From positions 330,088,001 to 330,152,000 of the forward strand of contig OZ024743.1 of the NCBI GenBank assembly GCA_964016885.1: DNA of 64,000 bases, written 5' to 3'. The number at the start of each line of letters is the position of its first letter. Within the stretch, counting starts at the first letter, position 1. The translations under genes and the position numbers were made by a program. This document shows positions 1 to 64,000 of the stretch, in pieces. Origin of the DNA: Eledone cirrhosa (Eukaryota). Below the pieces are notes generated by a model. The model searched no databases. It had not been told where the DNA came from and worked only from the letters and a program-made list of their open reading frames with translations.

Positions 1-776
1 ATACTCTTCACACATGCACTTATACACATATACACATTTATATACACATACAATACACACACACTCAAACACACACATATACACAATACGCACCCACAGA
101 CATATACACAACACACACTCATAAACACACATACACTTATACACTAGTGACCAAAGATAGAATATAAACACACAGAGACTGAGACACGAACACACGAACA
201 CACAGCAAACAGAAAATACTCACACAAACGCATGCGAAAACCGATAGAACAATAAATATATAAAATAGAATAAGTAAACATTGCAGCAATACAACGGGAG
301 GAAACATAATGTTTCCACTTTTTGGCACAAGGCCAGCAATTACTCAGTGCATTACTGGTACTTTATTTTATCGACCCCGTAAGGATGAAAGGCAAAGTTA
401 ACCTCGGCGGGATTTTAACTCACATCATAAAGGGACGTAACTATTGAGTGTGTGTTGTGTATATGTCTATGGGTGCGTATTGTGTATATGTGTGTGTTTG
501 AGTGTGTGTGTATTGTATGTGTATATTAATGTGTGTAGTGTATAAGTACATGTGTGAAGAGTGTGTGTTGAGTATGACTGTGTGTAGATGTGTGTATATT
601 GCGCGTGTATATAGTGTGTATGTATGTATATAATTGTGTGTAGTATGTAAGTGTATATAGTATGTATCTCTCTCTATATATAAGTGCGTTGTATATATAT
701 GTATATATAGTGTGTATGTGTGTATATAATTCTAATATCACTGATGATGTCATAGGTGTGTGACGAAAGAACTGCG

Positions 777-821
<45 letters not shown>

Positions 822-844
822 TATTTTACTCTTTTACCTGATCC

Positions 845-2115
845 AGACATCCGGCTGAGGTTGTGCTGGGGTACCACACTTGTTTCTTCACTATACCCGT
901 GCTGTTCAGCTGGGATCTTGGATAGCAGAATGTCAAGATGCTTCTTAAAATCACGTCTAAACCATGTAGGTCTCTCAAGTTTCTTGGCAGCTTATGAAAG
1001 AGTTGGGGTCCTTTGAAACCCAGTCTATTGCAATATCTGCTCCTTACTCTAAATGTGAAAGACGTGATCTTTGGTACCACTGTGACGTCCTGTTCGAGGA
1101 TTGGGCCAGCACTCAATGCCAACGTTTCGTGCTAGTCCTTCCAGGATCTTCCATATGTATATCACTGCGTACTTTTCTCGCCTTCGTTCCAAAGTTCTTT
1201 TAGCCTCTCCCAGTAGCTCATCTCCTTCATCGTGGAAATCCACTTGGTATAGATACGTTGGATTGCTTCAAGCTCCGTGATTAGTTTGACACTATGTGAT
1301 AATCACAGCTGGTAGCAATACTCCAGTCGGCTTAGGACAAATGTCCTTCATAGTAACAACATGGTTTTTTTTATCTTTTGTCTAGGATGTCGTCAAGATC
1401 CAGCCAGCGAATCGTCCGCATATTGTCGCCATTTCAATGATGTGTTAATGAAACGATGCATCATCACTCATGTGTCGTATCGATTTCGATCCTTTCTCGA
1501 CATGTGTCGTTGTGTTTGCAGGTTGATATCGTAGGGCTTGAAATTTTCCAGCATTAAATTGCATGTTGTTTTCCTTAGCCCATTTGTATATGTCATCCAG
1601 ATCTTGTTGTAAAAGAGTAGTTTCAGCCGTGTTCTTGATTGCCTGATCTACCATTGTTTCATCAGCGTAGTAAGTGAGAGGTGTTGTATGTACTACCAAG
1701 GGCATGTCTTAAATAGCAACCAAAAAATAAAATGGTCCCAAGACACTCCCCTGGGGTACCCCATTTGTATTGATGTTTCCTTTGAGAGGACTCCGTTGGC
1801 TGCAACATTCAGGTTTCTGTCTTTTAAGAAGTCATACAGCCACTCACCTAATTTTCCAACTATGCCGAATCTGTGTAGTTTGTGACATATTATTCCATGG
1901 TTGACCTTGTCGAAAGCCTTCGCTTAATCAAGATATATCACATTTACGTTTGAGTGGTGTAGCAATTGTTTCAGTACCCAGTTGTAGTGTTGTAAAAGCT
2001 GTATAAGGCAGCTTCTTCGACGAAAGACATACTGGGTGTTTGTTAGGTTATTTTCGGCGTGGAACATGATCTGTTTCTTTTTGATGATTCGTTCATCTTT
2101 ACTGAAATGTGAGGT
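845..2115 (-). mobile_element. Decayed CR1/L2-group LINE, RT domain to 3' end
   Basis: KAFDKVNHG, YYADET, QQDLDDIYKWAKENNMQFNAGK, LERRREKY..IYIWKILEGL, GPQLFHKLP, with several frameshifts and stops. Confidence 0.85.
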
Positions 2116-2279
2116 CAGGGAGACCGGCCTGTAGTTTTTAGCCTCTGCTCTGCTTCCTCATATATATATGTACACACACACATATACATATATATATATA
2201 TATATATATACATGCAGATATATATATATAATATATATATATACATATATATATATATGTATACATATATATATATATA

Positions 2280-2336
<57 letters not shown>

Positions 2337-2788
2337 TATATATATACACACAATTATACATATATATATATATGCATATATTATATACATATCTGTGTAT
2401 ATATATACGTGTATGAGTAAAATTTATGCGACCATTCTCATTTATCTGATATCACTTATACTCCCCACCCTCCCCCACCAGCGCGTTATCAGATTTATTT
2501 ATTCTTTCCAACACATACAAACTTAATACATACACTGAACATATAGACATATACATAACTTATTCACTAAAACACACCTTTACTTACACAAACACTATAT
2601 ATGCACGCATGCGCACACACAGGATCCCCAAAATGGAAACATACATGTGACGCTGTCTTTACTTATGCACGCAGAACACGCGCAAGTATGCATTTGTATA
2701 TATATGTATATATACTGAACAACAATTTTTTTTATACGTATACATACATATATAAATATATATATATACACATATATGTATTTTTATG

Positions 2789-2825
<37 letters not shown>

Positions 2826-2927
2826 GCACATATATATCTGTGTATATATATGTGTACACATACACACACGTGTGTGTGTATATATATATTGTGAACACAA
2901 AAATTAATATATCTGTGTGTATATACA

Positions 2928-3019
<92 letters not shown>

Positions 3020-3058
3020 TATATGTATGTACACACAGATATATTAATTTTTGGGTTC

Positions 3059-3095
<37 letters not shown>

Positions 3096-4074
3096 GTGTG
3101 TTTGTGTATACATAGCATATAAGTATATATTTTTAACAGTATGAGTGTATGTGTGCATTTCTCTTTGTGCATGCATGTAAGTATGCGTGCATGTGAGTGT
3201 GTGTTTCTGTGTGTGTCTTATATCGATCAAGCATTCCACAAAAAGGGGATAAAACGAATCCCTTTAACATCATCTACTTCATCTTCCTACACCGCCATAT
3301 TGTCCCCCTTCCCCTCAGCCTTCTTTCCTCCTCTCTATCCCCCCTCCCCCACCGACCTTCCGTTCACTTATCCACTCACTTCTCTCCCCCTACACACATA
3401 TATTTCCCCCTCTCTATCTTTATGTCGCGCTCTTCATCTTTTTTACTCTCTCTCACTCTACCTTTCTCTCTCTTCCTTTCTTTCTCCCTCTCTCTATCTC
3501 TCTCTTTCTTTCTGTCTCTTTGTACCTTTATCTCTCTCTCCCTCTCTTTCTCCCTCTCTTTACCTCTCTCTTTCTTTCTCTCTCTTTTTACCTTTATCTC
3601 TCTCTCCATGTTTCTCTTTCTACCTTTATGTCTCTCTCTCTCCATCTATCTCCCTCTCTCTATTTTTATATCTCTCTCCATCTCTTTATCTCTCACTCCC
3701 TCCCTCTCCCTCTCTCATCTCTCACTCCCTCTCTCTTCCCCCACCCTTTCTCTCTGTACCTTTATCTCTCCTTCCATCTTTATCTCTCTCTCTACATACT
3801 CCCTCTTTCTCTCTCACTTTCTCCTATCCAGTTTACCCATTCCAAGACGCATGCGTACAAATCTGCCCCAAAAGTAAAGAAATAAAATAAAAAACGAACA
3901 AAACCAAAGAAAAAGGAAAGGAAAAAAAGAAAGAAGGAAAGAAAGAACAAGAGAATAACGGAATAAAGTTGGCAAAAATCGGGAATGCAAATATGAAAAA
4001 TGGCCGCCAGGAAAGCAAGTAATCATGTTAGGAGAATAAGATCATGAATAACAACGAAGTGAATGGTGATAAAA

Positions 4075-6801
4075 TAGTGGTGCTGGTGGTAATGGTGGTG
4101 GTGGTCGTGGTGGTCGTGATGGTAGTAGTGGTGGTGGAGACAGTGGTGGTGGTGGTGGTGACAATGGGGGTGGTGGGGTGGGGTGGAGACAATGGTGGTG
4201 GTGATGACAGTGTTGGTGGAGACAGTGGTGGTGGTGGCGGTGGTGGTGGTGGTGGATGGTGGGGGTTGGGGTGGAGACAATGGTGGTGGTGATGACAGTG
4301 GTGGTGGTGGTGGTGACAGTGGTTGTGGTGGTGGTGACAGTGGTGACAGTGGTGGTGGTGGTGGTGGTTGTGGTGGTGGAGACAGTTGTGGTGGTGGTGG
4401 AGACAATGGTGGTGGTGTGGAGACTGTGGTGATGGTGGTAGTGACAGTGGTGGTGGTTTTGGTGACAGTGGTGGTGACAGTGGTGGTGGTGGTGGTGGTG
4501 GTGGTGGTGGTGGTGACAGTTGTGGTGGTGGTGACAGTGGTGGTGGTGGTGGTGGAGACTGTGGTGGTGGTAGTGACAGTAGTGGTGGTAGAGATAATGG
4601 TGGTGGTGGTGGTGGAGACTGTGGTGGTGGTGACAGTGGTGGTGGTGGAGATAATGGTGGTGGTGGTGGTGGAGACTGTGGTGGTGGTGACAGTGGTGGT
4701 GGAGACTGTGGTGGTGGTGGAGACAGTGGTGGTGGTGGTGACAGTGGTGGTGGTGGAGACAATGGTGGTGGTGGTGGTGGAGACTGTGGTGGTGTTGGTG
4801 GTGGAAACAGTGGTGGTGGTGGAGACAGTGGTAGTGGCGGTGACACTGGTTGTGTCGTTGGTGATTGTGATGGTTGTGGTGGTGATGGTGGTGTTGTTGT
4901 TGGTGGTGATTGTGGTGGTTGTGGTGGTGATGGTAGTGTTGTTGGTGGTGGTGATGGTGGTGGTGTTGTTGGAGGAGATGGTGGTGGTTGTGGTGGTGAT
5001 GGTGGTGGTGGTGGTGGTTGTGGTGGTGGTTGTGGTGGTGTTGTTGGTGGTGGTGATTGTGGTGGCTGTGGTGGTGATGGTGGTGTTGTTGTGGTGGTGA
5101 TGGTGGTGGTTGTGGTGGTGATGGTGGTGTTGTTGGTGGTGGTGATGGTGGTGATGGTGGTGGTGGTGGTGGTGGTGGTGGTTGTGGTGGTGTTGTTGGT
5201 GGTGGTGATTGTGGTGGCTGTGGTGGTGATGGTGGTGTTGTTGGTGGTGGTGATGGTGGTGGTTGTGGTGGTGGTGGTGGTGTTGTTGGTGGTGGTGATG
5301 GTGGTGATGGTGGTAATGATGGTGGTGTTGTTGGTGGTGGTGATGGTGGTGATGGTGGTAATGGTGGTGTTGTTGGTGGTGGTGATGGTGGTGGTTGTGG
5401 TGGTGGTGATGGTGGTGGTTGTGGTGGTGATGGTGGTGGTTGTGGTGATGGTGGTGTTGTTGGTGGTGGTGATGGTGGTGGTGGTGGTGGTTGTGGTGGT
5501 GGTTGTGGTGGTGTTGTTGGTGGTGGTGATTGTGGTGGCTGTGGTGGTGATGGTGGTGTTGTTGTGGTGGTGATGGTGGTGGTTGTGGTGGTGATGGTGG
5601 TGTTGTTGGTGGTGGTGATGGTGGTGATGGTGGTGGTGGTTGTGGTGGTGTTGTGGGTGGTAGTGATTGTGGTGGCTGTGGTGGTGATGGTGGTGTTGTT
5701 GGTGGTGGTGATGGTGGTGGTTGTGGTGGTGGTGTTGTTGGTGGTGGTGATGGTGGTGGTTGTGGTGGTGATGGTGGTGTTGTTGTTGGTGGTGATGGTG
5801 GTGGTTGTGTTGGTGATGGTGGTGTTGTTGGTGGTGGTGATGGTGGTGGTTGTCGTGGTGATGGTGGTGTTGTTGGTGGTGGTGATGGTGGAGGTTATGG
5901 TGGTGATGGTGGTGTTGTTGTTGGTGGTGATGGTGGTGGTTGTGTTGGTGATGGTGGTGTTGTTGGTGGTGGTGATGGTGGTGGTTGTCGTGGTGATGGT
6001 GGTGTTGTTGGTGGTGGTGATGGTGGTGGTTGTGGTGGTGATGGTGGTGTTGTTGTTGGTGGTGATGGTGGTGGTTGTGTTGGTGATGGTGGTGTTGTTG
6101 GTGGTGGTGATGGTGGTGGTTGTGGTGTTGATGGTGGTGTTTTTGGTGGTTGTGGTGGTGGTGATGGTGGTAATGGTGGTGGTTCGTCATAGCAGTAGTA
6201 ACGATGCTGGTGGCGATGTCAGTAAGAACGACGACGACGAAATAGTTGTGATGTTAGTAACAATAATTGTTTCTACTTTTGGCACAAGGCCAGCAATTAA
6301 ACCAGTGTATTACTGGTATTCTATTTTAACAACCTCGGCAATAATGGTGGTTATAATTATGATGTAGTGACGAGAATGTCTATAATGATGATGATGGTGA
6401 TGGTGTTAGTGGTGATGGTGATAATGGTGATGGTGGTGGTGATGGTGGCGGTGGTGGTGATGGTGCTGGTGGTGATGGGGATAATGGTGATGATGGTGAT
6501 GGTGATAGTGGTGATGGTGATGGTGATGGTGGTGATGGTGGTGGTGATGATAGTGATGATGATGGTGGTGGTGGTGGGGATGGTGATAATGGTGATGATA
6601 GTGGTGATGGTGATAATGGTGATGGTGGTATGATGGTGATGGTGGTGATGGTGATGGTGATAATGGTGATGATGATAATGTTGATGGTGATAATGGTGAT
6701 GGTGATGGTGATAATGGTGATGGTGTTGGTGATAATGGTGATGATGATGATGGTGATGGTGATAATGGTGATGATGATGATGATGCTGATGGTGATGGTG
6801 G

Positions 6802-6833
<32 letters not shown>

Positions 6834-6895
6834 ATGATGGTGATGATGGTGGTGGTGGTGGTGGTGGTGATGATGGTGATGGTGATAATGATGTT
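4075..6895. repeat. Compound (GGT/GAT/GTT)n trinucleotide expanse
   Basis: Low-complexity sequence that produces the spurious poly-H/P/T/V/G ORFs. Confidence 0.95.
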
Positions 6896-7063
6896 GCTTA
6901 GTCTGCAATAATCCCTGATTATGACGACATATGATCAATAAACTTCCAGCCATGACTATCCTAACTGTCTAGAACTGTCTAGAAATATATACATACATGC
7001 TGTGTTGTTTGCTTTGTTTCTGTTTGCCTTTTGTATACATACATATATAGATGCATGTATATA

Positions 7064-7163
7064 CAGGGTGTCCCTAAAAATATATACACACATCGATTAG
7101 TTGTATAGGCAATATTTATCAGAATGCTGTTGAACTGTGTATACATTTTGGGGGGACACCCTG
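7064..7163. mobile_element. Tc1/mariner-type MITE
   Basis: TA|CAGGGTGTCCC...GGGACACCCTG|TA. Confidence 0.8.
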
Positions 7164-7709
7164 TATTTGTATTCCCCATGTATATCGGTAGGTGACTACA
7201 ATTAAAAAAGGTACTCAATACGTTAGTAGAGTATAGACATGTCTATTTTAACATAGACATGACTCCTACAGGATTGAAACTGTTTCTTTATATATTCATT
7301 ACGAATTGACAGTATCGGTAGAGCGTCGGACGCCATGCTTTCTAGCATAGTTACGTCCCTTTACGGTCTGAGTTCGAATCCCGCCGGGGTTAACTTTGCC
7401 TTTCATCCTTACGGGGTCGATAAAATAAAGTACCAGTAATGCACTGGGTCATTGCTGGAATTGTGCCAAAGGTAGAAACAATTATATTAAGACTAAATAG
7501 TGAGTCTTGTTACTCTAGAGTTTCGCCTGTCATAAACACGCGAATCTTAATAAAATGAACACACACACACACATATATATATATATGTATATATATATAT
7601 ATGTTATTAAATAATAAACAACACAATATAATTATTCCAGAAACGTCCAGCCCGTTCATCTGATAAAATAATATATATATACATATATATATATATACAT
7701 ATACATACA

Positions 7710-7762
<53 letters not shown>

Positions 7763-8124
7763 TCTAAACGATCGACTTTCGTCAAATCGGACCGAGGGAA
7801 CAATGTTTCCGTTGGTCTTTCCAATTGCTAATACTATCTATCGGTCGCAACTCCAGGTAGAAGGAGCAACGTGAAATAAAGTATATATATTAAAAAAATT
7901 AAAGAAATTATTTAGCCTGATAGTGGGGTTAAGAACCCTCTGAGAAATGGAAAAAGATGAGTATTGACGTACGTCAATACACATCTTTCTCCATTTCTCC
8001 GGGGGTTCTTAACCCCACTATCAGGCTAAATAATTTCTTTAATTTCTTTAGTCAAAATACGGCGATAGCTTATATTTAATTTCAAACCCGCTCGCTGTTT
8101 CGAAAATATTCTTACTTGATATAT

Positions 8125-8219
<95 letters not shown>

Positions 8220-8221
8220 CA

Positions 8222-8725
8222 TGTAGGGGCTCCCAAAGGAGCACTGAGTGCAATGTCAACCCTGGGTGTCGGTGAGCATGTCCAGCCAACCTCAGTCTCC
8301 TCTGTGTCACTTTTGAGCTGACTTTTGGGATGCTCCCATACAGCTCCCATACAGCTCTGAGCCCCTACATGGACACACTAGAAGGGGAAGACCAAGGTTA
8401 ACGTATGTTGATGCCCTAAGGACAGACACTGGTCTGTTGGAGATGCAGGACATGGCATCGATAATGAGGGACAGAGACCGCTGGAGAGAACTCGTCCATG
8501 GATCTCGGGAATTTTACCCGCCTTAGATAGATAGATATATACATGGTGGCTGCCAACTCAGGGAGCCCCTACATGGACACACTGGAAGAGGAAGACCAAG
8601 ATTAACATATTAACATATGTTGATGCCCTAAGGACAGACACGTGTCATGGCACCGATAATGAAGGAGAGAGACCGCTGGAGAGAACTCGTCCATGGATCT
8701 CGGGAATTTTACCCGCCCTAGATGG
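8222..8725. mobile_element. RTE LINE 3' fragments: inverted piece (8222-8345 minus) and two plus-strand 3' ends with TAGA tail
   Basis: [20 protein letters not shown] (minus); [33 protein letters not shown] (plus). Confidence 0.8.
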
Positions 8726-8880
8726 CTAATTGATAGTCTTTTGTGTGCTATTGTTGTTGTTGTTTAACTCTAGTTCATCTCTGACCGGACAAATCGTTGA
8801 TCAATGTCATACCTGATATGCCCATACCGTATCATATTTCAGGCAACACACACATTCTCTCTCTCACACTCTCTTTCTTT

Positions 8881-8974
<94 letters not shown>

Positions 8975-9813
8975 GTATATATATATATATATATATATAG
9001 GAACAAGTAAGACCCCGACGGCTGAGCTCAAGCCGTTTCGACGGCTAATTCTGTACTCATTATTAGCCGTCGGGGTCTTACTTGTTCCTATTACCCACTC
9101 TACTACCCAAAGTATTGAGTACTTTGGTGCGTTATGGTCCACCTGGTTCCTTACCACATTTCCTTCGTTATATATATATTTAGAAACACACAGATGCATG
9201 CGGACACACACATATATACATGAATGCATCCGCACCCAACTGTGAGTTAAGGGTGCCAACTTCACCGATGTTGCTCAATGAATGACTGGGACAGACCAAT
9301 TCAGTTTGAACCAGACTGAACCAGTATCAGAGTTAAAAATACATTATGAAGGGAGAAGAAACATTTAGATATAATTAGTAATAAAATGTATCATACCTAA
9401 ACTGTTCCTAAATTCCTCGACTACGTAGTTTCGTGGCATAAACAAAAACAATATATCAAAGATATAGAGTCCTTGCGAGGTCTGCCGACTTATCAAGAGG
9501 ATACCTCATTTTACTAGTCTCAAGAACGCGTCTACACGACGTGAGAAAGAATCCCAAAAGGCGGAGGGGGAGATAGTCACGCGATATAACGGTCGAGAAA
9601 CAGAGCTAAGCCTCTTATAACCACGAAGAAAATACCACGGAGGTGGAGGGGGTATTCATATCGAGGCCGTAGAAGAGGTAGTGAAGAAGGCGAGAAGTAT
9701 GAGTAATGGAAGCTTTCCAGTTGTCCCCACACTTCAAAGATTGCTCGACCAGAGGGAGTTATTAATATATTTAGAAACACACAGATGCATGCGGACACAC
9801 ACATATATTACCT

Positions 9814-9883
<70 letters not shown>

Positions 9884-10004
9884 TAAAAAATGAAGAGCTG
9901 TGTTGTTGCATTTAAGTTTAATAAATGAAGAATTAGAAATAGAAGTTAGGAATATCCGTCATCAGTTGTCTACTAGCCATCATAGGTATTTCTTCGCATT
10001 ACAC

Positions 10005-10054
<50 letters not shown>

Positions 10055-10531
10055 CTCTCTCTCTTCCTCACACACTCTCTCTCTCTCTTTCTCTCCACAC
10101 ACGCACATACACACACAAAATTCAATTCAATAATTTTGTCTTTTTAAGACTACGGATGTAGTTTGAAGTAGATTCGACTACTATTTCTAGCAGAACGATT
10201 GACTTGATAAAGACTTCTTCATTACTGGTAATGTTACTGGTGCTTAATCTAAGGTCAGTCTTGACCAATGATCAGAATGATTCCAACGAAGTCCAGACTG
10301 TTCTGTTAGGAGTACAAATTATCCATTCCTTATCCATGACGGTAGCATGACCTTTGAGTGGGATTTGACTGTTATTTCTTGCAATCAATCTTTATAACGG
10401 TGATTGGATGGAGCGTTTGCTATCATCACTATCTTCTCTCTGTAAGATCTAGAGATCCAAAAGTAAGACAAACTGGTACCTAGCTCCCAACAAAGGATAA
10501 ACACACATCTATGTGTGTCTATATATAAATG

Positions 10532-10605
<74 letters not shown>

Positions 10606-10606
<1 letters not shown>

Positions 10607-10797
10607 TTTATCCCGGGTTCAATCGGGGGTAACCACAGTAAGTAAGGTATTCAATACATAGCAGAGTATAAATATTTAATATAGAAATGTCTTCTACAGG
10701 ACTAGAAATGTTTCATTCAGGAAAAATCATCAGAAAGCCCTGATGATTTCTCTCGAATGAAACAGTTCTAGTACTGTAGAAGCCATTTCTATAATAA
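10606..10797. mobile_element. PLE pLTR fold-back with hammerhead core (CUGAUGA at 10740)
   Basis: Homologous to 50298-50489, with inverted arms ~10675-10797 and TA flanks. Confidence 0.7.
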
Positions 10798-11019
10798 AAA
10801 AAAAAAAATATATATATATATATATATATCCAAAATTAAGATAAATCAAAGTGAATTTAATCTAAATCAAAATTATGGGTGTCATGCCAGACAGGCATGC
10901 GCCATATCACCTGTAAAATAACCTCAAAGATTCTAATGAATACACACTTGTAAAAATTATCCCCTGTGATATGTTTATTTATATGTTAATCAATTTCTAG
11001 TTGTTATATATATATATAT

Positions 11020-11221
11020 AGGAACAAGTAAGACCCCGACGGCTGAGCTCAAGCCGTTTCGACGGCTAATTCTGGACTAATTCTAGTCCAGAATTAGCCG
11101 TCGAAACGGCTTGAGCTCAGTCGTCGGGGTCTTACTTGTTCCTATTACCCACTCTACTACCCTAAGTATTGAGTACTTTGGTGTGTTATGGTCCACCTGG
11201 TTCCTTACCACATTTCCTTCG

Positions 11222-11223
<2 letters not shown>
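11020..11223 (+). mobile_element. Truncated pLTR-like fold-back with 3' half of a hammerhead; family also at 9000-9170, ~22890-22985, ~23700-23860, ~40295-40350
   Basis: GAAAC-GGCU UGAGCUC AG(C/U)C-GUC, inverted arms 11020-11143, TA flanks. Confidence 0.65.
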
Positions 11224-11285
<62 letters not shown>

Positions 11286-12539
11286 TCAGTAAGGAAAGGC
11301 TTTCTGAACACACAATCCGAAACCGCTTGGCGCCGGTTTATCCTTATCGAGTCCCATATATATAGTAAATAAATGTGAAGACTAAAATTCAAAGAGGACT
11401 CGATAAGGATAAACCGGCGCCAAGCGGTTTCTGATTGTGTGTTCAGAAAGCCTTTCCTTACTGAACACACATGCCGAAACCGCTTGGTACCGCGGTCGGT
11501 ATTTTACACACCTTGTCTTTGTGGAACGACATCCCTCTTACCTAAGTGTAGCCCTTTCCCACTGCATAGAACTAATGGAAATTCATTTGTTGTGGTAGAA
11601 CTTATCTCCAACAAAGTGTATCCCTTTCCTAACTCCATAAATCTGATGGAAATCTAGTCTATCTGGTATCGTCTATCATACAGCCTGATAGTGTTTCTGG
11701 CAAAGATACAACTCTAACGTCACTATAAACCTTAATTTTAAGATAGTATCGTCCTGTAACTCCTGAAGAAGTCGTAGAGGCGCAGTATTGACATACGGCG
11801 TTCCTTGGGCAATTTCAGCCTAGCGGATCCCATCCCTCACCATCTATTATGAAACAACAGCTAAATCTCACCGGACAGAAATGCTTGTCTGAACTGAACC
11901 ACGCATATGCCATATGCTGGACGACTGCGTACATTTAACATCGTCAACTATTATTTATAGTTATCTGTCAACTATTATTTATAGCTATCTGTCAACTATT
12001 AGTTATAGTTCTCTCACACATCGACAACTATTAGTTATAGTTATCTAAAGCATTTGAATTGGCAGTATCGGTAGAGGGCCGGATGCCATGCTTTGACGCA
12101 TAGAGTTACGGCCCTTGCCATTCTGAGTTCAAATCTCGCCGAGGTTAACTTTGCCTTTCATCCTTACGGTGTCGATAAAATAAAGTACCAGTAATGCACT
12201 GGAATGATTGCTGGCCTTGTGCCAAAAGTAGAAACAATTATTTATAGTTATCTGTATTGGGATGAACTCCAAAAGCAAGCATATTTACAAATATAAAATT
12301 TCCCTGTTATATAAAATTCTAAAACACGATAATTCACAGCAACTCTAGTTATTCAGCATCCGAGCGACATCAGGCTTGGCTACTAAAAAAAGATAATAAA
12401 AAAGCAAAATGGACTGCATGCCACGCTAAAACACACTAAAATACACACACACACACACACATATATAAATATATACACACACTGAAGCGCTTTTTCTAAA
12501 GGAATGGAAAGGGAGCACAGTCAAAATAAGGTACAGTAA

Positions 12540-12594
<55 letters not shown>

Positions 12595-12690
12595 TAGATA
12601 GATAGATAGATAGATATATAGATAGATATAGATATATATATATATAGATATATATATAGATATATAGATATATATATATAGATATATATA

Positions 12691-12908
12691 GTGAAGGCGT
12701 GTGGCTGAGTGGTTAGAGAATTGGATTCGCAATCGTAAGTTGTGAGTTCGATTCCCGGACCAGGCGATGCGTTATGTCCTTGAGCAAGACACTTTATTTC
12801 ACGTTGCTCCTTCTACCTGGAGTTGTGACCGATAGATAGTATTAGCAATTGGAAAGACCAACGGAAACATTGTTCCCTCGGTCCGATTTGACGAAAGTCG
12901 ATCGTTCC
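12691..12908 (+). mobile_element. Second tRNA-derived SINE family (CORE-like); related pieces at 7765-7882(-), 24515-24625(-), 39180-39342(-), 42180-42350(-)
   Basis: TGGCTGAGTGGTT A-box, GAGTTCGATTCC B-box, GTCCTTGAGCAAGACACTT segment. Confidence 0.8.
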
Positions 12909-12939
12909 TATATATATATTCATATATATATACATACAC

Positions 12940-12978
<39 letters not shown>

Positions 12979-13422
12979 CACACACACGTATATATATATA
13001 TATAATGTTTTCTACACCTACAAATATCGATTATCATTACTTCCCCTGTTTTAATAGATTTGTAAAACAGCAATCGCCGGTAGGGTTCTAGCGAGCGGAG
13101 ACATCGCTCTGTTTTCTATTTCCGGTGGAAGCCATCTCAGGTCACATGACAACCACTAATGGTATTGAGAAGATATGGATGTAACGACATTATAGTTAGT
13201 CTTCCACTCTAATCCCGAGGTGTTCTCACAAGTCGAATGAAATCAATAATCTTTCTGTATCACAACTTGCAATAAATGCAGCAGTCAACATCTTTTAACA
13301 ATTGTATGTATAATATATATATATATATGTATGTATATATATATAATATATATATATAAGCATATATGTATGCATGTATATATATATGTATAAGAATACA
13401 TACACATGTATATATTTATGTA

Positions 13423-13543
<121 letters not shown>

Positions 13544-13587
13544 AATACAATATATATATATATATACAATATATATACAATATATAT

Positions 13588-13692
<105 letters not shown>

Positions 13693-16600
13693 CTATAATG
13701 CTTTCTGATCAATGCTAAGCTAACTGCAATATATGCGTTGCCAAATAAACGCAATGGTTATTATGGGGACTTGGGGGAAATAATGACCTTTTCAAAGTAG
13801 GCGGGTGTTCTGGTCTTTAATGAAATATACCAATATCGTTTAATGGATTCCATCAAACAAACAGCATGGCAGATGTAGACCATTCCAAGTTTACTTTGAA
13901 TATCTCATCTGACTCAGCTGCTGCAAATCTGAGCACTTTTAATTTCTATTTCCAGCTAAAATTTTAGTTTCTATTCTAAGATGTCCGCTAAGTGTTTATT
14001 ACTTGTTTCATTAATGTGTACGCGGCATCGCTGAAGGAGTAAGAAGTCCGCTTCACAATCATTGGGGTCCGGATTTTGGTCCTGCTATCGTGTGGCATAA
14101 GGCGGCGAATTGTTTGAGTCGTTAAAACATTGGATAAAATGCTTTGCCGTATTCGTTCCGGTTCTCTGCTCTCTCAGTTCAAGTCCCGCCGAGGTCAACT
14201 TTGCCTTTCATCCTTTCGAGGTCGATAAAAAAAAGTACCAGTCTAGTACTGGGGTCGATTCTTCCTTTATACCTCTTTTTCACTTCCTTTTTCCTACTCT
14301 CTCTCCTTCTCTAGAAGAAATCTGCTGTATTTAAACCTGGATGGGAATAGGCTCAGCCATGTTTAAATAAGTTCTAAGAAACGCTGTATGTCAATATGGC
14401 ATCCCTACGACTCCCTCAAAAGTTATGGATCCATACCATACCATTGTGTGTCATTTAGCATAGCCTCGGGTCGACAAATGCCTTTTGAGTGCATTTGTTT
14501 AGGTGGAAACTCTACTGTATCTGTTATCCAAGGGGCCTGATCTGTCACATTCTGTCACACTGAATCTCTGAGAATGACGTTAAGGGTACATGTGTTTGTG
14601 GAATGCTGAAACACTTGGAAGTTGATTCCATGAACAGGTTGTTTCGTTGGTTGAACAGCAGGAATATTCATCGTAGAAGCCGACGATGGTCCAGTCCGTT
14701 CTAATTTAAGTCTAATACTGTCAATAGATAACAGAAGTAGACGTAGGGCATTAACAAAATATTCTAGCTTCAACAGAGCCCAGCTGTTTTCCCTGTTTAT
14801 CTGAGTAAAACGTGAAGGGTAAATAAGTTCTTTTGTCTCACCCAAATAATTTACGACTAACACACGAAAATCTTGCGCTAACTTTTGAAATAAAATTGAC
14901 GTCATCAGAAGGTGATATATGACGACAGTTACCCGATGACCCCGACTGTTAACCCTGTTTGGTGGGCACCCAGATGGGATAATACTTTTCCCATTCGAAG
15001 TAGAGGTAAATTCCTAATCTAAGATGTCATATGCTGCAACAGTATGCTGTCATATAGTGGTTACATCACCCCTGTCATATAGTGGTCACCACCACCAACC
15101 GTAACACAGGAGGACGGAAGATAACAAAATACCGGGCTTTGACCCTCCACGTCTTTCTTATAACTATTGCTGTCAAGAGGTCCGGTGTCCTCGGTTCCTT
15201 GAATGCTGCTTTCTTCCGCAAAATCAGGATGACTGCAACAGATGGAATAGCTAATGCAGCATGTATCGCTAGCTGTTCTTCACCATTTTTTCTCTTTTTT
15301 CATCTGTATCTCTGTTTATTTTAATTATTTAATACTTTTATTATTGTATACATCTATTTCTTTATTCAATTATAATATTTAGGATTGACAATAATGAATC
15401 CTCACGAGGTGTACTACAACTTGAAGCCTAAATTATTGATACCTTAACGGCTTTATTTATTGGCTCGATGGGTTGTGTGAAAGGAGGAAGTAGAACATAT
15501 TTTCAACCCAATGTTTTAGCACATTTAATGAATCCCATACTATTACAGTGAATGGCAGAGTTGGTAGAACCACTGATAGAATGCACGTGGAATTCATTCA
15601 GAATCTGATTCTTTGTTCAAATTTTGATGAAGTCAACTCTACCTTTCGTTCTTTCAAGGATCTTCTTCCTTGCTCACTTTTTCATGGAAGGGTCATGGAG
15701 ACAGGGTCCACATGAACGCCTTCCAACGTGTCATGTGACTAGCGAAACTAGTCGAGCTCGGGGATGTCATCCAACCTTCTTTCTCGGGATCTACCCCTGG
15801 GTATCCAGCTGACTGGTTTTGCTCGTAAAATTTGAGAGCGATTCTTTCCCGAGAAATTCTCATCACATGTCCGTAGTATCAAATCTATGATCTCTCAATT
15901 CGAATAAGTAGTGGCTCTACCTGGAACAACTCTCTGATCTCCGAGCTACGGATTATATCGTGTAAAGTTACTCCAAAGACCCTTCGAAGGAAGTCCATTT
16001 CGGCTAGTTCAATTTGCGAGATTATTATTTCGGTCATTACCCAAGATTCATGACCAAAGAGATGGTAAGAGATGGCACGAACATCGAAATGAAGAGTTTT
16101 GTTGATAAATAAGATGCCAGACCAGTAACAGTGACGATTCTTTCTCTATATTTCTCTCTCTTTCCTTCTCTTTTTCTGTCTCTCTTTCCTTTTCTTTCTT
16201 TGTCTGTCTTCCCTTCTCTTCTTCTCTTTCTCTTCTCTTTCTCTTCTCTTTCTGTTTTCCCTTTCTCACTCTCTTTCTTCCAACTCTCTCTTTCCCATTC
16301 TTTCCCTTTCTCTCTCGTTCCTTTTCTCTATTTACCCCCCCCCCTCTTTCTCTCTGGATCATATCGGTTGGGTTTAGGCATAGAGAGGGCGGGGTTTCCG
16401 TCAGGTTTAAATGCCCGAGTTACGCGTTACGCCGCATGTTACAATGACGACCCTATGACTCCATCAGGATTTAAGGACCCATGCCATGAATAACAGATTC
16501 ACCAATACAAAAACAGCTTCAACACAATAAATATAACGAAGCACCAAAGAAAAGCAAATATAAGCATATAAAATCCACATAAAATGTATTCTATGAACTA

Positions 16601-17189
16601 AATGCACTGTGGTTATATAATCGATAAAAACAATATTAAAATAGAACTCATAAAACAGAAGACAGCATAAAATAGACCCGATTATAAGCTAGCATAAATA
16701 ATATATTACAGAAAACACAGAAATGAAAAAAACAAACAAAACAATTTCTCATTAACAATAAACCGTCTGAAAACATCGAACTAACTTCAGAAGTCTAATA
16801 CAATTTATAAATCTACAAACATGATGTCTCTGTTAAACTAGGAAGGAATGGACTTCCGTCAATTTCGACAATGAATGTTTCGGTTCTTCAATCAACAGGT
16901 CAGCCTGCTAGTGAAGGGAAATAACGTGTAAGTGGCTGAGAATTTCATAAACAGACGTACCCATAACGTAATTCTCAGGGAGAGTCAGCATATCACGACT
17001 GAATTAGAATTATAGTCCATCCGATGAGCTTATAAACAGTTTCCGTCGATACATTTTCATTCACAAGGCCTGAGTCGACCTGAGGTTATAGTAAAAGATG
17101 CCACACAGTGGGATTGAACACGGAACCTAATAATTGCGAAATGAACCTCTTAACCATTCAACCATGCAGCCTCCACAACTGTTAAAGTG

Positions 17190-19225
17190 ATAACTATTCA
17201 CAGCTCTCACCAACTATTTTCTCAACGCCAATTTGTCCTGCCATGCCCGCGATCTTTTCTTCTCAGCCAGTTTGACCGCTCTGAGGAAGAATGACGCAGG
17301 TATCCGCCCCATCACAGCGGGCAACGTCTTCCGACGACTTGCAAGTCAGTCAAATATGATTTAAGCGAGGCACTAAGCCCTGTTCAGCTCGGAGTGAGAG
17401 ACAAGTGTGGATGTAAGTTGGCAGCTCATGCGGGCAGATCATTTATAGATCACACGCCTCCTTCGTCACCCCTGCTCCTTCGGAAGCTGAACATGAGAAA
17501 CGCTTTCAACAGCATTTGGCGGGATCACGTCTTAGAAACATGTCTCAGACGAGCCCCCTCAATGTTCTTTCATGTTCACCTCTCGTACAGAAGACTCAAC
17601 ACACTCATGGCCGCTGACAACAAGGTTACTTCCCATACGGGTGTCCAGCAAGGAGATCCACTCCGCGCGCTCCTCTTGCAGTGGCAGTCGACGACATTGC
17701 CAGTTCTGCACGAACGCTCTTAAATGTCTGGTACCTGAACGACGTGACTCTGGATGGCTCGGCTGAGTCGGTAGTTGAGGATCTTCGGTGAATCATCCCA
17801 ACTCTAAAGCTCCTCGAACTCGAGATCAACTGATCAGAATCCGAGGTGATAAACGTTAGCTACGTAGAGGCTGAATTTCACGACGCCGTAATCAGCATCC
17901 ATCCCGTCTTGTTCGGGGCTTGTACGCTGTACAAAACATATCTGCAATGTTAATTTCCACAGCGCCGGATGGCAACAAGCGAAGCTCCCAGTGAAGTTCG
18001 GTGGCCTCGGGTCAGATCTGGTACTGGCGGCCCATCTCTGCTTAATTTTCTCCAGTTGCACTCTCATCAACGAGGTCCCCAGCAAAACGGCCGAACCTGA
18101 CGTGGCCCTAGAACTGGAGCTGGCTCTGGCTGATTGGACCGGTGAAGTCCTCTCCGTCCCCCATTATATAAATGCCCAACGTAACTGGGACAACATTAAT
18201 TGCTGATCGTCCTTCAAGCGGATCGAGTCTGGCTTGGACCTATACCGCTTCGCCTGCATCCATATCTGCTTAGCAGCCAAACAGCGGTGCGTGATTCAAT
18301 TCGGTGCCCTCCTCATCAACCAGTATCTTTCTTGATGACGAGTGCACTCGCATCGGAGTAGTTCAACGCCTCGGCCTACGTGTGTGTGAGCCACACAAAT
18401 GCCGTGGGGCTGTCATCGTTGAGTTTGACCTGCACCGACTATCATGCCACCAGAGCGCAGACCGGTTCCCCCGACATGCCGCTCTCAACGATATCTTGAG
18501 ACGGAGCCTGGATGCGGCCGGCTTCCAATCACAACTCGAGCCAGAAGGTCTCGACTGCGGAGACGGCAAGCTCCCTGGCGTAATTACCCTCTTCCTATTC
18601 GAAGGAGGTAAATAACTCATTTGGGACGCGACATGCTGTGACACGTTCTCTGCCTCGAACTTAGTCGCTTTGGCCACAAATCCCGGTACCGTGGCTCGCA
18701 GTGGAGAGGACAGTAAGACAAGCAAATACCGGGGCTTGTCTGGCAGTTTTCTTTTTGCACTGGTCACCGTTGAAGCCTCAACTGTCCACGGACTTCGAAC
18801 AGCCGAGCTCGTTCATAAAATCATAACGTCAGCAGCCTGTCTGAAGGAGCCCTGCGAGGTGGGTGGCTGTTTCAGCGGGTTTCACTGGGCATTGTCCGCA
18901 GAAATGCCTTTGCAGTTTAATCCGGAGGATGCTGCCGAAACACTGCCTCGCCCTAGACATAGACCCTGTCACCTTCTCCCCTTTCCTCTCTCTTTTTTTC
19001 TGTAGCCTAATACTCCTTACCCTTTCCCTATAGTCTTTGCTCTTTCCTTCCTTTACTTTTCATTTATATATTCCTTTCATTTACTTTCCACTACAGCCTC
19101 ATCTGTCCATTTTTACCCCTTCCTCCTTTTTGCATTACTTAATATTATTTTTATTTGTTTTTAATATTTTTTAAATTATAGTTGACATAAAATTTTTTAA
19201 AAAACTTTCAAAATGAAAATATAAA
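17190..19225 (+). mobile_element. Decayed CRE-clade non-LTR retrotransposon (RT plus restriction-like endonuclease)
   Basis: GIRPITAGNVFRRLA, PVQLGV, MRNAFNSI.R, GVQQGDPL, WYLNDVT, LPVKFGGLG, CCHC-like HKC..H.LSC, RHAALND, LIWDATC, KTSKY. Confidence 0.85.
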
Positions 19226-20970
19226 TATATATATATAGCTACTTAATTATCATAAATCTATACAGAAAACCGGATCAACGTAATATTATATGGTTCACTT
19301 AATCCGTGGTACAGTTTGAAACCGCCAACACTACCAACCCCACCACCATCACTACAACAACAACAACAACAATATTGCCATGACTCATACCTATTCAGAG
19401 ATAAATAGCAAACGTTACAACTGAGCACTTTATTTAGAAAATAGAGGTGAGAACGATTAGAATGTTTGATGGATCAAAGAATTATTTTTACAAATAAAAT
19501 ATGAAAAACTGATGAGGACAAAATACAACTACTTTCAGGTTCCAATTAATATAACGGAGGTGGAATAAGCAGGGAGCGGGGAGTCTGTAATTTTATGATA
19601 GATACGTCTAAAATAATCAATAAAGTAGTCCTACATACCCCTAAAAATACTGGTCATGAGAAGAATGTCTATAATCATATGTCTGTTCATTAGATCTTAC
19701 TTGGGGTTAAACAACAACAATAAAAATCTAACAGTATTTATATCTGGTCATCTAGGTTACTCTCGGGTCCCAAATAATGGAGGGGGGATATGCGGGGAGG
19801 AGGGGGGATAAGCGAGAGGGAGGACGGTAATTTTTTAGGTTGTCTCCATTGATTTTTTTTTAAAACCAGAATTAGTCGTTTAGTTTACATATTGGGACTC
19901 CAACCAATCCTATTTATTTTATAACATGGGATTTCTAGTAATGTACTTCTTTTGTCATGTGTAATGTTTTATAATGTCTAAAGAAAATTAATTGTCGTAG
20001 GAATGCTACCACTTAAAATAAATTTCACCGGAGATAGATTAGTAAAATTGAAATAAGCGGGGTGTGGGTGGGGGTCGTATTTGAAATATTTATAAGTGGG
20101 GTGGACGTGGGAGGTGATCATTCGAGGGACGAGAGGAAGTAGTTATATTTTTAAAAACACCTCCATCAACAACGATAAAAATAATTGTTCCTACCTTTAC
20201 AATATTTTATCGACCCCGTAAGGATGAAAAGTAAAATTAACCTCGGCGGGATTTGAACTCAGACCATAAAGGAAGGTAACTCTTTGCTTCAAAGGACCGT
20301 GTCCGACCCTCTACCGATACTGCCAATCCTCCGCCACTAGACTAACAACGATAAAAATAATGATTCTTAATTTCGACGCTTGTCCACGAATTTATGGGGA
20401 GGGGAAAGTCGATTAAATCGACTTCAGTACTTCACTGATATTTTTTAATCCACCCTGGAAGTCAAAGGTGTCCTCGGCGAAATTTGAACTCACGACGTAA
20501 AGTGCTGTAAGGAAATGCTGCAGAAGAATTTGTCCGACGCTCTATTGATTCTGCCAACCCACTGCATCGATGTTAATATTTTCATTGTTACTATTGTTGT
20601 TTGTTGTTAGGGCAGTGGATTGGCACTATCGGTAGAGGGTCGGACACCATGCTTTGCAGCCTAGAGTTACGTCCCTTTATGATCTGAGTTCAAGTCCCGC
20701 CGAGGTTAACTTTGCCTTTCATCCTTACGGGATCGATAAAATAAAGTACCAGTCATGCACTGGGGTCGATTTAATCGACTTTTCCCTCCCCCCAAATTGC
20801 TGGCCTTGTGCCTAAATCAGAAACCACTATTGTTGTTTGTTGTTTTGGTTATTCAGGTGTTGCTGTTGTTGTTGTTTTTCTATTTCTTCTTCTTCATGGT
20901 GTGGCGGAGGAGGAGGAGAAGAAGTCGGTTTGTGTTGTTGTTTTGATAATTTAGTTTCTCGTTATCTTAG

Positions 20971-21063
20971 TCAGTAATTCCGAACAAGGGAGCCATAGTA
21001 TTCCTACTGACGAGTTGTTAGCAGAAACATACGGTCCTGTTGACGCCGGGTCTTCTGACATTG
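20971..21063 (+). CDS. Candidate 93-nt internal exon of an unidentified host gene
   Basis: ttatcttag| ... |gtatgt, phase 1-1, open frame SNSEQGSHSIPTDELLAETYGPVDAGSSDI, non-repetitive sequence. Confidence 0.35.
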
Positions 21064-22011
21064 GTATGTTTGTGTCAGCACAGACATATACACATACACA
21101 CCACACACACATACATACATACACACATACACACATATATATACACACACACACTCAGACACACATATATATATTAAATGTATATATCTATATATATATA
21201 TATACAGAGAGAGAGAGAGAGAGAGAGTACCACTTCTCGTGTCGTACTATTAAGTTGCATGCGAAGAACGCGACTTGTTATTCTTAGTGGCGATATTTTC
21301 TGGGTGACATCTACAGACACCTTTCTTCATCTGACGCCTCTTTAACTGGATTTCTTGTCCCTGACTTTGGCTGTAATATAATTACATAACTGGTCTGTTC
21401 CATCATTGCAATGGTATATTTATGATTTCACCGAAGGAGAAGAAAAATAAAATGACATAAAATGACATAAAATGACATAAAATATATATGTATTCATATA
21501 AGAGTTTATTTTCTCTCAAATATCAACAAGACAAATAAGTGTAAAAATATGAAACGAAAACCTACCAGAAAGTGAGAGACAGTTACTTTATTATTGCTGT
21601 TGTTGTTGTTAATGTGTTGTAATGTTCCGTTTGTTTGTAATGTTTCAACTATGAATTATGTGAAGTAGCATGGTTTGGTGCGATATTGAGGCAAGGGACA
21701 GAACAATTTTGGATCCTTGGGGAATTCCATACAATGTTTCTTAATATCTTATTATAAATATAAAAGTGGCTGGCAGACTAGGTAGAACTAATTACAGGCT
21801 TCGCTTGGAATCGAGGTATGACATGGTTACATGTACCATGCTTTCGCTAACCATTTTCGGTACCCGTTTAGTCATGAACAGACAGGTACACCCTTTCAAC
21901 AACATCACCTTTGTCATCCAAGATGTGATAGCTAGAGGTAGACAGATATGCACCAGCACTAACTTAATACTTTCTTTAATGGCCTCGAATGGAAGAAAGG
22001 CAAAGTGGCTC

Positions 22012-22335
22012 TCTTCTTCTTCTTCTTCTTCTTGAAAGGGCCTTGGGGACTGAGTCTTCAAGCCTGTCTTCCAGCGGGTCCTGCTAGAAATAATTGTTTC
22101 GAATTGGTCCAGCTCCATCTTCAATCGAGACCAGTCGGGCTCATGGATGTTATCCAACCATTTTGCTCGGGGTCTACCCTAGGTCACCAGTTGGTTTTTG
22201 CCTGTAAAATCTGTCCAACGATTCTTTCCTGGGACATTCTGCCCACATGGCCGTAATATCGGAGCTGTGATCTCTCAATTCGGAGAAGTAGTGACTACCT
22301 GGAATGTCTCTCTCATCTCCGAGCTACTCTTGGGA
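22012..22335 (-). mobile_element. RTE-type LINE 3' end with (GAA)n tail; related copies at ~15660-15960 (-), ~26360-26660 (+), 46376-46720 (+)
   Basis: LLRIERSQLRYYGHVGRM..WLDNI..W followed by GAAGAA. Confidence 0.75.
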
Positions 22336-22979
22336 GTCGGTAGAGCAACATACAACATATTTTACTGTAACTAATTACATAACTTTGTTCTGTGCACAAA
22401 ACTTCTCGATATCGACTTAACTTTACATTGCTTAACATTCCTATGTTGCTAAATAAATACCAGTCAAATATGTATATCGATTGTACTCGCAAATCAATAC
22501 TAAGATCCTGTGCTTCTGTTAGAAATCATAGTAAACATTACAGAATGAACGATAATAGAATTCATTTTCCCATCTTTTCCTGATTGTTTATGAAATACCA
22601 GTTAAATACTGGAGTTGAATAAATTGCTTATATCATTATTATTAATATGAATTATGACGATGGATTGTCAGTATCAGTAGAACGTCAGATAAACATTGCA
22701 GCATATAGTTACGTTCCTTTACTTTCTGAGTTCAAATTCTGGCGAGGTTAGCTTTGCCTTTCATCCTTACGGGGTCGATAAAATAAAGTACCAGTCACGC
22801 AATGGGAACGATTTAATCGACCTTCGCCTCCCCTTAAATTGCTGGCCTTGTGCCTAAATCAGAAACCATAATTATATATATATATATATATATAACAACA
22901 AAGATAGTGTGGTAAGGAACCAGATGGACCATAACCTACCAGAGAAAGGGCCGGAGCTCATCCGCCGGGGTCCTGACCC

Positions 22980-23025
<46 letters not shown>

Positions 23026-23873
23026 ATGTGTATATGTTTACGTTTACTTTATTGTTTGAGCAATAAAATAAGTGACCTACTTGAAAAGAGATGATTCACT
23101 CGGTTTAAGGCGCTGTCATGGCATGGTCATTATCAAGTAACAGAAACTAGTAAAAGAATAATATATCTTAATAATGATGATGTCTATGTCGATGCACTTG
23201 TTATACAACACTTTCTCAGATGAAACCAAGTGGCTAACAACTACAGCTCAGGTGTGTGCTGCCCTGGGTATATTACTAGCAGGACTAAATGTTGGGAAGA
23301 ACACTTAATAAAAGGGCCTATGTCTCTCTCTCCTGGGAAACATGCTATTCCATGTCATTGGGTTGCCGTCGTGGCACACGACTTCTCCTGGAAATATAAA
23401 CTACGCCGAACCCATCCCTCTACAGGCTATAACACAGTTATATATTTTCAGATTGAGTTAGTGTATGTGCATTAGAGAGAGAGAGTGTGTGTGTGTGAGA
23501 GAGAAGAATTGCCCTTAGTAGTGTGTTTTTTCAAGCTCGAAAATATGAAATGCATAGTTGACCTCGCCAGAAATTGAACCCGGTGTGCTATGATCCGAAA
23601 CTAAATAACGTGAATCATTGTATCCGACATTCTAACGACTCTGCAAACTCGTTGCCATTCTAGAACACATAGCAAGTGAATATATATATATATATAACAG
23701 TTAATTCTAGGTCTGGAACTAGGTGATGAAACGGCAAGAGCTCAGCCATTGGGCCGAGACTCTACTATATTTACACTCCACTATCCCAAATGTCGTGTAC
23801 TTAGCTGAATAATGGCCTCACTAGTTTAAAACCAGTATATTTCCTAACTCTGAATATATCTATTTACACACAC

Positions 23874-23927
<54 letters not shown>

Positions 23928-24810
23928 TTCTAGCCTGAAAGGCTTCTTTCACAACGACTACTTCTTCTCGAAGAAAAAGACGCAGTCGTTACGAAATCAG
24001 CATCATATCTATATCTTGTCAATGTCAATTTAAGCTTTAATCTTTCTTGGGTTGATAACATAAATAATATACATAGGAGTCACATTATCAAATTATTATT
24101 GTTATAACACCTAGCCACAAGGAACCAAACGTATCAGCACAGACCGCCTTTATTGAGTAAAACAAAAATAACTTCCATATTAATATTTCGAGAGAAAAGT
24201 TCCTTTCTTTCTACTCTGAAACAAAATTCTCAAATGTAAAAAAGAAATCTAAAGAAAATAATATCAATATTACTGTCAACTATACAGTTGTTACAATATT
24301 ATTGAACCTTGGTGGATGAGTGCTCCATTTGTTGAAGCTACTGAAAGTCTGCTCGGGAAATTATTGGGCAAGTAGTTGAGAATTCTACAGACACGTGCGC
24401 CTTTAACCTGCATCTCAGGGAGAGTCAGCATGGCACAATGCACGATAAGACTGGCCCTTTAAATTACCAGAACAACTCCTTTTTTTTGTGTGTGTTTCTT
24501 TTGTTGTTACTAGCGTGAATTGTAGTAACGTGAAATAAAGTGTCTAATTCCAAATAACAGACCACCGAAAACTCGTGACCTAGCGATCGTGATCCGAACA
24601 CCCTAACCACTAAGCCACACAGCACTATAGAAACAAAAACATCTTTATCTTTTAGAACAAGTAAAGCTATTTTATGCCATGAAGCAAAAGAGAAGTTATT
24701 TTTCTTCTGAAGCGCACCAAACATCGCAAACACCGTGATGTGGCCCTGACAGGTATTTTGTGTGGAACTCATATGAATTTCACCATCCTTATATCAAAAT
24801 ATTTGACATA

Positions 24811-25165
24811 CTCTCGGGTATCAAATAAACATCCCCGCCCTACTTATTAACTTTTCAGAACCCACCTCTCTGTTCTTATTCCACCCCTACCCTTGTATTC
24901 AATTTTGCTAATCTATTTCCGGCGAAATTTTATTGTAAGTGATAGTATTCCTGCGATAATTAATTTTTTTAGACATTAAAAAAAATAACATTACACATGA
25001 CAAAAAAAGTACATTACTAGAAATCCCATACGTTATAAATTAAATAGGATGGGTTAAGGTCTCAATATGAAAACTAAACGACTAATCCTGTTTTTTTTTT
25101 TAAATCAACTGAGACAACCTAGAAAAATTACGGATACCCCACCCCTATTATTTGGAACCTGAGAG
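24811..25165. mobile_element. TA-flanked MITE; second copy in opposite orientation at ~19760-20135
   Basis: TA|CTCTCGGGTATCAAATAA...TTATTTGGAACCTGAGAG|TA, and the interior matches 19760-20000 in reverse. Confidence 0.7.
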
Positions 25166-27431
25166 TACTTGGCTGTGAATACTGTTGGTGTAAACTATTT
25201 ATGTTATTTCTAAATACTATTGACATAGTCTATATACTAAGCTGGTGTTTTATTGGTAGTTTCTAAAGATGATGGATTATTTTAATCTATGGAAAGAGGT
25301 TAAGAATGTAGTTTTATAGGAATTATTATGCTCTCCATTAAACACAGAAAAAAAGAATCTTCAATTTCTTTAGGTTAAAACAAAAACAGGTCGACTTTGT
25401 CTTTCATCTTCCCAGGATCGATAAAACAAGTGTCAGTGATGTTAGCAGAATCGATTCCATCGATTATGCAGCTCTTCTTCCTCCTCCACCTCACACCTTT
25501 TCCCTCCTACTCCTCCTCCTCTGCTACCACGCCCCCATCACCCACCACCACCATCACCTCAACCACCAGAGCAGTAACAACAATACCACTTCTACCACCG
25601 ACACCAACAAGAACAACCCCAAAACCATCATCACCGACACCAACAACAACACCCCCATCAAAACCCCACTACCACCACTACCACAACCACCAACAACACC
25701 ATCACTACCACCACTATCACCACCACCACTACCACCATCACCAGCACCACCATCACTACCACCATGACCACCCACACTATCACAATCGAATTTAGGACTC
25801 TGAAGTAACAAGTGCTTATGGGTTCTGTGTTTATGTCACAGCGAGGAGGGGTTGTGGCAATAGAGAGAAATACTACAGATAGAGAGGTATGGTGTGTGAG
25901 AGAGATAGACATACACAGGGAGCAAAGATAGGGGGGGAGGTATGATGTGTGTGAGAGAGAGAGGGAGTATGGTGAGAGGGAGAGAGATATGATAGCGGTG
26001 AAGAAGATATATTGCTTTAAAGGACAACACTATCAGAAAACAATCCAACAAAGGAGCCTTCATGCGGCCGCTCAACGTGCTAAAAATAGCAGACAAATTT
26101 CTTTAAATCATAATCTAACCTCATTCAAAAAACAAAGTACACGTTTAGTGATTTAATCGTATAGATCTGCTCGGATATGCCTAGACTGTGGTTAAACAAT
26201 AACAGCAGCATTATCAGACCTTGTGCTGGTGAATGTATATATGGACAACTGCCATCAGTTTTCTAAATAAAAAATTATCAGCATGGTTAATACTAGCGGC
26301 CGAAATGGGGTCTCTCCGAAATTAGGTTACTCTATGGATTAATGTTACTCGATTCAGTGTGTAGCTCGGAGATCAGAAAGTTAGAGTAAGATTGTTGTCT
26401 ATTGCTTTTCCGAGTCCCAAGATAGAATGCATAGCTAGGATATCAGATTCTCTTCAGGTATTAAATACTGGACACATTTTACGGGCAAAACCAACTGACA
26501 GGAGTCCTAGGAACAACCTCATGCAAGATCGTTGGATATTGGGGATCCAGCCAGATCTGTTGGAAACGTCTGATCCTGACAGGACCCGCTGGAAAGCGTT
26601 CTTGAGAACTCTGCCCTCACGACCTCCCCATGGATAAGTGGGCGAAAAAGAAGAATTTGGTGAATATATGCGTAACATTTTAAGTAGGAAAATAGATAGT
26701 TTCGCTCAGAGTAAGCTGCATTATTGTGTAAAGTTGAATGGATTTCCGTCGATTTCGAGGATCAAAGTTCCCATTGTTCCATAAAAGGTAAAACCTTCTC
26801 ATGAAATTAACTTGTAAGTGGCTGAGCAGTCTACATATACCTGCACTTTTAACTTATCTCGCAGGGAGATTCAGCGTCATACAGTGTGCAACAAGGTTGG
26901 CCCCTTTCAAATACAGGTACAGTTCATCCGACGGTATTTCTAACAGTTTCCGTTTACCCAATTTTTCTCGGAAGGCATGAGTCGACTGAGGCTATGGTAA
27001 ATGTTACATGCCCAAGATGTCATATAGTAAGATAGAACCTGGGACCTCATGATTGCGAAGTGAACCTCTTAACCATTTGGTCAGGCTGAGCCTACTGTGT
27101 ACAGTTATTATCTAGTTGTAAACAAATAGACCGCCACCCCACACAAAATAACTTCCATGCCATAAAAAGCGGGATCACTATTCAGCTTGATAAAGCTTTC
27201 ATTGGTTTTCAACGAAAATTATCAAATCTTTCCACTAGAAAAAAAAAAAAAAAAATCCAACGACAAAACAATCGATGACTTAGTGTCATATCAAGGAAGA
27301 TCGATAAATCGTGCTCATTTCGATTAAACCTGGGCATAGTATGTCACCACTTTCTGATGTGAATAATAAAAGAAAAGATACAAGTTAATATCTACGTAGA
27401 TAGATAACTGCATAGGTAGATGTTTATTGTA

Positions 27432-27520
<89 letters not shown>

Positions 27521-27788
27521 ATAAGAGAAGTAACATGCACTGTAAACAAATAACAAATTTATTACTGACAGCAGACTGTCTATCGTTACAGTTCGGAAGC
27601 CATCTTTAGTAAAGAGGAAAATAACAAACATAACTTTATTGAGAAATCTTTTTACATTTTAGTTTAGATAGTAAGATAAACGTTACGTATAACTTATATC
27701 TCTTGATCGTGTGTAAACACCCAGATTAAACACACTCTGAAATATTTATCTAAATACACACGCCACTATGTGAATTACTATTGCTCTT

Positions 27789-27868
<80 letters not shown>

Positions 27869-28799
27869 GTATATTTGTATAATTTTGGGTATATATATAT
27901 GTATATATATATATATACATATATGTATATATATATTTGTATATATATATGTACATATAATTGCATATATATATGTATATATACGTATATATATATATAT
28001 ATGCATATATATATACATAAATATATGTATATATATGTACACATATATATATAGATATATATGTACATATATATGTACATATATATGTACATATATATGT
28101 ATGTATGTATATATATATATGTGTGTGTGTATAGAAAGCATGTGTGTTTAGAAGACAGAGAGCGGAATTTGAAAATTGCATTAGAATTAGAAACTGCTCT
28201 GATGCCCATCTTTTTCCGTTCAGGGGCTTATATGACCCGTTAGACTATTTTCTTTACACAAAATATAGCGAAATCTACTAATTCAATTTGAGCGAATACA
28301 CACACGCACGCACACGCACATACATACACACACACAAACACATACAAAGAAAATGAAAGCCTATTTGCCGAAATAAAAACAGGTTATAGATTAGAGGAAT
28401 GATTTAATTATAAAATGGCAGCCAAGAGTTATGTTATATTTGTATATGTTCACAACATTTTAATAGAGAAAAGTAAACGAGTGGTATTAAAATCATTGGG
28501 AAACATTTTTGTATTAGAATTATGTAAAACCAGGTTTATATCTCAATGAGTTGACAGCTTAAATAAATGCTTTTGTTTCAATTAGATAGAAATCGATATT
28601 ATGGAAGATATGGATACAATCAATTGAATTGGTTCGATATAAAAGATTATTATTGTTCTTGTTTTGTTTCACTTAAACGGAAGATGAAATCCAAAGTCGG
28701 TCTTGTTGAAATTGTAATTATTTTTGTTAATTATTAATTGGGAAGAGGCTCAACAGCGCTCATAATCTTTGAGTTCTAATCCAGTCTGATGATATTGAA

Positions 28800-29700
28800 G
28801 CGTGTGTATTAAGGGGTGAATTAAGAAAGGATAACCCTATGAGTTAATGATTGTGCAAGCGATTTTGTGCAGAGTTCCTATGGTGATGAGATCAGTAGAT
28901 ATGATGACAAGAGGGGATATAGAGAAAAGGAGAAGACATTACGTGTCTGTAGGTTGTAACGTGTTAATGAGAGAATGTTTACCAATTAACTGGTAAGTCT
29001 ATTGTTTAGACATTGTCGAGGATGTTTTCAAAAATAGCAACAGCCGCAGGAATAGCAGTGCATAGCAAATATGTGGGGAGTTCACCTACGTAGGTTTTCT
29101 TTGAGTTGCAAAGAGCTTAAGTATTTTCTGGCTCCTAAAATGTACATCTAGTGCTTGGGGTGAGTAAGTTTGACATAAGGATAATCATAACGGCATTATC
29201 ATTCTAAGCCTTTCACTGACTTATTTTTTTTTTGGGGGGGGGGGGGCGTTTCCAGACCTGGAAATGGAATGTGGTTATGAAAAGATAATTTTCTACCAAC
29301 TTGGAGGACTTCAGTTAAGCTTGTAGAGGAATCTGAGAAGGGAGGCGCTGATGAGGAAGATGCTTTCCATCTATAATTTTCAGAAGACGGGATGCTGAAC
29401 AGGTGGGTGTGATACACGCTTATACTGTAGAAGAGGGTGATGATAAAGAGAGAGGAGCTGAAGAAGAGGGTGCTATCATCCAAAGGCTACAGAGGAGGAG
29501 GGATGCCAATAAAGGTGGTAGCTGAAGAGTGATGTGTTGAATCGGAAGGTACTATCATTCGTAGATTGCAGAGGTGGGGGATGCTACCTACAGCAGGCAA
29601 TAATAACCTCCAGACCACAGACGCCACGTGGAAATAGACATCGACCCACACATCCGACCCACACATACTCAAACTCTGGTAATTTTACAGACACTGAGGC
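28800..29700 (-). mobile_element. Highly decayed CR1/L2-group LINE fragment
   Basis: DDSTL RT motif and downstream LINE-like residues, GC-richer than its flanks. Confidence 0.5.
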
Positions 29701-29751
29701 TTATTAACAGCGAGCAAAGAGCACATGTACAAGGGTGCACAGATATTGAGA

Positions 29752-30935
29752 GCTCTCAAGCAACCACAAACATAGTTTTAAAAATGCTGCATTAGCTAAT
29801 ACAACATCCTTGGCTGAAACAATTAATAATTATAGAAAAAAGAATATCGATTACAACCTGTCCTGGAGTGTGCTCAAAAGGGCCACCCTTATCAAAATAA
29901 CAGATATGAGTGTAGATTATGCTCCCAGGAACTTTTTGAAATAATGAAATCTAAGGATATCCTATTAAATAAGCGACAAGAATTAATTATATCTTGCAAT
30001 CATAGAATTAGAAGAACCTTCAAATATTATAAACCTAATTAATATACACCTTACACTTATATTTTACATATTATTATAATTAGTTTTTTTAAATTTAGTT
30101 AACCTATAATTAGTACTTTACTACAGAGAACTTCATAATTTTATTTCCCTCTTACAGCTCTCTTTTCCTAAAATTAATACCTAAAAGTATACCTATAAAT
30201 TAATTTAATTTCCTGTTATGCTTCTAAATTCCTTGTAGTATATATAAGATTGGTATTTCTCACTACTACCCTTATCCCAAAGTTTTATTTTCCTTCGTGT
30301 TTAACAATATTCTTTAATAACATCTAATTCTTATTTATCACATCCATATGAATTAATATAAATTTATCCCTATAAGTATACATATCAATTAATTTAATTT
30401 CTTGTTATAGATCTAGATTCTAGTTTAAATAAGATTGGTATTTCTCACTAATACCCTTACCCTAAAATTTTACTTTCCTTCGTTTTTAACATTCTTTAAT
30501 AACATCAAATTTTCGTGTACCCTTCACCGGCTTAACCTCTTTTCATCCCCAAAGTATTCTTTTCATTCAAAGTATTCTTTCCATTCAAAACATAAGTCTG
30601 CACCCCTCTACCCCTAAATTAAATTTCTACTACTACTATTCTATCAACTTGACCTCTTACTACTTTTCTATTGGTCAATTCAAAACCTGTTCGCAAATAG
30701 ACCTATTATATTAAATCTTTGTTGGTTTTTTTCAATAAACAAATCTCATCATTTCTGAAGACAGCATATATATGTGAAGGTATGTATATCTCCTCTGATA
30801 GTTTGTAATATTTTTACATAGATCTGTATGATATACATACCAACACACATATATATGCTAGAAACGATCGTAAAATGATGAATTGTTTAATATAAGGAAC
30901 TTGTTCTTTGTTTTTATTCATTGTTTTTATTAATT
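29752..30935 (+). mobile_element. 5'-truncated Penelope-like element: frameshifted GIY-YIG endonuclease C-terminus (29752-30042) plus 3' UTR/pLTR with hammerhead
   Basis: Translates as NHKHSFKNAALANTTSLAETI..YNLSWSVLKR / PYQNNRYECRLCSQELFEI..LLNKRQELIISCNH, like the PLE endonuclease at 55120. Ends in (TA)n. Confidence 0.85.
30746..30881 (+). ncRNA. Type I hammerhead ribozyme (PLE pLTR), long stem II, palindromic stem III
   Basis: UCAUCAUUU-CUGAAGA-(AGCAUAUAUAUGUG...CACAUAUAUAUGCU)-A-GAAAC-GAUC-GUA-AAAUGAUGA. Confidence 0.85.
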
Positions 30936-30957
30936 TATATATATATATATATATATA

Positions 30958-33840
30958 TATGTATTAAAATATAGAGAAAAATACTGCAAGTAGCACATGG
31001 TAACATGTAATAAAATAAGTCCCTCATCAGTGATTTGCCGAAGATCATAGATATTTCATTGCATTAAAAATCATATATCTCACTTCGGTGCAATAATAAC
31101 CAAAATAAGTTATTAGGACAATTAAAACGCGTAAAGCGAGTGAGACAGGAGAACAACAGAAAATATAGCATACCGTAGGGGAGAAACAAGCTTCAAAAAT
31201 TATTCTGTTTAGCATAAGCTAGGTGAATATATGAGCGCTTAGAGAATAGTACCAACACGAACGAAGGCTATTGAGCAGAGAGAGAAAAAATAGCGTTCGT
31301 GAGTGCAGGATGAAATGAAGAGAAGAGGGAGAAAAACAGTGAGTGAGTGAAAGTGTGAGGAAGAGTTAACGGACAAGACAGAGGGGGAGAAACAGAGAGA
31401 ATGGGGGAACAGTAAGAGAGAAAAAAACACAGAATCGCAGTGGTAAATATATGTATTAAAATATAGAGAAAAATACTGCAGGTAGCACATGGTAACATGT
31501 AATAAAATAAGTCCCTCATCAGTGATTTGCCGAAGATCATAGATATTTCATTGCATTAAAAATCATATATCTCACTTCGGTGCAATAATAACCAAAATAA
31601 GTTATTAGGACAATTAAAACACGTAAAGCGAGTGAGACAGGAGAACAACAGAAAATATAGCATACCGTAGGGGAGAAACAAGCTTCAAAAATTATTCTGT
31701 TTAGCATAAGCTAGGTGAATATATGAGCGCTTAGAGAATAGTACCAACACGAACGAAGGCTATTGAGCAGAGAGAGAAAAAATAGCGTTCGTGAGTGCAG
31801 GATGAAATGAAGAGAAGAGGGAGAAAAACAGTGAGTGAGTGAAAGTGTGAGGAAGAGTTAACGGACAAGACAGAGGGGGAGAAACAGAGAGAATGGGGGA
31901 ACAGTAAGAGAGAGAGAAAAAAACACAGAATTGCAGTGGTAAATATATGTATTAAAATATAGAGAAAAATACTGCAGGTAGCACATGGTAACATGTAATA
32001 AAATAAGTCCCTCATCAGTGATTTGCCGAAGATCATAGATATTTCATTGCATTAAAAATCATATATCTCACTTCGGTGCAATAATAACCAAAATAAGTTA
32101 TTAGGACAATTAAAACGCGTAAAGCGAGTGAGACAGGAGAACAACAGAAAATATAGCATACCGTAGGGGAGAAACAAGCTTCAAAAATTATTCTGTTTAG
32201 CATAAGCTAGGTGAATATATGAGCGCTTAGAGAATAGTACCAACACGAACGAAGGCTATTGAGCAGAGAGAGAAAAAATAGCGTTCGTGAGTGCAGGATG
32301 AAATGAAGAGAAGAGGGAGAAAAACAGTGAGTGAGTGAAAGTGTGAGGAAGAGTTAACGGACAAGACAGAGGGGGAGAAACAGAGAGAATGGGGGAACAG
32401 TAAGAGAGAGAGAAAAAACACAGAATCGCAGTGGTAAATATATGTATTAAAATATAGAGAAAAATACTGCAGGTAGCACATGGTAACATGTAATAAAATA
32501 AGTCCCTCATCAGTGATTTGCCGAAGATCATAGATATTTCATTGCATTAAAAATCATATATCTCACTTCGGTGCAATAATAACCAAAATAAGTTATTAGG
32601 ACAATTAAAACGCGTAAAGCGGGTGAGACAGGAGAACAACAGAAAATATAGCATACCGTAGGGGAGAAACAAGCTTCAAAAATTATTCTGTTTAGCATAA
32701 GCTAGGTGAATATATGAGCGCTTAGAGAATAGTACCAACACGAACGAAGGCTATTGAGCAGAGAGAGAAAAAATAGCGTTCGTGAGTGCAGGATGAAATG
32801 AAGAGAAGAGGGAGAAAAACAGTGAGTGAGTGAAAGTGTGAGGAAGAGTTAACGGACAAGACAGAGGGGGAGAAACAGACAGAATGGGGGAACAGTAAGA
32901 GAGAGAGAAAAAAAACACAGAATCGCAGTGGTAAATATATGTATTAAAATATAGAGAAAAATACTGCAGGTAGCACATGGTAACATGTAATAAAATAAGT
33001 CCCTCATCAGTGATTTGCCGAAGATCATAGATATTTCATTGCATTAAAAATCATATATCTCACTTCGGTGCAATAATAACCAAAATAAGTTATTAGGACA
33101 ATTAAAACGCGTAAAGCGAGTGAGACAGGAGAACAACAGAAAATATAGCATACCGTAGGGGAGAAACAAGCTTCAAAAATTATTCTGTTTAGCATAAGCT
33201 AGGTGAATATATGAGCTCTTAGAGAATAGTACCAACACGAACGAAGGCTATTGAGCAGAGAGAGAAAAAATAGCGTTCGTGAGTGCAGGATGAAATGAAG
33301 AGAAGAGGGAGAAAAACAGTGAGTGAGTGAAAGTGTGAGGAAGAGTTAACGGACAAGACAGAGGGGGAGAAACAGAGAGAATGGGGGAACAGTAAGAGAG
33401 AGAGAAAAAAACACAGAATCGCAGTGGTAAATATATGTATTAAAATATAGAGAAAAATACTGCAGGTAGCACATGGTAACATGTAATAAAATAAGTCCCT
33501 CATCAGTGATTTGCCGAAGATCATAGATATTTCATTGCATTAAAAATCATATATCTCACTTCGGTGCAATAATAACCAAAATAAGTTATTAGGACAATTA
33601 AAACGCGTAAAGCGAGTGAGACAGGGGAACAACAGAAAATATAGCATACCGTAGGGGAGAAACAAGCTTCAAAAATTATTCTGTTTAGCATAAGCTAGGT
33701 GAATATATGAGCGCTTAGAGAATAGTACCAACACGAACGAAGGCTATTGAGCAGAGAGAGAAAAAATAGCGTTCGTGAGTGCAGGATGAAATGAAGAGAA
33801 GAGGGAGAAAAACAGTGAGTGAGTGAAAGTGTGAGGAAGA
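30958..33840 (-). mobile_element. Tandem array of ~5.8 near-identical 492-497 bp non-coding units, retrozyme-like, one permuted hammerhead per unit, flanked by (TA)n
   Basis: TCATCAG (CUGAUGA on minus) recurs at 31024, 31516, 32012, 32507, 33004, 33500. Units differ mainly in (AG)n/A-run length. The minus strand is pyrimidine-rich with no credible ORF. TA repeats lie on both sides. Confidence 0.85.
31019..31119 (-). ncRNA. Permuted, pseudoknotted, kink-turn-containing hammerhead-like ribozyme (first of six copies)
   Basis: Minus strand reads GUCC..UUGCA CCGAAG U GA GAUAU A/UGAUU UUUAA UGCAA U GAA AUAUC UAU GA U CUUCGG CA AAUCA CUGAUGA G GGAC. Predicted cleavage between 31074 and 31073. Confidence 0.75.
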
Positions 33841-34083
33841 TATATATATATTTCAGCCATTTATATTTTTATATATTTTTATATCTGTATATCTGTTTGA
33901 CCCGAAATAGGCGATCGAATTTTCGCTGTGTGGATGATTAGTTTAACCACCATCTCAGTGTGTTTGGCATTTAACGTAAGTTGTAAGCTCTAATTCATAT
34001 GAATTATCGAGCGCTTGCCACACAACTCGGAAGTGATTCTCGTTAATTCCTGAGCTGAAATTCGATTCTCGCTAATTTTTACT

Positions 34084-34135
<52 letters not shown>

Positions 34136-34591
34136 GTGAGAGAGAGAGAGAGTGTGTGTGTGTGTGATCCCGAGTTAGATTGGGGGTAACCACAATTAAA
34201 AAGGTACGCAATACATTAGTAGAGTGTAAACATCATTATTTAATATATAAATGGCCTTTACAAGACATTCGTATGTTTTATTTGTATGAAATCATGAGGT
34301 GTGCCCTGTTCTAGTCTTGTAAAAGCCATTTATATATTAAATAATTGTTTCTACTTTTGGCACAAGGCCAGCAATAATCCCAGTGCATTACTGGCACTTC
34401 GACCCCGTAAGAATGAAAGGCAAAGATAACCTCGGCGGGATTTGAACTCAGATCATAAAGGGACGTAACTCTATGCTTCAAATCATGGCGTCCGACCTTC
34501 GACCGATACTGCCAATCCAATGATGTTTACACTCTACTAATGTATTGAGTACCTGTTTAACTGTGGTTACGCCCAATCTAACTCGGGATCA

Positions 34592-34671
<80 letters not shown>

Positions 34672-35795
34672 GTGCATATATGCACATGTATATATACACG
34701 GGCATATATACACGGACATGTATACACAACTATGTAACTACACGGTGTGTACGTCAGCTGTTTATGCAAATTACTTACGCGAAAACCAGCTGGAGCAAAT
34801 GACACAGATTTCTAGCTCTGGTTTATAGTTTACGCCTTTTCAAATTACATTTAAGCTCGGTTAATATTGTTTTGCTTCAAACTGTCTTTACCAACCTATC
34901 TTCTTCATTATCACCATTGTTGCTGGTGCCGTCGCCATTTTCTTTTTTGGCTGTGAACATGACTGTTGAAATTTGTCGTTTCTTTATTTTATGTTATTTT
35001 TCAGTTTTTTTTTTGTTTGTGTTGTTTTATTTGTTTCAAAGAATGAAAGAAAAAAAATTTTGTAACGTTAATTTCATTATCGAAGCCTAATAGATCATAT
35101 TTTGTGATTAAAAGATCATCTGCTTACATCCGGGTTATTAGTGATGTCACATCAGTGACGTCATCAACATTCCATTACAGAGCAGAGAATTAATTATTGT
35201 TGAGGTTTTACAAACAGCAGTGTTTGTGTTTGTGTTGTGATAAACTCATCTGACTGACTGCCGGACTTTTACGTATCTAATATATGTATAAGATCACCGG
35301 ATGTATTGGTTGGTCTGACGTCATGTCTGATAAGAGAGAGAGGGGGGGGGGAGGATTAACATATGGCTTGAAGGAGAAGTACATATACGGAACAGGGAGG
35401 AGGGTAAAGTATGGGAGAGAGAGAGAGAGGCGAAAGAACATTGAAATGAGAATGTGCACGTACGTACGTACTCCTTCCCATACACTCACACACTCACTCA
35501 CACACGGACACACACTCACGCACTGCACACATACACACATACGTTCACACACACGTTCACACATACAAAAGTAAAAATTGTCTATTGACTATTTGTATAA
35601 AGTTTCTGTTTCTTTCCTCCTTTTTTAACGAATGGAAAATCTACACATAAAATAGACATGGTATATATATTATAGAATATATTCAAAGGATATGCACAAA
35701 GAATATACACAATTACAGAATATATGTAATTGAATATACACATAGAAAAATAATATTCCTTCTCTCAATTTCTTTTCACTCCTTATTCTCAAATT

Positions 35796-35895
35796 AGAGT
35801 TTCGCCTGTTTGTCACAGAGTCATTAGACGACACTGTGACAAACAGGCGAAACTCCAGGGTAACAGGACTCACTATTCTGCCTTAATATAATGAA
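35796..35895 (+). mobile_element. pLTR-like fold-back with 3' half hammerhead; related copy at ~7486-7545 (minus)
   Basis: Hairpin GAGTTTCGCCTGTTTGTCACAG/CTGTGACAAACAGGCGAAACTC. The 7.5-kb copy reads GAAAC-UCUAGA-GUA-ACAAGACUCAC on the minus strand. Confidence 0.55.
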
Positions 35896-35956
35896 TATTA
35901 ACATTCTACATCGGTATTGAATACTCTTTTCTCTCAGCCGTCAACCACATTCTGAT

Positions 35957-36515
35957 GGGATAACAACTTATCGTTATACGTAATCCAGTTAGAGGTGGTG
36001 AGTGCTCTGTGTCGTGGATAGTTTTAACGTACAGCTTTTTTTGACTCAACAAGATGCTTCCATAGTTATGCAGAGAGTTCGCTGTAATTTCTATGCAGGT
36101 TATACTTGGATTAATAATAGTTAAAGAATGAAGATTAACTTGGTTGGCTGTACAATAAGGGGCTTTATTTAAAGTACTGACAATTGTTTCGTTGATCAGG
36201 TGTGTCTAGAGTTCGTTAATCGCTTGAGGTTGCGTCAATCGATCTCCAATACATTATTCACCTCTGGTCAACACATCAGAGTATGTAGATATGAAAATAG
36301 TTCACTCGAGGCAAGACTTATATAGAAAAATACGCTATTTTTCTCTATAAGTCTTGCCTCGAGTGAATTACTTTCATATCTACGTACTCTGATGTGTTGA
36401 CCAGAGGTGAATAATGTATTGGAGATCGATTGACGCAACCTCAAGCGATTAGCGAACTCTAGACCCACATGATCAACGAAACAATTGTCAGTACTTTAAA
36501 TAAAGCCCTTATTGC
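35957..36515 (-). mobile_element. PLE pLTR (minus) with inverted partial copy, giving two hammerheads (36174-36284 minus, 36384-36494 plus)
   Basis: ~36152-36330 and ~36335-36515 are inverted repeats, and the region is homologous to 58810-59150. GUACU-CUGAUGU-GUUGA..UCAAC-GAAAC-AAUU-GUC-AGUAC. Confidence 0.85.
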
Positions 36516-39170
36516 AGTGTGCACCTTTTCGAGAGCACCGTGATCATCTGTCCCGTTAGCGGCCATCAGCACGATGTAATCTGCGTAGGCCAGGTCCGTC
36601 ACCACGACCCCTCTCCCGATTTCTACGCTCAGGTAATCCCGCAGCGCTGTGTTGAGAGTGTAGTCAATGGCGTAGTTAAAGAGAGTTGGCGATAGCGCAC
36701 ACCCCTGCCGAACACCGATCCCAACATCGAACGACTCCGTCTCCCCACCATAGATCCTCAATCGAGCCCGAGTCAACCGGTAGTAGCCTTGTATGAGATG
36801 AAGCAGCTTCACTGGGATGCCGTCCGCCTCCATTATACGCCATAGGGCTTCCCGATCACCCGAGTCGAAAGCAGCTGCAAAGTCGATGAAGCAGAGGACG
36901 GTAGGCTCTTGATGTACCCACCGTTGTTCCAGGACACGCCGGAGAAGGAAGATTTGATCAACGCACCCCCTCCCCGGAGGGAAGCCGCCCTGAGAAGGAC
37001 GGGTACGGACATCAACAGAAGAATTGCGAAGGTTTTGGCAGCAACGTCAATTAAACTGATACCCCTGTAGTTGGAACACAGTTTCCTGTCGCCTTTTTTG
37101 AAGAAGGATAGGAGAGTTGCCTCGCTCCAGTCACCAGGGAACCGCTCCGTCGCCCACACCGAGGAGAAGACTCGATGGAGCCAAGCTGCGAAGAAATCAG
37201 GCTCGGCCTTGTAGACCTCAGCTGGAACGCCATCTTCGCCCGGCGCCTTGTTGTTCCGGAGATGTGTCAGGACACTACGTACCTTCTCGACCGTTGGAGG
37301 GGTAGTGCTGCACCCGTATTCTTCTCCGGAAGGCTGCACGTAGGTTGGCGTGGATGGTGGAGGGTGGTTGAGCAGCTCGGAAAAATGGTCCCGCCATCGG
37401 ACTAGCCGGTCATTAAAATTGGTAATAACCGCCCCGTTCCGATCACAGATCGTCTCGCTGATACGCGTACTGCTTCGGCTGGCCCACTTCACCAGTTGGT
37501 AGAGCTTGCGCGAGTCACCACAGGCTGCTTCCCTCTCTGTCTGCCCCGCAAATTCGCGCCAGTCTGCATTCCGATCGGCCCTAATAGCCCGAGCTGTACA
37601 ACGTCGGAGATCTCGAAGATTGGGTGCACCCTCGAGTTGGGCCACTCTCGCCCTCTCCGCGAGTTCAAGAGTGCCGCTGGAGATCCAGTCCCGATGGCGT
37701 CTTCGGGTCGACCGAGATGTTCCCTGGCCACCTCAACCGTCGCCGCTCTGAGCGCGTTCCACTCCTGCTCCGGTTGCTGTTCCACTTCGTTACTCAGCAT
37801 TTGGAATCGGTTTCGCAACTCTAGCCGGAAAGCATTTCCAGCATCGAGCTTGAGTCGCGAGATGTCGATCCTTTTCTGGCCGTTGGGAGGTGGTTTCGCC
37901 CGCAGCCGCAGACGAAGGATTGCTCGAACAAGAGTATGGTCTGACTCATGCTCACAGCCCATATCAGCCCCCCGATACGCACGCGAGTCCATCACTGAGC
38001 TGGCCCACCAAGATCTGACCAGGATGTAGTCAATTTGATTGGCCGTTCTTCCGTCATTGGCTTTCCACGTGACGAGATGACGCCAAGGATGTAGGAACCG
38101 GGTGTTGATGACGATAAGACGATTGGCATCCGCGAAGGACACGAGCCGTTCACCATTGTCACAGCGTGCGCCTAGGGTGAAGCGTCCTAGTATATGCCGT
38201 GTTGTATCATCAGCCGCGCATTCCAGTCCCCAGCGACAATGAGAACATCACTGGAGGGGACGCCAGCCACGGTTATTTGGAGATGGGCATAGAACTGCGT
38301 CTTGTCCGCCTCGTCCGCATTGAGTGTGGGAGCGTAGACGGCAATTACGCTGACGTTGGAGATTTGACCCTTCAATCGAACCAGCGCGATTCGGTGTGAG
38401 ATCGGCTGCCACGCCAGCAGAGCCGCTTGCGTGTCGAGGCTGAGCGCTACAGCGACCCCGTGAAGGCCACTGTTGTCACTCACGCCACTATGGTATACGT
38501 GGTAGGAGATGTCCTCGCCAGGAACTTTGATCGGAAGATTACCAACATCGGGGAGCGAACTTCTGATAGGCAAGCGACACTAACGCAGTACCTGTGCAGA
38601 GCCTTCATTGTAAGTGCCTGGACACCGTCGTCACGAAGTGTTCGGACGTTCCAGCACGCCACCCTCAATTCCTTCCTTCGTCTGAAGAGCGGGACTACTG
38701 CGGGAGTAGTCTGTAGAGCCATAGCGGTAGGAGCGCTGTTACTTTGCATTGCGTTCGTAGCAGGAAGGCAATTCGTATTCATAGTTCTTATTTGTAGGAT
38801 TCATGGAAGAAGTGTCATGGGAGTAGTGAATTCACAAGCGGTCCCCCAAAAAACCCGAACGAGGGGAAAAAACGTCCTGTTTGCCGCAGATTCTCCACAG
38901 ACGCAGGGACAGAAACGACCCGAAGCCGCCGGTTACCGGAACATACACCTCTTGGATTTTCACCAGAGCCCCTTTTGCCGGGTTGCGACCCTAATACCGC
39001 TGGGTGCCAGACCAATCTGCCTTGGGTAGCCTTACCAGGAACCGAAGTTCCCGACGGCATAACCCTGACCCGTTGCCACTGCCCTGCCACGTTGAGGAGG
39101 GGTTGGACTTTAGCTCACACCTATGCAGGTTTAGCTGGCCTCCTCCAAGGTATATCTCACCTTTGGTGAT
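36515..39170 (-). mobile_element. RTE-clade LINE: 5' UTR, APE endonuclease and RT to just past the YADD-like motif; frameshifted, 3' end missing
   Basis: ACWNVRTL, LSEVR, YAPT, GDWNA, NQIDYILV, SDHTLV, KAPGEDG, NYRGISL, GVRQGCALSPTLFN, LAYADY. Confidence 0.95.
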
Positions 39171-39674
39171 TTAATGATAAGACCCCAGTCCTATCATCTC
39201 ATTTCTACAGCTGAGTAAACTAGAGCAACGTGAAATAAGGTGTCTTGCTCAAGGAAACAACACTTCACCCGGTCCGAGAATCGAACTCACAACCTTTCGA
39301 TTGCAAGCTCAATGCTCTCACCACTAAGCCATGCTCCTTCACTTCATGTAATGCCCAATGCTAATTCGTAAATTTCATAGAAACCATTAATAGAATCGGA
39401 ATTTTTTTGTCCACAGCAATGCGAGGTGACTAACTAATGTCTGTTGCAAATTTCGAGGAATTCAGCTGGGTTGTCTTTAAGTGACGTCTCAAAATAGCCT
39501 AAAAATGCCTTTAAAATGCGTTTTTTTTCCCTAATAGGGTAGAAAAAGTCAAAATTTTTTAGCCATTGCACTTCAAGAAATATAAGTAACGCATGTGTAA
39601 AGTTACTTTACACTTGCGGTCGGGTACTTTTAGGGATTTACACACACAGACATATTCTGTTATATATATATATA

Positions 39675-39860
39675 GGGCGGTCGATTGGCAGTATCGGTAG
39701 AGGGTCAGACGCCATGCTTTCCAGCATAGTTACGTCCCTTTACGATCTGAGTTCAAATCCCGCCGAGGTTGACTTTGCCTTTCGTCCTTACGGGGTCGAT
39801 AAAATAAAGTACCAGTAATGCACTGGGTAATTGCTGGACTTGTGCCTAAAGTAGAAACAG

Positions 39861-39862
<2 letters not shown>
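39675..39862 (+). mobile_element. tRNA-derived SINE, major family; copies at ~305-443(-), 7306-7485(+), 12058-12240(+), 14100-14260(+), 20180-20336(-), 20360-20565(-), 20611-20830(+), 22660-22875(+), 34341-34518(-), 41806-41998(-), 53345-53512(-), 53845-54060(-), 58248-58432(-), 61220-61412(+)
   Basis: A-box TGGCAGTATCGG, B-box GAGTTCAAATCC, conserved GCCTTTCATCCTTACGGGGTCGATAAAATAAAGTACCAG domain, AATTAT tail. Confidence 0.9.
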
Positions 39863-39900
<38 letters not shown>

Positions 39901-40359
39901 TTTAGCACAGCATCAACGAAGCTTTTGGATGCAGCCAAGCTAACGAATGCAGTTTCGGCGTGCAGCTAAGCACTCAATAGGGAATATAACCCCTAAAGTT
40001 ATAACATTACGTTTAGACAGCTTTGCAAATCAAATACAGCGACCGATACACGGGCCGCAGGGAAAATAGCGACGAAGAAAACCGAACTCAGGAAAAATGT
40101 TTGACAGACCTGGACCATCGCGTCGACATCATAGACAACACATAATATATACCATATAATATACATCACATATAATATATAACATCTCCGCTCGGTTTCT
40201 GTAAATCCGAAATCGACAAAATCCACTTACAAGGGTCTGCAGAATGTAAGTAGAAGGGATATTCAATTTGTTGGTAATTCAACAAATATAAATGTTCGGT
40301 TCTAACTGTCAAAACGGCTAAAGCTCAGCCGTCGGGGCCCTGACTCTTTTCATATAGAA

Positions 40360-40396
<37 letters not shown>

Positions 40397-40638
40397 ATGC
40401 ATATATATATATGTATATGTGTGTGTGTGTGTGTGTAAATGTGTGTATGTATGTGTGTGTTCATATAAAGATAGACCTCTAGAAAACTACAGAGAGTTGG
40501 CTGTGTGCTGTGCAATATATAGTGGCAAGCTAATGTCATTGACCTCAGCTTGTGCCAGCTAATGTTATATGATAGTGAGAGACGCACATACACACATATA
40601 GACACTGTTACACACACACACACATATATATATCGGCA

Positions 40639-40675
<37 letters not shown>

Positions 40676-40682
40676 CGGCATG

Positions 40683-40740
<58 letters not shown>

Positions 40741-40842
40741 TACATAGCTATATAGACATGCACATACATACATACACACATATGCAGTCACAGTTACACA
40801 CATACACATATAGAATATAGGCTGACACACCTTATGCATATG

Positions 40843-40895
<53 letters not shown>

Positions 40896-40954
40896 CAAAT
40901 ACATATATATGCACACACATGTACATAATGTACATATATATATACATAATATAT

Positions 40955-41029
<75 letters not shown>

Positions 41030-41040
41030 TGCTAAACCTT

Positions 41041-41076
<36 letters not shown>

Positions 41077-43817
41077 CTCTTTTACCTGTTTCAGCCATCC
41101 GGCTGAGGCCATGCATATATATAAAGAGGGAATAAAAGGGAGGGGGCAGAGATGTATATAAAGAGGGAATAAAAGGGAGGGGGCAGAGATGCGTGTGCAT
41201 CAAGGTGTGCATTACAGAGCCTACCTACCAACCTACCGTTATACCAGCCAACCAACTAATCAGTGTGCTAACTGCGTACTTGTGTGTTTCTATGCTGGTT
41301 GTATCAGCAGTATTGGCTTTACGTGTGTAATTAAGTCAGTCGCTATTCTCTAGAATGACAATAGGTTTATTCTGACATAAAAGCTTTGTTAATGAAAAAT
41401 TGTTTATCTCGTCTTCTATATACCAAGGACGTTGCACTAGTAATAGCTCAAGCTATATTGCAGGAAATACCTTTCCTATAAAATATTTCTTCTCTAGAAA
41501 TACTGAGTTTATACCTCTTGTTGGTATAAATGAAAGGCTTGTGGGCCTATTAGATTGATACATGGATCTCCGTCAATTTCAACGGTGAATGATCCAGTTG
41601 TTCGATAAATAGAACAGGATGTTCGTTAAATTAACTTGTATGTGGCTGAGTATCCCATGGCTATGTGTACCCTGAACATAATTATAAGAGAGATTCAGTG
41701 TATGACTGGGTGTGTGACATGGCTGACCTTTTGAGATACAGTCCATCCACCGGGCTTCCAAGCAGTTTCCTTCTACACAGTTTCTCTCACGAGGCATAGG
41801 TGCGTTATAATTGTTTCTACTTTTGGCACAAAGGCAGCAATTATTCCAGTGTATTACTGGTACTTTATTTTATCGACCCTGTAAGGATGAAAGGCAAACT
41901 TAACCTCGGTGGGATTTGAACTCAGACCATAAAGCGGCGTAACTGGTTTCTGCAAAGCATGGCGTCAGACACTCTACTGATACTGCCAACCACCACCGTA
42001 TATATTAGATGCGTTATAATGGTTATATCAGTAAATCGAAGCTCCAGTTTTGTTACATATTCTAGTCTAGTCTAAAATCTGTCTCAAGCCAGGAAGTTCG
42101 TCAGGCCAGTGTTTATCCCAGTTTTCGTGACGTGAAGCGACTGAAAGTACAAAACTTCCCCTTGGACACGATATCAGTCCATTGCAGTATTAAATCCCTA
42201 GTTATTGCTGGTACTTATTTTCAGGTGAGTATACTGGAGCAACGTGCAATGAAGCTCAAGAACACAACATACAACCCAGCCAAGGAATCGAACCCATGAC
42301 ATTATGATTGTAAGTCCAATAACCGTACCACTAGGCCATGCTCCTCCTTTGTTACATATAGTGTCATGTTGAATCGGGTAGTGGATTATATCAAGGGTAC
42401 ACGTGTTTTTGGATAACCTGGACACTTACGTCACAAGCCAGACACTCAATTGATCGAACTGAAAGTCCATCATCAAAAGAGATGGTATATCCATCATTAA
42501 TCTGATGTGTGAGGCACTAGGGTGACCCGGTATCAAATCACCCCAGGTGCACATCCACCAACATCACATACTGCATCACACGCTAACTTTTCAGAAGTTC
42601 TCTATGTAGTACAAACAGTTTGTAGTTTGATTGAATACCTTCGGAGCGTTATTCAACGTACCTCCGGCCAATCCATCACCTATATTTTTCAACACACCTG
42701 TCTACTCCATTAAACACATCTCGGTACCCCACGATGTATTGTACTATAGAAAATTTAAACGACAACATGTCAAATTTGCTTTCGGTACATTTTTTTCCGA
42801 GGGTCCTAAATGACGGTATTACTTTCTTTTCTTAGAAATACGATAAAAGTAGTATTCCAGAAAAGCTTATCGGTTAATCAGATTAACAGTTCATCTCTGA
42901 CCCACTCCAGCCTCTGGCCCACACACCTGCTATCTCTCCCCTTTTACTCATCTATCACATCTACAACAGAGCTTGCTAGTCTCATGTCCCCTTCAGCCAG
43001 ACACTCCCAAACCACACAGGTCTCTTTTCTCATCACCCATGTTGTGTCAAATACCCAACCCAGGCCCCTGCACTAACCACTACACCCAGTTCGTCCTGCT
43101 CAGGTAAATTGGCTCTCTGGAACTTCCACTCTGCTTATGTCTTTCCAAACGGAGAGGACCTACATGTTAAACAGAACATCAACGGGATTGATCTCTCCAG
43201 ATGCTGAGGACGGGTGCCTATGAAGATGATGGAACCCACAGCACCTTCATCCATACTTACCAAGATAATATATAAAGCCACATAAATATCTAAGTTTGAA
43301 ATTGCAAAGATCGAATTATATTGCTTATTACAGCTTACCTGCCAATATCAAGGAATATTTAATCAATGCTACGTTTCTTCGTAACTGAACTGAAAAATCA
43401 CGGCATGGAACATTTTCCAACACTGAAATATCAGAAACCAGATTCGATGCTGAAATATGTTACAGAGAGTTGCAGTCTTTTGAATGCATTTCAAAAGAGG
43501 TTTTATAGAAATCATGAGCTCGAAATATGAATATACAAAAATGTCCTTTTGATGTATGTTAGATGAAGCCTCTAAACCTTTGCCACTGCTTTTAATTCAT
43601 TTACAATCTGATAATAAATACTTTGATATCCAAAAGTAATATTTGGGAATTTTAGAAACCCTCTGTAGATACTATCGAATCAGGTAGAGAATATTACGAG
43701 ACTGCTTTCCGCCATTAAATCACATCAGTAGTTTTTTCAGAACATTAAATTCAGTTAGGAATCACGGACTTGTTATTTTTTTTTTTTTTTTTTTACTGGT
43801 TTTAGTCATTCGAATGC

Positions 43818-44130
43818 GATCATACTGGGACACCGCCTTGATTCGATAAGTCATGCTGGGGCACTGCCTTGCTTCGCCTGAGATCATGCTGGGGCACTGC
43901 TTGGTTTCGACTGAAGTCATACTGGGGCACTGCTTTGCTTCGATTGCGATCATGCTGGGGCACTGTTTTGCTTCGATTGCGATCATGCTGAGGCACCACA
44001 TTGATTCGACTGCGATCATGCTGGGGCACCACCTTGATTCGACTGTGGTCATACTGGGGCACCACCTTGATTCGACTGCGATCATGCTGAGGCACCACCT
44101 TGATTCTACTGCGATCATACTGGGGTGGGT
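43818..44130. repeat. 33-bp minisatellite (~9 copies)
   Basis: Unit GATCATGCTGGGGCACCACCTTGATTCGACTGC. Confidence 0.9.
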
Positions 44131-44984
44131 GGGGGGCACCACCTTGAAAGAAACACATTTGATCGTATCGCCCTCAATGCTTATTTTCAAATCTTGTTCT
44201 TATTTTATCGATCAATTCTACTCAATTTATTCAACTATTATTATAATTATCTGCATATTTAATATTCTTTAAGGTGATAATGCAAGGTGACAAAGTGACA
44301 TAATCGTTCGCGTGTCAGGTTGAAACTGCTTTGATATTTGTTCTGGCTCACTGAGTTCAAATCCCTTCCAGGTCAACTTTTCCTTTCATCCTTCCGAATT
44401 CAATAAATACCTGACACTTTATCACTTCCTCCTTTTCTGGAATACGTCGGATGTGTTCTCACCTGGAGAGTGATGGGCTCCAACTAGTTAAGATTTTCTC
44501 AAGACACGCTGCATGTCGGATCAAACTCCACCTAGTTTAAAATACCCAAGACATACAGTATTTCCGGATGGTGTCCCGAAGAGATCATCAAGAGTTAAAA
44601 ACCCTCTACTTACTTAATGTGATCATGTGTGTAATCATGACATTGTAGGATTAAATATTCGCTACATTTATCAGAACAATTGTACTTACACTCCGTCCCT
44701 GGTCCTAAATAGCTATCTCATCACTACTCCCTACCCTATTACTCCACAATTTCTTTTGCACTTACAAAATGTCCCGAGTACTAAATACTTCCTTCTCACC
44801 TCTCTGATATAGAAGTTCTACAGTTATTACATAAGTGAATTAGTGGTGGCTGATTATGTCCGAGAATATTATGTCACCTTATTGTCACTTAACCTACTTC
44901 TGTTACTGCTGACATTTTAGAATATATCGTTAAACAGAAATATACAACTGTGTGTATACTACAGAAGTACACACTGTAATGGAT

Positions 44985-46900
44985 ATACCTATTGTACAAC
45001 ATATGTACACAATGTAGTGAATTTATTGTACTACAGATGTACATAATGTAGTGAATTTATTGTACTACAGATGTACATAATGTAGTGAATTTATTGTACT
45101 ACAGATGTACATAATGTAGTGAATTTATTGTACTACAGATGTACATAATGTAGTGAATTTATTGTACTACAGATGTACATAATGTAGTGAATTTATGGTA
45201 CTACAGATGTACATAATGTAGTGAATTTATTGTACTACAGATGTACATAATGTAGTGAATTTATTGTACTACAGATGTACACAATGTAGTGAATTTATTT
45301 CACTACAGATGTACACAATGTAGCGTTTTATTGTACAACAGTTGTACACAATGTAGTGAATTTATTGTACTACAGATGTTCACAATGTAGGGAATTTATT
45401 GTACTACAGATGTACACAATGTAGTGAATTTATTGTACAACAGATGTACATAATGTAGTGAATTTATTGTACAACAGTTGTACACAATGTAGGGAATTTA
45501 TTGTACACCAGATGTACAAAATGTAGTGAATTTATTGTACAACAGTTGTTCACAATGTAGTGAATTTATTGTACAACAGATGTACACAATGTAGTGAATT
45601 TATTGTACACCAGATGTACACAATGTAGTGAATTTATTGTACTACAGATGTACACAATGTAGTGAATTTATTGTACAACAGTTGTATACAATGTAGTGAA
45701 TTTATTGTACAACAGTTGTACACAATGTAGTGAACTTATTGCACACCAGATGTTCACAATGAAGTGAATTTATTGTACTACAGATGTACACAATGTAGTG
45801 AATTTATTGTACAACAGATGTACATAATGTAGTGAATTTATTGTACAACAGATGTACACAATGTAGTGAATTTATTGTACAACTGTTGTTCACAATGTAG
45901 TGAATTTATTGTACAACAGATGTACACAATGTAGTGAATTTACTGTACAACAGATGTACACAATGTAGTGAATTTATTGCACACCAGATGTACACAATGT
46001 AGTGAACTTATTGTACTACAGATGTACACAATGTAGGGAATTTATTGTACACCAGATGTACAAAATGTAGTGAATTTATTGTACAACAGTTGTTCACAAT
46101 GTAGTGAATTTATTGTACAACAGATGTACACAATGTAGTGAATTTATTGTACACCAGATGTACGCAATGTAGTGAATTTATTGTACTACAGATGTACACA
46201 ATGTAGTGAATTTATTGTACAACAGTTGTACACAATGTATTGAATATATTGTACAACAGTTGTTCACAATGTAGTGAATTTATTGTACTACAGATACACA
46301 CAATGTAGTGAATTGATTGTACTACAGATGTACACAATGTAGTGAATTGATTGTACTACAGATACACTCAATGTAGTGAGGCACAGAATTCTTGATAGAG
46401 TGCGTAGTTTGGAGATCAGAGAGTCACTGCTACTTCTCCAAATTGAGAGTTCACAGCTCCGATACTATAGACATGTGGTTAGAATGTCCCTGAAGAAATC
46501 ACTGGACAGATTTTATGGGCAAAACGAACCGGCAGGAGACGCAGAGGTTGACCCCGAGCAAGATGGTTGGATAACATCCATGAACTTGGCTGGTCTCGCT
46601 TGGGGATCGAGCCGGATAAATTGGAAACGGTTGCTTCTGACAGGAGCTGCTGGAAGGAGTATTTGATGACTCTGTCCCCACGACCCACTCAAGAATAAGT
46701 AGGGGAAGAAGAAGACGAAGGGATGTACACAGTGGTGAATTTATTGTTCAAAAGATGTATACAATGATGAATTTATTGTTCAACAGATGTACACAATGGT
46801 GAATTAATTGTTTAACAGATGTACACAATGGTGATTTTGTAAAACGTTTGTATATAAAGTAGAGAATATATTGTTTAACAAATGTACACAACATAATACA
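44985..46900. repeat. 34-bp minisatellite (~40 copies) interrupted by an RTE 3' fragment at 46376-46720
   Basis: Unit AATGTAGTGAATTTATTGTACTACAGATGTACAC. Confidence 0.95.
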
Positions 46901-47236
46901 TGTATTGTTTAATAAATATATACATTTTAGCGAATATATCATTAGATAGGTGTATAAAATTGAATATATACTGGAGTTTACAATTGTTATAGTAGACAAA
47001 TGCTACCGAATTATACAAAGATGAAAGTAATTTAGAAAATTTAGGATTAACATAATAATTAGGAAGAGAGAAATAGTGAAAATTTGCGAAAGAAAAAAAA
47101 ATCACATACACATACACATAAACAAATACACACTAACGTGCACACACACATATATGTATATATATATTTCCTTCTTCCTCTCTTTCTGCTGCTTAAACCA
47201 TTTTGTTTGTTTACCCTAGCGTCCCCTTTATTTACG

Positions 47237-47339
47237 TGTCCCAACGACTTTTTTTAGCCGTCGGTCGCACTAATCTGAGGTATATGGCCTTTAATGCGAC
47301 GAAATGCCTACGACGGCTGGATGGCCACTGATGAGGACA
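47237..47339 (+). ncRNA. Permuted kink-turn hammerhead-like ribozyme, copy 1
   Basis: UCGCA CUAAUC U GA GGUAU A/UGGCC UUUAA UGCGA C GAA AUGCC UAC GA C GGCUGG AU GGCCA CUGAUGA G GACA. Predicted cut after 47284. Confidence 0.75.
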
Positions 47340-47593
47340 AACTTTTTCATATGTAACCCATTTGCAGCGCCGCAGCTCCATTATTATCATATTTACACAT
47401 ATATTTTTTCCTCCGCTGCCACCAGTCTGTTTCGTTCTTTGTGTCTTTACCCTTTCTAGCAGTCTCTCTCTGTTAGCCTCTTCCTCACCTTTCACTCACT
47501 CACTCTCTGTCACTACCTCTCCTCCTCCCCTTTCTTCCAGTTTGACCTGTCCACAATCCTTTTCTCGCGGGCACTTGGCCAAGCCGGTATGAA

Positions 47594-47638
<45 letters not shown>

Positions 47639-47876
47639 GCGACTTCACAGAACTTATGTTTACCGAATTCGCAGACCAGACCCCTTCTTCCTCCCGTTAG
47701 ACCTGTGCGAAATTCCTTCCTTGCTCACATTTCAACCAGGTTTGATGGTCTTTATTCTCTCGTTCATGATTCCACCGAATTTATATTCATAGAAATCTGG
47801 GACTTGTTTCCTTCTTCCTCTCTTTCTGCTGCTTAAACCATTTTGTTTGTTTACCCTAGCGTCCCCTTTATTTACG

Positions 47877-47980
47877 TGTCCCAACGACTTTTTTCTAGCC
47901 GTTGCTCGCACCAACCTGAGGTATATGGCCTTTAATGCGACGAAATGCCTACGACGGTTGGATGGCCACTGATGAGGACA
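47877..47980 (+). ncRNA. Permuted kink-turn hammerhead-like ribozyme, copy 2
   Basis: Same layout with outer helix CCAACC/GGUUGG. Predicted cut after 47925. Confidence 0.75.
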
Positions 47981-48022
47981 AACTTTTTCATATGTAACCC
48001 ATTTGCAGCGCCGCAGCTCCAT

Positions 48023-48101
<79 letters not shown>

Positions 48102-48411
48102 ATTTATATATATATATCATAATTTATAAAGCTCAGTGTATGGTCATGCTCCTTCGTTATAGAAATCTACGATATAGAATTTCTTCAATTGAAATTTACA
48201 ATTCAGTATTCGAAATAGCTTCGATTGCGTCTTGACGCAGATAATTTTTTCAATTTCACCCACAATTACGCCAAAAATAGATAAAACTCAATATTTTACG
48301 ATTTTTCTCTCTCATTTAAACTACTGACCTCTTTCTACTACCATTCAAAATCTATACAACTTCATACTTTCTGCTACTTTCTCTTTCCAAGCTTGATGGT
48401 GATACTGTCCG

Positions 48412-48640
48412 TTCACACCACTCCCTACTGTCTTAAATTTAGAAAACACATATCCTCTATGAGGTTACTAAACCTGCTAGAAACAGCAGCTAACTCTCCC
48501 CCATATCACACCCCTTCCTACTGTCTTAAATTTAGAAAACACATATCCTCTATGAGGTCAATAAACCTGCTAGAAACAACAGCTAACTCTCCCTCATATC
48601 ACAACCCTCCCTACTGTCTTAAATTTAGAAAACACACAGA
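48412..48640. repeat. ~95-bp tandem repeat, ~2.4 copies
   Basis: CCTACTGTCTTAAATTTAGAAAACACA occurs three times. Confidence 0.8.
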
Positions 48641-48889
48641 CAACCATGCAGAACAACTCCATCGCAGCTCTGTTGTTCGGCTGGCATCATCTACGCGCGT
48701 GTTGCGCAAGTACTGTGAAACAATAAATTTCAACACTTTTTTGCACAGAGATAATATCCATAGGCGAAACTACAATTGTCACTGCTGGCGCAGCTCATGC
48801 TTCCAGGTCTGCAATTCATTCACCCAGTGCCTGGCAGACAAAAAAGTGCTGCCATAAAATGGGTGGTGCAACCTAACTTTGGTAACGTA

Positions 48890-48925
48890 ATGACCCCGAG
48901 CAACGCCGGGCTTTAATTCTAGTAT
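48890..48925 (+). mobile_element. Helitron-like 3' terminus
   Basis: GC-rich hairpin CCCGAGCAACGCCGGG followed after 8 nt by CTAG-T. Confidence 0.5.
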
Positions 48926-49235
48926 ATATATAAAAACAAACATAAATTATCGAGATTCGCATTTCGGCCCACGAAATAACGAAAAACAACCTCCGGAATG
49001 TGAGGCAAGTGCTCAATGGTTCAGATGAACCAGAGCTATAACAAACGTTAAACGCCAAACACACTGAGACGATGGTTAAACAATCATTCGCATAGCCCCC
49101 CAAAAAACGATCAAGTAATTCGGGTATTGAAAATTTACCCGGACCCCTGGAAGGTTGGTAAAATCCAGTATTTGGGTTTCTGCGGCTCCTAAATCATATA
49201 TATATATAGAGAGAGAGAGAGAGGGAGAGAGAGAA

Positions 49236-49360
<125 letters not shown>

Positions 49361-50130
49361 AAGAGAAAGATATCAGGACTCTGAAGTATGTGTATACCAC
49401 CCCCAAGCCATTGGTTACCCGGAGCTATATTAGAAATATTAGAAGACACATGTCCAAGGTAGTACACAGTTGGAGTGAAGCCGAAACTATGTAGTTACGA
49501 AACATCTCCCTATTCACACAGCCATGTTTGGACCCTTAATTAGTTTATTAATTAATTTTCTATTCAGTTAGAGATATGTGTCCTTACGGCTCTAATTTCT
49601 ATTGATTGAATTATTGTTGTTGTAGTTTGTGACGTCAACAGTTTCTTAAACTCCTTGATAGTGTGTATAGCAACAGTGATTGACTGACGTAGAGTAAAAG
49701 ACGGAATATGGAGATAAGAATCGTTGTACACGCTATAAGGAGCTGTTATATTAAATGACAAAGCACGAAGAAGAATGGTATAGCTGTGTGGTAAAGACAT
49801 TTATTTTGTAACTACGTGGTTTCCGATTTCACTCCTACGACGTGACATCTTGGGCGTTTAACTGTCTTCTACCATAGCCTCTCATGAATTCGGAGTGAAA
49901 TAGGGTTTTCGGAAGTAGCAGAATCCGTCGTATATATATATATATATATACGACGGATTCTGCTACTTCCGAACAACTGTTGGTGGTGGCGTTATATATA
50001 TATATATAACGCCACCACCAACAGTTTTGCAACAGATGTCAACATGAATGGACCTGTTATTTTTATCTAAAGACATGGTTTCCAAATTCCAATCCACCCG
50101 TCCCATCAATCTATCGTATTTCTAATTCTT

Positions 50131-50158
50131 TCTTCCGATGAAGGACGAAACGTTAAGA
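50131..50158 (+). ncRNA. Minimal PLE-type hammerhead (CCGAUGA core, AACGUU palindrome in place of stem III)
   Basis: UCUU-CCGAUGA-AGGAC-GAAAC-GUU-AAGA. Confidence 0.55.
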
Positions 50159-50264
50159 CCCTCTTCCTGCTATATCAAGCATTAACCTAATATATCCCTT
50201 CCATATACTGTACCGATTGTGCTGTTATTTCTGTTTACCTCTTAAAAACACACACACATGTGTA

Positions 50265-50296
<32 letters not shown>

Positions 50297-50297
50297 C

Positions 50298-50486
50298 GTT
50301 ATTCCGGGTTGAATCGGAGGTAACCACAGTAAGTAAGGTACTCAATACATTGCAGAGTATAAAAGTTTTAATATAGATGAGATTCTACAGGACTAGAACT
50401 GTTTCATTCTTTAGAAATCATCAGGATTCCTGATGATTTCTAATGAATGAAACAGTTCTAGTCCTGTAGAATCTCATCTATATTAA

Positions 50487-50489
<3 letters not shown>
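50298..50489. mobile_element. PLE pLTR fold-back with hammerhead at 50425-50473 (+); same family at 10606-10797, 34164-34592, ~7185-7290
   Basis: GAUUC-CUGAUGA-UUUCUAAUGAAU-GAAAC-AG..CU-GUA-GAAUC. Inverted arms span 50366-50487. Shared GGTAACCACA..AAGGTA(C/T)TCAATAC segment. Confidence 0.75.
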
Positions 50490-50530
<41 letters not shown>

Positions 50531-50567
50531 GAAAATCCGAAGGCAAGGTAAAATTCCAATCATTTAA

Positions 50568-50641
50568 TCACGACACATGTTTCAATAAGAGATAGATCGA
50601 TTGTGAAGCCATGATCGATTATCACTGATCTCATCAGGTGA
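50568..50641 (-). ncRNA. Type I hammerhead-like motif (PLE)
   Basis: Minus: UCAC-CUGAUGA-GAUCAGUGAUAAUCGAU..AUCGAUCUAUCUCUUAUU-GAAAC-AUGU-GUC-GUGA. The base of stem II is imperfect. Confidence 0.65.
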
Positions 50642-50701
50642 AAATGAATTGTCTTCAAATTCTTGATATGAGGGAAAAAAAACAGTTACCTGAGACGACT
50701 G

Positions 50702-51031
50702 AATGGTGATCTAGTAAAATTAAAGAACTCGACCGGCATTTTAGTGCACGCAGACATGACTAACAGCCTGTACGATATGGATAGAGTAACTTATGATGAT
50801 TTGATAACCAGAGAACTTAGGAAAAGCTACAGAAAAACTACACGGGTCAACCTGGATTTAATTAACACGGAGGCCAATAGCGTCAGGATTAAACTGGGTA
50901 TTGAGGATAAAACCGAACCCTTCCATTCTAGAACCCTGACGATTTTGCTGAAGGACCACAAATTGAACTATGAATCATTAAGACCTGTCAGGCTGATAGC
51001 CCCTTTAAATTTAATTTATAATAAATTGTAA
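50702..51031 (+). pseudogene. Fragment of PLE reverse transcriptase N-terminal region
   Basis: VHADMTNSLY..Y..LI...SYRK...IN.EA...KLGIEDK..LLKDHKLNY..PVRLIAP resembles the PLE motifs ADKT..Y and LKDHK.NF..P.RLI.P. Confidence 0.75.
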
Positions 51032-51085
51032 TGAAAGTAACTGGTGCGTGTGTTTCTTATTGGCAACATGACCCTCCCAAAGTAT

Positions 51086-51121
<36 letters not shown>

Positions 51122-51400
51122 ATAATAAGTAGGAACGAGGTGTCATAGTTTCATCATTAAGTTTATTCCGGTGTAACGCATGTTTCGCGATTGATCGCCA
51201 AACTGGTATAACACTTGAATAAACTCAATGATCATAATCTGGTACCTTATTTCTACTTATTACACACACACACACACACACCAACTCATATTATAATATA
51301 TTATAACATTAAATCATAATTTTTTTAACACTACAATTGAAGTCATTCTTTTCCTTTTTTTCAAATATATACTGTATATATATATAATTATATATATATA

Positions 51401-51524
<124 letters not shown>

Positions 51525-51710
51525 TAACAGATTAAAGTTTAAACAAAGAATCGGTGCTTTCACCCTTAACCGTTAAGGGTGAAAGCACCGATTCTTTGCT
51601 TAAACTTTAATCTGTTATTTTAATAATTATTTGCTCTAGGGTTCTTATATATTTGATATATATTTATCCTTATCGAGCCCTCTTTGAATTTTAGTCTTCA
51701 CATGTATTGT

Positions 51711-51762
<52 letters not shown>

Positions 51763-52433
51763 ATATATATACATTTATAAACCCCCCACTCTTTTTATTT
51801 TTTGCATTATCTATCTATCTAAAAGAAATCGACTGTGTTCCGCCAGGTTAAAACGGCCAGGACATACCGTATGTCAGGACGGCACTCGTACAGTTCCATC
51901 AAGTGATCAGCGCTTATATGAAGCATGCTATATCATGGAAGGATTCAGGAAATAGAAATTTCTAGATACATTGTAAAATAACAAGAAAAAAAAACATTAT
52001 TTTTTTCCCATTAATTCTCTTCTAATACACTACGTAGTATCCATTTTATTTTTGTTTTGTGCTTACTCGAGAACTTCCAGCGCAGCTAAAACCTCCCCGT
52101 TTCGACCAGAATCTCATCCTTTGTTCAATGAAACAACTATTCTGTCCATCTATCAACATAGTTGTCAAAAGTGTCTGCGAAAGAGAAAAAAATCGAAAAT
52201 AGAAAAAAACAAAAAATATCTATGACCATTGCTAAACATACGGATATATTTATTGGTTTAATAGATAAAAAAAACATCCATTAACAGAAGCAGTAATAGT
52301 TTGTCTGTACAGACAGGGAACAACTACTATGTAGGTGATCATCTGATCAGATATATGTATATATAAATACACACACACATATATCACATCAGATGCACAC
52401 AAACATACAAACATACACACACACACACATATG

Positions 52434-52472
<39 letters not shown>

Positions 52473-52488
52473 TGTGTGTGTATGTGTT

Positions 52489-52557
<69 letters not shown>

Positions 52558-52577
52558 TGTGTGTGTATGTGTGTGTT

Positions 52578-52621
<44 letters not shown>

Positions 52622-52783
52622 TATGTGTGTGTGTATGTATGTATGTAGGAGGACTGCAAAAGTAGGTATACAGTAATGAAAAACAAAACGTGCGCACAAA
52701 ACGTATTTTATTGATTATAGCATCACTATTACATTCCTAGCAATACTGGTATAATCTTAACTATATATCTACTTTTGCAGTTC

Positions 52784-52849
<66 letters not shown>

Positions 52850-53737
52850 GAGTTTATTTCATTCAATTGTTGGGATTCTGTCAACACACACACACGTATA
52901 TATATATTTATACATTATATTTATATATATATATGTATATAGTTTAGAGTAAGTATGCATAATGGGTTTATACAATACAACAATTCGGAAACTTTCCATT
53001 AGAAATGTTTGACGGGTTTGAGGACTATACCGTGTATCAATGTGACCACTTCAGATGGTCTTTAGCATATTATTTTTTATTCACCGCTGGTTCTATGGTG
53101 AACCCGGGGTAGAGAGATAGGGGAACTGATGAAATTCAATGTTTCCTCTCTCAATATCAGCTCCCTAAAAGGTAGCGACCACATAAATACCTGCAAAGAT
53201 TGGATTTTATCAGTTCCCCTATCCCCCTACCTCGGGTTCTCCAGAGAACAAGAGGTCACAAAAATAACATGAAGAGGCCTGATCGATACATTGTAAAGTC
53301 GTGAAATACGTCAAAACCGTAGTAGAAATGAAGGAATGGATTAAAATAACAGTTTCTGATTTAGGCACAAGGTCAACAATTTTGGGGGAGGGGAAAGTCG
53401 ATTAAATAGATCCTAGCACGTTACTGGTACTTCATTTTATTGAACCCGTAAGTATGAAAAGCATAGCTAATCTCGGTGGGATTTGAACTCAGAACGTAAA
53501 AGGCCGTAACTCATTATACAGGTCAGTTGAAGCAATAACGGTAGAACTAATATCAATAGGAGACACGTGGTGATGATAAATGACCAGGTCGGTGTCAAAT
53601 CACAAAAGGCTGAGATAAAGGGTTTGGATAGGATAGGGCAGTATTAAGGAATGGGTGGGAGGGAGAAAAAATGTTGATATAAAGGGGTATATAGGGATAT
53701 AGAAGGAGAAATAGAGATAGATAGAGAGAGAGAGAGA

Positions 53738-53808
<71 letters not shown>

Positions 53809-54489
53809 AGTTCATATTAGTTTGAGCAATAGCTCTAGAACTAATATTGGTTTCTAATTTAGGCACATGGCCAACAATTTTGGGGGGAGGGGAAAGTCGA
53901 TTAAATATAACACAGTGCATTACTGGTACTTTAGTTTATCGATCCCGTAAGGATGAAAGCTAACCTCAGCAAGATTTGAACTCAGATCATACAGAGGCGT
54001 AACCCTATGCCATAAAATCATATTGTCCGTCGCTCTACCGGTAATGCCAATCCATCGCCCTAGCCCTAGAATTAATATTGGTAGGAGAAACATGGCAAAA
54101 ATTACTCACCAGATACATGTCAAATCACAAAAGGCTGTCTCCATATCAATATATTACAGAACCTTACAAATGGATTACCTCATGTGCCATGTGTGTTAGG
54201 GTGTCATGGTATCATGACGTAACCATTTAATCACAGAAATACTTATACTTAGTTGTGTAATTAAAAAAAGTTATAAAATCTAGCCTTCGTATTGTATTTT
54301 TAATGTATCTAACTCCGTAGTGTGCGACCCATACGATACCATATCAACATTGGTAGAATACACATGAAGTCGAGTCTCTTTTCCTTCTCACAGCATGGAT
54401 TTGCTGTGAGAAGTGACACATTCCCAGCTCCAGATATCAATTAGGGAGCACCCTATAACGCGTACACACACACACACACACATACACAC

Positions 54490-54740
<251 letters not shown>

Positions 54741-55119
54741 TTTCAAGATTTTTTATATGAAATCGTGTGTTATTGTTATACTTGGGGAGGGTCATATTGT
54801 TGTAATAATATTGCCACTCACTGTTTTGGTTGGTTTTCGCTTCTGTATCTTTTATATCTCCATAGTTAATTCCTCCGGCAATCAATATTTATCATTGATT
54901 GATCAACGGTTAAAAATACTGATATAAATATATATATATATATAGTCTATCAAAGTTCTTTCGTTGCATCTGTGGTACTATTATGTTGCTGGATGAATTA
55001 ACTATGGAGATATAAAAGATACAGAAGCGAAAACCACCAAACAATGACTGTGTTCTGTTATTATTTCTAGCAATATTATTATAACAATATGACCCTCCCC
55101 AAGTATAACAATATATATA

Positions 55120-55590
55120 TGCAGTTGCAGGAAGCCGGATGAATGCCCATTGCAGGGTAAATGTAACACAAAATCTGTCGTTTATGAGGCTAAGATAACG
55201 CCAGTAATCAACAACCAGCCAGCCAGGAGTGAGCGATATGTCGGTATGACCCAGGACAGGTTTAAAACCAGATTTTACTCACATGTCGCTTCTTTTAAGC
55301 ACTCCGATAAACGAACATCAACGGCCCTCGCAAGTAAGGTATGGGATCTCAAGGATAGTAACATCCCGTACTCTATTGATTGGTCTATATTAGACCATTC
55401 GAGGGAGTACCAAAGGGGCACAAAGAATTGTTCTTTGTGTACCACAGAAAAGTATAGGATTTTGCTAAACTTGAGAGCCACTTCCGCTTGCCTTAACTCA
55501 AAGACTGAGATCTTCAGATGCTGTCCTCATCTGAAATCGCATCTGATCTGTAACTGGATTGACACTCCTATGAGAAATCAACCGCCTTGA
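55120..55590 (+). CDS. GIY-YIG endonuclease domain of a 5'-truncated Penelope-like element (Cys-rich linker, Neptune-like)
   Basis: CSCRKPDECPLQGKC..SVVYEA..RYVGMTQDRFKTRFYSH..SF..TALA..IDWSIL..CSLCTTEK..LNSKTEIFRCCPH. Confidence 0.9.
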   Translation, partial: CSCRKPDECPLQGKCNTKSVVYEAKITPVINNQPARSERYVGMTQDRFKTRFYSHVASFKHSDKRTSTALASKVWDLKDSNIPYSIDWSILDHSREYQRGTKNCSLCTTEKYRILLNLRATSACLNSKTEIFRCCPHLKSHLICNWIDTPMRNQPP

Positions 55591-55836
55591 ACTCCTTCTC
55601 TGCTCTTTACTTTTGCTACGGTTTTTATTTTGCTGACTCTACCTTCTGTACTCTTGTATATTTACAAAATTTTTTTCTCCCTTACCTCCCCTTATATTTT
55701 ACCTTCTCTTATGCCCCCCCCCCCCCATATATTATTTTTGTTTTGCCGTTCACATACCTATGTGTATGTGTATGTATTTTTGTGTGTATATATATATGTA
55801 TATATATATATATATGTATACATGTATGTATATATT

Positions 55837-55936
<100 letters not shown>

Positions 55937-56011
55937 CGTGTGTGTATGTGTGTATATAATTGTATATGTGTGTGTGTATATGTATGTATATGTGGATGAA
56001 CCAGGCTTTTT

Positions 56012-56069
56012 TTCATTCTGAAGATTGAAGGAAACTTTTTTTGCTTTTAAGAAACCTCTGGTGAATGGA
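56012..56069 (+). ncRNA. Type I hammerhead in the pLTR of the 55120 PLE, probably inactive (GUG triplet)
   Basis: UUCAUU-CUGAAGA-UUGAAGG..CUUUUAA-GAAAC-CUCUG-GUG-AAUGGA. Confidence 0.7.
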
Positions 56070-56207
56070 TTAATTGCCTTATGTTGCTTTATTACTTTAC
56101 TACTATATATACGTTTATGTAAGGTTCATTTGTCTTATCTAATACTGAACTTTACACATACACACATGTATATGTGTGTGTGTGTATGCATGTGTGTATG
56201 TGTACGT

Positions 56208-56271
<64 letters not shown>

Positions 56272-56466
56272 ATGTGTGCGTGTGTATTTATTTATTTTTA
56301 TGTATGTGTGGGTGTGTGTGTGTGTGTGTGTGTTTGTATTTGGTTGTGCGTGCTTTTGATATATACGTATTTGCATGTGTATAATTGTTTAGCTATGTAT
56401 GTATATGTGTGTTTACGTATATGTATGTGTGTGTGTGTGTGTGTGCGTTTATATTTTTATATTTTG

Positions 56467-56586
<120 letters not shown>

Positions 56587-56993
56587 ATTACATATACATG
56601 TGTGTCTTTATATTATATACGTGTGCGTGTTTGTATATGTATGTGTATGTACGTGTTTATGTATTTGTATATGTATATTTATGTGTGAGAGTGTGTGTAT
56701 GTGTTTACTATTTCGTACATATGTATATGTGCTTTTGTGTGTATTACTTACCACGCGTGTCTGTCCTGTTAGCTGGGGCATGTATCGGTGTCAAACATTT
56801 TTTAATATATATTTATATATTTTTTTCTTATATTTATTTGCGTGTGTGAATATGTAGAGGAGTGCATTCATGTATGTGTATGTATGTACGTTGTATGTTT
56901 GTGTGAATGTATGTATGTGTATATATATGTGTGTGTGTATGGCTATGTTTGTGTATGTGTATGCTTGTACACACACATGTGTGTGTGTGTGTA

Positions 56994-57032
<39 letters not shown>

Positions 57033-57166
57033 GTAGATAAATCTACCAAGAGTTTACGGTAGTGTCCAATCCGTATGAAGAACTCAATGTATTCCGGATA
57101 TCATGGAAAGAAGAGATGTAATGAAAATCCAATTTCGGTGAAAGATAAACGGTATACAGAGTCAAG

Positions 57167-57569
57167 ATAAAATATTAAACAAATAATGAACAAACAATTC
57201 CTTATATTAAACAAAAAAAGTTCACTATTTAACGATCGTTTCTAGGGTATATATGTGTTATAATTGGTATGCATATTTAACAGATCTATGTACAAAATTA
57301 TACAAAATTATACAAATTATCAAGATTAAATATACATACCTAACTCATATATACGCCGTCTTCATTATTTCTGAAGACGGCGTATATATGAGTTAGGTAT
57401 GTATATTTAATCTTGATAATTTGTATAATTTTGTATAATTTTGTACATAGATCTGTTAAATATGCATACCAATTATAACACATATATACCCTAGAAACGA
57501 TCGTTAAATAGTGAACTTTTTTTGTTTAATATAAGGAATTGTTTGTTCATTATTTGTTTAATATTTTAT
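57167..57569. mobile_element. PLE pLTR fragment with ~198-bp apparently perfect inverted copy (fold-back)
   Basis: 57167-57364 is the reverse complement of 57372-57569, with a 7-nt loop. Confidence 0.85.
57361..57515 (+). ncRNA. Type I hammerhead ribozyme, same family as 30746
   Basis: UUCAUUAUUU-CUGAAGA-long stem II-GAAAC-GAUC-GUU-AAAUAGUGAA. Confidence 0.8.
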
Positions 57570-57763
57570 ATATATATATATAAATTAATATGTATGTGAT
57601 GAAACACAGATACCAACACATCTGTATATATATTGCAAAAGAAAAATATATATACAGATGTGTTGGTATCTGTGTTTCATCACATACATATTAATTTATA
57701 CACTGCTCAGGGGGCATTTTCCTCCTTCGAGCTGATTCCATTGTAAAAGAATTCATTACCTTA

Positions 57764-57817
<54 letters not shown>

Positions 57818-58164
57818 TATATATGTGTGTGTGTATGTGTGTGTGTGCGTGTGTGTGTGTATGTGTGTGTGTGTGTGTGTGTATGTATGAATGTATGTAT
57901 GTGTATATGTGTGTATATATGTGTATGTCTGTGTAGGTGTACGTTTTATATATGTATATGTGTATATGTATATGTGTATGCGTACATTTATATATATGTA
58001 TATATGTATGTGTGTGTAAGTATGCTTTTGTGTTTTTTTTGTGTGTGTGTTTGCATGTGTAGTTTTATTTTATTTTTCCTTTCCTTCTCCCTTTTCCAGC
58101 CTCACTTTCATATAGATTGCATTTTTGTTTTTAAAATCCAAATTCAATAAACAAACCAGGATTT

Positions 58165-58222
58165 TTCATTCTGAGGATTGAAAGCAAAACCTTTTGCTTT
58201 TAAGAAACCACTGGTAAATGGA
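58165..58222 (+). ncRNA. Type I hammerhead, second copy of the 56012 pLTR family, intact GUA triplet
   Basis: UUCAUU-CUGAGGA-UUGAAAGCAAAA CC UUUUGCUUUUAA-GAAAC-CACUG-GUA-AAUGGA. Confidence 0.8.
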
Positions 58223-58549
58223 ATAATTGCCTTATGTTGTTTATTACATAATTGTTTCTACTTTAGGCACAAGGCCAGTAATTACCCAGTGCATTACTGG
58301 TACTTTATTTTATCGACCCCGTAAGGATGAAAGGCAAAGTCAACCTCGGCGGGATTTGAACTCAGATCGTAAAGGGACGTAACTATGCTGGAAAGCATGG
58401 CGTCCGATCCTCTACCGATACTACCAATCCACTTAATTATTATTATTACATAATAATAATAATTAAGCTCTGTTGCCTACATAGAGCACTCTTTTTTCCT
58501 GGACTTTTCCGATGGAATTACTTCATTCACACATATATATATATATAAT

Positions 58550-58585
58550 CCTAATATATATCTAATTCTACGTACACTCTCTCAC

Positions 58586-58625
<40 letters not shown>

Positions 58626-59149
58626 TGTATTCTCCATTTCCTCATTTTCTTCTTCTTATTATTATTTTTTAATGTACCCTATCTTATATTTTACTTTTTT
58701 ACATCTGTAACTTCTCTATCTATTTACCATACATATTTTACTATTGATGTTATTGTTTTAATTATACGCTATTTTATTATTGATGTTATTGTTTTGGTGT
58801 CACACTACTTTTCTATATAAGTCTTGCCTCGAGTGAACTATTTTCATATCTACATACTCTGAAGTGTTGACCAATGGCAAACAACGTATTGGAGATCGAT
58901 TGACGCAACCTCAAGCGATTAGCGAACTCTAGACACACCTGATCAACGAAACAATTGTCAGTACTTTAAATAAAGCCCTTATTGTACAGCCAACCATGTT
59001 ACTCTTCTTTCTTTAACTATTATTACTCCAAGTATAACCTGCATAGAAATTACCGCGAACTCGCTGAACACAGCCGTACGTTAAAACTATCCACGACGCG
59101 GAGTACTCACAACCTCTAACTGGATTACGTATAACGATAACTTGTTATC

Positions 59150-59152
<3 letters not shown>
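58550..59152 (+). mobile_element. PLE pLTR/3' UTR fragment with variant hammerhead at 58854-58964
   Basis: AUACU-CUGAAGU-GUUGA..UCAAC-GAAAC-AAUU-GUC-AGUAC, T-rich leader, (TA)n on both sides. Confidence 0.8.
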
Positions 59153-59237
<85 letters not shown>

Positions 59238-59789
59238 GTTCTCTCCCGTACTAGTTTTTTGAAAGCAAATAAATTTTACATTTCAGTAATATGTGAGAGC
59301 TAAATTGGCGATGATATCTACCTTCTCCTTAGCTATCTGATTTTGTTAAATACATGATCAAGCTTCTTTATTGGTCGAACAATCGTGAATCTCAAAACTG
59401 ACGGAGGTCCGTTTACTTTATATTTTACTTTAACGACTCCGCTGTCGCCAAATATGAAAACTTGATCTATCACAACAATCCAACAAGTATAATTGGAAAG
59501 ACATGACTGTGTACGAAAGGGACAGTAATTCTGTTTGAAAATTAGGAGGAACCCCATAAAATTACTCTTATATTGTATGAGACAGGGTCCACATGGTCAC
59601 TCGACATGTAAGAAAGAGAAGTTAGATCTTCTTCATCAAATTAAACCCTTACCATCTTGAAAAGAAAGGGAAATATTGAGTAAGGTATTCCTAGACAGGT
59701 AATTCCAATAGAAAGAAAAGAGAGGATTGTCACGACTGGATGAAACGGTAGTGGTCATATGTCTGCTGAGTTAGGACTTCCATGAGACA

Positions 59790-60390
59790 TAGCTACAACA
59801 ATAACTACAACAATAAAAGCAACAATAACAACAACTGCAACAACAACAACAGCAACAACTGCAACAACAACAACAACAACGATATCACAGCAGCCACAAA
59901 CTACAATAACTATAACAATAACAACAGCAACAACTACAACAACAATAACAATATCAGCAACAACAACAACAAAAACACCAACAGTAACTATACCACCACT
60001 AACAACAACAATTACAGCAACTACAACTACAATTACAGCAACAACTACAGCAAAAACAACACCAACTACAACAGCAACTACACCACCAACAATAACAACA
60101 TCATCACAGCACCCAGAACAACTACAACAACAATAGCAGCAACAACAACTACAACAACAACTACAACAACAACAACAACTACACCACCACCATCACCAAC
60201 AACAACAACTATAACAATAGCAACAACTACAACTACTAAAACAACAACTACAACAACAACAACAACAACAACAACAACTACACCACCACAGTAACAACAA
60301 CAACAACAACATCACAGCAGTCACAACTACAACAACAATAACAATATCACCAACTACAACAACAACTACAGCAACAGCAACAGAAACAAT
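59790..60390. repeat. (AAC)n-type compound microsatellite
   Basis: Directly visible. Confidence 0.9.
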
Positions 60391-60659
60391 AATGCGCACA
60401 AACTGCATGAACAAACCACGAATCACAAGAAAACGCAATAATGAAAACGGAAGTATTGTTATTTACTTCCTTCTCATGTCGACAATCTCTCACAAAATAC
60501 CAACATAGGAAATCCTATGCTAGACATGCGCAATACACATAAACAACCAACGTTACAAACCTACACCACGTCGATATAACACAAATACATCTACACCACG
60601 TGAACACGATATAAACATATCTACACCACTTCAACACAACACAGATGTGTCGGCACCGC

Positions 60660-60964
60660 CAGGGCCGGATTTAATGCGGGGCAAAGGAGACAATTGCTCC
60701 GGGTCCCTGCAGTGGGGGCTTCATCAGCGAGGGCCGGAGCAATATATTCGTGCCCTCATCTTGGCTTTTTAGTTTTAGGATGGTTAGAATTTTTTTATTT
60801 AATAACTGTATGTATAACTTTTCAATTCAAATTACTCGTGCCAAGCTAACTTTGATATGTAAAATTGAGGGGGTGGAGTGGTGATGTGTATTCTAATTTT
60901 TTGTTTATTAGAGCGCCCCCAAACCTGAAATTTCCCGGGTCCCCCAAGGTCTAAATTCAACCTG
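60660..60964. mobile_element. hAT-like MITE inserted in a ~30-35-bp degenerate tandem repeat (60540-61100)
   Basis: CAGGGCCGGATTTA...TAAATTCAACCTG imperfect TIRs, degenerate 8-bp flanks, CTACACCAC repeats on both sides. Confidence 0.55.
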
Positions 60965-61789
60965 TGCACTACATGAACACATGAGAAACACAACTACACC
61001 ACGTGACCATAGCACAAATGCATCTACACCACATGAACACGAGAGAAACACAACTACACCACGAGAACACAAAACAAACACATCTACACCACGAGAACAT
61101 CATTTTGTCCCTTTTCCATGCTAGCGAGGACAAAATATTACAATCCATATAATACAGAGGCGACGAATTGGCAGGGTTTATAGAACGCCTTATGTAATAC
61201 ATTGCATTATTTGTTGGCAAGGCGGTGGTTTGGCAGTATCGGTAGAGAGTCGGACACCATGCTTTGCAGCAAAGAGTTACAGCCTTTTATGGTCTGAGTT
61301 CAAATCCCGCCGAGGTTAACTTTTCCTTTCATACTTACGGGGTCGATAAAATAAAGTACCAGCAATGCACTGGGTAATTTCTGGCCTTGTGTCAAAAGTA
61401 GAAACAATTATTTGTTGCGGCTTTCTGCTCTCTAAGTTCAAATCCCGCCGATGTCAACTTCATCCTGTCTAGGCTGGTAAAAACATGTACCTGTACAGGA
61501 CTGAGAATCTATGTTTCCTCTATTTCTCTTTTATCTCTCTCTCTGAAAGTAATCTACTGTGTTCACACGTTCAAATCTAGAGAGAAATGGACACCATCAA
61601 GTTTAAACGCCTATCAGTACGGTGCCGGTGCCATATGTGATGCTATCAGTAGTTAAGATCCCATGGCAATGGCGATGGACACATTATATCTTGCTAATAA
61701 ACAAAAAAATACTGATGGGACTGGCGGTGAACCAAATACTTCGTACTTGCCTCCCTTTATATACTAATCTTCACCTAAGTTTATCTTTT

Positions 61790-61990
61790 TTCATCATCAT
61801 CAATGCTATCACAGTCGAACATTCCTGTCAGCCACTCCACAATTCACGATTTTCCATTGCATCTGGCAACTTCTCCATACCGAGGTTTCTATCGTCCGAG
61901 AGTTGATCAATAAATGCTCAAGCAGATTTTCATCCACTGTGTCTCCTGTGAGTTGGTTCCCACAATAGTAACTTGTATATAACTTCCTGA
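61790..61990 (-). mobile_element. RTE LINE 3' end with (GAT)n tail, continuous with the 39-bp satellite
   Basis: LLLWEPTHRRHSG*KSA*AFIDQLSDDRNLGMEKLPDAMENRELW then GATGATGATG. Confidence 0.75.
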
Positions 61991-64000
61991 GTTGGTTCCC
62001 ACAACAGTAACCTGTGCATAACTTCCTGAGTTGGTTCCCACAACAGTAACTTGTATATAACTTCCTGAGTTGGTTCCCACAACAGTAACTTGTATATAAC
62101 TTCCTGAGTTGGTTCCCACAACAGTAACTTGTGTATAACTTCCTGAGTTGGTTCCCACAATAGTAACTTGTATATAACTTCCTGAGTTGGTTCCCACAAC
62201 AGTAACTTGTGTATAACTTCCTGAGTTGGTACCCACAATAGTAACTTGTGTATAACTTCCTGAGTTGGTTCCCACAATAGTAACTTGTATATAACTTCCT
62301 GAGTTGGTTCCCACAACAGTAACTTGTATATAACCTACTGAGTTGGTTCCCACAATAGTAACTTGTATATAACCTTTTGAGTTGGTTCCCACAATAGTAA
62401 CTTGTGTATAACTTCCTGAGTTGGTTCCCACAATAGTAACTTGTATATAACTTACTGAGTTGGTTCCCACAACAGTAACTTGTATATAACCTACTGAGTT
62501 GGTTCCCACAATAGTAACTTGTATATAACTTCCTGAGTTGGTTCCCACAACAGTAACTTGTATATAACCTACTGAGTTGGTTCCCACAATAGTAACTTGT
62601 ATATAACTTCCTGAGTTGGTTCCCACAATAGTAACTTGTGTATAACTTCCTGAGTTGGTTCCCACAATAGTAACTTGTATATAACTTACTGAGTTGGTTC
62701 CCACAACAGTAACTTGTATATAACCTACTGAGTTGGTTCCCACAATAGTAACTTGTATATAACTTCCTGAGTTGGTTCCCACAACAGTAACTTGTATATA
62801 ATCTACTGAGTTGGTTCCCACAATAGTAACTTGTATATAACCTGCTGAGTTGGTTCCCACAATAGTAACTTGTATATAACCTGCTGAGTTGGTTCCCACA
62901 ATAGTAACTTGTGTATAACTTCCTGAGTTGGTTCCCACAATAGTAACTTGTATATAACTTCCTGAGTTGGTTCCCACAACAGTAACTTGTGTATAACTTC
63001 CTGAGTTGGTTCCCACAACAGTAACTTGTGTATAACTTCCTGAGTTGGTTCCCACAATAGTAACTTGTATATAACTTCCTGAGTTGGTTCCCACAACGGT
63101 AACTTGTGTATAACTTCCTGAGTTGGTACCCACAATAGTAACTTGTGTATAACTTCCTGAGTTGGTTCCCACAATAGTAACTTGTATATAACTTCCTGAG
63201 TTGGTTCCCACAACAGTAACTTGTATATAACCTACTGAGTTGGTTCCCACAATAGTAACTTGTATATAACTTGCTGAGTTGGTTCCCACAATAGTAACTT
63301 GTGTATAACTTCCTGAGTTGGTTTCCACAATAGTAACTTGTATATAACTTCCTGAGTTGGTTCCCACAACAGTAACTTGTATATAACCTACTGAGTTGGT
63401 TCCCACAATAGTAACTTGTATATAACTTCCTGAGTTGGTTCCCACAACAGTAACTTGTATATAACCACCTGAGTTCGTTCCCACAATAGTAACTTGTATA
63501 TAACTTACTGAGTTGGTTCCCACAATAGTAACTTGTATATAACCTACTGAGTTGGTTCCCACAATAGTAACTTGTGTATAACTTCCTGAGTTGGTTCCCA
63601 CAATAGTAACTTGTATATAACTTCCTGAGTTGGTTCCCACAACAGTAACTTGTGTATAACTTCCTGAGTTGGTTCCCACAACAGTAACTTGTATATAACC
63701 TACTGAGTTGGTTCCCACAATAGTAACTTGTATATAACTTCCTGAGTTGGTTCCCACAACAGTAACTTGTATATAACCTACTGAGTTGGTTCCCACAATA
63801 GTAACTTGTATATAACCTACTGAGTTGGTTCCCACAATAGTAACTTGTATATAACCTACTGAGTTGGGTCCCACAATAGTAACTTGTGTATAACTTCCTG
63901 AGTTGGTTCCCACAATAGTAACTTGTATATAACTTCCTAAGTTGGTTCCCACAACAGTAACTTGTGTATAACTTCCTGAGTTGGTTCCCACAACAGTAAC
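61950..64000. repeat. 39-bp minisatellite (>50 copies, runs off the window)
   Basis: Unit GAGTTGGTTCCCACAA(T/C)AGTAACTTGT(A/G)TATAACTTCCT. Confidence 0.97.

Follow-up and report, generated by a model that had tools for sequence, protein, structure and literature searches.

The window analysed here, 64,000 nt of Eledone cirrhosa DNA, contained an insertion of a non-coding tandem element at 47167..48027 (+), which was truncated at its 5' end and comprised 1.34 units. The insertion begins with a partial first unit, the '5' terminal repeat' (47167..47386, +), and ends with a matching 3' repeat (47807..48027, +). The initial annotation had described slightly different direct repeats of about 220 bp, two predicted cuts 641 nt apart and TA on both flanks, and all of this was confirmed: the repeats are separated by one indel and five substitutions, the cuts are predicted at 47284/5 and 47925/6 with CUGAUGA at 47328 and 47969, and (TA)n runs lie on each side of the element, a shorter one at ~47150-47166 on the 5' side and the target or flank at 48026..48117 on the 3' side. 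The left boundary had been taken for an LTR-like terminal-repeat end; it proved to be a random truncation point, one of the many 5' ends scattered among 91 arms of the family. On the 3' side, the insertion ends at one of the family's fixed 3' points with a Penelope-type tail (47992..48027, +), which is found on one arm only of head-to-head copies.

The predicted cut-to-cut monomer RNA (47285..47925, +) would be 641 nt long, C/U-rich and weakly folded. Its fold had an MFE of -119.7 kcal/mol and was modestly better than those of 20 shuffles (z -1.9), with long unpaired C/U tracts. The designation as a 641-nt family had to be revised to a median of 622 nt (31 units, range 610-658); the local unit reaches 641 nt because its (CT)19 tract (47597..47634, +) is longer. 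As contigs, the element was deeply covered in four sequencing runs of unrecorded kind. All five substitutions between the repeats fell inside the 5' ribozyme copy (47237-47339), and this variant is private to the locus, with one match genome-wide. The five substitutions cluster within 47260-47317, and three of them make inverted repeats between the hairpin H/B and k-turn/B' strands perfect, as from template-switch palindrome correction.

Other repeats were found in the same window. Minisatellites of 34 bp (41 copies, 44990-46379) and 39 bp (more than 52 copies, 61949-64000) were present, and a short element with a long internal palindrome at 11020-11200 and 9000-9180 recurs beside many loci (L282, L305). 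From their motifs, the minus-strand frames at 36459-39000 presumably belong to a broken RTE-like LINE with APE endonuclease and RT, and we take fragments of an RT and a restriction-like endonuclease at 17295-19005 to be R2/NeSL-like.

A degenerate motif pattern matched the genome of 3.0 Gb 7,976 times (3850 + 4126), while the reversed pattern gave no match (0 + 0); the exact 34-nt family core was present in 720 copies genome-wide. A genome similarity search, in which 40 of 2,591 candidates were scored, gave 74 matches, the full-length ones at about 90-98% identity. According to the tandem spacings, units measure about 495 nt, 530 nt (in two sequence types) or 622 nt, so that there are at least four unit families with their own conserved lengths, and the diverse, high-copy group that had been suggested is indeed present as several homologous families. 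Across the families the units are non-coding, measure 495-660 nt, have a GC content of 42% and carry one ribozyme each. The longest array arm measured 2581 nt, about four units, which supplied the longer multimers that the annotation had proposed to look for. The 495-nt sister family with the same ribozyme motif was verified in the window as a 5.8-unit array with six motif copies (30955..33840, -), and a short, 5'-truncated copy of a third family, containing blocks G and C only, lies between TA runs at 9900..10003 (-). A more divergent family with a different stem I and a CUGACGA core was seen at L289 (C1:28794919), and at L297 a further motif variant directly adjoins a third-family copy within one TA run.

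The absence of similarity to the 495-nt family outside the ribozyme and the 3' motif, as first described, did not hold. A body block at 47462..47504 (+) is common to both families, with 86% identity over 44 nt and a local score of 58 compared with a maximum of 34 in 300 shuffles, and an alignment of seven units, drawn from four families, was roughly collinear. Homology of the families extends along the body, so that conservation is not confined to the ribozyme, which is only its strongest part; of the original argument, selection on the RNA structure is supported by covariation, and the confinement of conservation to that structure is not. Divergence within arrays (3.4 per 172 nt) and between loci (4.0) was nearly equal, and thus does not favour a circle over a multimer.

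Insertion pattern and Penelope-like elements

Forty isolated family loci on C1 were inspected for their ends. Thirty-six end inside the locus, and 35 of these 36 stop, as judged by eye, at three fixed points 15-70 nt 3' of CUGAUGA, with counts of 11, 14 and 10; nearly all run into (TA)n. Head-to-head arrangements were found at 12 of 33 loci; each of these 12 has a short arm that ends before the tail of about 40 nt, and 11 of the longer arms reach the tail end. The insertions thus display 5' truncation, fixed 3' ends, partial tandems and a bias towards (TA)n targets. In the account of Penelope-like elements (PLEs) given in PMC8557442, 5' truncation, partial tandems, an inverted 5' copy, a one-sided tail of 30-40 bp and a (TA)n bias are described. 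Non-autonomous Penelope-type mobilisation, as initially proposed, was therefore upheld, whereas a turn of a circle and a pLTR-bounded layout could not be kept as alternatives, because partial tandems are what pLTRs consist of, and a 1.3-unit copy is the product expected when a circular or multimeric RNA is inserted in the Penelope manner. We regard the presence of a real, high-copy, PLE-mobilised non-coding element as very likely.

Young PLEs abound in this genome. The GIY-YIG fragment at 55093-55590 (+) had 58,351 candidates genome-wide, the best 150 of which were at 98-100% identity with ORFs of about 715 aa. The 715-aa ORF had no Pfam match and no PDB match; it was assigned to PLEs because of its motifs and its ESM Atlas neighbours, which carry the HTH_animal and GIY-YIG families. 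This fragment region, 54760-58200, is the 3' part of a very young and very abundant PLE with a short inverted arm at ~54760-54930. In its long 3' region, CUGA at 56018 and at 58171 marks two motifs resembling type I hammerheads, and a tail of ~65 nt distinguishes one end of this PLE from the other. A second autonomous PLE family (L054:780-1330, L266, L274, L114) has a C-terminal GIY-YIG and a tail of ~55-60 nt, and its 3' repeat includes a canonical type I hammerhead; a motif like that of this second family was also seen at window position 741 (+). Two further repeats with CUGAUGA were recorded. Short near-perfect foldbacks at 10640-10810 and 50360-50490, with CTGATGA in both arms and between TA runs, are probably head-to-head remnants of another PLE-type ribozyme repeat, and a 310-bp tandem repeat with a different CUGAUGA...GAAA motif at L086:157-1040 (-) is probably a conventional type I retrozyme family.

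The initial annotation had named one reading that would change the interpretation, namely that the motif is simply the pLTR ribozyme of an autonomous PLE. Such a PLE would be one that was not sampled, and the units of 495-660 nt would have arisen by amplification of pLTR fragments, without a monomer or circular RNA of their own. Every feature of the insertions is of PLE type, and a preprint (10.64898/2026.07.22.740005), in its treatment of origins, derives animal retrozymes from pLTRs. An RT/GIY-YIG ORF in register with the motif was found at none of 198 motif-bearing loci (some overlapping) with flanks of 1.5-3.5 kb, a screen drawn from ~8,000 motifs, and a rare autonomous carrier beyond these 198 loci is possible. 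PLE fragments upstream of the motif terminate with 3' ends and TA runs of their own; in other cases an inverted arm adjoins the 5' end of the arm. Both autonomous families with ends that were read carry ordinary type I hammerheads, and the element had no sequence match to the ends of autonomous PLEs read in this genome. Together with the conserved unit lengths of at least four families, these observations make the pLTR reading unlikely.

Hammerhead core and possible signs of cleavage

Each repeat contains a copy of the predicted ribozyme. The five private substitutions of copy 1 (47237..47339, +) affect hairpin H, the link between H and B, and helix A; the cut in this copy is predicted after 47284. 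Copy 2 (47877..47980, +) is typical of the family, with the predicted cut after 47925, and is described here from 5' to 3'. An upstream module (47877..47910, +) consists of clamp strand E (47877-81), which pairs with 47976-80, hairpin H (47882-904) and the displaced stem II strand B (47906-10), which pairs with 47936-40. The 5' strand of helix A (47911-16, +) and the non-bulged k-turn strand U-G-A (47917-19, +) follow. Block S (47920..47931, +) includes the 5' strand of stem III, U16.1 (47924), H17, which is A here (47925), and the 5' strand of stem I. Block G (47936..47949, +) includes the 3' strand of stem II, C11.1, GAAA (47942-45) and the 3' strand of stem III. The bulged k-turn strand, with a 3-nt bulge, G, A and C at 3b, and the 3' strand of helix A occupy 47950..47961 (+), and block C (47963..47980, +) contains the 3' strand of stem I, CUGAUGA (47969-75), G10.1 and clamp strand E'. 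The position names H17, U16.1, 10.1 and 11.1 follow hammerhead numbering.

The core blocks of a hammerhead are thus present in the order cleavage site, GAAA and CUGAUGA (S-G-C), at 47920-31, 47936-49 and 47963-75, respectively. The CUGANGA and GAAA of the core are present at this locus; in other copies they were partly fixed by the search pattern. Core positions outside the search anchor were counted in 120 intact copies out of 130 unique ones, after ten with broken stems I or III had been dropped, and about half of the 120 belong to the 622-nt-unit family. U16.1 was present in 120 of 120 copies, and H17 was A in 86, C in 34 and never G or U. Positions 10.1 and 11.1 formed a standard pair (G-C, G.U, U-A or A-U) in 109 copies and were unpaired in 11. 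The letters TAATGCRA (UAAUGC in the RNA) were required by the search, so their invariance is no evidence. Rfam gave no match at the gathering score over the whole window, and at E<=10 the interval 47100-48100 gave 12 weak, unrelated matches with no ribozyme among them. Readings as HDV, pistol, hairpin and twister-sister ribozymes were dropped after comparison with the consensus features of these classes. With high confidence, the motif is a selected RNA fold with a hammerhead core.

In a sister subfamily the base at the cleavage site is dimorphic, being C in 845 and A in 518 otherwise identical, intact 38-nt cores. In this subfamily, 5' ends joined to TA numbered 70 at the TA 8 nt 3' of the cut and 17 at ATA 18 nt 3' of it, compared with one at the adjoining TAT-C and four at a TA ~35 nt away on the 5' side. 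Scaling the 17 by 845/1363 gives ~10.5 expected ends against the one seen, with a Poisson p of ~3e-4 calculated by hand from patterns that cover slightly different sets of the subfamily. If the RT occasionally copied cleaved RNA, 5' ends would be expected to accumulate immediately 3' of the cut and to be rare immediately 5' of it. In 20 sister-subfamily loci with such junctions, the sequence on the far side of the TA run did not include the matching upstream part of the element. The asymmetry of 70 to 1 is an indirect sign of cleavage in the sister subfamily, which loose annealing of the AT-rich linker to (TA)n could also produce. A further 36 junctions exactly at the cut are ambiguous with the TATA microhomology of copies with A at H17.

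The family at 47167-48027 showed no clear pile-up of 5' ends at the cut, with one exact and one ambiguous end among 91 arms, a count for which the sampling pattern left out ends just 3' of the cut at 40 loci. Most copies run through the predicted cut, so that either a ligated circle or an uncleaved multimer is needed. Both observations would be expected if the fold were real and selected, and no longer or only weakly catalytic, serving as a hammerhead-derived structure (a k-turn RNP) that binds protein or recruits the RT. The absence of a canonical stem II agrees with this, as does the result given in the preprint (10.64898/2026.07.22.740005) that eight of nine predicted Xenopus retrozymes were uncleaved in vitro. 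Such a structure would not, however, be expected to keep the core, to restrict H17 to A or C and to let 10.1-11.1 covary, as catalysis requires, and the junctions of the sister subfamily point to cleavage as well; we judge loss of catalysis to be rather improbable. The RNA probably cleaves itself at the predicted site, and an intermediate that is circular is possible, with the balance tilted slightly in its favour.

Helices, stem II and a probable kink-turn

The helices were examined in an alignment of 31 copies (A1), hand-picked for diversity and all from one genome. A model of 35 pairs was 94.1% paired, with 18 pairs changed on both sides, while slid controls reached 28-42%. None of 500 shuffles reached the pairing of the model, a control that is inflated by the relatedness of the copies. 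Since the copies are related and come from a single genome, the covariation events are fewer than the cell counts suggest. Without guidance, RNAalifold recovered helix A and stem III around a 3x6 internal loop. Stems I and III were 96.8% and 96.1% paired, with four and one covarying pairs, respectively. Covarying pairs were rich in stem I, helix A (five) and hairpin H (four), and weak in helix B (one), stem III (one) and helix E (two). Helix A is a sixth helix that extends stem III beyond the internal loop. Much of the covariation that fixes the fold is supplied by the 622-nt-unit family, which is why this second family matters; it is one base shorter after CUGAUGA, so that the register of helix E differs there.

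A direct stem II between CUGAUGA and GAAA was not found in A1. Its three middle positions pair in none of the 31 rows, only its first pair forms, and overall it was 39% paired, a value that did not exceed those of slid controls. Instead, the bases that precede GAAA pair with strand B upstream, and those that follow CUGAUGA pair with strand E still further upstream, with hairpin H between them. Helices B and E were 92.9% and 85.5% paired in the 31 copies, with compensatory changes in both. A descriptor of the whole fold was passed by 93 of 112 unique matches in the genome itself and by none of 107 unique chance matches, which came from a pattern scan of at least 119 metagenome stretches and 5 viral contigs. 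An uninterrupted stem II is thought to be essential in all known hammerheads, as PMC10085705 states in its account of the motif.

The same pairing data bear on the reading that this is an ordinary type-SGC hammerhead with a non-canonical duplex as stem II, for which E, H and B would be an alternative, inactive fold. It would account for the covariation of 10.1-11.1, and two distal positions of such a duplex can pair in 20 and 28 of the 31 rows, but the unpaired middle positions and the compensatory changes in B and E argue against it, and we hold it to be improbable.

The internal loop between stem III and helix A has the layout of a kink-turn, in which a 3-nt bulge precedes a G and an A that face G and A on the other strand. 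In 120 copies, 1b was G in 117, 2b A in 118, 2n G in 113, 1n A in 117 and L2 A in all 120; 3b.3n was non-Watson-Crick, with C.U, the combination of the 622-nt-unit family, in 60 and U.U, that of sister families, in 52. The 4b-4n pair formed in 113 of 120 copies, and the flanking helices were those recovered independently by RNAalifold. The loop fits the standard kink-turn as defined in PMC4382518, here as a prediction from sequence, and the rule given there predicts that a kink-turn with 3b=C, the base present in the local copy, folds in Mg2+ alone. We consider the split stem II and the kink-turn rather likely.

A twister-like ribozyme cutting at the U/A of UAAUGC would also explain the hot spot of 5' junctions, as 70 of these lie at that dinucleotide and UAAYRC, GUYnCAA and GAGnR resemble twister blocks in the consensus of the PMC10085705 supplement. 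It is nevertheless very improbable. Inspection of A1 by eye showed that GAG does not follow the P2 partner strand, that the T2 pseudoknot lacks its letters and that 18 of the 31 rows have U, C or A next to CUGAUGA on its 3' side; moreover, nothing of the hammerhead core and stems is missing, and the invariance of UAAUGC was set by the search.

Proposed element and closest known systems

The explanation that we favour, and consider likely, is a non-autonomous, retrozyme-like retroelement that is copied by the RT/GIY-YIG of PLEs into (TA)n and carries one hammerhead of ~105 nt, in non-circular order, per unit. In this explanation, stem II would be reduced to the single 10.1-11.1 pair, stacked on helix B, the 5' strand of which lies upstream of the cut. 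E and H would span the break after CUGAUGA as a four-way junction, and the kink-turn would fold the extended stem III back, so that stems I and II would be connected at their far ends by helix A. Three struts, namely stem I, stem II and stem III-kink-A, would then run from the catalytic junction to a distal three-way junction. The result would be a cage as in type-SGC hammerheads, opened after position 10.1 rather than in the III-A strut.

Tandem or read-through transcripts would cleave themselves to unit-length RNA, the ends of which would stay paired through E, B, A and III. With the two ends held by four helices, circularisation or ligation would be favoured, as we infer. Nicked (TA)n would prime the PLE RT at AU-rich points that lie 15-70 nt beyond the 3' side of the ribozyme, and synthesis would continue for a variable length, which would give sub-unit, 1.3-unit and multi-unit copies, often with a second, inverted arm. 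A bolder version has, in our estimate, an even chance of being right as a whole. It holds that the motif is an active hammerhead with a seventh wiring, outside the six permutations thought possible, in which a four-way junction reconnects the CUGAUGA block with the stem II from which it has been separated while the kink-turn closes the cage, and that this ribozyme drives a radiation of circular-RNA retroelements in an animal genome. In some families, the kink-turn may need a host protein of the 15.5K/L7Ae type, which would make cleavage protein-gated.

The class of element, non-autonomous tandem repeats mobilised by PLEs, is already known. The order and shape in which the hammerhead parts are wired are absent from the literature searched, which suggests that such ribozymes have been overlooked in animal DNA. 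Literature searches, weak on subscription journals, returned no prior report of such a ribozyme, with type SGC appearing only in the 2023 paper, and no natural hammerhead with a four-way stem II or a k-turn; nor was a natural k-turn within stem III of any ribozyme found in these searches. Non-circular permutations of the hammerhead have so far come from environmental sequence only, and are classified on the assumption that three blocks are unbreakable. With one of these blocks broken and a k-turn in use, a high-copy example from an animal would enlarge the range of folds of the small ribozyme that has been studied best, and would explain why Rfam and published descriptors miss such elements. 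A construct of ~105 nt with natural compensatory variants is ready for assay and structure determination. Retrozyme-like parasites with a ribozyme unlike those of the sampled PLEs also bear on the question of whether retrozymes are detached pLTRs. If the proposal is true, there would be a link between genomic retrozymes and the viroid-like RNAs that yielded the SGC ribozymes, and PLEs said to lack hammerheads may carry permuted ones.

The closest known ribozyme is type SGC (HRIMA-1 and a variant; Eckert et al. 2023, PMC10085705), for which that paper gives examples from metatranscriptomes and no example from genomes of known organisms. The block order site-GAAA-CUGAUGA, the intact core, the short linker from stem I to stem II and an extra helix by the far ends of stems I and II, as described there, are shared with the motif reported here. 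In type SGC, as presented in PMC10085705, stem II pairs directly between blocks G and C and, together with an interaction strand, lies directly 3' of CUGAUGA, whereas here one such pair is present, the remaining strand lies upstream and no stem II or interaction strand occupies that place. The kink-turn, hairpin H and clamp E are additional here, and there are thousands of genomic copies in an animal. The classification set out in PMC10085705 assumes that CUGAnGA is inseparable from its stem II strand, that is, that block C cannot be broken, and the SGC RNAMotif pattern published there would miss the present motif.

Among mobile elements, the animal non-LTR retrozymes, as described by Cervera and de la Pena 2020 (PMC7229834) and in the preprint of Li, Clavereau and Pollet (10.64898/2026.07.22.740005), are similar in their non-coding tandem units with one hammerhead each, in their occurrence as monomers to multimers, in low GC, in thousands of copies and in their coexistence with PLEs. 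In these sources non-LTR retrozymes are defined by a type I hammerhead; since the element described here has the S-G-C order instead, it was filed as retrozyme-like. Retrozyme units measure 150-450 bp in PMC7229834 and 51-972 in preprint 10.64898/2026.07.22.740005, compared with 495-660 nt here, and the retrozyme circRNAs reported there are highly self-paired and were shown by northern blot, in contrast to the C/U-rich body here, which is predicted to fold weakly. PLEs and their non-autonomous derivatives, as characterised by Craig et al. 2021 (PMC8557442), share with it the 5' truncation, partial tandems, inverted 5' arm, one-sided tail of 30-40 bp, (TA)n targets and a ribozyme near the 3' end; compared with the PLEs of that study, the element has no RT/GIY-YIG ORF and its ribozyme is non-canonical.

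What the first reader, a model, noticed from the sequence alone, without database searches (positions are those of the whole stretch)
47237..47339. Hammerhead core with its strands in non-circularly-permuted (knotted) order, supported by covariation across two repeat families
Established: hammerheads have three core strands, S1 (I-CUGANGA-II), S2 (II-GAAA-III) and S3 (III-NUH-I), and types I, II and III are the circular permutations 123, 231, 312. Seen: here the order is S3-S2-S1, in two copies at 47 kb and six at 31-33 kb, with identical spacing across the core. Helices covary (47 kb vs 31 kb): stem III GGUAU/AUGCC vs GAUAU/AUAUC; stem I UGGCC/GGCCA vs UGAUU/AAUCA; stem II substitute UCGCA/UGCGA vs UUGCA/UGCAA; outer helix CCAACC/GGUUGG vs CCGAAG/CUUCGG. 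A further short pairing UGUC/GACA vs GUCC/GGAC is possible. Invariant: CUGAUGAG, YGAAA, the AUA triplet, the UUUAA linker and a G10.1:Y11.1 pair. Inference: a multiply pseudoknotted hammerhead that standard type I/II/III descriptors would miss. I do not know a description of this topology, but I cannot search the literature.
Basis: partly seen in the sequence, partly recalled or inferred. Interest (0 to 1): 0.96.

Follow-up and report, generated by a model that had tools for sequence, protein, structure and literature searches.

The report
Rearranged hammerhead ribozyme in animal retroelements
A self-cutting RNA motif whose strands are threaded in an unusual order sits in thousands of short mobile repeats of this animal genome, and the same fold appears at the ends of published 'Naiad' jumping genes, so it probably explains why those elements seemed to lack the ribozyme that their relatives carry.

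Summary
The motif is real. All eight window copies carry a hammerhead core in the order cleavage site, GAAA, CUGAUGA. That order is not new: it is type SGC (Eckert 2023), seen so far only in metatranscriptomes. Two things look new. (1) Structure: the GAAA and CUGAUGA strands share at most one stem-II pair. Stem II is built from an upstream strand through a four-way junction, so the motif is opened inside the block that Eckert assumed unbreakable. In 66 copies from about six subfamilies, 92.5% of cells pair and 23 of 34 pairs change on both sides; a direct stem II scores at shuffle level, and Eckert's descriptor finds 0 of 66. (2) Setting: 4,650-6,214 genomic matches in non-coding tandem repeats with Penelope-like signatures ((TA)n targets, inverted 5' copies). 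Read by eye, published Naiad consensus 3' ends from several phyla, reported to lack canonical hammerheads, show the same fold or type CSG. Cleavage is untested, no coding parent was found here, and the flagged copy itself has private changes that weaken one helix. Verdict: new variant of a known kind.

The parts
47166..48026 (+). Family A insertion: 5'-truncated unit plus one full 641-nt unit, flanked by TA-rich microsatellite; non-coding
   Evidence: no ORF of 130 aa or more with ordinary composition
47237..47241 (+). Strand a (UGUCC), pairs with strand k after the core; closing arm of the four-way junction
   Evidence: helix 1 (76% in one fixed register); best runs of 4-5 bp in family A
47242..47263 (+). 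Hairpin b (7 bp, U-rich loop), second arm of the junction; two mismatches in this copy
   Evidence: helix 2: 93.7% paired, 4 of 7 pairs change on both sides
47265..47269 (+). Strand c (UCGCA), 5' strand of the substitute stem II; the G at 47264 can pair with C11.1 in this copy
   Evidence: helix 3: 91.5%, 3 of 5 pairs change on both sides
47270..47275 (+). Strand d of outer helix P4 (equivalent of Eckert's stem I/II interaction helix); weakened in this copy
   Evidence: helix 4: 95.4%, 5 of 6 pairs change on both sides
47279..47289 (+). Block S: stem III strand GGUAU, A17 (47284, predicted cut on its 3' side), stem I strand UGGCC
   Evidence: helices 5 and 6: 97.6% and 96.7%; cut site by analogy, not tested
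47290..47294 (+). UUUAA linker from distal stem I to distal stem II
   Evidence: last two A invariant, first two U at 90% or more
47295..47308 (+). Block G: stem II 3' strand UGCGA, C11.1, G12-A13-A14, stem III strand AUGCC
   Evidence: GAAA invariant in 66 of 66 (part of the selection pattern)
47315..47320 (+). Strand i of outer helix P4
   Evidence: helix 4
47323..47339 (+). Block C: stem I strand GGCCA, CUGAUGA (47328-47334), G10.1, strand k
47256..47318 (+). Competing 8-bp helix (47256-47263 with 47311-47318), perfect in this copy and with two G.U in the family; dominates the nested minimum-energy fold
   Evidence: -35.4 kcal/mol here, -29.9 in the 47.9-kb copy
47877..47980 (+). Second family A ribozyme, family-consensus type, intact P4; predicted cut after 47925
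30955..33840 (-). Family B1 array: 5.8 units of about 496 nt, 99% identical, 5'-truncated, flanked by (TA)n
31019..31119 (-). Family B1 ribozyme, last copy; cut after 31074
31511..31611 (-). Family B1 ribozyme; cut after 31566
32007..32107 (-). Family B1 ribozyme; cut after 32062
32502..32602 (-). Family B1 ribozyme; cut after 32557
32999..33099 (-). Family B1 ribozyme; cut after 33054
33495..33595 (-). Family B1 ribozyme, first copy; cut after 33550

Best explanation
A self-cleaving hammerhead ribozyme of the non-circular (SGC/CSG/GCS) permutation class, carried once per unit by non-coding, retrozyme-like tandem repeats that descend from the 3' end of Naiad-type Penelope-like retroelements. 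SHOWN (sequence, covariation): strand order a-b-c-d-S-G-i-C-k. Stems I and III are normal. Stem II is formed by upstream strand c with the strand before GAAA. Helix a-k, hairpin b, helix c-g and the 10.1/11.1 level meet in a four-way junction just above the A9.G12 pair. Helix P4 ties the far ends of stems I and II together. The unit is thus the same circular strand order as Eckert's SGC and CSG, opened between A9 and position 10.1 or 10.2. INFERRED: the standard hammerhead core forms, G12 and G8 catalyse in-line attack at H17, and the products carry 5'-OH and 2',3'-cyclic phosphate. Because CUGAUGA and strand k are transcribed last, cleavage waits until the whole motif is made. Multimeric transcripts are cut into monomers of 492-497 nt (family B) or 641 nt (family A), which may be circularised by a host ligase as in other retrozymes. 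A Penelope-like RT with GIY-YIG endonuclease, supplied in trans, copies them into (TA)n sites, giving 5'-truncated partial tandems and inverted 5' copies.
For: Pair counts on 66 copies: 92.5% paired against 79.0% shuffled (0 of 500), 23 of 34 pairs with two-sided change (2 of 500), slid controls 29-47%. Direct stem II: 37.6% against 38.5% shuffled. Position 10.1/11.1 is G-U 40, G-C 13, A-U 3. H17 is A, C or U in 65 of 66, and the 15.2/16.2 pair switches U-A to C-G in 7. Five SGC ribozymes cleaved in vitro and all four helices were verified by compensatory mutants (PMC10085705). An active hammerhead with a one-pair stem II is known (PMC3088659 passage). Insertion signature: 67 of 85 array-terminal copies have (TA)4 within 120 nt of the core, against 15% of random positions; among the first 100 listed matches there are 7 same-family head-to-head inverted pairs within 2 kb and no tail-to-tail pair (counted by eye); copies are 5'-truncated. 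Craig et al. list these features for Naiads and say that Naiads lack canonical hammerheads, though some have split 'half cores' (PMC8557442). In that paper's supplement, read by eye, 7 Naiad 3' ends show the same a-b-c-d-S-G-i-C-k order: Naiad_Obim, Naiad_Ovul, Naiad_Aacu, Naiad_Anas, the record before Aacu, one record in part 12 and one in part 19. Two more are partial and 5 are clean type CSG. The two Octopus consensus ends share the unpaired loop UUAUUUUA and the UGA linker with family B.
Against: No cleavage or expression data. No coding element with this ribozyme was found in the genome: every Naiad-like hit is decayed (longest open frame 298 aa among the 90, 150 and 66 listed matches), the Octopus-Naiad ribozyme motif is absent, and the remnants carry a different S-G-C motif with a U3/A8 core and no covariation beyond shuffles. 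The 66 copies come from about six related subfamilies, so independent compensatory events are far fewer than cells, and the tool warns that relatives can beat shuffles. Helix a-k needs two registers (76% in one). 10 of 25 family C copies have G at 11.1 facing G10.1. In family A a competing helix gives a stable nested fold without stems I and III. P4 and stem III are joined by linkers of only 3-4 and 6-7 nt although they lie far apart in the known 3D fold, a strain that Eckert also notes for some SGC RNAs. The Naiad parses were not computed.
Confidence: 0.72

Rival explanations
1. Same helices, but the active species is a dimer or is assembled from neighbouring tandem units: the crossing strands come from a second copy, which relieves the strain of three mutually crossing helices.
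For: The units are tandem. Minimal hammerheads of Penelope-like elements are known to work as dimers (recalled; the retrozyme paper shows weak monomer cleavage in axolotl). The P4-stem III linkers are short.
Against: No palindromic stem that would force a dimer. Spacing across the core is fixed in all subfamilies. Many copies are solo, and the published Naiad ends carry one motif each. Eckert's SGC constructs of about 80 nt, each holding a single motif, cleaved during transcription.
Confidence: 0.12
2. The fold is real but no longer, or not mainly, catalytic: it is a recognition structure for the retroelement RT, and the core is a relic.
For: G11.1 in 10 of 25 family C copies; a competing stable fold in family A; the flagged copy's 5 private changes all lie in the motif; insertion 3' ends lie mostly 43-102 nt past the core rather than at the cut.
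Against: Core nucleotides and the NUH rule are kept while all helices turn over (the core was part of the selection pattern, H17 was not). The core is also kept in Naiad ends of distant phyla.
Confidence: 0.08
3. The ribozyme is as described, but the repeats are not Naiad derivatives, or are now moved by another clade: Hydra- or Neptune-type PLEs, which are young and abundant here and also insert at (TA)n.
For: A near-intact Hydra-type ORF (L032) and a Neptune-like family with 1,789 motif matches, while all Naiad hits are decayed and the window arrays are young (99% identical units).
Against: The Hydra-type 3' ends inspected carry a different, type I-like core (L032, L033), and 12 of 12 Neptune-like 3' ends lack this motif. 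The fold matches only Naiad ends. Origin (Naiad) and present mobiliser (another PLE) can both be true.
Confidence: 0.25

Closest known systems
Type-SGC hammerhead ribozymes (HRIMA-1 and SGC variant; Eckert et al. 2023, PMC10085705)
   Same: Block order S-G-C, three mutually crossing core helices, short linker from stem I to stem II, an extra helix joining the far ends of stems I and II, full core.
   Different: There stem II is a direct 4-5 bp helix between blocks G and C and the extra helix is completed 3' of the core. Here its 5' strand and the extra-helix strand lie upstream of the cleavage block, joined through a four-way junction. Published SGC came only from metatranscriptome contigs; these are genomic, in thousands of copies. 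The descriptor matches 0 of 66.
Type-CSG hammerheads (same paper; two metagenome sequences)
   Same: Same circular strand order; c and d precede the cleavage block as here.
   Different: In CSG block C is continuous with c; here the chain is opened at that point and block C comes last. Five Naiad consensus ends look like clean CSG (by eye).
Non-LTR retrozymes of animals (Cervera and de la Pena 2020, PMC7229834; Li et al. 2026 preprint 10.64898/2026.07.22.740005)
   Same: Non-coding tandem units of a few hundred bases, one hammerhead per unit, thousands of copies, proposed PLE origin and mobilisation.
   Different: All described ones carry type I hammerheads and were found with type I or III descriptors, which cannot see this motif.
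Naiad clade of Penelope-like elements (Craig et al. 2021, PMC8557442)
   Same: (TA)n targets, 5' truncation, partial tandems, inverted 5' copies; 3' ends with the same fold about 60-100 nt from the end.
   Different: The window copies encode no protein; no direct junction to a Naiad ORF was found; the paper reports no canonical hammerhead in Naiads.

Membership tests
Hammerhead ribozyme | Core CUGANGA and GAAA | tested here: met
   8 of 8 window copies; 6,214 genome matches against 1 control
Hammerhead ribozyme | Stems I and III flanking an NUH site, with A15.1-U16.1 | tested here: met
   96.7% and 97.6% paired, 5 of 6 and 3 of 5 pairs with two-sided change; NUH in 65 of 66
Hammerhead ribozyme | Stem II stacked on the tandem G.A pairs, starting with R10.1-Y11.1 | tested here: inconclusive
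   10.1/11.1 can pair in 56 of 66; the rest of the helix comes from upstream strand c (91.5%); branch point ambiguous
Hammerhead ribozyme | Site-specific self-cleavage | not testable with these tools
   needs in vitro transcription
Hammerhead types I, II, III | Circular block order CGS, GSC or SCG | tested here: not met
   order is SGC; across tandem copies it is CSG or GCS, still non-circular; Rfam finds no hammerhead
Type-SGC hammerhead (Eckert 2023) | Block order S-G-C | tested here: met
Type-SGC hammerhead (Eckert 2023) | Direct stem II of at least 2 further pairs between blocks G and C (uninterrupted block C) | tested here: not met
   37.6% paired, at shuffle level; published descriptor re-coded in Python: 0 of 66, and 1 of 66 with U11.1 allowed
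Type-SGC hammerhead (Eckert 2023) | Helix joining distal stems I and II | tested here: met
   P4 95.4%, 5 of 6 pairs with two-sided change; its partner strand lies 5', not 3'
Non-LTR retrozyme | Non-coding tandem units, each with a hammerhead | tested here: met
Non-LTR retrozyme | Type I hammerhead | tested here: not met
Non-LTR retrozyme | Expression as monomeric and circular RNA | tested here: inconclusive
   only contig-level runs of unrecorded type were available
Naiad PLE (autonomous) | ORF with N-terminal GIY-YIG and RT with DKA motif | tested here: not met
   no ORF in the units; no linked ORF found
Naiad PLE (autonomous) | (TA)n target, 5' truncation, partial tandems, inverted 5' copy | tested here: met
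   shared with Hydra and other PLE clades, so not diagnostic

The most novel reading that the evidence does not exclude
Naiad retroelements across animal phyla, and their non-coding retrozyme-like derivatives, do carry hammerheads, but of the non-circular class. One widespread form is a permutation that the three-block model excluded: the chain is opened between A9 and position 10.1, the purine that pairs with Y11.1 can be supplied by an upstream strand, and a four-way junction sits directly on the catalytic core. Non-circular hammerheads would then be abundant genome-encoded ribozymes of animals, not a metatranscriptome rarity.
Probability: 0.62. Interest if true: 0.88.

Novelty: new variant of a known kind. 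Interest (0 to 1): 0.8.

Why it matters
It would (1) give the first non-circularly permuted hammerheads in the genome of a known kind of organism, apart from one weak bacterial candidate, in thousands of copies with natural covariation; (2) offer a directly testable answer to why Naiads, among the most abundant retroelements of invertebrates, seemed to lack the ribozyme found in other endonuclease-bearing Penelope-like clades, an absence that was used to argue that hammerheads may merely parasitise these elements; (3) show that the hammerhead core tolerates a chain opening right after A9, which bears on ribozyme structure, on search descriptors and on engineering; (4) imply that retrozyme surveys based on type I models undercount them.

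Tried and rejected
Rfam at gathering score over the window and at E<=10 around the finding: no hammerhead. Direct stem II as in published SGC: rejected. Canonical order recovered across tandem copies: rejected by inspection, since neighbours give CSG or GCS. Hydra-type ORFs near several copies as the parent: rejected, they have their own type I-like core and share the (TA)n target. Neptune-like family as the parent: 12 of 12 fetched 3' ends lack the motif. Naiad parent in this genome: only decayed remnants; a protein search with one 82-aa remnant found nothing; Pfam has no useful model for these ORFs. Long shared upstream extensions into coding DNA were not seen in 20 stretches of 10 kb or 60 loci of about 3.4 kb. 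Metagenome scan: 8 pattern hits, none with the helices by eye. Viral contigs: 0. Sequencing runs: no RNA holder listed. Structure count on 7 Naiad remnant 3' motifs: 88% paired and above slid controls (20-52%), but equal to shuffles, so no covariation support. A paper search on hammerhead plus cephalopod returned ecology papers. Look-ups of earlier findings gave nothing by sequence or by the full word set.

Full report
1. Observation. The flagged stretch holds, 5' to 3', the cleavage block GGUAU-A-UGGCC (47279-47289), the GAAA block UGCGA-C-GAAA-UGCC (47295-47308) and the block GGCCA-CUGAUGA-G (47323-47335). A second copy lies 641 nt downstream, and six copies of a related motif lie on the minus strand in a 496-nt array of 5.8 units at 30955-33840. 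Rfam finds nothing. A grammar demanding stems I and III, the substitute stem II and the outer helix matches 7 of the 8 copies and nothing in 100 shuffles of the window. The copy that fails is the flagged one. It differs from its neighbour by 5 substitutions, all inside the motif, that weaken the outer helix and perfect a competing 8-bp helix, and it looks private.

2. The order is known. Eckert et al. 2023 (PMC10085705; main text parts 1-6 of 8 read; supplement parts 1, 8, 18 and search passages) divide the hammerhead into blocks S, G and C and show that type SGC exists, cleaves at the predicted site (0.007-0.19/min) and needs four helices. All their SGC RNAs came from metatranscriptomes; none was in the genome of a known organism. 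They assume that the blocks cannot be interrupted, and their descriptor needs a direct stem II of at least two pairs beyond G10.1-C11.1.

3. A large genomic family. The genome (3.0 Gb) has 4,650 exact matches to a window-based pattern against 0 for the reversed control, and 6,214 against 1 with a looser one. From loci L001-L110 and the window, 136 core matches gave 72 distinct sequences that kept the upstream arm (selection by sequence motif, not by pairing). I dropped 6 with large indels or long U runs, replaced L014 by the identical window copy, trimmed four ends, and aligned 66. They fall into about six subfamilies.

4. Structure. The strand order is a-b-c-d-S-G-i-C-k. Helices and share of cells paired: a-k 76.1% (two registers, counted in one), hairpin b 93.7%, c-g 91.5%, P4 (d-i) 95.4%, stem III 97.6%, stem I 96.7%, 10.1/11.1 84.8%. 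Overall 92.5% against 79.0% in shuffles (0 of 500); 23 of 34 pairs change on both sides (2 of 500); slid controls give 29-47%. Cells count sequences, not events, and the copies are related; still, stem I and P4 are rewritten almost wholly between subfamilies (UGGCC/GGCCA, UGAUU/AAUCA, UUGUC/GACAA; CCAACC/GGUUGG, CCGAAG/CUUCGG, CUGGGG/CCCCAG). A direct stem II is at shuffle level (37.6% against 38.5%), and the published descriptor matches 0 of 66. Helices a-k, b, c-g and the 10.1/11.1 pair meet with 0-1 unpaired bases, a four-way junction sitting on the tandem G.A pairs. P4 takes the place of Eckert's interaction helix: its 3' strand precedes stem I as in SGC, but its partner has moved, together with the stem II 5' strand, to the front. 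In circular terms the order i-C-c-d-S-G is shared by SGC, CSG and this form; only the opening point differs, and here it falls inside block C. H17 is A, C or U in 65 of 66. Against: 10 of 25 family C copies have G11.1, family A has a stable nested alternative, and the P4-stem III linkers are short.

5. The carrier. The units are non-coding, 490-640 nt long, 5'-truncated and in partial tandems. 67 of 85 terminal copies have (TA)4 within 120 nt of the core, against 15% of random positions. Seven head-to-head inverted pairs and no tail-to-tail pair occur within 2 kb among the first 100 listed matches (by eye). This is the insertion pattern of Penelope-like elements (PMC8557442; 12 of 19 main-text passages seen) and the organisation of non-LTR retrozymes (PMC7229834 passages; preprint 10.64898/2026.07.22.740005 parts 1-2 of 5 and Naiad passages), which are all described with type I hammerheads.

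6. The Naiad link. Craig et al. state that Naiads lack canonical hammerheads and mark 8 as 'half core'. I searched their supplement for core words and read the passages by eye: places 26-50 of 62 for CTGATGA, places 1-28 of 30 for CCGAAAC, and a few others. This is not a full survey and was not computed. Seven Naiad 3' ends parse cleanly as a-b-c-d-S-G-i-C-k (Obim, Ovul, Aacu, Anas, the record before Aacu, one in part 12, one in part 19), two partly, and five as type CSG with a direct stem II and an interaction helix. In the seven, 10.1 and 11.1 cannot pair with each other (A/C, C/C, U/C); 10.1 pairs with the end of a (least cleanly in the two Octopus records) and Y11.1 with a G at the start of c, so the branch point lies directly above A9.G12. 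Window-type copies allow either branch point: direct pairing in 56 of 66, the alternative in B1, part of C and the flagged copy. The Octopus consensus ends share unpaired sequence with family B (loop UUAUUUUA, linker UGA), which argues for common descent. In this genome, however, no coding parent was found. Naiad-like hits are all decayed, and their 3' ends hold a different S-G-C motif with U3/A8 and no covariation signal. Hydra-type and Neptune-like elements are younger but do not carry the motif; one of them may be the present mobiliser.

7. Mechanism. Shown: anatomy, covariation, copy number, insertion pattern. Inferred from hammerhead chemistry: cleavage after H17, giving monomers of 492-497 or 641 nt, delayed until the last strands are made. 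Inferred from retrozymes: circularisation and copying in trans by a PLE enzyme. One contig of run X4 (type unrecorded, depth 2.2) spans 31079-31564, within 5 and 1 nt of two successive predicted cuts; contigs cannot show RNA ends, so this is only a curiosity to check in raw reads.

8. Novelty. Paper searches for type-SGC, non-circular permutation with hammerhead, Naiad with ribozyme, permuted hammerheads in retrotransposons and four-way junctions returned no report of genome-encoded SGC or CSG hammerheads, of a split block C, or of ribozymes in Naiads. A November 2026 paper still cites only Eckert and two others for variant forms (PMC13725137 passages). The library lacks most subscription journals, and preprint supplements are closed, so a prior report cannot be excluded. 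Verdict: works like a type-SGC hammerhead, fails that family's direct stem II test, and is best filed as a new variant in a new biological setting. Interest 0.8.

Noticed in passing
window 10690-10780 and 50380-50470: Two head-to-head inverted pairs of minimal type I hammerhead-like motifs (CUGAUGA, UGAAAC, short stem III) ending in (TA)n; another PLE-type short repeat. A similar pair lies upstream in L040 and L005.
   Followed up: partly
window 29842-30045, 50672-51004, 55120-55530: Fragments of Hydra-type Penelope-like ORFs (tblastn).
   Followed up: partly
window 36462-39026 (-): Broken LINE-like RT and endonuclease frames, judged from the translations.
   Followed up: no
L120 6316-6436, L154-L157, L159, L162: Decayed Naiad 3' ends with an S-G-C motif whose core reads UUGAUAA (U3/A8 in place of C3/G8; 5 of 7 exact) and a hairpin between blocks S and G; a possible further variant.
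   Followed up: partly
L201-L212 (3' ends of a Neptune-like family, 1,789 motif matches): No CUGANGA core seen at the 3' end although Neptune elements are said to carry hammerheads; may hide another variant or another ribozyme.
   Followed up: partly
PMC8557442 supplement, parts 13-16: Five Naiad 3' ends that read as clean type-CSG hammerheads, a type known from only two metagenome sequences.
   Followed up: partly
window 31079-31564, run X4 record 9: A single 489-nt contig whose ends lie 5 and 1 nt inside two successive predicted cut sites; run type unknown.
   Followed up: no
L070 2870-2979, L079 2276-2385: A sister subfamily with A10.1-U11.1 where family A has lost one base and has G-C, suggesting a compensated deletion at the junction.
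   Followed up: partly
window 44990-46379 and 61949-64000: Minisatellite arrays of 34 nt (41 copies) and 39 nt (at least 52 copies).
   Followed up: no
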